64,000 nucleotides of DNA from Auanema rhodensis. Its lineage: Eukaryota; Animalia; Nematoda. Within the stretch, counting starts at the first letter, position 1; the number at the start of each line of letters is the position of its first letter. This document shows positions 1 to 64,000 of the stretch, in pieces. The notes under the pieces were generated by a model, which searched no databases, was not told where the DNA came from, and saw nothing but the letters and a program-made list of their open reading frames with translations. The stretch lies in contig OZ059897.1 of assembly GCA_964057225.1 (NCBI GenBank), positions 21,266,001-21,330,000 on the forward strand. The letters are read 5' to 3'. The position numbers were made by a program, and so were the translations under genes.

Positions 1-2457
1 TGAAAATCGAGGATATAAGTGTGAACTTATATCAGTTGATATCTCGGTGCATTTTTAAGCTAGCGCAAATCTGATAACACAGATCGACGCAGCTTAAAAA
101 TCCGCATCGAATGCACTATACTACATCGAGAAACGCTTAATACAAAAATTAGTTATGATCGTTTGAAAAATGATGCATTAGTGTATGTTGAAATTCCATG
201 TACACTCAACATTGCTTCCAAAAACATTTTGACAAAAATTTTTTCGAAAAATTTCAAAATAATTTAGCAAAAAGTAGATGTTTTTAGATTCCTTTTTTTA
301 AGGCAAAGACGATGGACAATGTTATTCAACGAAAAAATTATTTCTTCAGGGTGAAAATCGAGGATATAAGTGTGAACTTATATCAGTTGATATCTCGGTG
401 CATTTTTAAGCTAGCGCAAATCTGATAACACAGATCGACGCAGCTTAAAAATCCGCATCGAATGCACTATACTACATTAAGAAACGCTTAATACGAAAAT
501 TAGTTATGATCGTTTGAAAAATGATGCATTAGTGTATGTTGAGTTTCCATGTACACTCAACATTGCTTCCAAAAACATTTTGACAAAAATTTTTTCGAAA
601 AATTTCGAAATAATTTAGCAAAAAGTAGATGTTTTTAGATTCCATTTTTCAAGGCAAAGACGATAGACAATGTTATTCAACGAAAAAATTAATTCTTCAG
701 GGTGAAATTCGAGGATATAAGTGTGAACCTATATCAGTTGATATCTCGGTGCATTTTCAAGCTAGCGCAAATCTGATAACACAGATCGACACAGCTTAAA
801 AATCCGCATCGAATGCACTATACTACATTAAGAAACGCTTGATACAAAAATTAGTTATAATCGTTTGAAAAATGATGCATTAGTGTATGTTGAGTTTCCA
901 TGTACACTCAACATTGCTTCCAAAAACATTTTGACAAAAATTTTTTCGAAAAATTTCAAAATAATTTAGCAAAAAGTAGATGTTTTTAGATTTCTTTTTT
1001 CAAGGCAAAAACGATGGACAATGCTATTCAACGAAAAAATTAATTCTTCAGGGTGAAAATCGAGGATATAAGTGTGAACTTATATCAGTTGATATCTCGG
1101 TGCATTTTTAAGCTAGCGCAAATCTGATAACACAGATCGACGCAGCTTAAAAATCCGCATCGAATGCCTTATACTACATCGAGAAACGCTTGATACAAAA
1201 ATTGGTTATGATCGTTTGAAAAATGATGCATTAGTGTATGTTGAGTTTCCATGTACACTCAACATTGCTTCCAAAAACATTTTGACAAAAATTTTTTCGA
1301 AAAATTTCAAAATAATTTAGCAAAAAGTAGATGTTTTTAGATTCCATTTTTCAAGGCAAAGACGATAGACAATGTTATTCAACGAAAAAATTAATTCTTC
1401 AGGGTGAAAATCGAGGATATAAGTGTGAACTTATATCAGTTGATATCTCGGTGCATTTTTAAGCTAGCGCAAATCTGATAACACAGATCGACGCAGCTTA
1501 AAAATCCGCATCGAATGCACTATACTACATTGAGAAACGCTTGATACAAAAATTAGTTATGATTGTTTGAAAAATGATGCATTAGTGTATGTTGAGTTTC
1601 CATGTACACTCAACATTGCTTCCAAAAACATTTTGACAAAAATTTTTTCGAAAAATTTCGAAATAATTTAGCAAAAAGTAGATGTTTTTAAATTCCTTTT
1701 CTTAAGGCAAAGACGATGGACAATGTTATTCAACGAAAAAATTAATTCTTCAGGGTGAAAATCGAGGATATAAGTGTGAACTTATATCAGTTGATATCTC
1801 GGTGCATTTTTAAGCTAGCGCAAATCTGATAACACAGATCGACGCAGCTTAAAAATTCGCATCGAATGCACTATACTACATTGAGAAACGCTTAATACAC
1901 AAATTAGTTATGATCGTTTGAAAAATGATGCATTAGTGTATGTTGAGTTTCCATGTACACTCAACATTGCTTCCAAAAACATTTTGACAAAAATTTTTTC
2001 GAAAAATTTCAAAATAATTTAGCAAAAAGTAGATGTTTTTAGATTCCATTTTTCAAGGCAAAGACGATGGACAATGTTATTCAACGAAAAAATTAATTCT
2101 TCAGGGTGAAAATCGAGGATATAAGTGTGAACTTATATCAGTTGATATCTCGGTGCATTTTTAAGCTAGCGCAAATCTGATAACACAGATCGACGCAGCT
2201 TAAAAATCCGCATCGAATGCACTATACTACATTGAGAAACGCTTGATACAAAAATTAGTTATGATCGTTTGAAAAATGATGCATTAGTGTATGTTGAGTT
2301 TCCATGTACACACAACATTGCTTCCAAAAACATTTTGACAAAAACTTTTTCGAAAAATTTCAAAATAATTTAGCAAAAAGTAGATGTTTTTAGATTCCTT
2401 TTCTTAAGGCAAAGACGATGGACAATGTTATTCAACGAAAAAATTAATTCTTCAGGG

Positions 2458-5265
2458 TGAAAATCGAGGATATAAGTGTGAACTTATATCAGTTGATATC
2501 TCGGTGCATTTTTAAGCTAGCGCAAATCTGATAACACAGATCGACGCAGCTTAAAAATCCGCATCGAATGCACTATACTACATTGAGAAACGCTTAATAC
2601 ACAAATTAGTTATGATCGTTTGAAAAATGATGCATTAGTGTATGTTGAGTTTCCATGTACACTCAACATTGCTTCCAAAAACATTTTGACAAAAATTTTT
2701 TCGAAAAATTTCAAAATAATTTAGCAAAAAGTAGATGTTTTTAGATTCCATTTTTCAAGGCAAAGACGATGGACAATGTTATTCAACGAAAAAATTAATT
2801 CTTCAGGGTGAAAATCGAGGATATAAGTGTGAACTTATATCAGTTGATATCTCGGTGCATTTTTAAGCTAGCGCAAATCTGATAACACAGATCGACGCAG
2901 CTTAAAAATCCGCATCGAATGCACTATACTACATTGAGAAACGCTTGATACAAAAATTAGTTATGATCGTTTGAAAAATGATGCATTAGTGTATGTTGAG
3001 TTTCCATGTACACACAACATCGCTTCCAAAAACATTTTGACAAAAACTTTTTCGAAAAATTTCAAAATAATTTAGCAAAAAGTAGATGTTTTTAGATTCC
3101 TTTTTTTAAGGCAAAGACGATGGACAATGTTATTCAACGAAAAAATTAATTCTTCAGGGTGAAAATCGAGGATATAAGTGTGAACTTATATCAGTTGATA
3201 TCTCGGTGCACTTTTAAGCTAGCGCAAATCTGATAACACAGATCGACGCAGCTTAAAAATCCGCATCGAATGCACTATACTACATCGAGAAACGCTTGAT
3301 ACAAAAATTAGTTATGATCGTTTGAAAAATGATGCATTAGTGTATGTTGAGTTTCCATGTACACTCAACATTGCTTCCAAAAACATTTTGACAAAAATTT
3401 TTTCGAAAAATTTCAAAATAATTTAGCAAAAAGTAGATGTTTTTAGATTCCTTTTTTTAAGGCAAAGACGATGGACAATGTTATTCAACGAAAAAATTAA
3501 TTCTTCAGGGTGAAAATCGAGGATATAAGTGTGAACTTATATCAGTTGATATCTCGGTGCATTTTTAAGCTAGCGCAAATCTGATAAAACAGATCGACGC
3601 AGCTTAAAAATCCGCATCGAATGCACTATACTACATTGAGAAACGCTTGATACAAAAATTAGTTATGATTGTTTGAAAAATGATGCATTAGTGTATGTTG
3701 AGTTTCCATGTACACTCAACATTGCTTCCAAAAACATTTTGACAAAAATTTTTTCGAAAAATTTCAAAATAATTTAGCAAAAAGTAGATGTTTTTAGATT
3801 CCTTTTTTTAAGGCAAAGACGATGGACAATGTTATTCAACGAAAAAATTATTTCTTCAGGGTGAAAATCGAGGATATAAGTGTGAACTTATATCAGTTGA
3901 TATCTCGGTGCATTTTTAAGCTAGCGCAAATCTGATAACACAGATCGACGCAGCTTAAAAATCCGCATCGAATGCACTATACTACATTGAGAAACGCTTA
4001 ATACACAAATTAGTTATGATCGTTTGAAAAATGATGCATTAGTGTATGTTGAGTTTCCATGTACACTCAACATTGCTTCCAAAAACATTTTGACAAAAAT
4101 TTTTTCGAAAAATTTCAAAATAATTTAGCAAAAAGTAGATGTTTTTAGATTCCATTTTTCAAGGCAAAGACGATGGACAATGTTATTCAACGAAAAAATT
4201 AATTCTTCAGGGTGAAAATCGAGGATATAAGTGTGAACTTATATCAGTTGATATCTCGGTGCATTTTTAAGCTAGCGCAAATCTGATAACACAGATCGAC
4301 GCAGCTTAAAAATCCGCATCGAATGCACTATACTACATTGAGAAACGCTTGATACAAAAATTAGTTATGATCGTTTGAAAAATGATGCATTAGTGTATGT
4401 TGAGTTTCCATGTACACACAACATCGCTTCCAAAAACATTTTGACAAAAACTTTTTCGAAAAATTTCAAAATAATTTAGCAAAAAGTAGATGTTTTTAGA
4501 TTCCTTTTTTTAAGGCAAAGACGATGGACAATGTTATTCAACGAAAAAATTAATTCTTCAGGGTGAAAATCGAGGATATAAGTGTGAACTTATATCAGTT
4601 GATATCTCGGTGCATTTTTAAGCTAGCGCAAATCTGATAACACAGATCGACGCAGCTTAAAAATCCGCATCGAATGCACTATACTACATCGAGAAACGCT
4701 TGATACAAAAATTAGTTATGATCGTTTGAAAAATGATGCATTAGTGTATGTTGAGTTTCCATGTACACTCAACATTGCTTCCAAAAACATTTTGACAAAA
4801 ATTTTTTCGAAAAATTTCAAAATAATTTAGCAAAAAGTAGATGTTTTTAGATTCCTTTTTTTAAGGCAAAGACGATGGACAATGTTATTCAACGAAAAAA
4901 TTAATTCTTCAGGGTGAAAATCGAGGATATAAGTGTGAACTTATATCAGTTGATATCTCGGTGCATTTTTAAGCTAGCGCAAATCTGATAAAACAGATCG
5001 ACGCAGCTTAAAAATCCGCATCGAATGCACTATACTACATTGAGAAACGCTTGATACAAAAATTAGTTATGATTGTTTGAAAAATGATGCATTAGTGTAT
5101 GTTGAGTTTCCATGTACACTCAACATTGCTTCCAAAAACATTTTGACAAAAATTTTTTCGAAAAATTTCAAAATAATTTAGCAAAAAGTAGATGTTTTTA
5201 GATTCCTTTTTTTAAGGCAAAGACGATGGACAATGTTATTCAACGAAAAAATTAATTCTTCAGGG
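2458..5265. repeat. Higher-order 4-monomer (1404-bp) tandem duplication in satellite A
   Basis: The ordered variants TAATACACAAAT / CACACAACATCGC+AAAACTTTTT / CATCGAG / GATAAAACAG occur in 2458-3861 and again in 3862-5265. Confidence 0.85.
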
Positions 5266-8200
5266 TGAAAATCGAGGATATAAGTGTGAACTTATATCAG
5301 TTGATATCTCGGTGCATTTTTAAGCTAGCGCAAATCTGATAAAACAGATCGACGCAGCTTAAAAATCCGCATCGAATGCACTATACTACATTGAGAAACG
5401 CTTGATACAAAAATTAGTTATGATTGTTTGAAAAATGATGCATTAGTGTATGTTGAGTTTCCATGTACACTCAACATTGCTTCCAAAAACATTTTGACAA
5501 AAATTTTTTCGAAAAATTTCAAAATAATTTAGCAAAAAGTAGATGTTTTTAGATTCCTTTTTTTAAGGCAAAGACGATGGACAATGTTATTCAACGAAAA
5601 AATTAATTCTTCAGGGTGAAAATCGAGGATATAAGTGTGAACTTATATCAGTTGATATCTCGGTGCATTTTTAAGCTAGCGCAAATCTGATAACACAGAT
5701 CGACGCAGCTTAAAAATCCGCATCGAATGCACTATACTACATCAAGAAACGCTTGATACAAAAATTAGTTATGATCGTTTGAAAAATGATGCATTAGTGT
5801 ATGTTGAGTTTCCATGTACACTCAACATTGCTTCCAAAAACATTTTGACAAAAATGTTTTTCGAAAAATTTCAAAATAATTTAGCAGAAAGTAGATGTTT
5901 TTAGATTCCATTTTTCAAGGCAAAGACGATAGGCAATGTTATTCAACGAAAAAATTAATTCTTCAGGGTGAAAATCGAGGATATAAGTGTGAACTTATAT
6001 CAGTTGATATCTCGGTGCATTTTTAAGCTAGCGCAAATCTGATAACACAGATCGACGCAGCTTAAAAATCCGCATCGAATGCACTATACTACATTGAGAA
6101 ACGCTTGATACAAAAATTAGTTATGATTGTTTGAAAAATGATGCATTAGTGTATGTTGAGTTTCCATGTACACTCAACATTGCTTCCAAAAACATTTTGA
6201 CAAAAATTTTTTCGAAAAATTTCAAAATAATTTAGCAAAAAGTAGATGTTTTTAGATTCCTTTTTTTAAGGCAAAGACGATGGACAATGTTATTCAACGA
6301 AAAAATTAATTCTTCAGGGTGAAAATCGAGGATATAAGTGTGAACTTATATCAGTTGATATCTCGGTGCATTTTTAAGCTAGCGCAAATCTGATAACACA
6401 GATCGACGCAGCTCAAAAATCCGCATCGAATGCACTATACTACATCAAAAAACGCTTGATACAAAAATTAGTTATGATCGTTTGAAAAATGATGCATTAG
6501 TGTATGTTGAGTTTCCATGTACACTCAACATTGCTTCCAAAAACATTTTGACAAAAATTTTTTCGAAAAATTTCAAAATAATTTAGCAAAAAGTAGATGT
6601 TTTTAGATTCCTTTTTTTAAGGCAAAGACGATGGACAATGTTATTCAACGAAAAAATTAATTCTTCAGGGTGAAAATCGAGGATATAAGTGTGAACTTAT
6701 ATCAGTTGATATCTCGGTGCATTTTTAAGCTAGCGCAAATCTGATAACACAGATCGACGCAGCTTAAAAATCCGCATCGAATGCACTATACTACATCAAG
6801 AAACGCTTGATACAAAAATTAGTTATGATCGTTTGAAAAATGATGCATTAGTGTATGTTGAGTTTCCATGTACACTCAACATTGCTTCCAAAAACATTTT
6901 GACAAAAATGTTTTTCGAAAAATTTCAAAATAATTTAGCAGAAAGTAGATGTTTTTAGATTCCATTTTTCAAGGCAAAGACGATAGGCAATGTTATTCAA
7001 CGAAAAAATTAATTCTTCAGGGTGAAAATCGAGGATATAAGTGTGAACTTATATCAGTTGATATCTCGGTGCATTTTTAAGCTAGCGCAAATCTGATAAC
7101 ACAGATCGACGCAGCTTAAAAATCCGCATCGAATGCACTATACTACATTAAGAAACGCTTAATACAAAAATTAGTTATGATCGTTTGAAAAATGATGCAT
7201 TAGTGTATGTTGAGTTTCCATGTACACTCAACATTGCTTCCAAAAACATTTTGACAAAAATTTTTTCGAAAAATTTCAAAATAATTTAGCAAAAAGTAGA
7301 TGTTTTTAGATTCCATTTTTCAAGGCAAAGACGATAGGCAATGTTATTCAACGAAAAAATTAATTCTTCAGGGTGAAAATCGAGGATATAAGTGTGAACT
7401 TATATCAGTTGATATCTCGGTGCATTTTTAAGCTAGCGCAAATCTGATAACACAGATCGACGCAGCTTAAAAATCCGCATCGAATGCACTATACTACATC
7501 AAGAAACGCTTGATACAAAAATTAGTTATGATCGTTTGAAAAATGATGCATTAGTGTATGTTGAGTTTCCATGTACACTCAACATTGCTTCCAAAAACAT
7601 TTTGACAAAAATGTTTTTCGAAAAATTTCAAAATAATTTAGCAGAAAGTAGATGTTTTTAGATTCCATTTTTCAAGGCAAAGACGATAGGCAATGTTATT
7701 CAACGAAAAAATTAATTCTTCAGGGTGAAAATCGAGGATATAAGTGTGAACTTATATCAGTTGATATCTCGGTGCATTTTTAAGCTAGCGCAAATCTGAT
7801 AAAACAGATCGACGCAGCTTAAAAATCCGCATCGAATGCACTATACTACATTGAGAAACGCTTGATACAAAAATTAGTTATGATTGTTTGAAAAATGATG
7901 CATTAGTGTATGTTGAGTTTCCATGTACACTCAACATTGCTTCCAAAAACATTTTGACAAAAATTTTTTCGAAAAATTTCAAAATAATTTAGCAAAAAGT
8001 AGATGTTTTTAGATTCCTTTTTTTAAGGCAAAGACGATAGGCAATGTTATTCAACGAAAAAATTAATTCTTCAGGGTGAAAATCGAGGATATAAGTGTGA
8101 ACTTATATCAGTTGATATCTCGGTGCATTTTTAAGCTAGCGCAAATCTGATAACACAGATCGACGCAGCTTAAAAATCCGCATCGAATGCACTATACTAC

Positions 8201-9130
8201 ATCAAGAAACGCTTGATACAAAAATTAGTTATGATCGTTTGAAAAATGATGCATTAGTGTATGTTGAGTTTCCATGTACACTCAACATTGCTTCCAAAAA
8301 CATTTTGACAAAAATGTTTTTCGAAAAATTTCAAAATAATTTAGCAGAAAGTAGATGTTTTTAGATTCCATTTTTCAAGGCAAAGACGATAGGCAATGTT
8401 ATTCAACGAAAAAATTAATTCTTCAGGGTGAAAATCGAGGATATAAGTGTGAACTTATATCAGTTGATATCTCGGTGCATTTTTAAGCTAGCGCAAATCT
8501 GATAAAACAGATCGACGCAGCTTAAAAATCCGCATCGAATGCACTATACTACATTGAGAAACGCTTGATACAAAAATTAGTTATGATTGTTTGAAAAATG
8601 ATGCATTAGTGTATGTTGAGTTTCCATGTACACTCAACATTGCTTCCAAAAACATTTTGACAAAAATTTTTTCGAAAAATTTCAAAATAATTTAGCAAAA
8701 AGTAGATGTTTTTAGATTCCTTTTTTTAAGGCAAAGACGATGGACAATGTTATTCAACGAAAAAATTAATTCTTCAGGGCGAAAATCGAGGATATAAGTG
8801 TGAACTTATATCAGTTGATATCTCGGTGCATTTTTAAGCTAGCGCAAATCTGATAACACAGATCGACGCAGCTCAAAAATCCGCATCGAATGCACTATAC
8901 TACATCAAAAAACGCTTGATACAAAAATTAGTTATGATCGTTTGAAAAATGATGCATTAGTGTATGTTGAGTTTCCATGTACACTCAACATTGCTTCCAA
9001 AAACATTTTGACAAAAATTTTTTCGAAAAATTTCAAAATAATTTAGCAAAAAGTAGATGTTTTTAGATTCCATTTTTCAAGGCAAAGACGATAGGCAATG
9101 TTATTCAACGAAAAAATTAATTCTTCAGGG

Positions 9131-9454
9131 TGAAAATCGAGGATATAAGTGTGAACTTATATCAGTTGATATCTCGGTGCATTTTTAAGCTAGCGCAAAT
9201 CTGATAACACAGATCGACGCAGCTTAAAAATCCGCATCGAATGCACTATACTACATCGATAAACGCTTGATACAAAAATTAGTTATGATCGTTTGAAAAA
9301 TGATGCATTAGTGTATGTTGAGTTTCCATGTACACTCAACATTGCTTCCAAAAACATCAAAATAATTTAGCAAAAAGTAGATGTTTTTAGATTCCATTTT
9401 TCAAGGCAAAGACGATAGGCAATGTTATTCAACGAAAAAATTAATTCTTCAGGG
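9131..9454. repeat. 324-bp satellite A monomer variant (27-bp deletion), copy 1
   Basis: AAAAACAT|CAAAATAAT at 9357/9358; lacks TTTGACAAAAATTTTTTCGAAAAATTT. Confidence 0.95.
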
Positions 9455-12262
9455 TGAAAATCGAGGATATAAGTGTGAACTTATATCAGTTGATATCTCG
9501 GTGCATTTTTAAGCTAGCGCAAATCTAATAACACAGATCGACGCAGCTTAAAAATCCGCATCGAATGCACTATACTACATTGAGAAACGCTTGATACAAA
9601 AATTAGTTATGATTGTTTGAAAAATGATGCATTAGTGTATGTTGAGTTTCCATGTACACTCAACATTGCTTCCAAAAACATTTTGACAAAAATTTTTTCG
9701 AAAAATTTCAAAATAATTTAGCAAAAAGTAGATGTTTTTAGATTCCTTTTTTTAAGGCAAAGACGATGGACAATGTTATTCAACGAAAAAATTAATTCTT
9801 CAGGGTGAAAATCGAGGATATAAGTGTGAACTTATATCAGTTGATATCTCGGTGCATTTTTAAGCTAGCGCAAATCTGATAACACAGATCGACGCAGCTT
9901 AAAAATCCGCATCGAATGCACTATACTACATTGAGAAACGCTTGATACACAAATTAGTTATGATTGTTTGAAAAATGATGCATTAGTGTATGTTGAGTTT
10001 CCATGTACACTCAACATTGCTTCCAAAAACATTTTGACAAAAATTTTTTCGAAAAATTTCAAAATAATTTAGCAAAAAGTAGATGTTTTTAGATTCCTTT
10101 TTTTAAGGCAAAGACGATGGACAATGTTATTCAACGAAAAAATTAATTCTTCAGGGTGAAAATCGAGGATATAAGTGTGAACTTATATCAGTTGATATCT
10201 CGGTGCATTTTTAAGCTAGCGCAAATCTGATAATACAGATCGACGCAGCTCAAAAATCCGCATCGAATGCACTATACTACATCAAGAAACGCTTGATACA
10301 AAAATTAGTTATGATCGTTTGAAAAATGATGCATTAGTGTATGTTGAGTTTCCATGTACACTCAACATTGCTTCCAAAAACATTTTGACAAAAATTTTTT
10401 CGAAAAATTTCAAAATAATTTAGCAAAAAGTAGATGTTTTTAGATTCCATTTTTCAAGGCAAAGACGATAGGCAATGTTATTCAACGAAAAAATTAAATC
10501 TTCAGGGTGAAAATCGAGGATATAAGTGTGAACTTATATCAGTTGATATCTCGGTGCATTTTTAAGCTAGCGCAAATCTGATAACACAGATCGACGCAGC
10601 TTAAAAATCCGCATCGAATGCACTATACTACATTGAGAAACGCTTGATACAAAAATTAGTTATGATTGTTTGAAAAATGATGCATTAGTGTATGTTGAGT
10701 TTCCATGTACACTCAACATTGCTTCCAAAAACATTTTGACAAAAATTTTTTCGAAAAATTTCAAAATAATTTAGCAAAAAGTAGATGTTTTTAGATTCCT
10801 TTTTTTAAGGCAAAGACGATGGACAATGTTATTCAACGAAAAAATTAATTCTTCAGGGTGAAAATCGAGGATATAAGTGTGAACTTATATCAGTTGATAT
10901 CTCGGTGCATTTTTAAGCTAGCGCAAATCTGATAACACAGATCGACGCAGCTTAAAAATCCGCATCGAATGCACTATACTACATTGAGAAACGCTTGATA
11001 CACAAATTAGTTATGATTGTTTGAAAAATGATGCATTAGTGTATGTTGAGTTTCCATGTACACTCAACATTGCTTCCAAAAACATTTTGACAAAAATTTT
11101 TTCGAAAAATTTCAAAATAATTTAGCAAAAAGTAGATGTTTTTAGATTCCTTTTTTTAAGGCAAAGACGATGGACACTGTTATTCAACGAAAAAATTAAT
11201 TCTTCAGGGTGAAAATCGAGGATATAAGTGTGAACTTATATCAATTGATATCTCGGTGCATTTTTAAGCTAGCGCAAATCTGATAATACAGATCGACGCA
11301 GCTCAAAAATCCGCATCGAATGCACTATACTACATCAAGAAACGCTTGATACAAAAATTAGTTATGATCGTTTGAAAAATGATGCATTAGTGTATGTTGA
11401 GTTTCCATGTACACTCAACATTGCTTCCAAAAACATTTTGACAAAAATTTTTTCGAAAAATTTCAAAATAATTTAGCAAGAAGTAGATGTTTTTAGATTC
11501 CATTTTTCAAGGCAAAGACGATAGGCAATGTTATTCAACGAAAAAATTAATTCTTCAGGGTGAAAATCGAGGATATAAGTGTAAACTTATATCAGTTGAT
11601 ATCTCGGTGCATTTTTAAGCTAGCGCAAATCTGATAACACAGATCGACGCAGCTTAAAAATCCGCATCGAATGCACTATACTACATTGGGAAACGCTTAA
11701 TACAAAAATTAGTTATGATCGTTTGAAAAATGATGCATTAGTGTATGTTGAGTTTCCATGTACACTCAACATTGCTTCCAAAAACATTTTGACAAAAATT
11801 TTTTCGAAAAATTTCAAAATAATTTAGCAAAAAGTAGATGTTTCTAGATTCCTTTTTTTAAGGCAAAGACGATGGACAATGTTATTCAACGAAAAAATTA
11901 ATTCTTCAGGGTGAAAATCGAGGATATAAGTGTGAACTTATATCAGTTGATATCTCGGTGCATTTTTAAGCTAGCGCAAATCTGATAATACAGATCGACG
12001 CAGCTCAAAAATCCGCATCGAATGCACTATACTACATCAAGAAACGCTTGATACAAAAATTAGTTATGATCGTTTGAAAAATGATGCATTAGTGTATGTT
12101 GAGTTTCCATGTACACTCAACATTGCTTCCAAAAACATTTTGACAAAAATTTTTTCGAAAAATTTCAAAATAATTTAGCAAAAAGTAGATGTTTTTAGAT
12201 TCCATTTTTCAAGGCAAAGACGATAGGCAATGTTATTCAACGAAAAAATTAATTCTTCAGGG

Positions 12263-12586
12263 TGAAAATCGAGGATATAAGTGTGAACTTATATCAGTTG
12301 ATATCTCGGTGCATTTTTAAGCTAGCGCAAATCTGATAACACAGATCGACGCAGCTTAAAAATCCGCATCGAATGCACTATACTACATCGATAAACGCTT
12401 GATACAAAAATTAGTTATGATCGTTTGAAAAATGATGCATTAGTGTATGTTGAGTTTCCATGTACACTCAACATTGCTTCCAAAAACATCAAAATAATTT
12501 AGCAAAAAGTAGATGTTTTTAGATTCCATTTTTCAAGGCAAAGACGATAGGCAATGTTATTCAACGAAAAAATTAATTCTTCAGGG
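12263..12586. repeat. 324-bp satellite A monomer variant (27-bp deletion), copy 2
   Basis: Same deletion junction at 12489/12490. Confidence 0.95.
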
Positions 12587-13990
12587 TGAAAATCGAGGAT
12601 ATAAGTGTGAACTTATATCAGTTGATATCTCGGTGCATTTTTAAGCTAGCGCAAATCTAATAACACAGATCGACGCAGCTTAAAAATCCGCATCGAATGC
12701 ACTATACTACATTGAGAAACGCTTGATACAAAAATTAGTTATGATTGTTTGAAAAATGATGCATTAGTGTATGTTGAGTTTCCATGTACACTCAACATTG
12801 CTTCCAAAAACATTTTGACAAAAATTTTTTCGAAAAATTTCAAAATAATTTAGCAAAAAGTAGATGTTTTTAGATTCCATTTTTCAAGGCAAAGACGATA
12901 GGCAATGTTATTCAACGAAAAAATTAATTCTTCAGGGTGAAAATCGAGGATATAAGTGTGAACTTATATCAGTTGATATCTCGGTGCATTTTTAAGCTAG
13001 CGCAAATCTGATAACACAGATCGACGCAGCTTAAAAATCCGCATCGAATGCACTATACTACATTGAGAAACGCTTGATACAAAAATTAGTTATGATTGTT
13101 TGAAAAATGATGCATTAGTGTATGTTGAGTTTCCATGTACACTCAACATTGCTTCAAAAAACATTTTGACAAAAATTTTTTCGAAAAATTTCAAAATTAT
13201 TTAGCAAAAAGTAGATGTTTTTAGATTCCTTTTTTTAAGGCAAAGACGATGGACAATGTTATTCAACGAAAAAATTAATTCTTCAGGGTGAAAATCGAGG
13301 ATATAAGTGTGAACTTATATCAGTTGATATCTCGGTGCATTTTTAAGCTAGCGCAAATCTGATAACACAGATCGACGCAGCTTAAAAATCCGCATCGAAT
13401 GCACTATACTACATTGAGAAACGCTTGATACACAAATTAGTTATGATTGTTTGAAAAATGATGCATTAGTGTATGTTGAGTTTCCATGTACACTCAACAT
13501 TGCTTCCAAAAACATTTTGACAAAAATTTTTTCGAAAAATTTCAAAATAATTTAGCAAAAAGTAGATGTTTTTAGATTCCTTTTTTTAAGGCAAAGACGA
13601 TGGACAATGTTATTCAACGAAAAAATTAATTCTTCAGGGTGAAAATCGAGGATATAAGTGTGAACTTATATCAGTTGATATCTCGGTGCATTTTTAAGCT
13701 AGCGCAAATCTAATAACACAGATCGACGCAGCTTAAAAATCCGCATCGAATGCACTATACTACATTGAGAAACGCTTGATACAAAAATTAGTTATGATTG
13801 TTTGAAAAATGATGCATTAGTGTATGTTGAGTTTCCATGTACACTCAACATTGCTTCCAAAAACATTTTGACAAAAATTTTTTCGAAAAATTTCAAAATA
13901 ATTTAGCAAAAAGTAGATGTTTTTAGATTCCATTTTTCAAGGCAAAGACGATAGGCAATGTTATTCAACGAAAAAATTAATTCTTCAGGG

Positions 13991-14314
13991 TGAAAATCGA
14001 GGATATAAGTGTGAACTTATATCAGTTGATATCTCGGTGCATTTTTAAGCTAGCGCAAATCTGATAACACAGATCGACGCAGCTTAAAAATCCGCATCGA
14101 ATGCACTATACTACATTGAGAAACGCTTGATACAAAAATTAGTTATGATCGTTTGAAAAATGATGCATTAGTGTATGTTGAGTTTCCATGTACACTCAAC
14201 ATTGCTTCCAAAAACATCAAAATAATTTAGCAAAAAGTAGATGTTTTTAGATTCCATTTTTCAAGGCAAAGACGATAGGCAATGTTATTCAACGAAAAAA
14301 TTAATTCTTCAGGG
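13991..14314. repeat. 324-bp satellite A monomer variant (27-bp deletion), copy 3
   Basis: Same deletion junction at 14217/14218. Confidence 0.95.
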
Positions 14315-17194
14315 TGAAAATCGAGGATATAAGTGTGAACTTATATCAGTTGATATCTCGGTGCATTTTTAAGCTAGCGCAAATCTAATAACACAGATCG
14401 ACGCAGCTTAAAAATCCGCATCGAATGCACTATACTACATTGAGAAACGCTTGATACAAAAATTAGTTATGATTGTTTGAAAAATGATGCATTAGTGTAT
14501 GTTGAGTTTCCATGTACACTCAACATTGCTTCCAAAAACATTTTGACAAAAATTTTTTCGAAAAATTTCAATATAATTTAGCAAAAAGTAGATGTTTTTA
14601 GATTCCATTTTTCAAGGCAAAGACGATAGGCAATGTTATTCAACGAAAAAATTAATTCTTCAGGGTGAAAATCGAGGATATAAGTGTGAACTTATATCAG
14701 TTGATATCTCGGTGCATTTTTAAGCTAGCGCAAATCTGATAACACAGATCGACGCAGCTTAAAAATCCGCATCGAATGCACTATACTACATTGAGAAACG
14801 CTTGATACAAAAATTAGTTATGATTGTTTGAAAAATGATGCATTAGTGTATGTTGAGTTTCCATGTACACTCAACATTGCTTCAAAAAACATTTTGACAA
14901 AAATTTTTTCGAAAAATTTCAAAATTATTTAGCAAAAAGTAGATGTTTTTAGATTCCTTTTTTTAAGGCAAAGACGATGGACAATGTTATTCAACGAAAA
15001 AATTAATTCTTCAGGGTGAAAATCGAGGATATAAGTGTGAACTTATATCAGTTGATATCTCGGTGCATTTTTAAGCTAGCGCAAATCTGATAACACAGAT
15101 CGACGCAGCTTAAAAATCCGCATCGAATGCACTATACTACATTGAGAAACGCTTGATACACAAATTAGTTATGATTGTTTGAAAAATGATGCATTAGTGT
15201 ATGTTGAGTTTCCATGTACACTCAACATTGCTTCCAAAAACATTTTGACAAAAATTTTTTCGAAAAATTTCAAAATAATTTAGCAAAAAGTAGATGTTTT
15301 TAGATTCCTTTTTTTAAGGCAAAGACGATGGACAATGTTATTCAACGAAAAAATTAATTCTTCAGGGTGAAAATCGAGGATATAAGTGTGAACTTATATC
15401 AGTTGATATCTCGGTGCATTTTTAAGCTAGCGCAAATCTGATAATACAGATCGACGCAGCTCAAAAATCCGCATCGAATGCACTATACTACATCAAGAAA
15501 CGCTTGATACAAAAATTAGTTATGATCGTTTGAAAAATGATGCATTAGTGTATGTTGAGTTTCCATGTACACTCAACATTGCTTCCAAAAACATTTTGAC
15601 AAAAATTTTTTCGAAAAATTTCAAAATAATTTAGCAAGAAGTAGATGTTTTTAGATTCCATTTTTCAAGGCAAAGACGATAGGCAATGTTATTCAACGAA
15701 AAAATTAATTCTTCAGGGTGAAAATCGAGGATATAAGTGTAAACTTATATCAGTTGATATCTCGGTGCATTTTTAAGCTAGCGCAAATCTGATAACACAG
15801 ATCGACGCAGCTTAAAAATCCGCATCGAATGCACTATACTACATTGGGAAACGCTTAATACAAAAATTAGTTATGATCGTTTGAAAAATGATGCATTAGT
15901 GTATGTTGAGTTTCCATGTACACTCAACATTGCTTCCAAAAACATTTTGACAAAAATTTTTTCGAAAAATTTCAAAATAATTTAGCAAAAAGTAGATGTT
16001 TCTAGATTCCTTTTTTTAAGGCAAAGACGATGGACAATGTTATTCAACGAAAAAATTAATTCTTCAGGGTGAAAATCGAGGATATAAGTGTGAACTTATA
16101 TCAGTTGATATCTCGGTGCATTTTTAAGCTAGCGCAAATCTGATAATACAGATCGACGCAGCTCAAAAATCCGCATCGAATGCACTATACTACATCAAGA
16201 AACGCTTGATACAAAAATTAGTTATGATCGTTTGAAAAATGATGCATTAGTGTATGTTGAGTTTCCATGTACACTCAACATTGCTTCCAAAAACATTTTG
16301 ACAAAAATTTTTTCGAAAAATTTCAAAATAATTTAGCAAAAAGTAGATGTTTTTAGATTCCATTTTTCAAGGCAAAGACGATAGGCAATGTTATTCAACG
16401 AAAAAATTAATTCTTCAGGGTGAAAATCGAGGATATAAGTGTGAACTTATATCAGTTGATATCTCGGTGCATTTTTAAGCTAGCGCAAATCTGATAACAC
16501 AGATCGACGCAGCTTAAAAATCCGCATCGAATGCACTATACTACATTGAGAAACGCTTGATACAAAAATTAGTTATGATTGTTTGAAAAATGATGCATTA
16601 GTGTATGTTGAGTTTCCATGTACACTCAACATTGCTTCCAAAAACATTTTGACAAAAATTTTTTCGAAAAATTTCAAAATTATTTAGCAAAAAGTAGATG
16701 TTTTTAGATTCCTTTTTTTAAGGCAAAGACGATGGACAATGTTATTCAACGAAAAAATTAATTCTTCAGGGTGAAAATCGAGGATATAAGTGTGAACTTA
16801 TATCAGTTGATATCTCGGTGCATTTTTAAGCTAGCGCAAATCTGATAACACAGATCGACGCAGCTCAAAAATCCGCATCGAATGCACTATACTACATCAA
16901 GAAACGCTTGATACAAAAATTAGTTATGATCGTTTGAAAAATGATGCATTAGTGTATGTTGAGTTTCCATGTACACTCAACATTGCTTCCAAAAACATTT
17001 TGACAAAAATTTTTTCGAAAAATTTCAAAATAATTTAGCAAAAAGTAGATGTTTTTAGATTCCATTTTTCAAGGCAAAGACGATAGGCAATGTTATTCAA
17101 CGAAAAAATTAATTCTTCAGGGTGAAAATCGAGGATATAAGTGTGAACTTATATCAGTTGATATCTCGGTGCATTTTTAAGCTAGCGCAAATCT

Positions 17195-17215
17195 TTCTTT
17201 TTCGCAATTTCAAAG
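17195..17215. other. A/B array junction: 11-bp filler TTCTTTTTCGC (17195-17205) plus 10-bp inverted copy of satellite B sequence AATTTCAAAG (17206-17215)
   Basis: A stops at monomer position 72 (...GCGCAAATCT) and B resumes at TCATGGTAACC. 17206-17215 is the reverse complement of CTTTGAAATT at 17231-17240. Confidence 0.93.
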
Positions 17216-17240
17216 TCATGGTAACCATGACTTTGAAATT
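17206..17240. repeat. Perfect 35-bp palindrome (17-bp arms, 1-nt centre at 17223) found only at the junction
   Basis: AATTTCAAAGTCATGGT-A-ACCATGACTTTGAAATT. Internal B monomers carry only the 13-15 bp core (T)CATGGTAACCATG(A). Confidence 0.97.
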
Positions 17241-20200
17241 TACGTGAACTTTAATTTATGCTAATTAAATGTACACGTGATGTGCACTTGGTATGTAACT
17301 CGCTTCACGTGAAAGATAACGAGATGCGGTTTTCAAAATTAGATTCCCCATGTCCATATTAGTCTGAAAACAAATTTTTATTGATATTGGTGCATGGTAA
17401 CCATGACTTTGAAATTTACGTGAACTTTAATTTGTGCTAATTAAATGTACACGTGATGTGCTCTTGGTATGTAACTCGCTTCACGTGAAAGATAAAGAGA
17501 TGCGGTTTCCAAAATTAGATTCCCCATGTCCATATTAGTCTAAAAACAAATTTTTATTGATATTGGTTCATGGTAACCATGACTTTGAAATTTACGTGAA
17601 CTTTAATTTATGCTAAATAAATGTACACGTGATGTGCACTTGGTATGTAACTCGCTTCACGTGAAAGATAAAGAGATGCGGTTTTCAAAATTAGATTCCC
17701 CATGTCCATATTAGTCTGAAAACAAATTTTTATTGATATTGGTGCATGGTAACCATGACTTTGAAATTTACGTGAACTTTAATTTATGCTAATTAAATGT
17801 ACACGTGATGTGCACTTGGTATGTAACTCGCTTCACGTGAAAGATAAAGAGATGCGGTTTTCAAAATTAGATTCCCCATGTCCATATCAGTCTAAAAACA
17901 AATTTTTATTGATATTGGTGCATGGTAACCATGACTTTGAAATTTACGTGAACTTTAATTTATGCTAATTAAATGTACACGTGATGTGCACTTGGTATGT
18001 AACTCGCTTCACGTGAAAGATAAAGAGATGCCGTTTTCAAAATTAGATTCCCCATGTCCATATTAGTCTAAAAACAAATTTTTATTGATATTGGTTCATG
18101 GTAACCATGACTTTGAAATTTACGTGAACTTTAATTTATGCTAATTAAATGTACACGTGATGTGCACTTGGTATGTAACTCGCTTCACGTGAAAGATAAA
18201 GAGATGCGGTTTTCAAAATTAGATTCCCCATGTCCATATCAGTCTAAAAACAAATTTTTATTGATATTGGTGCATGGTAACCATGACTTTGAAATTTACG
18301 TGAACTTTAATTTGTGCTAATTAAATGTACACGTGATGTGCTCTTGGTATGTAACTCGCTTCACGTGAAAGATAAAGAGATGCGGTTTTCAAAATTAGAT
18401 TCCCCATGTCCATATTAGTCTAAAAACAAATTTTTATTGATATTGGTTCATGGTAACCATGACTTTGAAATTTACGTGAACTTTAATTTATGCTAATTAA
18501 ATGTACACGTGATGTGCACTTGGTATGTAACTCGCTTCACGTGAAAGATAACGAGATGCGGTTTTCAAAATTAGATTCCCCATGTCCATATTAGTCTGTA
18601 AACAAATTTTTATTGATATTGGTGCATGGTAACCATGACTTTGAAATTTACGTGAACTTTAATTTATGCTAATTAAATGTACACGTGATGTGCACTTGGT
18701 ATGTAACTCGCTTCACGTGAAAGATAAAGAGATGCGGTTTTCAAAATTAGATTCCCCATGTCCATATCAGTCTAAAAACAAATTTTTATTGATATTGGTG
18801 CATGGTAACCATGACTTTGAAATTTACGTGAACTTTAATTTATGCTAATTAAATGTACACGTGATGTGCACTTGGTATGTAACTCGCTTCACGTGAAAGA
18901 TAAAGAGATGCCGTTTTCAAAATTAGATTCCCCATGTCCATATTAGTCTAAAAACAAATTTTTTTGATATTGGTTCATGGTAACCATGACTTTGAAATTT
19001 ACGTGAACTTTAATTTATGCTAATTAAATGTACATGTGATGTGCACTTGGTATGTAACTCGCTTCACGTGAAAGATAAAGAGATGCGGTTTTCAAAATTA
19101 GATTCCCCATGTCCATATTAGTCTAAAAACAAATTTTTATTGATATTGGTTCATGGTAACCATGACTTTGAAATTTACGTGAACTTTAATTTATGCTAAT
19201 TAAATGTACACGTGATGTGCACTTGGTATGTAACTCGTTTCACGTGAAAGATAACGAGATGCGGTTTTTAAAATTAGATTCCCCATGTCCATATTAGTCT
19301 GAAAACAAATTTTTATTGATATTGGTGCATGGTAACCATGACTTTGAAATTTACGTGAACTTTAATTTGTGCTAATTAAATGTACACGTGATGTGCTCTT
19401 GGTATGTAACTCGCTTCACGTGAAAGATAAAGAGATGCGGTTTTCAAAATTAGATTCCCCATGTCCATATTAGTCTAAAAACAAATTTTTATTGATATTG
19501 GTTCATGGTAACCATGACTTTGAAATTTACGTGAACTTTAATTTATGCTAATTAAATGTACACGTGATGTGCACTTGGTATGTAACTCGCTTCACGTGAA
19601 AGATAAAGAGATGCGGTTTTCAAAATTAGATTCCCCATGTCCATATTAGTCTAAAAACAAATTTTTATTGATATTGGTGCATGGTAACCATGACTTTGAA
19701 ATTTACGTGAACTTTAATTTATGCTAATTAAATGTACACGTGATGTGCACTTGGTATGTAACTCGCTTCACGTGAAAGATAAAGAGATGCGGTTTTCAAA
19801 ATTAGATTCCCCATGTCCATATTAGTCTAAAAACAAATTTTTATTGATATTGGTTCATGGTAACCATGACTTTGAAATTTACGTGAACTTTAATTTATGC
19901 TAATTAAATGTACACGTGATGTGCACTTGGTATGTAACTCGCTTCACGTGAAAGATAACGAGATGCGGTTTTCAAAATTAGATTCCCCATGTCCATATTA
20001 GTCTGAAAACAAATTTTTATTGATATTGGTGCATGGTAACCATGACTTTGAAATTTACGTGAACTTTAATTTGTGCTAATTAAATGTACACGTGATGTGC
20101 TCTTGGTATGTAACTCGCTTCACGTGAAAGATAAAGAGATGCGGTTTTCAAAATTAGATTCCCCATGTCCATATTAGTCTAAAAACAAATTTTTATTGAT

Positions 20201-22339
20201 ATTGGTTCATGGTAACCATGACTTTGAAATTTACGTGAACTTTAATTTATGCTAAATAAATGTACACGTGATGTGCACTTGGTATGTAACTCGCTTCACG
20301 TGAAAGATAAAGAGATGCGGTTTTCAAAATTAGATTCCCCATGTCCATATTAGTCTAAAAACAAATTTTTATCGATATTGGTGCATGGTAACCATGACTT
20401 TGAAATTTACGTGAACTTTAATTTATGCTAATTAAATGTACACGTGATGTGCACTTGGTATGTAACTCGCTTCACGTGAAAGATAACGAGATGCGGTTTT
20501 CAAAATTAGATTCCCCATGTCCATATTAGTCTGAAAACAAATTTTTATTGATATTGGTGCATGGTAACCATGACTTTGAAATTTACGTGAACTTTAATTT
20601 GTGCTAATTAAATGTACACGTGATGTGCTCTTGGTATGTAACTCGCTTCACGTGAAAGATAAAGAGATGCGGTTTTCAAAATTAGATTTCCCATGTCCAT
20701 ATTAGTCTAAAAACAAATTTTTATTGATATTGGTTCATGGTAACCATGACTTTGAAATTTACGTGAACTTTAATTTATGCTAATTAAATGTACACGTGAT
20801 GTGCACTTGGTATGTAACTCGCTTCACGTGAAAGATAAAGAGATGCGGTTTTCAAAATTAGATTCCCCATGTCCATATTAGTCTAAAAACAAATTTTTAT
20901 TGATATTGGTGCATGGTAACCATGACTTTGAAATTTACGTGAACTTTAATTTATGCTAATTAAATGTACACGTGATGTGCACTTGGTATGTAACTCGCTT
21001 CACGTGAAAGATAAAGAGATGCGGTTTTCAAAATTAGATTCCCCATGTCCATATTAGTCTAAAAACAAATTTTATTGATATTGGTTCATGGTAACCATGA
21101 CTTTGAAATTTACGTGAACTTTAATTTATGCTAATTAAATGTACACGTGATGTGCACTTGGTATGTAACTCGCTTCACGTGAAAGATAAAGAGATGCGGT
21201 TTTCAAAATTAGATTCCCCATGTCCATATTAGTCTAAAAACAAATTTTTATTGATATTGGTTCATGGTAACCATGACTTTGAAATTTACGTGAACTTTAA
21301 TTTATGCTAATTAAATGTACACGTGATGTGCACTTGGTATGTAACTCGCTTCACGTGAAAGATAAAGAGATGCGGTTTTCAAAATTAGATTCCCCATGTC
21401 CATATTAGTCTAAAAACAAATTTTTATTGATATTGGTTCATGGTAACCATGACTTTGAAATTTACGTGAACTTTAATTTATGCTAATTAAATGTACACGT
21501 GATGTGCACTTGGTATGTAACTCGCTTCACGTGAAAGATAAAGAGATGCGGTTTTCAAAATTAGATTCCCCATGTCCATATTAGTCTAAAAACAAATTTT
21601 TATTGATATTGGTGCATGGTAACCATGACTTTGAAATTTACGTGAACTTTAATTTATGCTAATTAAATGTACACGTGATGTGCACTTGGTATGTAACTCG
21701 CTTCACGTGAAAGATAAAGAGATGCGGTTTTCAAAATTAGATTCCCCATGTCCATATTAGTCTAAAAACAAATTTTTTTGATATTGGTTCATGGTAACCA
21801 TGACTTTGAAATTTACGTGAACTTTAATTTATGCTAATTAAATGTACATGTGATGTGCACTTGGTATGTAACTCGCTTCACGTGAAAGATAAAGAGATGC
21901 GGTTTTCAAAATTAGATTCCCCATGTCCATATTAGTCTAAAAACAAATTTTTATTGATATTGGTTCATGGTAACCATGACTTTGAAATTTACGTGAACTT
22001 TAATTTATGCTAATTAAATGTACACGTGATGTGCACTTGGTATGTAACTCGCTTCACGTGAAAGATAACGAGATGCAGTTTTCAAAATTAGATTCCCCAT
22101 GTCTATATTAGTCTGAAAACAAATTTTTATTGATATTGGTGCATGGTAACCATGACTTTGAAATTTACGTGAACTTTAATTTGTGCTAATTAAATGTACA
22201 CGTGATGTGCTCTTGGTATGTAACTCGCTTTACGTGAAAGATAAAGAGATGCGGTTTTCAAAATTAGATTCCCCATGTCCATATTAGTCTAAAAACAAAT
22301 TTTTATTGATATTGGTTCATGGTAACCATGACTTTGAAA

Positions 22340-25150
22340 TTTACATGAACTTTAATTTATGCTAATTAAATGTACACGTGATGTGCACTTGGTATGTAAC
22401 TCGCTTCACGTTAAAGATAAAGAGATGCGGTTTTCAAAATTAGATTCCCCATGTCCATATTAGTCTAAAAACAAATTTTTATTGATATTGGTGCATGGTA
22501 ACCATGACTTTGAAATTTACGTGAACTTTAATTTATGCTAATTGAATGTACACGTGATGTGCACTTGGTATGTAACTCGCTTCACGTGAAAGATAAAGAG
22601 ATGCGGTTTTCAAAATTAGATTCCCCATGTCCATATTAGTCTAAAAACAAATTTTTATTGATATTGGTTCATGGTAACCATGACTTTGAAATTTACGTGA
22701 ACTTTAATTTATGCTAATTAAATGTACACGTGATGTGCACTTGGTATGTAACTCGCTTCACGTGAAAGATAAAGAGATGCGGTTTTCAAAATTAGATTCC
22801 CCATGTCCATATTAGTCTAAAAACAAATTTTTATTGATATTGGTTCATGGTAACCATGACTTTGAAATTTACGTGAACTTTAATTTATGCTAATTAAATG
22901 TACACGTGATGTGCACTTGGTATGTAACTCGCTTCACGTGAAAGATAAAGAGATGCGGTTTTCAAAATTATATTCCCCATGTCCATATTAGTCTGAAAAC
23001 AAATTTTTATTGATATTGGTGCATGGTAACCATGACTTTGAAATTTACGTGAACTTTAATTTGTGCTAATTAAATGTACACGTGATGTGCACTTGGTATG
23101 TAACTCGCTTCACGTGAAAGATAAAGAGATGCGGTTTTCAAAATTAGATTCCCCATGTCCATATTAGTCTAAAAACAAATTTTTATTGATATTGGTTCAT
23201 GGTAACCATGACTTTGAAATTTACGTGAACTTTAATTTATGCTAATTAAATGTACACGTGATCTGCACTTGGTATGTAACTCGCTTCACGTAAAAGATGA
23301 AGAGATGCGGTTTTCAAAATTAGATTCCTCATGTCCATATTAGTCTAAAAACAAATTTTTATTGATATTGGTGCATGGTAACCATGACTTTGAAATTTAC
23401 GTGAACTTTAATTTATGCTAATTAAATGTACACGTGATGTGCACTTGGTATGTAACTCGCTTCACGTGAAAGATCAAGAGATGCGGTTTTCAAAATTAGA
23501 TTCCCCATGTCCATATTAGTCTAAAAACAAATTTTTATTGATATTGGTTCATGGTAACCATGACTTTGAAATTTACGTGAACTTTAATTTATGCTAATTA
23601 AACGTACACGTGATGTGCACTTGGTATGTAACTCGCTTCACGTGAAAGATAAAGAGATGCGGTTTTCAAAATTAGATTCCCCATGTCCATATTAGTCTAA
23701 AAACAAATTTTTATTGATATTGGTTCATGGTAACCATGACTTTGAAATTTACGTGAACTTTAATTTATGCTAATTAAATGTACACGTGATGTGCACTTGG
23801 TATGTAACTCGCTTCACGTTAAAGATAAAGAGATGCGGTTTTCAAAATTAGATTCCCCATGTCCATATTAGTCTAAAAACAAATTTTTATTGATATTGGT
23901 GCATGGTAACCATGACTTTGAAATTTACGTGAACTTTAATTTATGCTAATTGAATGTACACGTGATGTGCACTTGGTATGTAACTCGCTTCACGTGAAAG
24001 ATAAAGAGATGCGGTTTTCAAAATTAGATTCCCCATGTCCATATTAGTCTAAAAACAAATTTTTATTGATATTGGTTCATGGTAACCATGACTTTGAAAT
24101 TTACGTGAACTTTAATTTATGCTAATTAAATGTACACGTGATGTGCACTTGGTATGTAACTCGCTTCACGTGAAAGATAAAGAGATGCGGTTTTCAAAAT
24201 TAGATTCCCCATGTCCGTATTAGTCTAAAAACAAATTTTTATTGATATTGGTTCATGGTAACCATGACTTTGAAATTTACGTGAACTTTAATTTATGCTA
24301 ATTAAATGTACACGTGATGTGCACTTGGTATGTAACTCGCTTCACGTGAAAGATAAAGAGATGCGGTTTTCAAAATTATATTCCCCATGTCCATATTAGT
24401 CTGAAAACAAATTTTTATTGATATTGGTGCATGGTAACCATGACTTTGAAATTTACGTGAACTTTAATTTGTGCTAATTAAATGTACACGTGATGTGCAC
24501 TTGGTATGTAACTCGCTTCACGTGAAAGATAAAGAGATGCGGTTTTCAAAATTAGATTCCCCATGTCCATATTAGTCTAAAAACAAATTTTTATTGATAT
24601 TGGTTCATGGTAACCATGACTTTGAAATTTACGTGAACTTTAATTTATGCTAATTAAATGTACACGTGATCTGCACTTGGTATGTAACTCGCTTCACGTA
24701 AAAGATGAAGAGATGCGGTTTTCAAAATTAGATTCCTCATGTCCATATTAGTCTAAAAACAAATTTTTATTGATATTGGTGCATGGTAACCATGACTTTG
24801 AAATTTACGTGAACTTTAATTTATGCTAATTAAATGTACACGTGATGTGCACTTGGTATGTAACTCGCTTCACGTGAAAGATCAAGAGATGCGGTTTTCA
24901 AAATTAGATTCCCCATGTCCATATTAGTCTAAAAACAAATTTTTATTGATATTGGTTCATGGTAACCATGACTTTGAAATTTACGTGAACTTTAATTTAT
25001 GCTAATTAAACGTACACGTGATGTGCACTTGGTATGTAACTCGCTTCACGTGAAAGATAAAGAGATGCGGTTTTCAAAATTATATTCCCCATGTCCATAT
25101 TAGTCTGAAAACAAATTTTTATTGATATTGGTGCATGGTAACCATGACTT
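22340..25150. repeat. Higher-order 8-monomer (1408-bp) tandem duplication in satellite B (ends approximate)
   Basis: Marker SNP pairs exactly 1408 bp apart: 22412/23820, 22544/23952, 22971/24379, 23263/24671, 23603/25011. Confidence 0.9.
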
Positions 25151-27419
25151 TGAAATTTACGTGAACTTTAATTTGTGCTAATTAAATGTACACGTGATGT
25201 GCACTTGGTATGTAACTCGCTTCACGTGAAAGATAAAGAGATGCGGTTTTCAAAATTAGATTCCCCATGTCCATATTAGTCTAAAAACAAATTTTTATTG
25301 ATATTGGTTCATGGTAACCATGACTTTGAAATTTACGTGAACTTTAATTTATGCTAATTAAATGTACACGTGATGTGCACTTGGTATGTAACTCGCTTCA
25401 CGTGAAAGATAAAGAGATGCGGTTTTCAAAATTAGATTCCCCATGTCCATATTAGTCTAAAAACAACTTTTTATTGATATTGGTTCATGGTAACCATGAC
25501 TTTGAAATTTACGTGAACTTTAATTTATGCTAATTAAATGTACACGTGATGTGCACTTGGTATGTAACTCGCTTCACGTGAAAGATAAAGAGATGCGGTT
25601 TTCAAAATTAGATTCCCCATGTCCATATTAATCTAAAAACAAATTTTTATTGATATTGGTTCATGGTAACCATGACTTTGAAATTTACGTAAACTTTAAT
25701 TTATGCTAATTAAATGTACACGTGATGTGCACTTGGTATGTAACTCGCTTCACGTGAAAGATAAAGAGATGCGGTTTTCAAAATTAGATTCCCCATGTCC
25801 ATATTAGTCTAAAAACAAATTTTTATTGATATTGGTTCATGGTAACCATGACTTTGAAATTTACGTGAACTTTAATTTATGCTAATTAAATGTACACGTG
25901 ATGTGCACTTGGTATGTAACTCGCTTCACGTGAAAGATAAAGAGATGCGGTTTTCAAAATTAGATTCCCCATGTCCATATTAGTCTAAAAACAAATTTTT
26001 ATTGATATTGGTGCATGGTAACCATGACTTTGAAATTTACGTGAACTTTAATTTATGCTAATTAAATGTACACGTGATGTGCACTTGGTATGTAACTCGC
26101 TTCACGTGAAAGATAAAGAGATGCGGTTTTCAAAATTAGATTCCCCATGTCCATATTAGTCTAAAAACAAATTTTTTTGATATTGGTGCATGGTAACCAA
26201 GACTTTGAAATTTACGTGAACTTTAATTTATGCTAATTAAATGTACACGTGATGTGCACTTGGTATGTAACTCGCTTCACGTGAAAGATGAAGAGATGCG
26301 GTTTTCAAAATTAGATTCCCCATGTCCATATTAGTCTAAAACAAATTTTTATTGATATTGGTTCATGGTAACCATGACTTTGAAATTTACGTGAACTTTA
26401 ATTTATGCTAATTAAATGTACACGTGATGTGCACTTGGTATGTAACTCGCTTCACGTGAAAGATAAAGAGATGCGGTTTTCAAAATTAGATTCCCCATGT
26501 CCATATTAATCTAAAAACAAATTTTTATTGATATTGGTTCATGGTAACCATGACTTTGAAATTTACGTGAACTTTAATTTATGCTAATTAAATGTACACG
26601 TGATGTGCACTTGGTATGTAACTCGCTTCACGTGAAAGATAAAGAGATGCGGTTTTCAAAATTAGATTCCCCATGTCCATATTAGTCTAAAAACAAATTT
26701 TTTTGATATTGGTGCATGGTAACCAAGACTTTGAAATTTACGTGAACTTTAATTTATGCTAATTAAATGTACACGTGATGTGCACTTGGTATGTAACTCG
26801 CTTCACGTGAAAGATGAAGAGATGCGGTTTTCAAAATTAGATTCCCCATGTCCATATTAGTCTAAAACAAATTTTTATTGATATTGGTTCATGGTAACCA
26901 TGACTTTGAAATTTACGTGAACTTTAATTTATGCTAATTAAATGTACACGTGATGTGCACTTGGTATGTAACTCGCTTCACGTGAAAGATAAAGAGATGC
27001 GGTTTTCAAAATTAGATTCCCCATGTCCATATTAATCTAAAAACAAATTTTTATTGATATTGGTTCATGGTAACCATGACTTTGAAATTTACGTGAACTT
27101 TAATTTATGCTAATTAAATGTACACGTGATGTGCACTTGGTATGTAACTCGCTTCAGGTGAAAGATAAAGAGATGCGGTTTTCAAAATTAGATTCCCCAT
27201 GTCCATATTAGTCTAAAAACAAATTTTTATTGATATTGGTTCATGGTAACCATGACTTTGAAATTTACGTGAACTTTAATTTATGCTAATTAAATGTACA
27301 CGTGATGTGCACTTGGTATGTAACTCGCTTCACGTGAAAGATAAAGAGATGCGGTTTTCAAAATTAGATTCCCCATGTCCATATTAGTCTAAAAACAAAT
27401 TTTTATTGATATTGGTGCA

Positions 27420-30400
27420 TGGTAACCATGACTTTGAAATTTACGTGAACTTTAATTTATGCTAATTAAATGTACACGTGATGTGCACTTGGTATGTAAC
27501 TCGCTTCACGTGAAAGATAAAGAGATGCGGTTTTCAAAATTAGATTCCCCATGTCCATATTAGTCTAAAAACAAATTTTTTTGATATTGGTGCATGGTAA
27601 CCAAGACTTTGAAATTTACGTGAACTTTAATTTATGCTAATTAAATGTACACGTGATGTGCACTTGGTATGTAACTCGCTTCACGTGAAAGATGAAGAGA
27701 TGCGGTTTTCAAAATTAGATTCCCCATGTCCATATTAGTCTAAAACAAATTTTTATTGATATTGGTTCATTTTAACCATGACTTTGAAATTTACGTGAAC
27801 TTTAATTTATGCTAATTAAATGTACACGTGATGTGCACTTGGTATGTAACTCGCTCCACGTGAAAGATAAAGAGATGCGGTTTTCAAAATTAGATTCCCC
27901 ATGTCCATATTAGTCTAAAAACAAATTTTTATTGATATTGGTTCATGGTAAACATGACTTTGAAATTTACGTGAACTTTAATTTATGCTAATTAAATGTA
28001 CACGTGATGTGCACTTGGTATGTAACTCGCTTCACGTGAAAGATAAAGAGATGCGGTTTTCAAAATTAGATTTCCCATGTCCATATTAGTCTAAAAACAA
28101 ATTTTTATTGATATTGGTTCATGGTAACCATGACTTTGAAATTTACGTGAACTTTATTTTATGCTAATTAAATGTACACGTGATGTGCACTTGGTATGTA
28201 ACTCGCTTCACGTGAAAGATAAAGAGATGCGGTTTTCAAAATTAGATTCCCCATGTCCATATTAGTCTAAAAACAAATTTTTATTGATATTGGTGCATGG
28301 TAACCATGACTTTGAAATTTACGTGAACTTTAATTTATGCTAATTAAATGTACACGTGATCTGCACTTGGTATGTAACTCGCTTCACGTAAAAGATGAAG
28401 AGATGCGGTTTTCAAAATTAGATTCCTCATGTCCATATTAGTCTAAAAACAAATTTTTATTGATATTGGTGCATGGTAACCATGACTTTGAAATTTACGT
28501 GAACTTTAATTTATGCTAATTAAATGTACACGTGATGTGCACTTGGTATGTAACTCGCTTCACGTGAAAGATCAAGAGATGCGGTTTTCAAAATTAGATT
28601 CCCCATGTCAATATTAGTCTAAAAACACATTTTTATTGATATTGGTTCATGGTAACCATGACTTTGAAATTTACGTGAACTTTAATTTATGCTAATTAAA
28701 TGTACACGTGATGTGCACTTGGTATGTAACTCGCTTCACGTGAGAGATAAAGAGATGCGGTTTTCAAAATTAGATTCCCCATGTCCATATTAGTCTAAAA
28801 ACAAATTTTTATTGATATTGGTGCATGGTAACCATGACTTTGAAATTTACGTGAACTTTAATTTATGCTAATTAAATGTACACGTGATGTGCACTTGGTA
28901 TGTAACTCGCTTCACGTGAAAGATAAAGAGATGCGGTTTTCAAAATTAGATTCCCCATGTCCATATTAGTCTAAAAACAATTTTTTTTGATATTGGTGCA
29001 TGGTAACCAAGACTTTGAAATTTACGTGAACTTTAATTTATGCTAATCAAATGTACACGTGATGTGCACTTGGTATGTAACTCGCTTCACGTGAAAGATG
29101 AAGAGATGCGGTTTTCAAAATTAGATTCCCCATGTCCATATTAGTCTAAAAATAAATTTTTATTGATATTGGTTCATGGTAACCATGACTTTGAAATTTA
29201 CGTGAACTTTAATTTATGCTAATTAAATGTACACGTGATGTGCACTTGGTATGTAACTCGCTCCACGTGAAAGATAAAGAGATGCGGTTTTCAAAATTAG
29301 ATTCCCCATGTCCATATTAGTCTAAAAACAAATTTTTATTGATATTGGTTCATGGTAACCATGACTTTGAAATTTACGTGAACTTTAATTTATGCTAATT
29401 AAATGTACACGTGATGTGCACTTGGTATGTAACTCGCTTCACGTGAAAGATAAAGAGATGCGGTTTTCAAAATTAGATTCCCCATGTCCATATTAGTCTA
29501 AAAACAAATTTTTATTGATATTGGTTCATGGTAACCATGACTTTGAAATTTACATGAACTTTATTTTATGCTAATTAAATGTACACGTGATGTGCACTTG
29601 GTATGTAACTCGCTTCACGTGAAAGATAAAGAGATGCGGTTTTCAAAATTAGATTCCCCATGTCCATATTAGTCTAAAAACAAATTTTTATTGATATTGG
29701 TGCATGGTAACCATGACTTTGAAATTTACGTGAACTTTAATTTATGCTAATTAAATGTACACGTGATGTGCACTTGGTATGTAACTCGCTTCACGTAAAA
29801 GATGAAGAGATGCGGTTTTCAAAATTAGATTCCTCATGTCCATATTAGTCTAAAAACAAATTTTTATTGATATTGGTGCATGGTAACCATGACTTTGAAA
29901 TTTACGTGAACTTTAATTTATGCTAATTAAATGTACACGTGATGTGCACTTGGTATGTAACTCGCTTCACGTGAAAGATAAAGAGATGCGGTTTTCAAAA
30001 TTAGATTCCCCATGTCCATATTAGTCTAAAAACAAATTTTTATTGATATTGGTTCATGGTAACCATGACTTTGAAATTTACGTGAACTTTAATTTATGCT
30101 AATTAAATGTACACGTGATGTGCACTTGGTATGTAACTCGCTTCACGAGAAAGATAAAGAGATGCGGTTTTCAAAATTAGATTCCCCATGTCCATATTAG
30201 TCTAAAAACAAATTTTTATTGATATTGGTTCATGGTAACCAAGACTTTGAAATTTACGTGAACTTTAATTTATGCTAATTAAATGTACACGTGATGTGCA
30301 CTTGGTATGTAACTCGCTTCACGTGAAAGATAAAGAGATGCGGTTTTCAAAATTAGATTCCCCATGTCCATATTAGTCTAAAAACAAATTTTTATTGATA

Positions 30401-33400
30401 TTGGTTCATGGTAACCATGACTTTGAAATTTACGTGAACTTTAATTTATGCTAATTAAATGTACACGTGATGTGCACTTGGTATGTAACTCGCTTCACGT
30501 GAAAGATAAAGAGATGCGGTTTTCAAAATTAGATTCCCCATGTCCATATTAGTCTAAAAACGAATTTTTATCGATATTGGTTCATGGTAACCATGACTTT
30601 GAAATTTACGTGAACTTTAATTTATGCTAATTAAATGTACACGTGATGTGCACTTGGTATGTAACTCGCTTCACGTGAAAGATAAAGAGATTCGGTTTTC
30701 AAAATTAGATTCCCCATGTCCATATTAGTCTAAAAACAAATTTTTATCGATATTGGTTCATGGTAACCATGACTTTGAAATTTACGTGAACTTTAATTTA
30801 TGCTAATTAAATGTACACGTGATGTGCACTTGGTATGTAACTCGCTTCACGTGAAAGATAAAGAAATGCGGTTTTCAAAATTAGATTCCCCATGTCCATA
30901 TTAGTCTAAAAACAAATTTTTATTGATATTGGTGCATGGTAACCATGACTTTGAAATTTACGTGAACTTTAATTTATGCTAATTAAATGTACACGTGATG
31001 TGCACTTGGTATGTAACTCGCTTCACGTGAAAGATAAAGAGATGCGGTTTTCAAAATTAGATTCCCCATGTCCATATTAGTCTAAAAACAAATTTTTTTG
31101 ATATTGGTTCATGGTAACCAAGACTTTGAAATTTACGTGAACTTTAATTTATGCTAATTAAATGTACACGTGATGTGCACTTGGTATGTAACTCGCTTCA
31201 CGTGAAAGATGAAGAGATGCGGTTTTCAAAATTAGATTCCCCATGTCCATATTAGTCTAAAACAAATTTTTATTGATATTGGTTCATTTTAACCATGACT
31301 TTGAAATTTACGTGAACTTTAATTTATGCTAATTAAATGTACACGTGATGTGCACTTGGTATGTAACTCGCTCCACGTGAAAGATAAAGAGATGCGGTTT
31401 TCAAAATTAGATTCCCCATGTCCATATTAGTCTAAAAACAAATTTTTATTGATATTGGTTCATGGTAACCATGACTTTGAAATTTACGTGAACTTTAATT
31501 TATGCTAATTAAATGTACACGTGATGTGCTCTTGGTATGTAACTCGCTTCACGTGAAAGATAAAGAGATGCGGTTTTCAAAATTAGATTCCCCATGTCCA
31601 TATTAGTCTAAAAACAAATTTTTATTGATATTGGTTCATGGTAACCATGACTTTGAAATTTACGTGAACTTCAATTTATGCTAAATAAATGTACACGTGA
31701 TGTGCACTTGGTATGTAACTCGCTTCACGTGAAAGATAAAGAGATGCGGTTTTCAAAATTAGATTCCCCATGTCCATATTAGTCTAAAAACAAATTTTTA
31801 TCGATATTGGTGCATGGTAACCATGACTTTGAAATTTACGTGAACTTTAATTTATGCTAATTAAATGTACACGTGATGTGCACTTGGTATGTAACTCGCT
31901 TCACGTGAAAGATAAAGAGATGCGGTTTTCAAAATTAGATTTCCCATGTCCATATTAGTCTAAAAACAAATTTTTATTGATATTGGTTCATGGTAACCAT
32001 GACTTTGAAATTTACGTGAACTTTATTTTATGCTAATTAAATGTACACGTGATGTGCACTTGGTATGTAACTCGCTTCACGTGAAAGATAAAGAGATGCG
32101 GTTTTCAAAATTAGATTCCCCATGTCCATATTAGTCTAAAAACAAATTTTTATTGATATTGGTGCATGGTAACCATGACTTTGAAATTTACGTGAACTTT
32201 AATTTATGCTAATTAAATGTACACGTGATCTGCACTTGGTATGTAACTCGCTTCACGTAAAAGATGAAGAGATGCGGTTTTCAAAATTAGATTCCTCATG
32301 TCCATATTAGTCTAAAAACAAATTTTTATTGATATTGGTGCATGGTAACCATGACTTTGAAATTTACGTGAACTTTAATTTATGCTAATTAAATGTACAC
32401 GTGATGTGCACTTGGTATGTAACTCGCTTCACGTGAAAGATCAAGAGATGCGGTTTTCAAAATTAGATTCCCCATGTCCATATTAGTCTAAAAACACATT
32501 TTTATTGATATTGGTTCATGGTAACCATGACTTTGAAATTTACGTGAACTTTAATTTATGCTAATTAAATGTACACGTGATGTGCACTTGGTATGTAACT
32601 CGCTTCACGTGAGAGATAAAGAGATGCGGTTTTCAAAATTAGATTCCCCATGTCCATATTAGTCTAAAAACAAATTTTTATTGATATTGGTGCATGGTAA
32701 CCATGACTTTGAAATTTACGTGAACTTTAATTTATGCTAATTAAATGTACACGTGATGTGCACTTGGTATGTAACTCGCTTCACGTGAAAGATAAAGAGA
32801 TGCGGTTTTCAAAATTAGATTCCCCATGTCCATATTAGTCTAAAAACAATTTTTTTTGATATTGGTGCATGGTAACCAAGACTTTGAAATTTACGTGAAC
32901 TTTAATTTATGCTAATCAAATGTACACGTGATGTGCACTTGGTATGTAACTCGCTTCACGTGAAAGATGAAGAGATGCGGTTTTCAAAATTAGATTCCCC
33001 ATGTCCATATTAGTCTAAAAATAAATTTTTATTGATATTGGTTCATGGTAACCATGACTTTGAAATTTACGTGAACTTTAATTTATGCTAATTAAATGTA
33101 CACGTGATGTGCACTTGGTATGTAACTCGCTTTACGTGAAAGATAAAGAGATGCGGTTTTCAAAATTAGATTCCCCATGTCCATATTAGTCTAAAAACAA
33201 ATTTTTATTGATATTGGTTCATGGTAACCATGACTTTGAAATTTACATGAACTTTATTTTATGCTAATTAAATGTACACGTGATGTGCACTTGGTATGTA
33301 ACTCGCTTCACGTGAAAGATAAAGAGATGCGGTTTTCAAAATTAGATTCCCCATGTCCATATTAGTCTAAAAACAAATTTTTATTGATATTGGTTCATGG

Positions 33401-36400
33401 TAACCATGACTTTGAAATTTACGTGAACTTTAATTTATGCTAATTAAATGTACACGTGATGTGCACTTGGTATGTAACTCGCTTCACGAGAAAGATAAAG
33501 AGATGCGGTTTTCAAAATTAGATTCCCCATGTCCATATTAGTCTAAAAACAAATTTTTATTGATATTGGTTCATGGTAACCAAGACTTTGAAATTTACGT
33601 GAACTTTAATTTATGCTAATTAAATGTACACGTGATGTGCACTTGGTATGTAACCCGCTTCACGTGAAAGATAAAGAGATGCGGTTTTCAAAATTAGATT
33701 CCCCATGTCCATATTAGTCTAAAAACAAATTTTTATTGATATTGGTTCATGGTAACCATGACTTTGAAATTTACGTGAACTTTAATTTATGCTAATTAAA
33801 TGTACACGTGATGTGCACTTGGTATGTAACTCGCTTCACGTGAAAGATAAAGAGATGCGGTTTTCAAAATTAGATTCCCCATGTCCATATTAGTCTAAAA
33901 ACGAATTTTTATCGATATTGGTTCATGGTAACCATGACTTTGAAATTTACGTGAACTTTAATTTATGCTAATTAAATGTACACGTGATGTGCACTTGGTA
34001 TGTAACTCGCTTCACGTGAAAGATAAAGAGATTCGGTTTTCAAAATTAGATTCCCCATGTCCATATTAGTCTAAAAACAAATTTTTATCGATATTGGTTC
34101 ATGGTAACCATGACTTTGAAATTTACGTGAACTTTAATTTATGCTAATTAAATGTACACGTGATGTGCACTTGGTATGTAACTCGCTTCACGTGAAAGAT
34201 AAAGAAATGCGGTTTTCAAAATTAGATTCCCCATGTCCATATTAGTCTAAAAACAAATTTTTATTGATATTGGTGCATGGTAACCAAGACTTTGAAATTT
34301 ACGTGAACTTTAATTTATGCTAATTAAATGTACACGTGATGTGCACTTGGTATGTAACTCGCTTCACGTGAAAGATAAAGAGATGCGGTTTTCAAAATTA
34401 GATTCCCCATGTCCATATTAGTCTAAAAACAAATTTTTTTGATATTGGTGCATGGTAACCAAGACTTTGAAATTTACGTGAACTTTAATTTATGCTAATT
34501 AAATGTACACGTGATGTGCACTTGGTATGTAACTCGCTTCACGTGAAAGATGAAGAGATGCGGTTTTCAAAATTAGATTCCCCATGTCCATATTAGTCTA
34601 AAACAAATTTTTATTGATATTGGTTCATTTTAACCATGACTTTGAAATTTACGTGAACTTTAATTTATGCTAATTAAATGTACACGTGATGTGCACTTGG
34701 TATGTAACTCGCTCCACGTGAAAGATAAAGAGATGCGGTTTTCAAAATTAGATTCCCCATGTCCATATTAGTCTAAAAACAAATTTTTATTGATATTGGT
34801 TCATGGTAACCATGACTTTGAAATTTACGTGAACTTTAATTTATGCTAATTAAATGTACACGTGATGTGCACTTGGTATGTAACTCGCTTCACGTGAAAG
34901 ATAAAGAGATGCGGTTTTCAAAATTAGATTTCCCATGTCCATATTAGTCTAAAAACAAATTTTTATTGATATTGGTTCATGGTAACCATGACTTTGAAAT
35001 TTACGTGAACTTTATTTTATGCTAATTAAATGTACACGTGATGTGCACTTGGTATGTAACTCGCTTCACGTGAAAGATAAAGAGATGCGGTTTTCAAAAT
35101 TAGATTCCCCATGTCCATATTAGTCTAAAAACAAATTTTTATTGATATTGGTGCATGGTAACCATGACTTTGAAATTTACGTGAACTTTAATTTATGCTA
35201 ATTAAATGTACACGTGATCTGCACTTGGTATGTAACTCGCTTCACGTAAAAGATGAAGAGATGCGGTTTTCAAAATTAGATTCCTCATGTCCATATTAGT
35301 CTAAAAACAAATTTTTATTGATATTGGTGCATGGTAACCATGACTTTGAAATTTACGTGAACTTTAATTTATGCTAATTAAATGTACACGTGATGTGCAC
35401 TTGGTATGTAACTCGCTTCACGTGAAAGATCAAGAGATGCGGTTTTCAAAATTAGATTCCCCATGTCCATATTAGTCTAAAAACACATTTTTATTGATAT
35501 TGGTTCATGGTAACCATGACTTTGAAATTTACGTGAACTTTAATTTATGCTAATTAAATGTACACGTGATGTGCACTTGGTATGTAACTCGCTTCACGTG
35601 AGAGATAAAGAGATGCGGTTTTCAAAATTAGATTCCCCATGTCCATATTAGTCTAAAAACAAATTTTTATTGATATTGGTGCATGGTAACCATGACTTTG
35701 AAATTTACGTGAACTTTAATTTATGCTAATTAAATGTACACGTGATGTGCACTTGGTATGTAACTCGCTTCACGTGAAAGATAAAGAGATGCGGTTTTCA
35801 AAATTAGATTCCCCATGTCCATATTAGTCTAAAAACAATTTTTTTTGATATTGGTGCATGGTAACCAAGACTTTGAAATTTACGTGAACTTTAATTTATG
35901 CTAATCAAATGTACACGTGATGTGCACTTGGTATGTAACTCGCTTCACGTGAAAGATGAAGAGATGCGGTTTTCAAAATTAGATTCCCCATGTCCATATT
36001 AGTCTAAAAATAAATTTTTATTGATATTGGTTCATGGTAACCATGACTTTGAAATTTACGTGAACTTTAATTTATGCTAATTAAATGTACACGTGATGTG
36101 CACTTGGTATGTAACTCGCTTTACGTGAAAGATAAAGAGATGCGGTTTTCAAAATTAGATTCCCCATGTCCATATTAGTCTAAAAACAAATTTTTATTGA
36201 TATTGGTTCATGGTAACCATGACTTTGAAATTTACATGAACTTTATTTTATGCTAATTAAATGTACACGTGATGTGCACTTGGTATGTAACTCGCTTCAC
36301 GTGAAAGATAAAGAGATGCGGTTTTCAAAATTAGATTCCCCATGTCCATATTAGTCTAAAAACAAATTTTTATTGATATTGGTGCATGGTAACCATGACT

Positions 36401-37700
36401 TTGAAATTTACGTGAACTTTAATTTATGCTAATTAAATGTACACGTGATGTGCACTTGGTATGTAACTCGCTTCACGTAAAAGATGAAGAGATGCGGTTT
36501 TCAAAATTAGATTCCTCATGTCCATATTAGTCTAAAAACAAATTTTTATTGATATTGGTGCATGGTAACCATGACTTTGAAATTTACGTGAACTTTAATT
36601 TATGCTAATTAAATGTACACGTGATGTGCACTTGGTATGTAACTCGCTTCACGTGAAAGATAAAGAGATGCGGTTTTCAAAATTAGATTCCCCATGTCCA
36701 TATTAGTCTAAAAACAAATTTTTATTGATATTGGTTCATGGTAACCATGACTTTGAAATTTACGTGAACTTTAATTTATGCTAATTAAATGTACACGTGA
36801 TGTGCACTTGGTATGTAACTCGCTTCACGAGAAAGATAAAGAGATGCGGTTTTCAAAATTAGATTCCCCATGTCCATATTAGTCTAAAAACAAATTTTTA
36901 TTGATATTGGTTCATGGTAACCAAGACTTTGAAATTTACGTGAACTTTAATTTATGCTAATTAAATGTACACGTGATGTGCACTTGGTATGTAACCCGCT
37001 TCACGTGAAAGATAAAGAGATGCGGTTTTCAAAATTAGATTCCCCATGTCCATATTAGTCTAAAAACAAATTTTTATTGATATTGGTTCATGGTAACCAT
37101 GACTTTGAAATTTACGTGAACTTTAATTTATGCTAATTAAATGTACACGTGATGTGCACTTGGTATGTAACTCGCTTCACGTGAAAGATAAAGAGATGCG
37201 GTTTTCAAAATTAGATTCCCCATGTCCATATTAGTCTAAAAACGAATTTTTATCGATATTGGTTCATGGTAACCATGACTTTGAAATTTACGTGAACTTT
37301 AATTTATGCTAATTAAATGTACACGTGATGTGCACTTGGTATGTAACTCGCTTCACGTGAAAGATAAAGAGATTCGGTTTTCAAAATTAGATTCCCCATG
37401 TCCATATTAGTCTAAAAACAAATTTTTATCGATATTGGTTCATGGTAACCATGACTTTGAAATTTACGTGAACTTTAATTTATGCTAATTAAATGTACAC
37501 GTGATGTGCACTTGGTATGTAACTCGCTTCACGTGAAAGATAAAGAAATGCGGTTTTCAAAATTAGATTCCCCATGTCCATATTAGTCTAAAAACAAATT
37601 TTTATTGATATTGGTGCATGGTAACCAAGACTTTGAAATTTACGTGAACTTTAATTTATGCTAATTAAATGTACACGTGATGTGCACTTGGTATGTAACT
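27420..37700. repeat. Three copies of a large (~17-22 monomer, ~3.0-3.9 kb) higher-order repeat in satellite B (ends approximate)
   Basis: Triplicated private markers: CATTTTAACC 27771/31288/34629; AACACATT 28628/32497/35486; CTAATCAAA 29048/32917/35906; AACGAATT 30562/33903/37244. Confidence 0.88.
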
Positions 37701-39030
37701 CGCTTCACGTGAAAGATGAAGAGATGCGGTTTTCAAAATTAGATTCCCCATGTCCATATTAGTCTAAAAACAAATTCTTATTGATATTGGTTCATGGTAA
37801 CCATGACTTTGAAATTTACGTGAACTTTAATTTATGCTAATTAAATGTACACGTGATGTGCACTTGGTATGTAACTCGCTTCACGTGAAAGATAAAGAGA
37901 TGCGGTTTTCAAAATTAGATTCCCCATGTCCATATTAGTCTAAAAACAAATTTTTATCGATATTGGTTCATGGTAACCATGACTTTGAAATTTACGTGAA
38001 CTTTAATTTATGCTAATTAGATGTACACGTGATGTGCACTAGGTATGTAACTCGCTTCACGTGAAAGATAAAGAGATGCGGTTTTCAAAATTAGATTCCC
38101 CATGTCCATATTAGTCTAAAAACAAATTTTTATTGATATTGGTTCATGGTAACCATGACTTTGAAATTTACGTGTACTTTAATTTATGCTAATTAAATGT
38201 ACACGTGATGTGCACTTGGTATGTAACTCGCTTCACGTGAAAGATAAAGAGATGCGGTTTTCAAAATTAGATTCCCCATGTCCATATTAGTCTAAAAACA
38301 AATTTTTATTGATATTGGTGCATGGTAACCATGACTTTGAAATTTACGTGAACTTTAATTTATGCTAATTAAATGTACACGTGATGTGCACTTGGTATGT
38401 AACTCGCTTCACGTGAAAGATGAAGAGAAGCGGTTTTCAAAATTAGATTCCCCATGTCCATATTAGTCTAAAAACAAATTCTTATTGATATTGGTTCATG
38501 GTAACCATGACTTTGAAATTTACGTGAACTTTAATTTATGCTAATTAAATGTACACGTGATGTGCACTTGGTATGTAACTCGCTTCACGTGAAAGATAAA
38601 GAGATGCGGTTTTCAAAATTAGATTCCCCATGTCCATATTAGTCTAAAAACAAATTTTTATCGATATTGGTTCATGGTAACCATGACTTTGAAATTTACG
38701 TGAACTTTAATTTATGCTAATTAGATGTACACGTGATGTGCACTAGGTATGTAACTCGCTTCACGTGAAAGATAAAGAGATGCGGTTTTCAAAATTAGAT
38801 TCCCCATGTCCATATTAGTCTAAAAACAAATTTTTATTGATATTGGTTCATGGTAACCATGACTTTGAAATTTACGTGTACTTTAATTTATGCTAATTAA
38901 ATGTACACGTGATGTGCACTTGGTATGTAACTCGCTTCACGTGAAAGATAAAGAGATGCGGTTTTCAAAATTAGATTCCCCATGTCCATATTAGTCTAAA
39001 AACAAATTTTTATTGATATTGGTGCATGGT
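37700..39030. repeat. Higher-order 4-monomer (704-bp) tandem duplication in satellite B (ends approximate)
   Basis: AAATTCTTA 37777/38481 and CACTAGG 38041/38745, plus TTAGATG and CGTGTACT variants, all 704 bp apart. Confidence 0.88.
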
Positions 39031-42000
39031 AACCATGACTTTGAAATTTACGTGAACTTTAATTTATGCTAATTAAATGTACACGTGATGTGCACTTGGT
39101 ATGTAACTCGCTTCACGTGAAAGATAAAGAGATGCGGTTTTCAAAATTAGATTCCCCATGTCCATATTAGTCTAAAAACAAATTTTTATTGATATTGGTT
39201 CATGGTAACCATGACTTTGAAATTTACGTGAACTTTAATTTATGCTAATTAAATGTACACGTGATGTGCACTTGGTATGTAACTCGCTTCACGTGAAAGA
39301 TAAAGAGATGCGGTTTTCAAAATTAGATTCCCCATGTCCATATTAGTCTAAAAACAAAAAATTTTATTGATATTGGTTCATGGTAACCATGACTTTGAAA
39401 TTTACGTGAACTTTAATTTATACTAATTAAATGTACACGTGATGTGCACTTGGTATGTAACTCGCTTCACGTGAAAGATAAAGAGATGCGGTTTTCAAAA
39501 TTAGATTCCCCATGTCCATATTAGTCTAAAAACAAATTTTTATTGATATTGGTTCATGGTAACCATGACTTTGAAATTTACGTGAACTTTATTTTATGCT
39601 AATTAAATGTACACGTGATGTGCACTTGGTATGTAACTCGCTTCACGTGAAAGATAAAGAGATGCGGTTTTCAAAATTAGATTCCCCATGTCCATATTAG
39701 TCTAAAAACAAATTTTTATTGATATTGGTGCATGGTAACCATGACTTTGAAATTTACGTGAACTTTAATTTATGCTAATTAAATGTACACGTGATGTGCA
39801 CTTGGTATGTAACTCGCTTCACGTAAAAGATGAAGAGATGCGGTTTTCAAAATTAGATTCCTCATGTCCATATTAGTCTAAAAACAAATTTTTATTGATA
39901 TTGGTGCATGGTAACCATGACTTTGAAATTTACGTGAACTTTAATTTATGCTAATTAAATGTACACGTGATGTGCACTTGGTATGTAACTCGCTCCACGT
40001 GAAAGATAAAGAGATGCGGTTTTCAAAATTAGATTCCCCATATCCATATTAGTCTAAAAACAAATTTTTATTGATATTGGTGCATGGTAACCATGACTTT
40101 GAAATTTACGTGAACTTTAATTTATGCTAATTAAATGTACACGTGATGTGCACTTGGTATGTAACTCGCTTCACGTAAAAGATAAAGAGATGCGGTTTTC
40201 AAAATTAGATTCCCCATGTCCATATTAGTCTAAAAACAAATTTTTATTGATATTGGTTTATGGTAACCATGACTTTGAAATTTACGTGAACTTTAATTTA
40301 TGCTAATTAAATGTACACGTGATGTGCACTTGGTATGTAACTCGCTTCACGTGAAAGATAAAGAGATGCGGTTTTCAAAATTAGATTCCCCATGTCCATA
40401 TTAGTCTAAAAACAAATTTTTATTGATATTGGTGCATGGTAACCATGACTTTGAAATTTACGTGAACTTTAATTTATGCTAATTAAATGTACACGTGATG
40501 TGCACTTGGTATGTAACTCGCTTCACGTAAAAGATAAAGAGATGCGGTTTTCAAAATTAGATTCCCCATGTCCATATTAGTCTAAAAACAAATTTTTATT
40601 GATATTGGTTCATGGTAACCATGACTTTGAAATTTACGTGAACTTTATTTTATGCTAATTAAATGTACACGTGATGTGCACTTGGTATGTAACTCGCTTC
40701 ACGTGAAAGATAAAGAGATGCGGTTTTCAAAATTAGATTCCCCATGTCCATATTAGTCTAAAAACAAATTTTTATTGATATTGGTGCATGGTAACCATGA
40801 CTTTGAAATTTACGTGAACTTTAATTTATGCTAATTAAATGTACACGTGATGTGCACTTGGTATGTAACTCGCTTCACGTAAAAGATGAAGAGATGCGGT
40901 TTTCAAAATTAGATTCCTCATGTCCATATTAGTCTAAAAACAAATTTTTATTGATATTGGTGCATGGTAACCATGGACTTTGAAATTTACGTGAACTTTA
41001 ATTTATGCTAATTAAATGTACACGTGATGTGCACTTGGTATGTAACTCGCTTCACGTGAAAGATCAAGAGATGCGGTTTTCAAAATTAGATTCCCCATGT
41101 CCATATTAGTCTAAAAACAAATTTTTATTGATATTGGTTCATGGTAACCATGACTTTGAAATTTACGTGAACTTTAATTTATGCTAATTAAATGTACACG
41201 TGATGTGCACTTGGTATGTAACTCGCTTCACGTGAAAGATCAAGAGATGCGGTTTTCAAAATTAGATTCCCCATGTCCATATTAGTCTAAAAACAAATTT
41301 TTATTGATATTGGTGCATGGTAACCATAACTTTGAAATTTACGTGAACTTTAATTTATGCTCATTAAATGTACACGTGATGTGCACTTGGTATGTAACTC
41401 GGTCCACGTGAAAGATAAAGAGATGCGGTTTTCAAAATTAGATTCCCCATATCCATATTAGTCTAAAAACAAATTTTTATTGATATTGGTGCATGGTAAC
41501 CATGACTTTGAAATTTACGTGAACTTTAATTTATGCTAATTAAATGTACACGTGATGTGCACTTGGTATGTAACTCGCTTCACGTAAAAGATAAAGAGAT
41601 GCGGTTTTCAAAATTAGATTCCCCATGTCCATATTAGTCTAAAAACAAATTTTTATTGATATTGGTTCATGGTAACCATGACTTTGAAATTTACGTGAAC
41701 TTTAATTTATGCTAATTAAATGTACACGTGATGTGCACTTGGTATGTAACTCGCTTCACGTGAAAGATAAAGAGATGCGGTTTTCAAAATTAGATTCCCC
41801 ATGTCCATATTAGTCTAAAAACAAATTTTTATTGATATTGGTGCATGGTAACCATGACTTTGAAATTTACGTGAGCTTTAATTTATGCTAATTAAATGTA
41901 CACGTGATGTGCACTTGGTATGGAACTCGCTTCACGTGAAAGATAAAGAGATGCGGTTTTCAAAATTAGATTCCCCATGTCCATATTAGTCTAAAAACAA

Positions 42001-45000
42001 ATTTTTATTGATATTGGTTCATGGTAACCATGACTTTGAAATTTACGTGAACTTTAATTTATGCTAATTAAATGTACACGTGATGTGCACTTGGTATGTA
42101 ACTCGCTTCACGTGAAAGATAAAGAGATTCGGTTTTCAAAATTAGATTCCCCATGTCCATATTAGTCTAAAAACAAATTTTTATTGATATTGGTGCATGG
42201 TAACCATGACTTTGAAATTTACGTGAACTTTAATTTATGCTAATTAAATGTACACGTGATGTGCACTTGGTATGTAACTCGCTTCACGAGAAAGATAAAG
42301 AGATGCGGTTTTCAAAATTAGATTCCCCATGTCCATATTAGTCTAAAAACAAATTTTTATTGATATTGGTTCATGGTAACCATGACTTTGAAATTTACGT
42401 GAACTTTAATTTATGCTAATTAAATGTACACGTGATGTGCACTTGGTATGTAACTCGCTTCACGTGAAAGATAAAGAGATGCGGTTTTCAAAATTAGATT
42501 CCCCATGTCCATATTAGTCTAAAAACAAATTTTTATCGATATTGGTTCATGGTAACCATGACTTTGAAATTTACGTGAACTTTAATTTATGCTAATTAAA
42601 TGTACATGTGATGTGCACTTGGTATGTAACTCGCTTCACGTGAAAGATAAAGAGATGCGGTTTTCAAAATTAGATTCCCCATGTCCATATTAGTCTAAAA
42701 ACAAATTTTTATTGATATTGGTTCATGGTAACCATGACTTTGAAATTTACGTGAACTTTAATTTATGCTAATTAAATGTACACGTGATGTGCACTTGGTA
42801 TGTAACTCGCTTCACGTGAAAGATAAAGAGATTCGGTTTTCAAAATTAGATTCCCCATGTCCATATTAGTCTAAAAACAAATTTTTATTGATATTGGTGC
42901 ATGGTAACCATGACTTTGAAATTTACGTGAACTTTAATTTATGCTAATTAAATGTACACGTGATGTGCACTTGGTATGTAACTCGCTCCACGTGAAAGAT
43001 AAAGAGATGCGGTTTTCAAAATTAGATTCCCCATGTCCATATTAGTCTAAAAACAAATTTTTATTGATATTGGTGCATGGTAACCATGACTTTGAAATTT
43101 ACGTGAACTTTAATTTATGCTAATTAAATGTACACGTGATGTGCACTTGGTATGTAACTCGCTTCACGTAAAAGATAAAGAGATGCGGTTTTCAAAATTA
43201 GATTCCCCATGTCCATATTAGTCTAAAAACAAATTTTTATTGATATTGGTTCATGGTAACCATGACTTTGAAATTTACGTGAACTTTAATTTATGCTAAT
43301 TAAATGTACACGTGATGTGCACTTGGTATGTAACTCGCTTCACGTGAAAGATAAAGAGATGCGGTTTTCAAAATTAGATTCCCCATGTCCATATTAGTCT
43401 AAAAACAAATTTTTATTGATATTGGTGCATGGTAACCATGACTTTGAAATTTACGTGAACTTTAATTTATGCTAATTAAATGTACACGTGATGTGCACTT
43501 GGTATGGAACTCGCTTCACGTGAAAGATAAAGAGATGCGGTTTTCAAAATTAGATTCCCCATGTCCATATTAGTCTAAAAACAAATTTTTATTGATATTG
43601 GTTCATGGTAACCATGACTTTGAAATTTACGTGAACTTTAATTTATGCTAATTTAATGTACACGTGATGTGCACTTGGTATGTAACTCGCTTCACGTGAA
43701 AGATAAAGAGATTCGGTTTTCAAAATTAGATTCCCCATGTCCATATTAGTCGAAAAACAAATTTTTATTGATATTGGTGCATGGTAACCATGACTTTGAA
43801 ATTTACGTGAACTTTAATTTATGCTAATTAAATGTACACGTGATGTGCACTTGGTATGTAACTCGCTTCACGAGAAAGATAAAGAGATGCGGTTTTCAAA
43901 ATTAGATTCCCCATGTCCATATTAGTCTAAAAACAAATTTTTATTGATATTGGATCATGGTAACCATGACTTTGAAATTTACGTGAACTTTAATTTATGC
44001 TAATTAAATGTACACGTGATGTGCACTTGGTATGTAACTCGCTTCACGTAAAAGATAAAGAGATGCGGTTTTCAAAATTAGATTCCCCATGTCCATATTA
44101 GTCTAAAAACAAATTTTTATTGATATTGGTGCATGGTAACCATGACTTTGAAATTTACGTGAACTTTAATTTATGCTAAGTAAATGTACACGTGATGTGC
44201 ACTTGGTATGTAACTCGCTTCACGTGAAAGATCAAGAGATGCGGTTTTCAAAATTAGATTCCCCATGTCCATATTAGTCTAAAAACAAATTTTTATTGAT
44301 ATTGGTGCATGGTAACCATGACTTTGAAATTTACGTGAACTTTAATTTATGCTAATTAAATGTACACGTGATGTGCACTTGGTATGTAACTCGCTTCACG
44401 TAAAAGATGAAGAGATGCGGTTTTCAAAATTAGATTCCTCATGTCCATATTAGTCTAAAAACAAATTTTTATTGATATTGGTGCATGGTAACCATGACTT
44501 TGAAATTTACGTGAACTTTAATTTATGCTAATTAAATGTACACGTGATGTGCACTTGGTATGTAACTCGCTTCACGTGAAAGATCAAGAGATGCGGTTTT
44601 CAAAATTAGATTCCCCATGTCCATATTAGTCTAAAAACAAATTTTTATTGATATTGGTTCATGGTAACCATGACTTTGAAATTTACGTGAACTTTAATTT
44701 ATGCTAATTAAATGTACACGTGATGTGCACTTGGTATGTAACTCGCTTCACGTGAAAGATCAAGAGATGCGGTTTTCAAAATTAGATTCCCCATGTCCAT
44801 ATTAGTCTAAAAACAAATTTTTATTGATATTGGTTCATGGTAACCATGACTTTGAAATTTACGTGAACTTTAATTTATGCTAATTTAATGTACACGTGAT
44901 GTGCACTTGGTATGTAACTCGCTTCACGTGAAAGATAAAGAGATTCGGTTTTCAAAATTAGATTCCCCATGTCCATATTAGTCTAAAAACAAATTTTTAT

Positions 45001-48000
45001 TGATATTGGTGCATGGTAACCATAACTTTGAAATTTACGTGAACTTTAATTTATGCTAATTAAATGTACACGTGATGTGCACTTGGTATGTAACTCGCTC
45101 CACGTGAAAGATAAAGAGATGCGGTTTTCAAAATTAGATTCCCCATATCCATATTAGTCTAAAAACAAATTTTTATTGATATTGGTGCATGGTAACCATG
45201 ACTTTGAAATTTACGTGAACTTTAATTTATGCTAATTAAATGTACACGTGATGTGCACTTGGTATGTAACTCGCTTCACGTAAAAGATAAAGAGATGCGG
45301 TTTTCAAAATTAGATTCCCCATGTCCATATTAGTCTAAAAACAAATTTTTATTGATATTGGTTCATGGTAACCATGACTTTGAAATTTACGTGAACTTTA
45401 ATTTATGCTAATTAAATGTACACGTGATGTGCACTTGGTATGTAACTCGCTTCACGTGAAAGATAAAGAGATGCGGTTTTCAAAATTAGATTCCCCATGT
45501 CCATATTAGTCTAAAAACAAATTTTTATTGATATTGGTGCATGGTAACCATGACTTTGAAATTTACGTGAGCTTTAATTTATGCTAATTAAATGTACACG
45601 TGATGTGCACTTGGTATGGAACTCGCTTCACGTGAAAGATAAAGAGATGCGGTTTTCAAAATTAGATTCCCCATGTCCATATTAGTCTAAAAACAAATTT
45701 TTATTGATATTGGTTCATGGTAACCATGACTTTGAAATTTACGTGAACTTTAATTTATGCTAATTAAATGTACACGTGATGTGCACTTGGTATGTAACTC
45801 GCTTCACGTGAAAGATAAAGAGATGCGGTTTTCAAAATTAGATTCCCCATGTCCATATTAGTCTAAAAACAAATTTTTATTGATATTGGTGCATGGTAAC
45901 CATGACTTTGAAATTTACGTGAACTTTAATTTATGCTAATTAAATGTACACGTGATGTGCACTTGGTATGGAACTCGCTTCACGTGAAAGATAAAGAGAT
46001 GCGGTTTTCAAAATTAGATTCCCCATGTCCATATTAGTCTAAAAACAAATTTTTATTGATATTGGTTCATGGTAACCATGACTTTGAAATTTACGTGAAC
46101 TTTAATTTATGCTAATTTAATGTACACGTGATGTGCACTTGGTATGTAACTCGCTTCACGTGAAAGATAAAGAGATTCGGTTTTCAAAATTAGATTCCCC
46201 ATGTCCATATTAGTCGAAAAACAAATTTTTATTGATATTGGATCATGGTAACCATGACTTTGAAATTTACGTGAACTTTAATTTATGCTAATTAAATGTA
46301 CACGTGATGTGCACTTGGTATGTAACTCGCTTCACGTAAAAGATAAAGAGATGCGGTTTTCAAAATTAGATTCCCCATGTCCATATTAGTCTAAAAACAA
46401 ATTTTTATTGATATTGGTGCATGGTAACCATGACTTTGAAATTTACGTGAACTTTAATTTATGCTAATTAAATGTACACGTGATGTGCACTTGGTATGTA
46501 ACTCGCTTCACGTGAAAGATCAAGAGATGCGGTTTTCAAAATTAGATTCCCCATGTCCATATTAGTCTAAAAACAAATTTTTATTGATATTGGTGCATGG
46601 TAACCATGACTTTGAAATTTACGTGAACTTTAATTTATGCTAATTAAATGTACACGTGATGTGCACTTGGTATGTAACTCGCTTCACGTAAAAGATGAAG
46701 AGATGCGGTTTTCAAAATTAGATTCCTCATGTCCATATTAGTCTAAAAACAAATTTTTATTGATATTGGTGCATGGTAACCATGACTTTGAAATTTACGT
46801 GAACTTTAATTTATGCTAATTAAATGTACACGTGATGTGCACTTGGTATGTAACTCGCTTCACGTGAAAGATCAAGAGATGCGGTTTTCAAAATTAGATT
46901 CCCCATGTCCATATTAGTCTAAAAACAAATTTTTATTGATATTGGTTCATGGTAACCATGACTTTGAAATTTACGTGAACTTTAATTTATGCTAATTAAA
47001 TGTACACGTGATGTGCACTTGGTATGTAACTCGCTTCACGTGAAAGATCAAGAGATGCGGTTTTCAAAATTAGATTCCCCATGTCCATATTAGTCTAAAA
47101 ACAAATTTTTATTGATATTGGTGCATGGTAACCATAACTTTGAAATTTACGTGAACTTTAATTTATGCTAATTAAATGTACACGTGATGTGCACTTGGTA
47201 TGTAACTCGCTCCACGTGAAAGATAAAGAGATGCGGTTTTCAAAATTAGATTCCCCATATCCATATTAGTCTAAAAACAAATTTTTATTGATATTGGTGC
47301 ATGGTAACCATGACTTTGAAATTTACGTGAACTTTAATTTATGCTAATTAAATGTACACGTGATGTGCACTTGGTATGTAACTCGCTTCACGTAAAAGAT
47401 AAAGAGATGCGGTTTTCAAAATTAGATTCCCCATGTCCATATTAGTCTAAAAACAAATTTTTATTGATATTGGTTCATGGTAACCATGACTTTGAAATTT
47501 ACGTGAACTTTAATTTATGCTAATTAAATGTACACGTGATGTGCACTTGGTATGTAACTCGCTTCACGTGAAAGATAAAGAGATGCGGTTTTCAAAATTA
47601 GATTCCCCATGTCCATATTAGTCTAAAAACAAATTTTTATCGATATTGGTTCATGGTAACCATGACTTTGAAATTTACGTGAACTTTAATTTATGCTAAT
47701 TAAATGTACATGTGATGTGCACTTGGTATGTAACTCGCTTCACGTGAAAGATAAAGAGATGCGGTTTTCAAAATTAGATTCCCCATGTCCATATTAGTCT
47801 AAAAACAAATTTTTATTGATATTGGTGCATGGTAACCATGACTTTGAAATTTACGTGAACTTTAATTTATGCTAATTAAATGTACACGTGATGTGCACTT
47901 GGTATGTAACTCGCTTCACGTAAAAGATAAAGAGATGCGGTTTTCAAAATTAGATTCCCCATGTCCATATTAGTCTAAAAACAAATTTTTATTGATATTG

Positions 48001-51000
48001 GTTCATGGTAACCATGACTTTGAAATTTACGTGAACTTTAATTTATGCTAATTAAATGTACACGTGATGTGCACTTGGTATGTAACTCGCTTCACGTGAA
48101 AGATAAAGAGATGCGGTTTTCAAAATTAGATTCCCCATGTCCATATTAGTCTAAAAACAAATTTTTATTGATATTGGTGCATGGTAACCATGACTTTGAA
48201 ATTTACGTGAACTTTAATTTATGCTAATTAAATGTACACGTGATGTGCACTTGGTATGGAACTCGCTTCACGTGAAAGATAAAGAGATGCGGTTTTCAAA
48301 ATTAGATTCCCCATGTCCATATTAGTCTAAAAACAAATTTTTATTGATATTGGTTCATGGTAACCATGACTTTGAAATTTACGTGAACTTTAATTTATGC
48401 TAATTTAATGTACACGTGATGTGCACTTGGTATGTAACTCGCTTCACGTGAAAGATAAAGAGATTCGGTTTTCAAAATTAGATTCCCCATGTCCATATTA
48501 GTCGAAAAACAAATTTTTATTGATATTGGATCATGGTAACCATGACTTTGAAATTTACGTGAACTTTAATTTATGCTAATTAAATGTACACGTGATGTGC
48601 ACTTGGTATGTAACTCGCTTCACGTAAAAGATAAAGAGATGCGGTTTTCAAAATTAGATTCCCCATGTCCATATTAGTCTAAAAACAAATTTTTATTGAT
48701 ATTGGTGCATGGTAACCATGACTTTGAAATTTACGTGAACTTTAATTTATGCTAATTAAATGTACACGTGATGTGCACTTGGTATGTAACTCGCTTCACG
48801 TAAAAGATAAAGAGATGCGGTTTTCAAAATTAGATTCCCCATGTCCATATTAGTCTAAAAACAAATTTTTATTGATATTGGTGCATGGTAACCATGACTT
48901 TGAAATTTACGTGAACTTTAATTTATGCTAATTAAATGTACACGTGATGTGCACTTGGTATGTAACTCGCTTCACGTAAAAGATGAAGAGATGCGGTTTT
49001 CAAAATTAGATTCCTCATGTCCATATTAGTCTAAAAACAAATTTTTATTGATATTGGTGCATGGTAACCATGACTTTGAAATTTACGTGAACTTTAATTT
49101 ATGCTAATTAAATGTACACGTGATGTGCACTTGGTATGGAACTCGCTTCACGTGAAAGATAAAGAGATGCGGTTTTCAAAATTAGATTCCCCATGTCCAT
49201 ATTAGTCTAAAAACAAATTTTTATTGATATTGGTTCATGGTAACCATGACTTTGAAATTTACGTGAACTTTAATTTATGCTAATTAAATGTACACGTGAT
49301 GTGCACCTGGTATGTAACTCGCTTCACGTGCAAGATAAAGAGATTCGGTTTTCAAAATTAGATTCCCCATGTCCATATTAGTCTAAAAACAAATTTTTAT
49401 TGATATTGGTGCATGGTAACCATGACTTTGAAATTTACGTGAACTTTAATTTATGCTAATTAAATGTACACGTGATGTGCACTTGGTATGTAACTCGCTT
49501 CACGTAAAAGATGAAGAGATGCGGTTTTCAAAATTAGATTCCTCATGTCCATATTAGTCTAAAAACAAATTTTTATTGATATTGGTGCATGGTAACCATG
49601 ACTTTGAAATTTACGTGAACTTTAATTTATGCTAATTAAATGTACACGTGATGTGCACTTGGTATGTAACTCGCTTCACGTAAAAGATAAAGAGATGCGG
49701 TTTTCAAAATTAGATTCCCCATGTCCATATTAGTCTAAAAACAAATTTTTATTGATATTGGTGCATGGTAACCATGACTTTGAAATTTACGTGAACTTTA
49801 ATTTATGCTAATTAAATGTACACGTGATGTGCACTTGGTATGTAACTCGCTTCACGTAAAAGATAAAGAGATGCGGTTTTCAAAATTAGATTCCCCATGT
49901 CCATATTAGTCTAAAAACAAATTTTTATTGATATTGGTGCATGGTAACCATGACTTTGAAATTTACGTGAACTTTAATTTATGCTAATTAAATGTACACG
50001 TGATGTGCACTTGGTATGTAACTCGCTTCACGTAAAAGATGAAGAGATGCGGTTTTCAAAATTAGATTCCTCATGTCCATATTAGTCTAAAAACAAATTT
50101 TTATTGATATTGGTGCATGGTAACCATGACTTTGAAATTTACGTGAACTTTAATTTATGCTAATTAAATGTACACGTGATGTGCACTTGGTATGGAACTC
50201 GCTTCACGTGAAAGATAAAGAGATGCGGTTTTCAAAATTAGATTCCCCATGTCCATATTAGTCTAAAAACAAATTTTTATTGATATTGGTTCATGGTAAC
50301 CATGACTTTGAAATTTACGTGAACTTTAATTTATGCTAATTAAATGTACACGTGATGTGCACCTGGTATGTAACTCGCTTCACGTGCAAGATAAAGAGAT
50401 TCGGTTTTCAAAATTAGATTCCCCATGTCCATATTAGTCTAAAAACAAATTTTTATTGATATTGGTGCATGGTAACCATGACTTTGAAATTTACGTGAAC
50501 TTTAATTTATGCTAATTAAATGTACACGTGATGTGCACTTGGTATGTAACTCGCTCCACGTGAAAGATAAAGAGATGCGGTTTTCAAAATTAGATTCCCC
50601 ATGTCCATATTAGTCTAAAAACAAATTTTTATTGATATTGGTGCATGGTAACCATGACTTTGAAATTTACGTGAACTTTAATTTATGCTAATTAAATGTA
50701 CACGTGATGTGCACTTGGTATGTAACTCGCTTCACGTAAAAGATAAAGAGATGCGGTTTTCAAAATTAGATTCCCCATGTCCATATTAGTCTAAAAACAA
50801 ATTTTTATTGATATTGGTTCATGGTAACCATGACTTTGAAATTTACGTGAACTTTAATTTATGCTAATTAAATGTACACGTGATGTGCACTTGGTATGTA
50901 ACTCGCTTCACGTGAAAGATAAAGAGATGCGGTTTTCAAAATTAGATTCCCCATGTCCATATTAGTATAAAAACAAATTTTTATTGATATTGGTGCATGG

Positions 51001-54000
51001 TAACCATGACTTTGAAATTTACGTGAACTTTAATTTATGCTAATTAAATGTACACGTGATGTGCACTTGGTATGGAACTCGCTTCACGTGAAAGATAAAG
51101 AGATGCGGTTTTCAAAATTAGATTCCCCATGTCCATATTAGTCTAAAAACAAATTTTTATTGATATTGGTTCATGGTAACCATGACTTTGAAATTTACGT
51201 GAACTTTAATTTATGCTAATTTAATGTACACGTGATGTGCACTTGGTATGTAACTCGCTTCACGTGAAAGATAAAGAGATTCGGTTTTCAAAATTAGATT
51301 CCCCATGTCCATATTAGTCTAAAAACAAATTTTTATTGATATTGGTGCATGGTAACCATGACTTTGAAATTTACGTGAACTTTAATTTATGCTAATTAAA
51401 TGTACACGTGATGTGCACTTGGTATGTAACTCGCTTCACGAGAAAGATAAAGAGATGCGGTTTTCAAAATTAGATTCCCCATGTCCATATTAGTCTAAAA
51501 ACAAATTTTTATTGATATTGGTTCATGGTAACCATGACTTTGAAATTTACGTGAACTTTAATTTATGCTAATTTAATGTACACGTGATGTGCACTTGGTA
51601 TGTAACTCGCTTCACGTGAAAGATAAAGAGATGCGGTTTTCAAAATTAGATTCCCCATGTCCATATTAGTCTAAAAACAAATTTTTATCGATATTGGTTC
51701 ATGGTAACCATGACTTTGAAATTTACGTGAACTTTAATTTATGCTAATTAAATGTACACGTGATGTGCACTTGGTATGTAACTCGCTTCACGTGAAAGAT
51801 AAAGAGATTCGGTTTTCAAAATTAGATTCCCCATGTCCATATTAGTCTAAAAACAAATTTTTATTGATATTGGTGCATGGTAACCATGACTTTGAAATTT
51901 ACGTGAACTTTAATTTATGCTAATTAAATGTACACGTGATGTGCACTTGGTATGTAACTCGCTTCACGTGAAAGATAAAGAGATGCGGTTTTCAAAATTA
52001 GATTCCTCATGTCCATATTAGTCTAAAAACAAATTTTTATTGATATTGGTGCATGGTAACCATGACTTTGAAATTTACGTGAACTTTAATTTATGCTAAT
52101 TAAATGTACACGTGATGTGCACTTGGTATGGAACTCGCTTCACGTGAAAGATAAAGAGATGCGGTTTTCAAAATTAGATTCCCCATGTCCATATTAGTCT
52201 AAAAACAAATTTTTATTGATATTGGTTCATGGTAACCATGACTTTGAAATTTACGTGAACTTTAATTTATGCTAATTAAATGTACACGTGATGTGCACTT
52301 GGTATGTAACTCGCTTCACGTGCAAGATAAAGAGATTCGGTTTTCAAAATTAGATTCCCCATGTCCATATTAGTCTAAAAACAAATTTTTATTGATATTG
52401 GTGCATGGTAACCATGACTTTGAAATTTACGTGAACTTTAATTTATGCTAATTAAATGTACACGTGATGTGCACTTGGTATGTAACTCGCTCCACGTGAA
52501 AGATAAAGAGATGCGGTTTTCAAAATTAGATTCCCCATGTCCATATTAGTCTAAAAACAAATTTTTATTGATATTGGTGCATGGTAACCATGACTTTGAA
52601 ATTTACGTGAACTTTAATTTATGCTAATTAAATGTACACGTGATGTGCACTTGGTATGTAACTCGCTTCACGTAAAAGATAAAGAGATGCGGTTTTCAAA
52701 ATTAGATTCCCCATGTCCATATTAGTCTAAAAACAAATTTTTATTGATATTGGTTCATGGTAACCATGACTTTGAAATTTACGTGAACTTTAATTTATGC
52801 TAATTAAATGTACACGTGATGTGCACTTGGTATGTAACTCGCTTCACGTGAAAGATAAAGAGATGCGGTTTTCAAAATTAGATTCCCCATGTCCATATTA
52901 GTTTAAAAACAAATTTTTATTGATATTGGTGCATGGTAACCATGACTTTGAAATTTACGTGAACTTTAATTTATGCTAATTAAATGTACACGTGATGTGC
53001 ACTTGGTATGGAACTCGCTTCACGTGAAAGATAAAGAGATGCGGTTTTCAAAATTAGATTCCCCATGTCCATATTAGTCTAAAAACAAATTTTTATTGAT
53101 ATTGGTTCATGGTAACCATGACTTTGAAATTTACGTGAACTTTAATTTATGCTAATTTAATGTACACGTGATGTGCACTTGGTATGTAACTCGCTTCACG
53201 TGAAAGATAAAGAGATTCGGTTTTCAAAATTAGATTCCCCATGTCCATATTAGTCTAAAAACAAATTTTTATTGATATTGGTGCATGGTAACCATGACTT
53301 TGAAATTTACGTGAACTTTAATTTATGCTAATTAAATGTACACGTGATGTGCACTTGGTATGTAACTCGCTTCACGAGAAAGATAAAGAGATGCGGTTTT
53401 CAAAATTAGATTCCCCATGTCCATATTAGTCTAAAAACAAATTTTTATTGATATTGGTTCATGGTAACCATGACTTTGAAATTTACGTGAACTTTAATTT
53501 ATGCTAATTAAATGTACACGTGATGTGCACTTGGTATGTAACTCGCTTCACGTGAAAGATAAAGAGATGCGGTTTTCAAAATTAGATTCCCCATGTCCAT
53601 ATTAGTCTAAAAACAAATTTTTATTGATATTGGTTCATGGTAACCATGACTTTGAAATTTACGTGAACTTTAATTTATGCTAATTAAATGTACACGTGAT
53701 GTGCACTTGGTATGTAACTCGCTTCACGTGAAAGATAAAGAGATGCGGTTTTCAAAATTAGATTCCCCATGTCCATATTAGTCTAAAAACAAATTTTTAT
53801 CGATATTGGTTCATGGTAACCATGACTTTGAAATTTACGTGAACTTTAATTTATGCTAATTAAATGTACACGTGATGTGCACTTGGTATGTAACTCGCTT
53901 CACGTGAAAGATAAAGAGATTCGGTTTTCAAAATTAGATTCCCCATGTCCATATTAGTCTAAAAACAAATTTTTATCGATATTGGTTCATGGTAACCATG

Positions 54001-55924
54001 ACTTTGAAATTTACGTGAACTTTAATTTATGCTAATTAAATGTACACGTGATGTGCACTTGGTATGTAACTCGCTTCACGTGAAAGATAAAGAGATGCGG
54101 TTTTCAAAATTAGATTCCCCATGTCCATATTAGTCTAAAAACAAATTTTTATTGATATTGGTGCATGGTAACCAAGACTTTGAAATTTACGTGAACTTTA
54201 ATTTATGCTAATTAAATGTACACGTGATGTGCACTTGGTATGTAACTCGCTTCACGTGAAAGATGAAGAGATGCGGTTTTCAAAATTAGATTCCCCATGT
54301 CCATATTAGTCTAAAAACAAATTTTTATTGATATTGGTTCATGGTAACCATGACTTTGAAATTTACGTGAACTTTAATTTATGCTAATTAAATGTACACG
54401 TGATGTGCACTTGGTATGTAACTCGCTTCACGTGAAAGATAAAGAGATGCGGTTTTCAAAATTAGATTCCCCATGTCCATATTAGTCTAAAAACAAATTT
54501 TTATCGATATTGGTTCATGGTAACCATGACTTTGAAATTTACGTGAACTTTAATTTATGCTAATTAGATGTACACGTGATGTGCACTTGGTATGTAACTC
54601 GCTTCACGTGAAAGATAAAGAGATGCGGTTTTCAAAATTAGATTCCCCATGTCCATATTAGTCTAAAAACAAATTTTTATTGATATTGGTGCATGGTAAC
54701 CATGACTTTGAAATTTACGTGAACTTTAATTTATGCTAATTAAATGTACACGTGATGTGCACTTGGTATGTAACTCGCTTCACGAGAAAGATAAAGAGAT
54801 GCGGTTTTCAAAATTAGATTCCCCATGTCCATATTAGTCTAAAAACAAATTTTTATTGATATTGGTTCATGGTAACCATGACTTTGAAATTTACGTGAAC
54901 TTTAATTTATGCTAATTAAATGTACACGTGATGTGCACTTGGTATGTAACTCGCTTCACGTGAAAGATAAAGAGATGCGGTTTTCAAAATTAGATTCCCC
55001 ATGTCCATATTAGTCTAAAAACAAATTTTTATCGATATTGGTTCATGGTAACCATGACTTTGAAATTTACGTGAACTTTAATTTATGCTAATTAAATGTA
55101 CATGTGATGTGCACTTGGTATGTAACTCGCTTCACGTGAAAGATAAAGAGATGCGGTTTTCAAAATTAGATTCCCCATGTCCATATTAGTCTAAAAAAAA
55201 ATTTTTATTGATATTGGTTCATGGTAACCATGACTTTGAAATTTACGTGAACTTTAATTTATGCTAATTAAATGTACACGTGATGTGCACTTGGTATGTA
55301 ACTCGCTTCACGTGAAAGATAAAGAGATGCGGTTTTCAAAATTAGATTCCCCATGTCCATATTAGTCTAAAAACAAATTTTTATCGATATTGGTTCATGG
55401 TAACCATGACTTTGAAATTTACGTGAACTTTAATTTATGCTAATTAAATGTACACGTGATGTGCACTTGGTATGTAACTCGCTTCACGTGAAAGATAAAG
55501 AGATGCGGTTTTCAAAATTATATTCCCCATGTCCATATTAGTCTGAAAACAAATTTTTATTGATATTGGTGCATGGTAACCATGACTTTGAAATTTACGT
55601 GAACTTTAATTTATGCTAATTAAATGTACACGTGATGTGCACTTGGTATGGAACTCGCTTCACGTGAAAGATAAAGAGATGCGGTTTTCAAAATTAGATT
55701 CCCCATGTCCATATTAGTCTAAAAACAAATTTTTATTGATATTGGTTCATGGTAACCATGACTTTGAAATTTACGTGAACTTTAATTTATGCTAATTAAA
55801 TGTACACGTGATGTGCACTTGGTATGTAACTCGCTTCACGTGAAAGATAAAGAGATGCGGTTTTCAAAATTATATTCCCCATGTCCATATTAGTCTGAAA
55901 ACAAATTTTTATTGATATTGGTGC

Positions 55925-58900
55925 ATGGTAACCATGACTTTGAAATTTACGTGAACTTTAATTTATGCTAATTAAATGTACACGTGATGTGCACTTGGTA
56001 TGGAACTCGCTTCACGTGAAAGATAAAGAGATGCGGTTTTCAAAATTAGATTCCCCATGTCCATATTAGTCTAAAAACAAATTTTTATTGATATTGGTTC
56101 ATGGTAACCATGACTTTGAAATTTACGTGAACTTTAATTTATGCTAATTAAATGTACACGTGATGTGCACTTGGTATGTAACTCGCTTCACGTAAAAGAT
56201 AAAGAGATGCGGTTTTCAAAATTAGATTCCCCATGTCCATATTAGTCTAAAAACAAATTTTTATTGATATTGGTTCATGGTAACCATGACTTTGAAATTT
56301 ACGTGAACTTTAATTTATGCTAATTAAATGTACACGTGATGTGCACTTGGTATGTAACTCGCTTCACGTGAAAGATAAAGAGATGCGGTTTTCAAAATTA
56401 GATTCCCCATGTCCATATTAGTCTAAAAACAAATTTTTATTGATATTGGTGCATGGTAACCATGACTTTGAAATTTACGTGAACTTTAATTTATGCTAAT
56501 TAAATGTACACGTGATGTGCACTTGGTATGGAACTCGCTTCACGTGAAAGATAAAGAGATGCGGTTTTCAAAATTAGATTCCCCATGTCCATATTAGTCT
56601 AAAAACAAATTTTTATTGATATTGGTTCATGGTAACCATGACTTTGAAATTTACGTGAACTTTAATTTATGCTAATTAAATGTACACGTGATGTGCACTT
56701 GGTATGTAACTCGCTTCACGTGAAAGATAAAGAGATTCGGTTTTCAAAATTAGATTCCCCATGTCCATATTAGTCTAAAAACAAATTTTTATTGATATTG
56801 GTGCATGGTAACCATGACTTTGAAATTTACGTGAACTTTAATTTATGCTAATTAAATGTACACGTGATGTGCACTTGGTATGTAACTCGCTTCACGAGAA
56901 AGATAAAGAGATGCGGTTTTCAAAATTAGATTCCCCATGTCCATATTAGTCTAAAAACAAATTTTTATTGATATTGGTTCATGGTAACCATGACTTTGAA
57001 ATTTACGTGAACTTTAATTTATGCTAATTAAATGTACACGTGATGTGCACTTGGTATGTAACTCGCTTCACGTGAAAGATAAAGAGATGCGGTTTTCAAA
57101 ATTAGATTCCCCATGTCCATATTAGTCTAAAAACAAATTTTTATTGATATTGGTTCATGGTAACCATGACTTTGAAATTTACGTGAACTTTAATTTATGC
57201 TAATTAAATGTACACGTGATGTGCACTTGGTATGTAACTCACTTCACGTGAAAGATAAAGAGATGCGGTTTTCAAAATTAGATTCCCCATGTCCATATTA
57301 GTCTAAAAACAAATTTTTATCGATATTGGTTCATGGTAACCATGACTTTGAATTTTACGTGAACTTTAATTTATGCTAATTAAATGTACACGTGATGTGC
57401 ACTTGGTATGTAACTCGCTTCACGTGAAAGATAAAGAGATTCGGTTTTCAAAATTAGATTCCCCATGTCCATATTAGTCTAAAAACAAATTTTTATCGAT
57501 ATTGGTTCATGGTAACCATGACTTTGAAATTTACGTGAACTTTAATTTATGCTAATTAAATGTACACGTGATGTGCACTTGGTATGTAACTCGCTTCACG
57601 TGAAAGATAAAGAGATGCGGTTTTCAAAATTAGATTCCCCATGTCCATATTAGTCTAAAAACAAATTTTTATTGATATTGGTGCATGGTAACCATGACTT
57701 TGAAATTTACGTGAACTTTAATTTATGCTAATTAAATGTACACGTGATGTGCACTTGGTATGTAACTCGCTTCACGAGAAAGATAAAGAGATGCGGTTTT
57801 CAAAATTAGATTCCCCATGTCCATATTAGTCTAAAAACAAATTTTTATTGATATTGGTTCATGGTAACCATGACTTTGAAATTTACGTGAACTTTAATTT
57901 ATGCTAATTAAATGTACACGTGATGTGCACTTGGTATGTAACTCGCTTCACGTGAAAGATAAAGAGATGCGGTTTTCAAAATTAGATTCCCCATGTCTAT
58001 ATTAGTCTAAAAACAAATTTTTATTGATATTGGTTCATGGTAACCATGACTTTGAAATTTACGTGAACTTTAATTTATGCTAATTAAATGTACACGTGAT
58101 GTGCACTTGGTATGTAACTCACTTCACGTGAAAGATAAAGAGATGCGGTTTTCAAAATTAGATTCCCCATGTCCATATTAGTCTAAAAACAAATTTTTAT
58201 CGATATTGGTTCATGGTAACCATGACTTTGAAATTTACGTGAACTTTAATTTATGCTAATTAAATGTACACGTGATGTGCACTTGGTATGTAACTCGCTT
58301 CACGTGAAAGATAAAGAGATTCGGTTTTCAAAATTAGATTCCCCATGTCCATATTAGTCTAAAAACAAATTTTTATCGATATTGGTTCATGGTAACCATG
58401 ACTTTGAAATTTACGTGAACTTTAATTTATGCTAATTAAATGTACACGTGATGTGCACTTGGTATGTAACTCGCTTCACGTGAAAGATAAAGAGATGCGG
58501 TTTTCAAAATTAGATTCCCCATGTCCATATTAGTCTAAAAACAAATTTTTATTGATATTGGTGCATGGTAACCATGACTTTGAAATTTACGTGAACTTTA
58601 ATTTATGCTAATTAAATGTACACGTGATGTGCACTTGGTATGTAACTCGCTTCACGTAAAAGATAAAGAGATTCGGTTTTCAAAATTAGATTCCCCATGT
58701 CCATATTAGTCTAAAAACAAATTTTTATTGATATTGGTTCATGGTAACCATGACTTTGAAATTTACGTGAACTTTAATTTATGCTAATTAAATGTACACG
58801 TGATGTGCACTTGGTATGTAACTCGCTTCACGTGAAAGATAAAGAGATGCGGTTTTCAAAATTAGATTCCCCATGTCCATATTAGTCTAAAAACAAATTT

Positions 58901-61900
58901 TTATCGATATTGGTTCATGGTAACCATGACTTTGAAATTTACGTGAACTTTAATTTATGCTAATTAAATGTACACGTGATGTGCACTTGGTATGTAACTC
59001 GCTTCACGTGAAAGATAAAGAGATGCGGTTTTCAAAATTATATTCCCCATGTCCATATTAGTCTGAAAACAAATTTTTATTGATATTGGTGCATGGTAAC
59101 CATGACTTTGAAATTTACGTGAACTTTAATTTATGCTAATTAAATGTACACGTGATGTGCACTTGGTATGGAACTCGCTTCACGTGAAAGATAAAGAGAT
59201 GCGGTTTTCAAAATTAGATTCCCCATGTCCATATTAGTCTAAAAACAAATTTTTATTGATATTGGTTCATGGTAACCATGACTTTGAAATTTACGTGAAC
59301 TTTAATTTATGCTAATTAAATGTACACGTGATGTGCACTTGGTATGTAACTCGCTTCACGTGAAAGATAAAGAGATTCGGTTTTCAAAATTAGATTCCCC
59401 ATGTCCATATTAGTCTAAAAACAAATTTTTATTGATATTGGTGCATGGTAACCATGACTTTGAAATTTACGTGAACTTTAATTTATGCTAATTAAATGTA
59501 CACGTGATGTGCACTTGGTATGTAACTCGCTCCACGTGAAAGATAAAGAGATGCGGTTTTCAAAACTAGATTCCCCATGTCCATATTAGTCTAAAAACAA
59601 ATTTTTATTGATATTGGTGCATGGTAACCATGACTTTGAAATTTACGTGAACTTTAATTTATGCTAATTAAATGTACACGTGATGTGCACTTGGTATGTA
59701 ACTCGCTTCACGAGAAAGATAAAGAGATGCGGTTTTCAAAATTAGATTCCCCATGTCCATATTAGTCTAAAAACAAATTTTTATTGATATTGGTTCATGG
59801 TAACCATGACTTTGAAATTTACGTGAACTTTAATTTATGCTAATTAAATGTACACGTGATGTGCACTTGGTATGTAACTCGCTTCACGTGAAAGATAAAG
59901 AGATGCGGTTTTCAAAATTAGATTCCCCATGTCCATATTAGTCTAAAAACAAATTTTTATTGATATTGGTTCATGGTAACCATGACTTTGAAATTTACGT
60001 GAACTTTAATTTATGCTAATTAAATGTACACGTGATGTGCACTTGGTATGTAACTCGCTTCACGTGAAAGATAAAGAGATGCGGTTTTCAAAATTAGATT
60101 CCCCATGTCCATATTAGTCTAAAAACAAATTTTTATCGATATTGGTTCATGGTAACCATGACTTTGAAATTTACGTGAACTTTAATTTATGCTAATTAAA
60201 TGTACACGTGATGTGCACTTGGTATGTAACTCGCTTCACGTGAAAGATAAAGAGATGCGGTTTTCAAAATTAGATTCCCCATGTCCATATTAGTCTAAAA
60301 ACAAATTTTTATTGATATTGGTTCATGGTAACCATGACTTTGAAATTTACGTGAACTTTAATTTATGCTAATTAAATGTACACGTGATGTGCACTTGGTA
60401 TGTAACTCGCTCCACGTGAAAGATAAAGAGATGCGGTTTTCAAAATTAGATTCCCCATGTCCATATTAGTCTAAATACAAATTTTTATTGATATTGGTTC
60501 ATGGTAACCATGACTTTGAAATTTACGTGAACTTTAATTTATGCTAATTAAATGTACACGTGATGTGCACTTGGTATGTAACTCGCTTCACGTGAAAGAT
60601 AAAGAGATGCGGTTTTCAAAATTAGATTCCCCATGTCCATATTAGTCTAAAAACAAATTTTTATTGATATTGGTTCATGGTAACCATGACTTTGAAATTT
60701 ACGTGAACTTTATTTTATGCTAATTAAATGTACACGTGATGTGCACTTGGTATGTAACTCGCTTCACGTAAAAAATGAAGAGATGCGGTTTTCAAAATTA
60801 GATTCCCCATGTCCATATTAGTCTAAAAACAAATTTTTATCGATATTGGTTCATGGTAACCATGACTTTGAAATTTACGTGAACTTTAATTTATGCTAAT
60901 TAAATGTACACGTGATGTGCACTTGGTATGTAACTCGCTTCACGTGAAAGATAAAGAGATGCGGTTTTCAAAATTAGATTCCCCATGTCCATATTAGTCT
61001 AAAAACAAATTTTTATTGATATTGGTTCATGGTAACCATGACTTTGAAATTTACGTGAACTTTAATTTATGCTAATTAAATGTACACGTGATGTGCACTT
61101 GGTATGTAACTCGCTCCACGTGAAAGATAAAGAGATGCGGTTTTCAAAATTAGATTCCCCATGTCCATATTAGTCTAAAAACAAATTTTTATTGATATTG
61201 GTTCATGGTAACCATGACTTTGAAATTTACGTGAACTTTAATTTATGCTAATTAAATGTACACGTGATGTGCACTTGGTATGGAACTCGCTTCACGTGAA
61301 AGATAAAGAGATGCGGTTTTCAAAATTAGATTCCCCATGTCCATATTAGTCTAAAAACAAATTTTTATTGATATTGGTTCATGGTAACCATGACTTTGAA
61401 ATTTACGTGAACTTTAATTTATGCTAATTAAATGTACACGTGATGTGCACTTGGTATGTAACTCGCTTCACGTAAAAGATAAAGAGATGCGGTTTTCAAA
61501 ATTAGATTCCCCATGTCCATATTAGTCTAAAAACAAATTTTTATTGATATTGGTTCATGGTAACCATGACTTTGAAATTTACGTGAACTTTAATTTATGC
61601 TAATTAAATGTACACGTGATGTGCACTTGGTATGTAACTCGCTTCACGTGAAAGATAAAGAGATGCGGTTTTCAAAATTAGATTCCCCATGTCCATATTA
61701 GTCTAAAAACAAATTTTTATTGATATTGGTGCATGGTAACCATGACTTTGAAATTTACGTGAACTTTAATTTATGCTAATTAAATGTACACGTGATGTGC
61801 ACTTGGTATGGAACTCGCTTCACGTGAAAGATAAAGAGATGCGGTTTTCAAAATTAGATTCCCCATGTCCATATTAGTCTAAAAACAAATTTTTATTGAT

Positions 61901-64000
61901 ATTGGTTCATGGTAACCATGACTTTGAAATTTACGTGAACTTTAATTTATGCTAATTAAATGTACACGTGATGTGCACTTGGTATGTAACTCGCTTCACG
62001 TGAAAGATAAAGAGATTCGGTTTTCAAAATTAGATTCCCCATGTCCATATTAGTCTAAAAACAAATTTTTATTGATATTGGTGCATGGTAACCATGACTT
62101 TGAAATTTACGTGAACTTTAATTTATGCTAATTAAATGTACACGTGATGTGCACTTGGTATGTAACTCGCTTCACGAGAAAGATAAAGAGATGCGGTTTT
62201 CAAAATTAGATTCCCCATGTCCATATTAGTCTAAAAACAAATTTTTATTGATATTGGTTCATGGTAACCATGACTTTGAAATTTACGTGAACTTTAATTT
62301 ATGCTAATTAAATGTACACGTGATGTGCACTTGGTATGTAACTCGCTTCACGTGAAAGATAAAGAGATGCGGTTTTCAAAATTAGATTCCCCATGTCCAT
62401 ATTAGTCTAAAAACAAATTTTTATTGATATTGGTTCATGGTAACCATGACTTTGAAATTTACGTGAACTTTAATTTATGCTAATTAAATGTACACGTGAT
62501 GTGCACTTGGTATGTAACTCACTTCACGTGAAAGATAAAGAGATGCGGTTTTCAAAATTAGATTCCCCATGTCCATATTAGTCTAAAAACAAATTTTTAT
62601 CGATATTGGTTCATGGTAACCATGACTTTGAATTTTACGTGAACTTTAATTTATGCTAATTAAATGTACACGTGATGTGCACTTGGTATGTAACTCGCTT
62701 CACGTGAAAGATAAAGAGATTCGGTTTTCAAAATTAGATTCCCCATGTCCATATTAGTCTAAAAACAAATTTTTATCGATATTGGTTCATGGTAACCATG
62801 ACTTTGAAATTTACGTGAACTTTAATTTATGCTAATTAAATGTACACGTGATGTGCACTTGGTATGTAACTCGCTTCACGTGAAAGATAAAGAGATGCGG
62901 TTTTCAAAATTAGATTCCCCATGTCCATATTAGTCTAAAAACAAATTTTTATTGATATTGGTGCATGGTAACCATGACTTTGAAATTTACGTGAACTTTA
63001 ATTTATGCTAATTAAATGTACACGTGATGTGCACTTGGTATGTAACTCGCTTCACGAGAAAGATAAAGAGATGCGGTTTTCAAAATTAGATTCCCCATGT
63101 CCATATTAGTCTAAAAACAAATTTTTATTGATATTGGTTCATGGTAACCATGACTTTGAAATTTACGTGAACTTTAATTTATGCTAATTAAATGTACACG
63201 TGATGTGCACTTGGTATGTAACTCGCTTCACGTGAAAGATAAAGAGATGCGGTTTTCAAAATTAGATTCCCCATGTCTATATTAGTCTAAAAACAAATTT
63301 TTATTGATATTGGTTCATGGTAACCATGACTTTGAAATTTACGTGAACTTTAATTTATGCTAATTAAATGTACACGTGATGTGCACTTGGTATGTAACTC
63401 ACTTCACGTGAAAGATAAAGAGATGCGGTTTTCAAAATTAGATTCCCCATGTCCATATTAGTCTAAAAACAAATTTTTATCGATATTGGTTCATGGTAAC
63501 CATGACTTTGAAATTTACGTGAACTTTAATTTATGCTAATTAAATGTACACGTGATGTGCACTTGGTATGTAACTCGCTTCACGTGAAAGATAAAGAGAT
63601 TCGGTTTTCAAAATTAGATTCCCCATGTCCATATTAGTCTAAAAACAAATTTTTATCGATATTGGTTCATGGTAACCATGACTTTGAAATTTACGTGATA
63701 TTTAATTTATGCTAATTAAATGTACACGTGATGTGCACTTGGTATGTAACTCGCTTCACGTGAAAGATAAAGAGATGCGGTTTTCAAAATTAGATTCCCC
63801 ATGTCCATATTAGTCTAAAAACAAATTTTTATTGATATTGGTGCATGGTAACCATGACTTTGAAATTTACGTGAACTTTAATTTATGCTAATTAAATGTA
63901 CACGTGATGTGCACTTGGTATGTAACTCGCTTCACGTAAAAGATAAAGAGATTCGGTTTTCAAAATTAGATTCCCCATGTCCATATTAGTCTAAAAACAA
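55925..64000. repeat. Block of ~16 B monomers (~55925-58720) duplicated at a 5280-bp (30-monomer) offset (~61205-64000)
   Basis: Markers 56003/61283, 57241/62521, 57353/62633, 57998/63278, 58121/63401 are all 5280 bp apart. Confidence 0.88.

Follow-up and report, generated by a model that had tools for sequence, protein, structure and literature searches.

A candidate snap-back templated-insertion scar at the border between two satellite blocks in germline-restricted DNA of Auanema rhodense

In this study, we found that the join between two satellites, A and B, is a block boundary in the germline-restricted terminal repeat region of an autosome scaffold of Auanema rhodense, and that a short dyad native to B is lengthened there into a much longer palindrome. 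Our preferred reading, to which we give a probability of about one half, is that the extended palindrome is a snap-back (fold-back) templated-insertion scar. A bottom-strand 3' end at the left edge of the 15-bp dyad of B would have paired with the other dyad half on the same strand and been extended by about 10 nt with B's own sequence as template, and the extended end would then have unfolded and been joined, by way of an 11-nt filler, to an end in satellite A left by a break or a switch. The route may have been synthesis-dependent microhomology-mediated (polymerase-theta-type) end joining or a replicative template switch. We infer the order of the steps, the enzyme and the copying during A-B joining, and polymerase theta is a candidate only. 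The anatomy of the palindrome, its recurrence in the genome and the layout of the blocks were observed directly.

There are few base-level accounts of how megabase satellite blocks abut, and at this junction a signature of repair or copying can be read in germline-only DNA. Array boundaries are seemingly untreated in the genome preprint, because the word "junction" is absent from its text. If the left edge of the dyad is a recurrent break point, a small feature of the monomer would be linked to the large-scale layout of eliminated chromatin, and a testable snap-back end-joining substrate would be available in a relative of C. elegans; if it is not recurrent, the junction carries a neat but ordinary scar.

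The A-B junction and its palindrome

The window, a stretch of 64,000 nucleotides, lies on a scaffold called C5 here; C4, C6, C8, C82 and C103 are other contigs of the same assembly. It consists of A and B arrays throughout, except for positions 17195-17215. Satellite A (forward strand, 1-17194) has a 351-bp unit with 49 copies in the window and is probably the published AT-2. Its final copy is truncated after position 72 of the TRF-phase monomer, and the last A monomers are no more divergent than the array mean. Satellite B (forward strand, 17216-64000) has a 176-bp unit and is AT-1, a published A. rhodense repeat located in DNA discarded from body cells (genome preprint); the published AT-1 FISH probe has 227 exact reverse-strand matches in the window. 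The species discards about 61% of its genome. Across the genome, B amounts to about 154,000 monomers, or 27 Mb of satellite, and its monomers are about 98-99% uniform. Kinship of A and B, considered since 351 is about 2 x 176, was rejected, with the best local alignments not above shuffles.

The A block adjoining the junction measures about 3.5 Mb. The B block beginning at 17216 covers about 1.83 Mb and reaches the end of the scaffold; according to sampled points, it is forward over roughly its first 1.08 Mb (up to 22.365 Mb at least) and then inverted as far as the scaffold end at 23.111 Mb. The preliminary description had considered B as an array inserted into A, and this was contradicted by the presence of B at every sampled point up to the scaffold end. 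A resumption of A at about monomer position 73, which such an insertion would predict, was not found either: genome-wide, no junction of non-A sequence with A position 73 was detected, at a sensitivity of about 24%.

The same description had placed the start of the B array at its own dyad beside A and had taken the sequence to its left as the exact reverse complement of downstream B, and both statements were confirmed. The last A base is 17194, and the retained B end begins exactly at the native 15-bp dyad (17216-17230; 7+1+7 with centre A at 17223), the proposed primer site for snap-back. Between them lie an 11-nt filler, TTCTTTTTCGC (17195-17205), which separates the left arm from A, and a 10-nt segment, AATTTCAAAG (forward strand, 17206-17215), the putative inverted templated extension. 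This segment stands in place of the normal upstream B bases and is the exact reverse complement of sequence 15 nt away, namely the native B bases at 17231-17240 on the forward strand, which are the proposed template; a 10-nt match has a chance of about 1e-6. Together they form an inverted repeat at 17206-17240 with 100% complementary arms (17206-17222 and 17224-17240) around the central A, which in its strict form is 17+1+17 and not a self-complementary 35-mer. When folded as a DNA hairpin, the 35-mer reached -15 kcal/mol (z = -8.3), compared with -3.1 to -3.9 kcal/mol in native monomers.

Within the window, 244 of the roughly 266 monomers have the 13-nt core of the dyad in exact form, and the arms of these 244 dyads are 7 nt long in 146, 6 nt in 97 and 17 nt only at this junction. 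The claim that the long palindrome is unique therefore held for the exact-core dyads of the window and failed for the genome, where four more sites carry it. The flanks of the native dyad are not quasi-palindromic (2 of 12 matches).

The filler alone matched neither A nor B significantly on either strand (P 0.27-0.78). It is not a decayed B tail, an origin that we rejected because the adjacent B monomers are at consensus level (173-175 of 176 positions) with no edge decay. At C5, the filler conceals any microhomology of the final join. When the next 10 nt were included, the sequence aligned to A positions 181-200 (P ~0.005), a better fit than to inverted B (P ~0.04), and A contains a near-identical 9-10-mer, AAATTTCAAA; nowhere else in the two monomers do A and inverted B match as well as over this 10-mer. 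The left arm might accordingly be derived from A, with the palindrome a by-product of a rearrangement inside A and its homology to B due to chance. We consider this origin extremely unlikely, as the alignment requires a 2-nt gap and one mismatch, the G at 17215 fits inverted B only, the upstream sequence is not contiguous A, and C8, C82 and C103 have this arm too, without A nearby.

An artefact of assembly or library was also weighed, in which a chimeric or fold-back HiFi read would have bridged an A contig and a B contig. The junction links two megabase repeat blocks, the weakest ground of assemblers, and its sequence occurs once in the assembly. However, known fold-back read artefacts are inverted copies of kilobase length and not of 10 nt, as seen here. 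The extension is also found at four further sites, among them a duplicated one whose copies differ at a single base, and the HiFi reads over the eliminated regions, at about 29x coverage, were reported to be uniquely mappable for the most part (genome preprint). Such an artefact is thus very unlikely.

The same extension at other genomic sites

Extension of the dyad was found at five sites among the roughly 154,000 B monomers of the genome. Besides C5, there are four sites in three contexts (one on C8, two on C82 and one on C103), of which one is at another B-array start and three are inside B arrays. At C8:26739199, a B array starts against a 167-bp satellite, with 3 nt of microhomology (TAA) to that satellite and an extension of 9-12 nt; a relationship of this satellite to A was rejected. 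On C82, an extension of 6-10 nt is combined with a further 12-nt templated insert, this one direct and taken from B positions 36-47, which is joined via AATT; the net gain is 9 nt, and the site is present twice with a single-base difference. The C103 site has a 7-nt deletion and a 9-nt insert with 1 nt of homology (A), and its base at -2 is the native T, which would follow if the priming 3' end had been one base longer and had carried a terminal mismatch. At C8, C82 and C103 too, the retained B end lies at the dyad, within one base, and the C82 and C103 contexts look like small deletion-plus-templated-insertion scars. Exact 24-mer matches numbered 38 genome-wide, and 33 of these were rejected as fold-backs, being ordinary monomers with an A-to-T change at the centre read on the other strand.

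Every context has its own left side with features of end joining. The extension lengths are tightly clustered (6-12 nt) and, because of ambiguities at the joins, may differ from one another, in keeping with separate events. All five sites lengthen one palindrome in one direction: the search yielded no dyad extended to the right, nor any extension of the second palindrome of B (10 bp) in either direction. With four equally likely classes and independent events, an outcome of one class only has P ~0.016. This one-sidedness, the tight clustering of the lengths, the lack of a clear template for the C5 filler and the upstream likeness of C5 and C82 described below count against our preferred reading. 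The recurrence of the same scar at four other sites suggests that the left edge of the dyad is a recurrent break or priming point. Snap-back priming at the dyad, as proposed earlier, fits a left arm that reads as an inverted copy of B primed there; the further proposal that it is a one-off record of this junction does not stand, given the copies on C8, C82 (two) and C103. The scar either recurs at the dyad or predates the A-B join.

The second of these possibilities would mean that the palindrome came first. One fold-back or template switch would have made a rare 35-bp variant, which was spread between arrays by the exchange that homogenises B, and its hairpin would then have provoked breaks at the left base that were rejoined to A (C5), to the 167-bp satellite (C8) and to B with small inserts (C82, C103), so that the palindrome would be the cause of the A-B junction and not its record. 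This sequence of events is a possible but more doubtful account. The same palindrome, direction and approximate left limit are seen in all four contexts, the other three palindrome/direction classes are empty, and the hairpin is far more stable than the native one (-15 against about -3.5 kcal/mol). Two of the five copies of this variant, present in about 1 in 30,000 monomers, are at array starts. The centre base is flipped in one of the five sites compared with 33 in about 154,000 ordinary monomers (P ~0.001), which suggests an active hairpin. The 20 nt upstream at C5 and C82 are also more alike than shuffles (P ~0.0007), with 7 of the 13 matching bases being A's own sequence. On the other hand, no unrearranged copy of the 35-mer variant was found genome-wide, and the monomers bearing the palindrome have no private SNPs in common. 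The number of events equals that of the recurrent model, with spread to four contigs in addition. Known hairpin nucleases cut at the loop, which would destroy palindromes and not spare them. The native T at -2 in C103 would need an extra mutation or gene conversion, and the B start on C6 sits at a plain dyad.

Starts of B arrays and orientation switches

The B start at C6:20669609 coincides exactly with the left dyad edge and lacks an extension. A site-specific retrotransposon nuclease cutting the dyad was rejected; the C6 flank has no Pfam-recognisable ORF. In total, three foreign-looking B starts were located at the dyad edge, compared with about 0.45 per control phase over nine phases, from a counting method that catches about one quarter of true ends and with three events only. 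The Poisson probability is about 0.01, or about 0.075 if C5 and C8 share an origin, and the excess at the left edge is accordingly modest (P ~0.01-0.08). It is confined to foreign-looking junctions: raw discontinuity counts at the dyad are not above those of several control phases, where homopolymer slips dominate. B arrays begin at the dyad in these three cases, and other foreign-looking starts lie at other monomer phases. As a general array end the dyad is not upheld, since orientation switches do not use it either; it was likewise rejected as a general inversion point, and no convergent dyad palindrome was present anywhere in the genome.

These switches bear on a further explanation, namely that the palindrome is the remnant of a large fold-back inversion, in which a junction of inverted B with forward B at the dyad had its unstable long palindrome trimmed by a deletion to an inverted arm of about 10 nt and was fused to A. 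At C4:5954412 there are signs of one junction of inverted with forward B across a short spacer, and inverted B flanks both sides on C5 (at 17.3 Mb and from 22.37 Mb). Nevertheless, no intact inverted-to-forward switch at the dyad was found anywhere in the genome, two events would be needed, the deletions in all four contexts having to stop at the same point to within a few nt, and the cases inside the C82 and C103 arrays require loss of the entire inverted arm. We therefore regard a trimmed inversion as quite improbable.

A stronger form of the recurrent reading would make the dyad a sequence- or structure-specific germline hotspot for breaks and priming, with its left edge cut by a dedicated activity and snap-back repair setting the borders of the megabase-sized, germline-restricted AT-1 blocks, so that a cis element of a satellite would shape the architecture of eliminated DNA. 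We think this unlikely.

Comparison with known systems

P-nucleotide additions in V(D)J joints and hAT excision are usually 1-4 nt long. They resemble the extension described here in being palindromic and contiguous with the retained end. In contrast, the flanks of the present junction are plain satellite monomers with no transposon end or recombination signal, its addition is 10 nt long, and the hairpin nick would have been 10 nt from the tip; opening of a hairpin-sealed end, one of the origins first entertained, is not supported. In quasi-palindrome template-switch mutation (the Ripley model, and short template switches in genomes), the growing strand folds back at a hairpin and serves as its own template, and the flanks become a longer perfect palindrome. 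This fits the variants inside the C103 and C82 arrays without any double-strand break. The classical cases correct an imperfect palindrome, whereas the B flanks match at only 2 of 12 positions and two of our cases end in a different satellite.

In A. rhodense itself, the break site of programmed DNA elimination (SFE) is a 29-nt palindromic motif with telomere repeats at its centre, at the border of retained and eliminated DNA (genome preprint). The present junction is not a break site of this type, because A and B fill the window except for 17195-17215 and no telomere array is present in it. A search of the paper texts for the dyad sequence gave no match.

Fold-back inverted duplications in human (PMC3907307), end-capping in breakage-fusion-bridge cycles (PMC3834830) and small palindromes formed de novo at amplicon junctions (PMC3734650) are reported to share annealing within one strand, at a short inverted repeat close to a DNA end, and self-templated synthesis. 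The reported events duplicate kilobases to megabases, with a spacer left behind, whereas only about 10 nt were copied here and no inverted array follows: beside the C5 junction there is no long inverted array copy, and the left flank is forward A. Other parallels are the palindrome-associated satellite junctions of the Nasonia PSR chromosome (Reed et al. 1994, cited in PMC5139131) and of phBglII400 in bivalves (PMC5139131), where abrupt transitions map non-randomly to a short palindrome of the monomer and terminal monomers are without decay. In both, the breaks are reported to fall inside 10-12-bp palindromes, and no extension seems to be described, whereas at the present junction the break is at the dyad edge, inverted copying lengthened the palindrome from 15 bp to 35 bp, and the clustering is weak, with three events.

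A further known system is synthesis-dependent or theta-mediated end joining (SD-MMEJ/TMEJ). In Drosophila, inverted repeats close to a break have been shown to support snap-back priming (PMC5728401), snap-back or Pol-theta end joining with templated insertions has been described for Pol theta in vitro (PMC4912351) and in C. elegans (PMC4032859, PMC5068794), and the Pol-theta signature in C. elegans consists of templated inserts from nearby flanks with at least 1 nt of homology (PMC4032859). Microhomology of at least 1 nt is present in the joins at C8 (TAA), C82 (AATT) and C103 (A), and at C5 the filler conceals the join. In this pathway, a 3' end primes on an inverted repeat near the break, a short, non-processive copy of the flank is made, and the product unfolds and joins via 1-4 nt of homology, with iterative rounds producing compound inserts such as that at C82; it is also one of the main sources of structural change in the germline of a related rhabditid nematode. 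The present case differs in that the primer is a 6-7-bp stem built into each monomer of a 27-Mb satellite, that two different megabase arrays are joined and not the ends of a 50-200-bp deletion, and that the C5 filler is without a clear template. The junction is a clean new example both of snap-back templated insertion and of palindrome-associated satellite junctions, which are known already.

Palindrome at the border of two satellite arrays

Satellite A occupied positions 1-17194 of the window (351-bp unit, 49 copies, 96% internal match) and satellite B positions 17216-64000 (176-bp unit, ~266 copies, 98% match), with no relatedness between the two in either orientation compared. The last A base, 17194, was position 72 of the TRF-phase A monomer. 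An 11-nt filler (17195-17205) separated it from an inverted repeat at 17206-17240 (17 + 1 + 17, centre A at 17223), the inner 15 bp of which (17216-17230) were the native B dyad. In the left arm, the outermost 10 nt (17206-17215) displaced the usual upstream bases and were the exact reverse complement of 17231-17240. The palindrome that the preliminary description placed at the start of the B array was borne out, its arms being exact, with the small correction that its central base remains unpaired. Folded as a single DNA strand, the 35-mer gave a hairpin of -15 kcal/mol (z = -8.3), compared with -3.1 to -3.9 kcal/mol for native monomers. The dyad core occurred 244 times in exact form in the window; 146 of these had 7-nt arms and 97 had 6-nt arms, and 17-nt arms occurred only at the junction.

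Of their 176 positions, the first B monomers had 173-175 in agreement with the consensus, and the final A monomers were typical as well. Neither array thus decays towards the border, and the filler is not the remains of a degenerated monomer. No significant template for the filler alone was found in A or B. Filler plus the next 10 nt could be aligned to A positions 181-200 (P ~0.005), as if the left arm had been derived from satellite A, but this alignment requires one gap and one mismatch and leaves unaccounted for both the G at 17215 and three contexts in which A is absent, making an A-derived arm unlikely. Elsewhere in the window, 3 of the 49 A monomers had lost 27 bp and measured 324 bp (e.g., 14049-14372). 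Sixteen B monomers were shortened to 175 bp by loss of 1 nt from a run and lay mostly at roughly regular spacing at ~26.0-35.9 kb, and a dyad-disrupting B variant likewise recurred at near-regular spacing at ~26-36 kb, which suggests a local higher-order repeat.

The genome searches were made in an assembly of 180,911,798 bases; a 180.9-Mb germline assembly of Auanema rhodense, with "two autosome-specific" terminal repeats, has been described (preprint 10.64898/2026.08.27.747507). The AT-1 FISH probe of that preprint had 227 exact matches to the reverse strand of B in the window, identifying satellite B, on sequence identity, as the published AT-1 repeat, and satellite A is probably AT-2, the second of these repeats. 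Matching B monomers numbered ~154,000 genome-wide (roughly 27 Mb), and nematode telomere repeats were present in the genome.

Short stretches sampled along the C5 scaffold (23,111,030 bases), of which the window covers 21,266,001-21,330,000, gave inverted B at 17.3 Mb, forward A at 17.8-20.8 Mb and in the window as far as the 21.283-Mb junction, forward B at 21.34-22.365 Mb (a block of ~1.08 Mb) and inverted B from 22.370 Mb to the scaffold end (~0.74 Mb). From this layout, the junction is the border of a ~3.5-Mb A block and a ~1.83-Mb B block. The possibility, raised earlier, that a B array was inserted into A, which would resume at about position 73, was not upheld: at the sampled points the scaffold was B onward to its end, and a search of the whole genome for places where non-A bases give way to A at position 73, sensitive to about one quarter of such junctions, found none. 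An assembly artefact at the C5 junction is argued against by the extension's reappearance at four further sites, including one present in two copies that differ at a single base, by the 29x coverage reported for such regions (preprint 10.64898/2026.08.27.747507) and by the shortness of the inverted copy.

Recurrence of the extended palindrome

A whole-genome search with the 35-mer (centre base free, up to three mismatches) located the extended palindrome at five sites in four contexts; the claim that it occurs nowhere else held within the window and failed for the genome, where four further sites exist. On C5 the B array starts against A with the 11-nt filler and an extension of 10 nt. At C8:26739199 the B array begins beside a short 167-bp satellite with no relation to A, three ambiguous bases (TAA) lying at the join, with arms reading 19 nt and an extension of 9-12 nt. 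Two copies lie 361 bp apart inside a forward B array (C82:562720 and C82:563081; extension 6-10 nt, net +9 nt), one with T and the other with A at the centre, and on their left side the normal 10 bases have given way to 12 nt copied in direct orientation from B positions 36-47, with AATT shared at the join. At C103:100953, again within a B array in forward orientation, 9 inverted bases stand in place of 7 native ones with 1-nt homology (extension 8-9 nt); position -2 keeps its native T, as would be expected if a one-base-longer 3' end had primed with a terminal mismatch. The left 24-mer had 33 other matches, all of them opposite-strand readings of ordinary monomers whose centre A had become T; these monomers were frequently clustered at multiples of 176 bp. 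At C80:1,109,052-1,137,303, seven B monomers with a 9-nt slippage duplication in the dyad, the core being partly repeated, are a local higher-order variant.

We put the probability that the fold-back arose when A and B were joined, as one of several separate events, at about one half. A fold-back copy at the dyad would be the first step both in this model and in one in which the palindrome came first, and the two differ in whether it happened during the A-B joining. Separate events are favored by a junction anatomy particular to each context, by ambiguity ranges that permit differing extension lengths, by their accounting for the native T in C103, and by a break at the same point on C6 that carries no extension. 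A single origin of the palindrome, followed by rearrangements that it provoked, seems to us a less likely alternative. It would explain the same palindrome in the same direction at all five sites, the clustering of extension lengths, and a dyad never extended rightwards together with a 10-bp palindrome of B never extended either way (P ~0.016 under equal rates). The flipped centre in one of five copies, compared with 33 in ~154,000 ordinary monomers (P ~0.001), points the same way, as does the likeness of the 20 nt upstream of C5 and C82 (P ~0.0007), though seven of the 13 shared bases belong to A itself. Against a single origin, no unrearranged copy of the variant was found genome-wide, and the palindrome-bearing monomers had no private SNPs in common.

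Position of B-array ends relative to the dyad

To find array ends, ten monomer phases were queried for B sequence whose five preceding bases departed from the native ones. Six matches fell at the left edge of the dyad: four palindromic sites, one internal deletion and one plain start (C6:20669609), where B begins exactly at this edge against non-satellite DNA with no extension. The flank of the latter (C6:20668109-20671137, junction at ~1505) has its own ~120-bp inverted repeat (roughly 181-300 and 640-780), and its ORFs had no Pfam match. The nine control phases gave 0, 0, 0, 1, 2, 5, 8, 10 and 254 matches, mostly homopolymer slips and small indels; those that looked foreign and independent numbered ~3-5 (roughly 0.45 per phase), with foreign-looking matches at phases 25, 66 and 106. 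Against this rate, three foreign junctions at the dyad edge give a Poisson P of ~0.01, or ~0.075 if C5 and C8 are not independent, and the excess of B ends at one dyad edge is at most modest.

A general dyad-based mechanism, as first proposed, does not stand, since B also ends at other phases and no convergent dyad palindrome was found genome-wide. For example, a repeated unit at C8 26.80-26.84 Mb contains an inverted B array that breaks off at monomer position 19, where a TIR-like element adjoins it. This element, present at least five times, has terminal-inverted-repeat-like ends around a GGCGCC-centred palindrome; the B end lies ~200 bp past position 1500 of the extracted loci, and interstitial telomere-repeat arrays occur in the same 0.6-Mb region. 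The lack of a convergent palindrome also means that the orientation switch of B on C5 does not use the dyad. That switch, between 22,365,300 and 22,370,001, had no dyad-centred palindrome and may reflect either a true inversion or the joining of sequences during scaffolding. The 29-mer matched at C4:5954412 resembled a switch from inverted to forward B at monomer position ~31, its visible arms and its spacer each measuring 7 nt; this would place a fold-back junction outside the dyad.

Comparison with known repair systems

In Caenorhabditis elegans, polymerase-theta-mediated end joining produces inserts copied from nearby flanks, with at least 1 nt of homology and iterative priming (PMC4032859). 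The two in-array contexts (C82 and C103) look like scars of a small deletion plus templated insertion, resembling those that define theta-mediated joining in C. elegans (PMC4032859), and are consistent as well with snap-back SD-MMEJ as described in Drosophila (PMC5728401). The putative mechanism of the extension corresponds to snap-back templated insertion (SD-MMEJ/TMEJ) and to template switching during replication at hairpins. Satellite junctions with palindromes have already been reported for the Nasonia PSR chromosome, as cited in PMC5139131, and for a bivalve satellite (PMC5139131). To these cases the present analysis adds a dyad that goes from 15 to 35 bp through a repair copy, the location of such a scar where megabase blocks meet in germline-restricted DNA, and its presence again at four other sites of the assembly.
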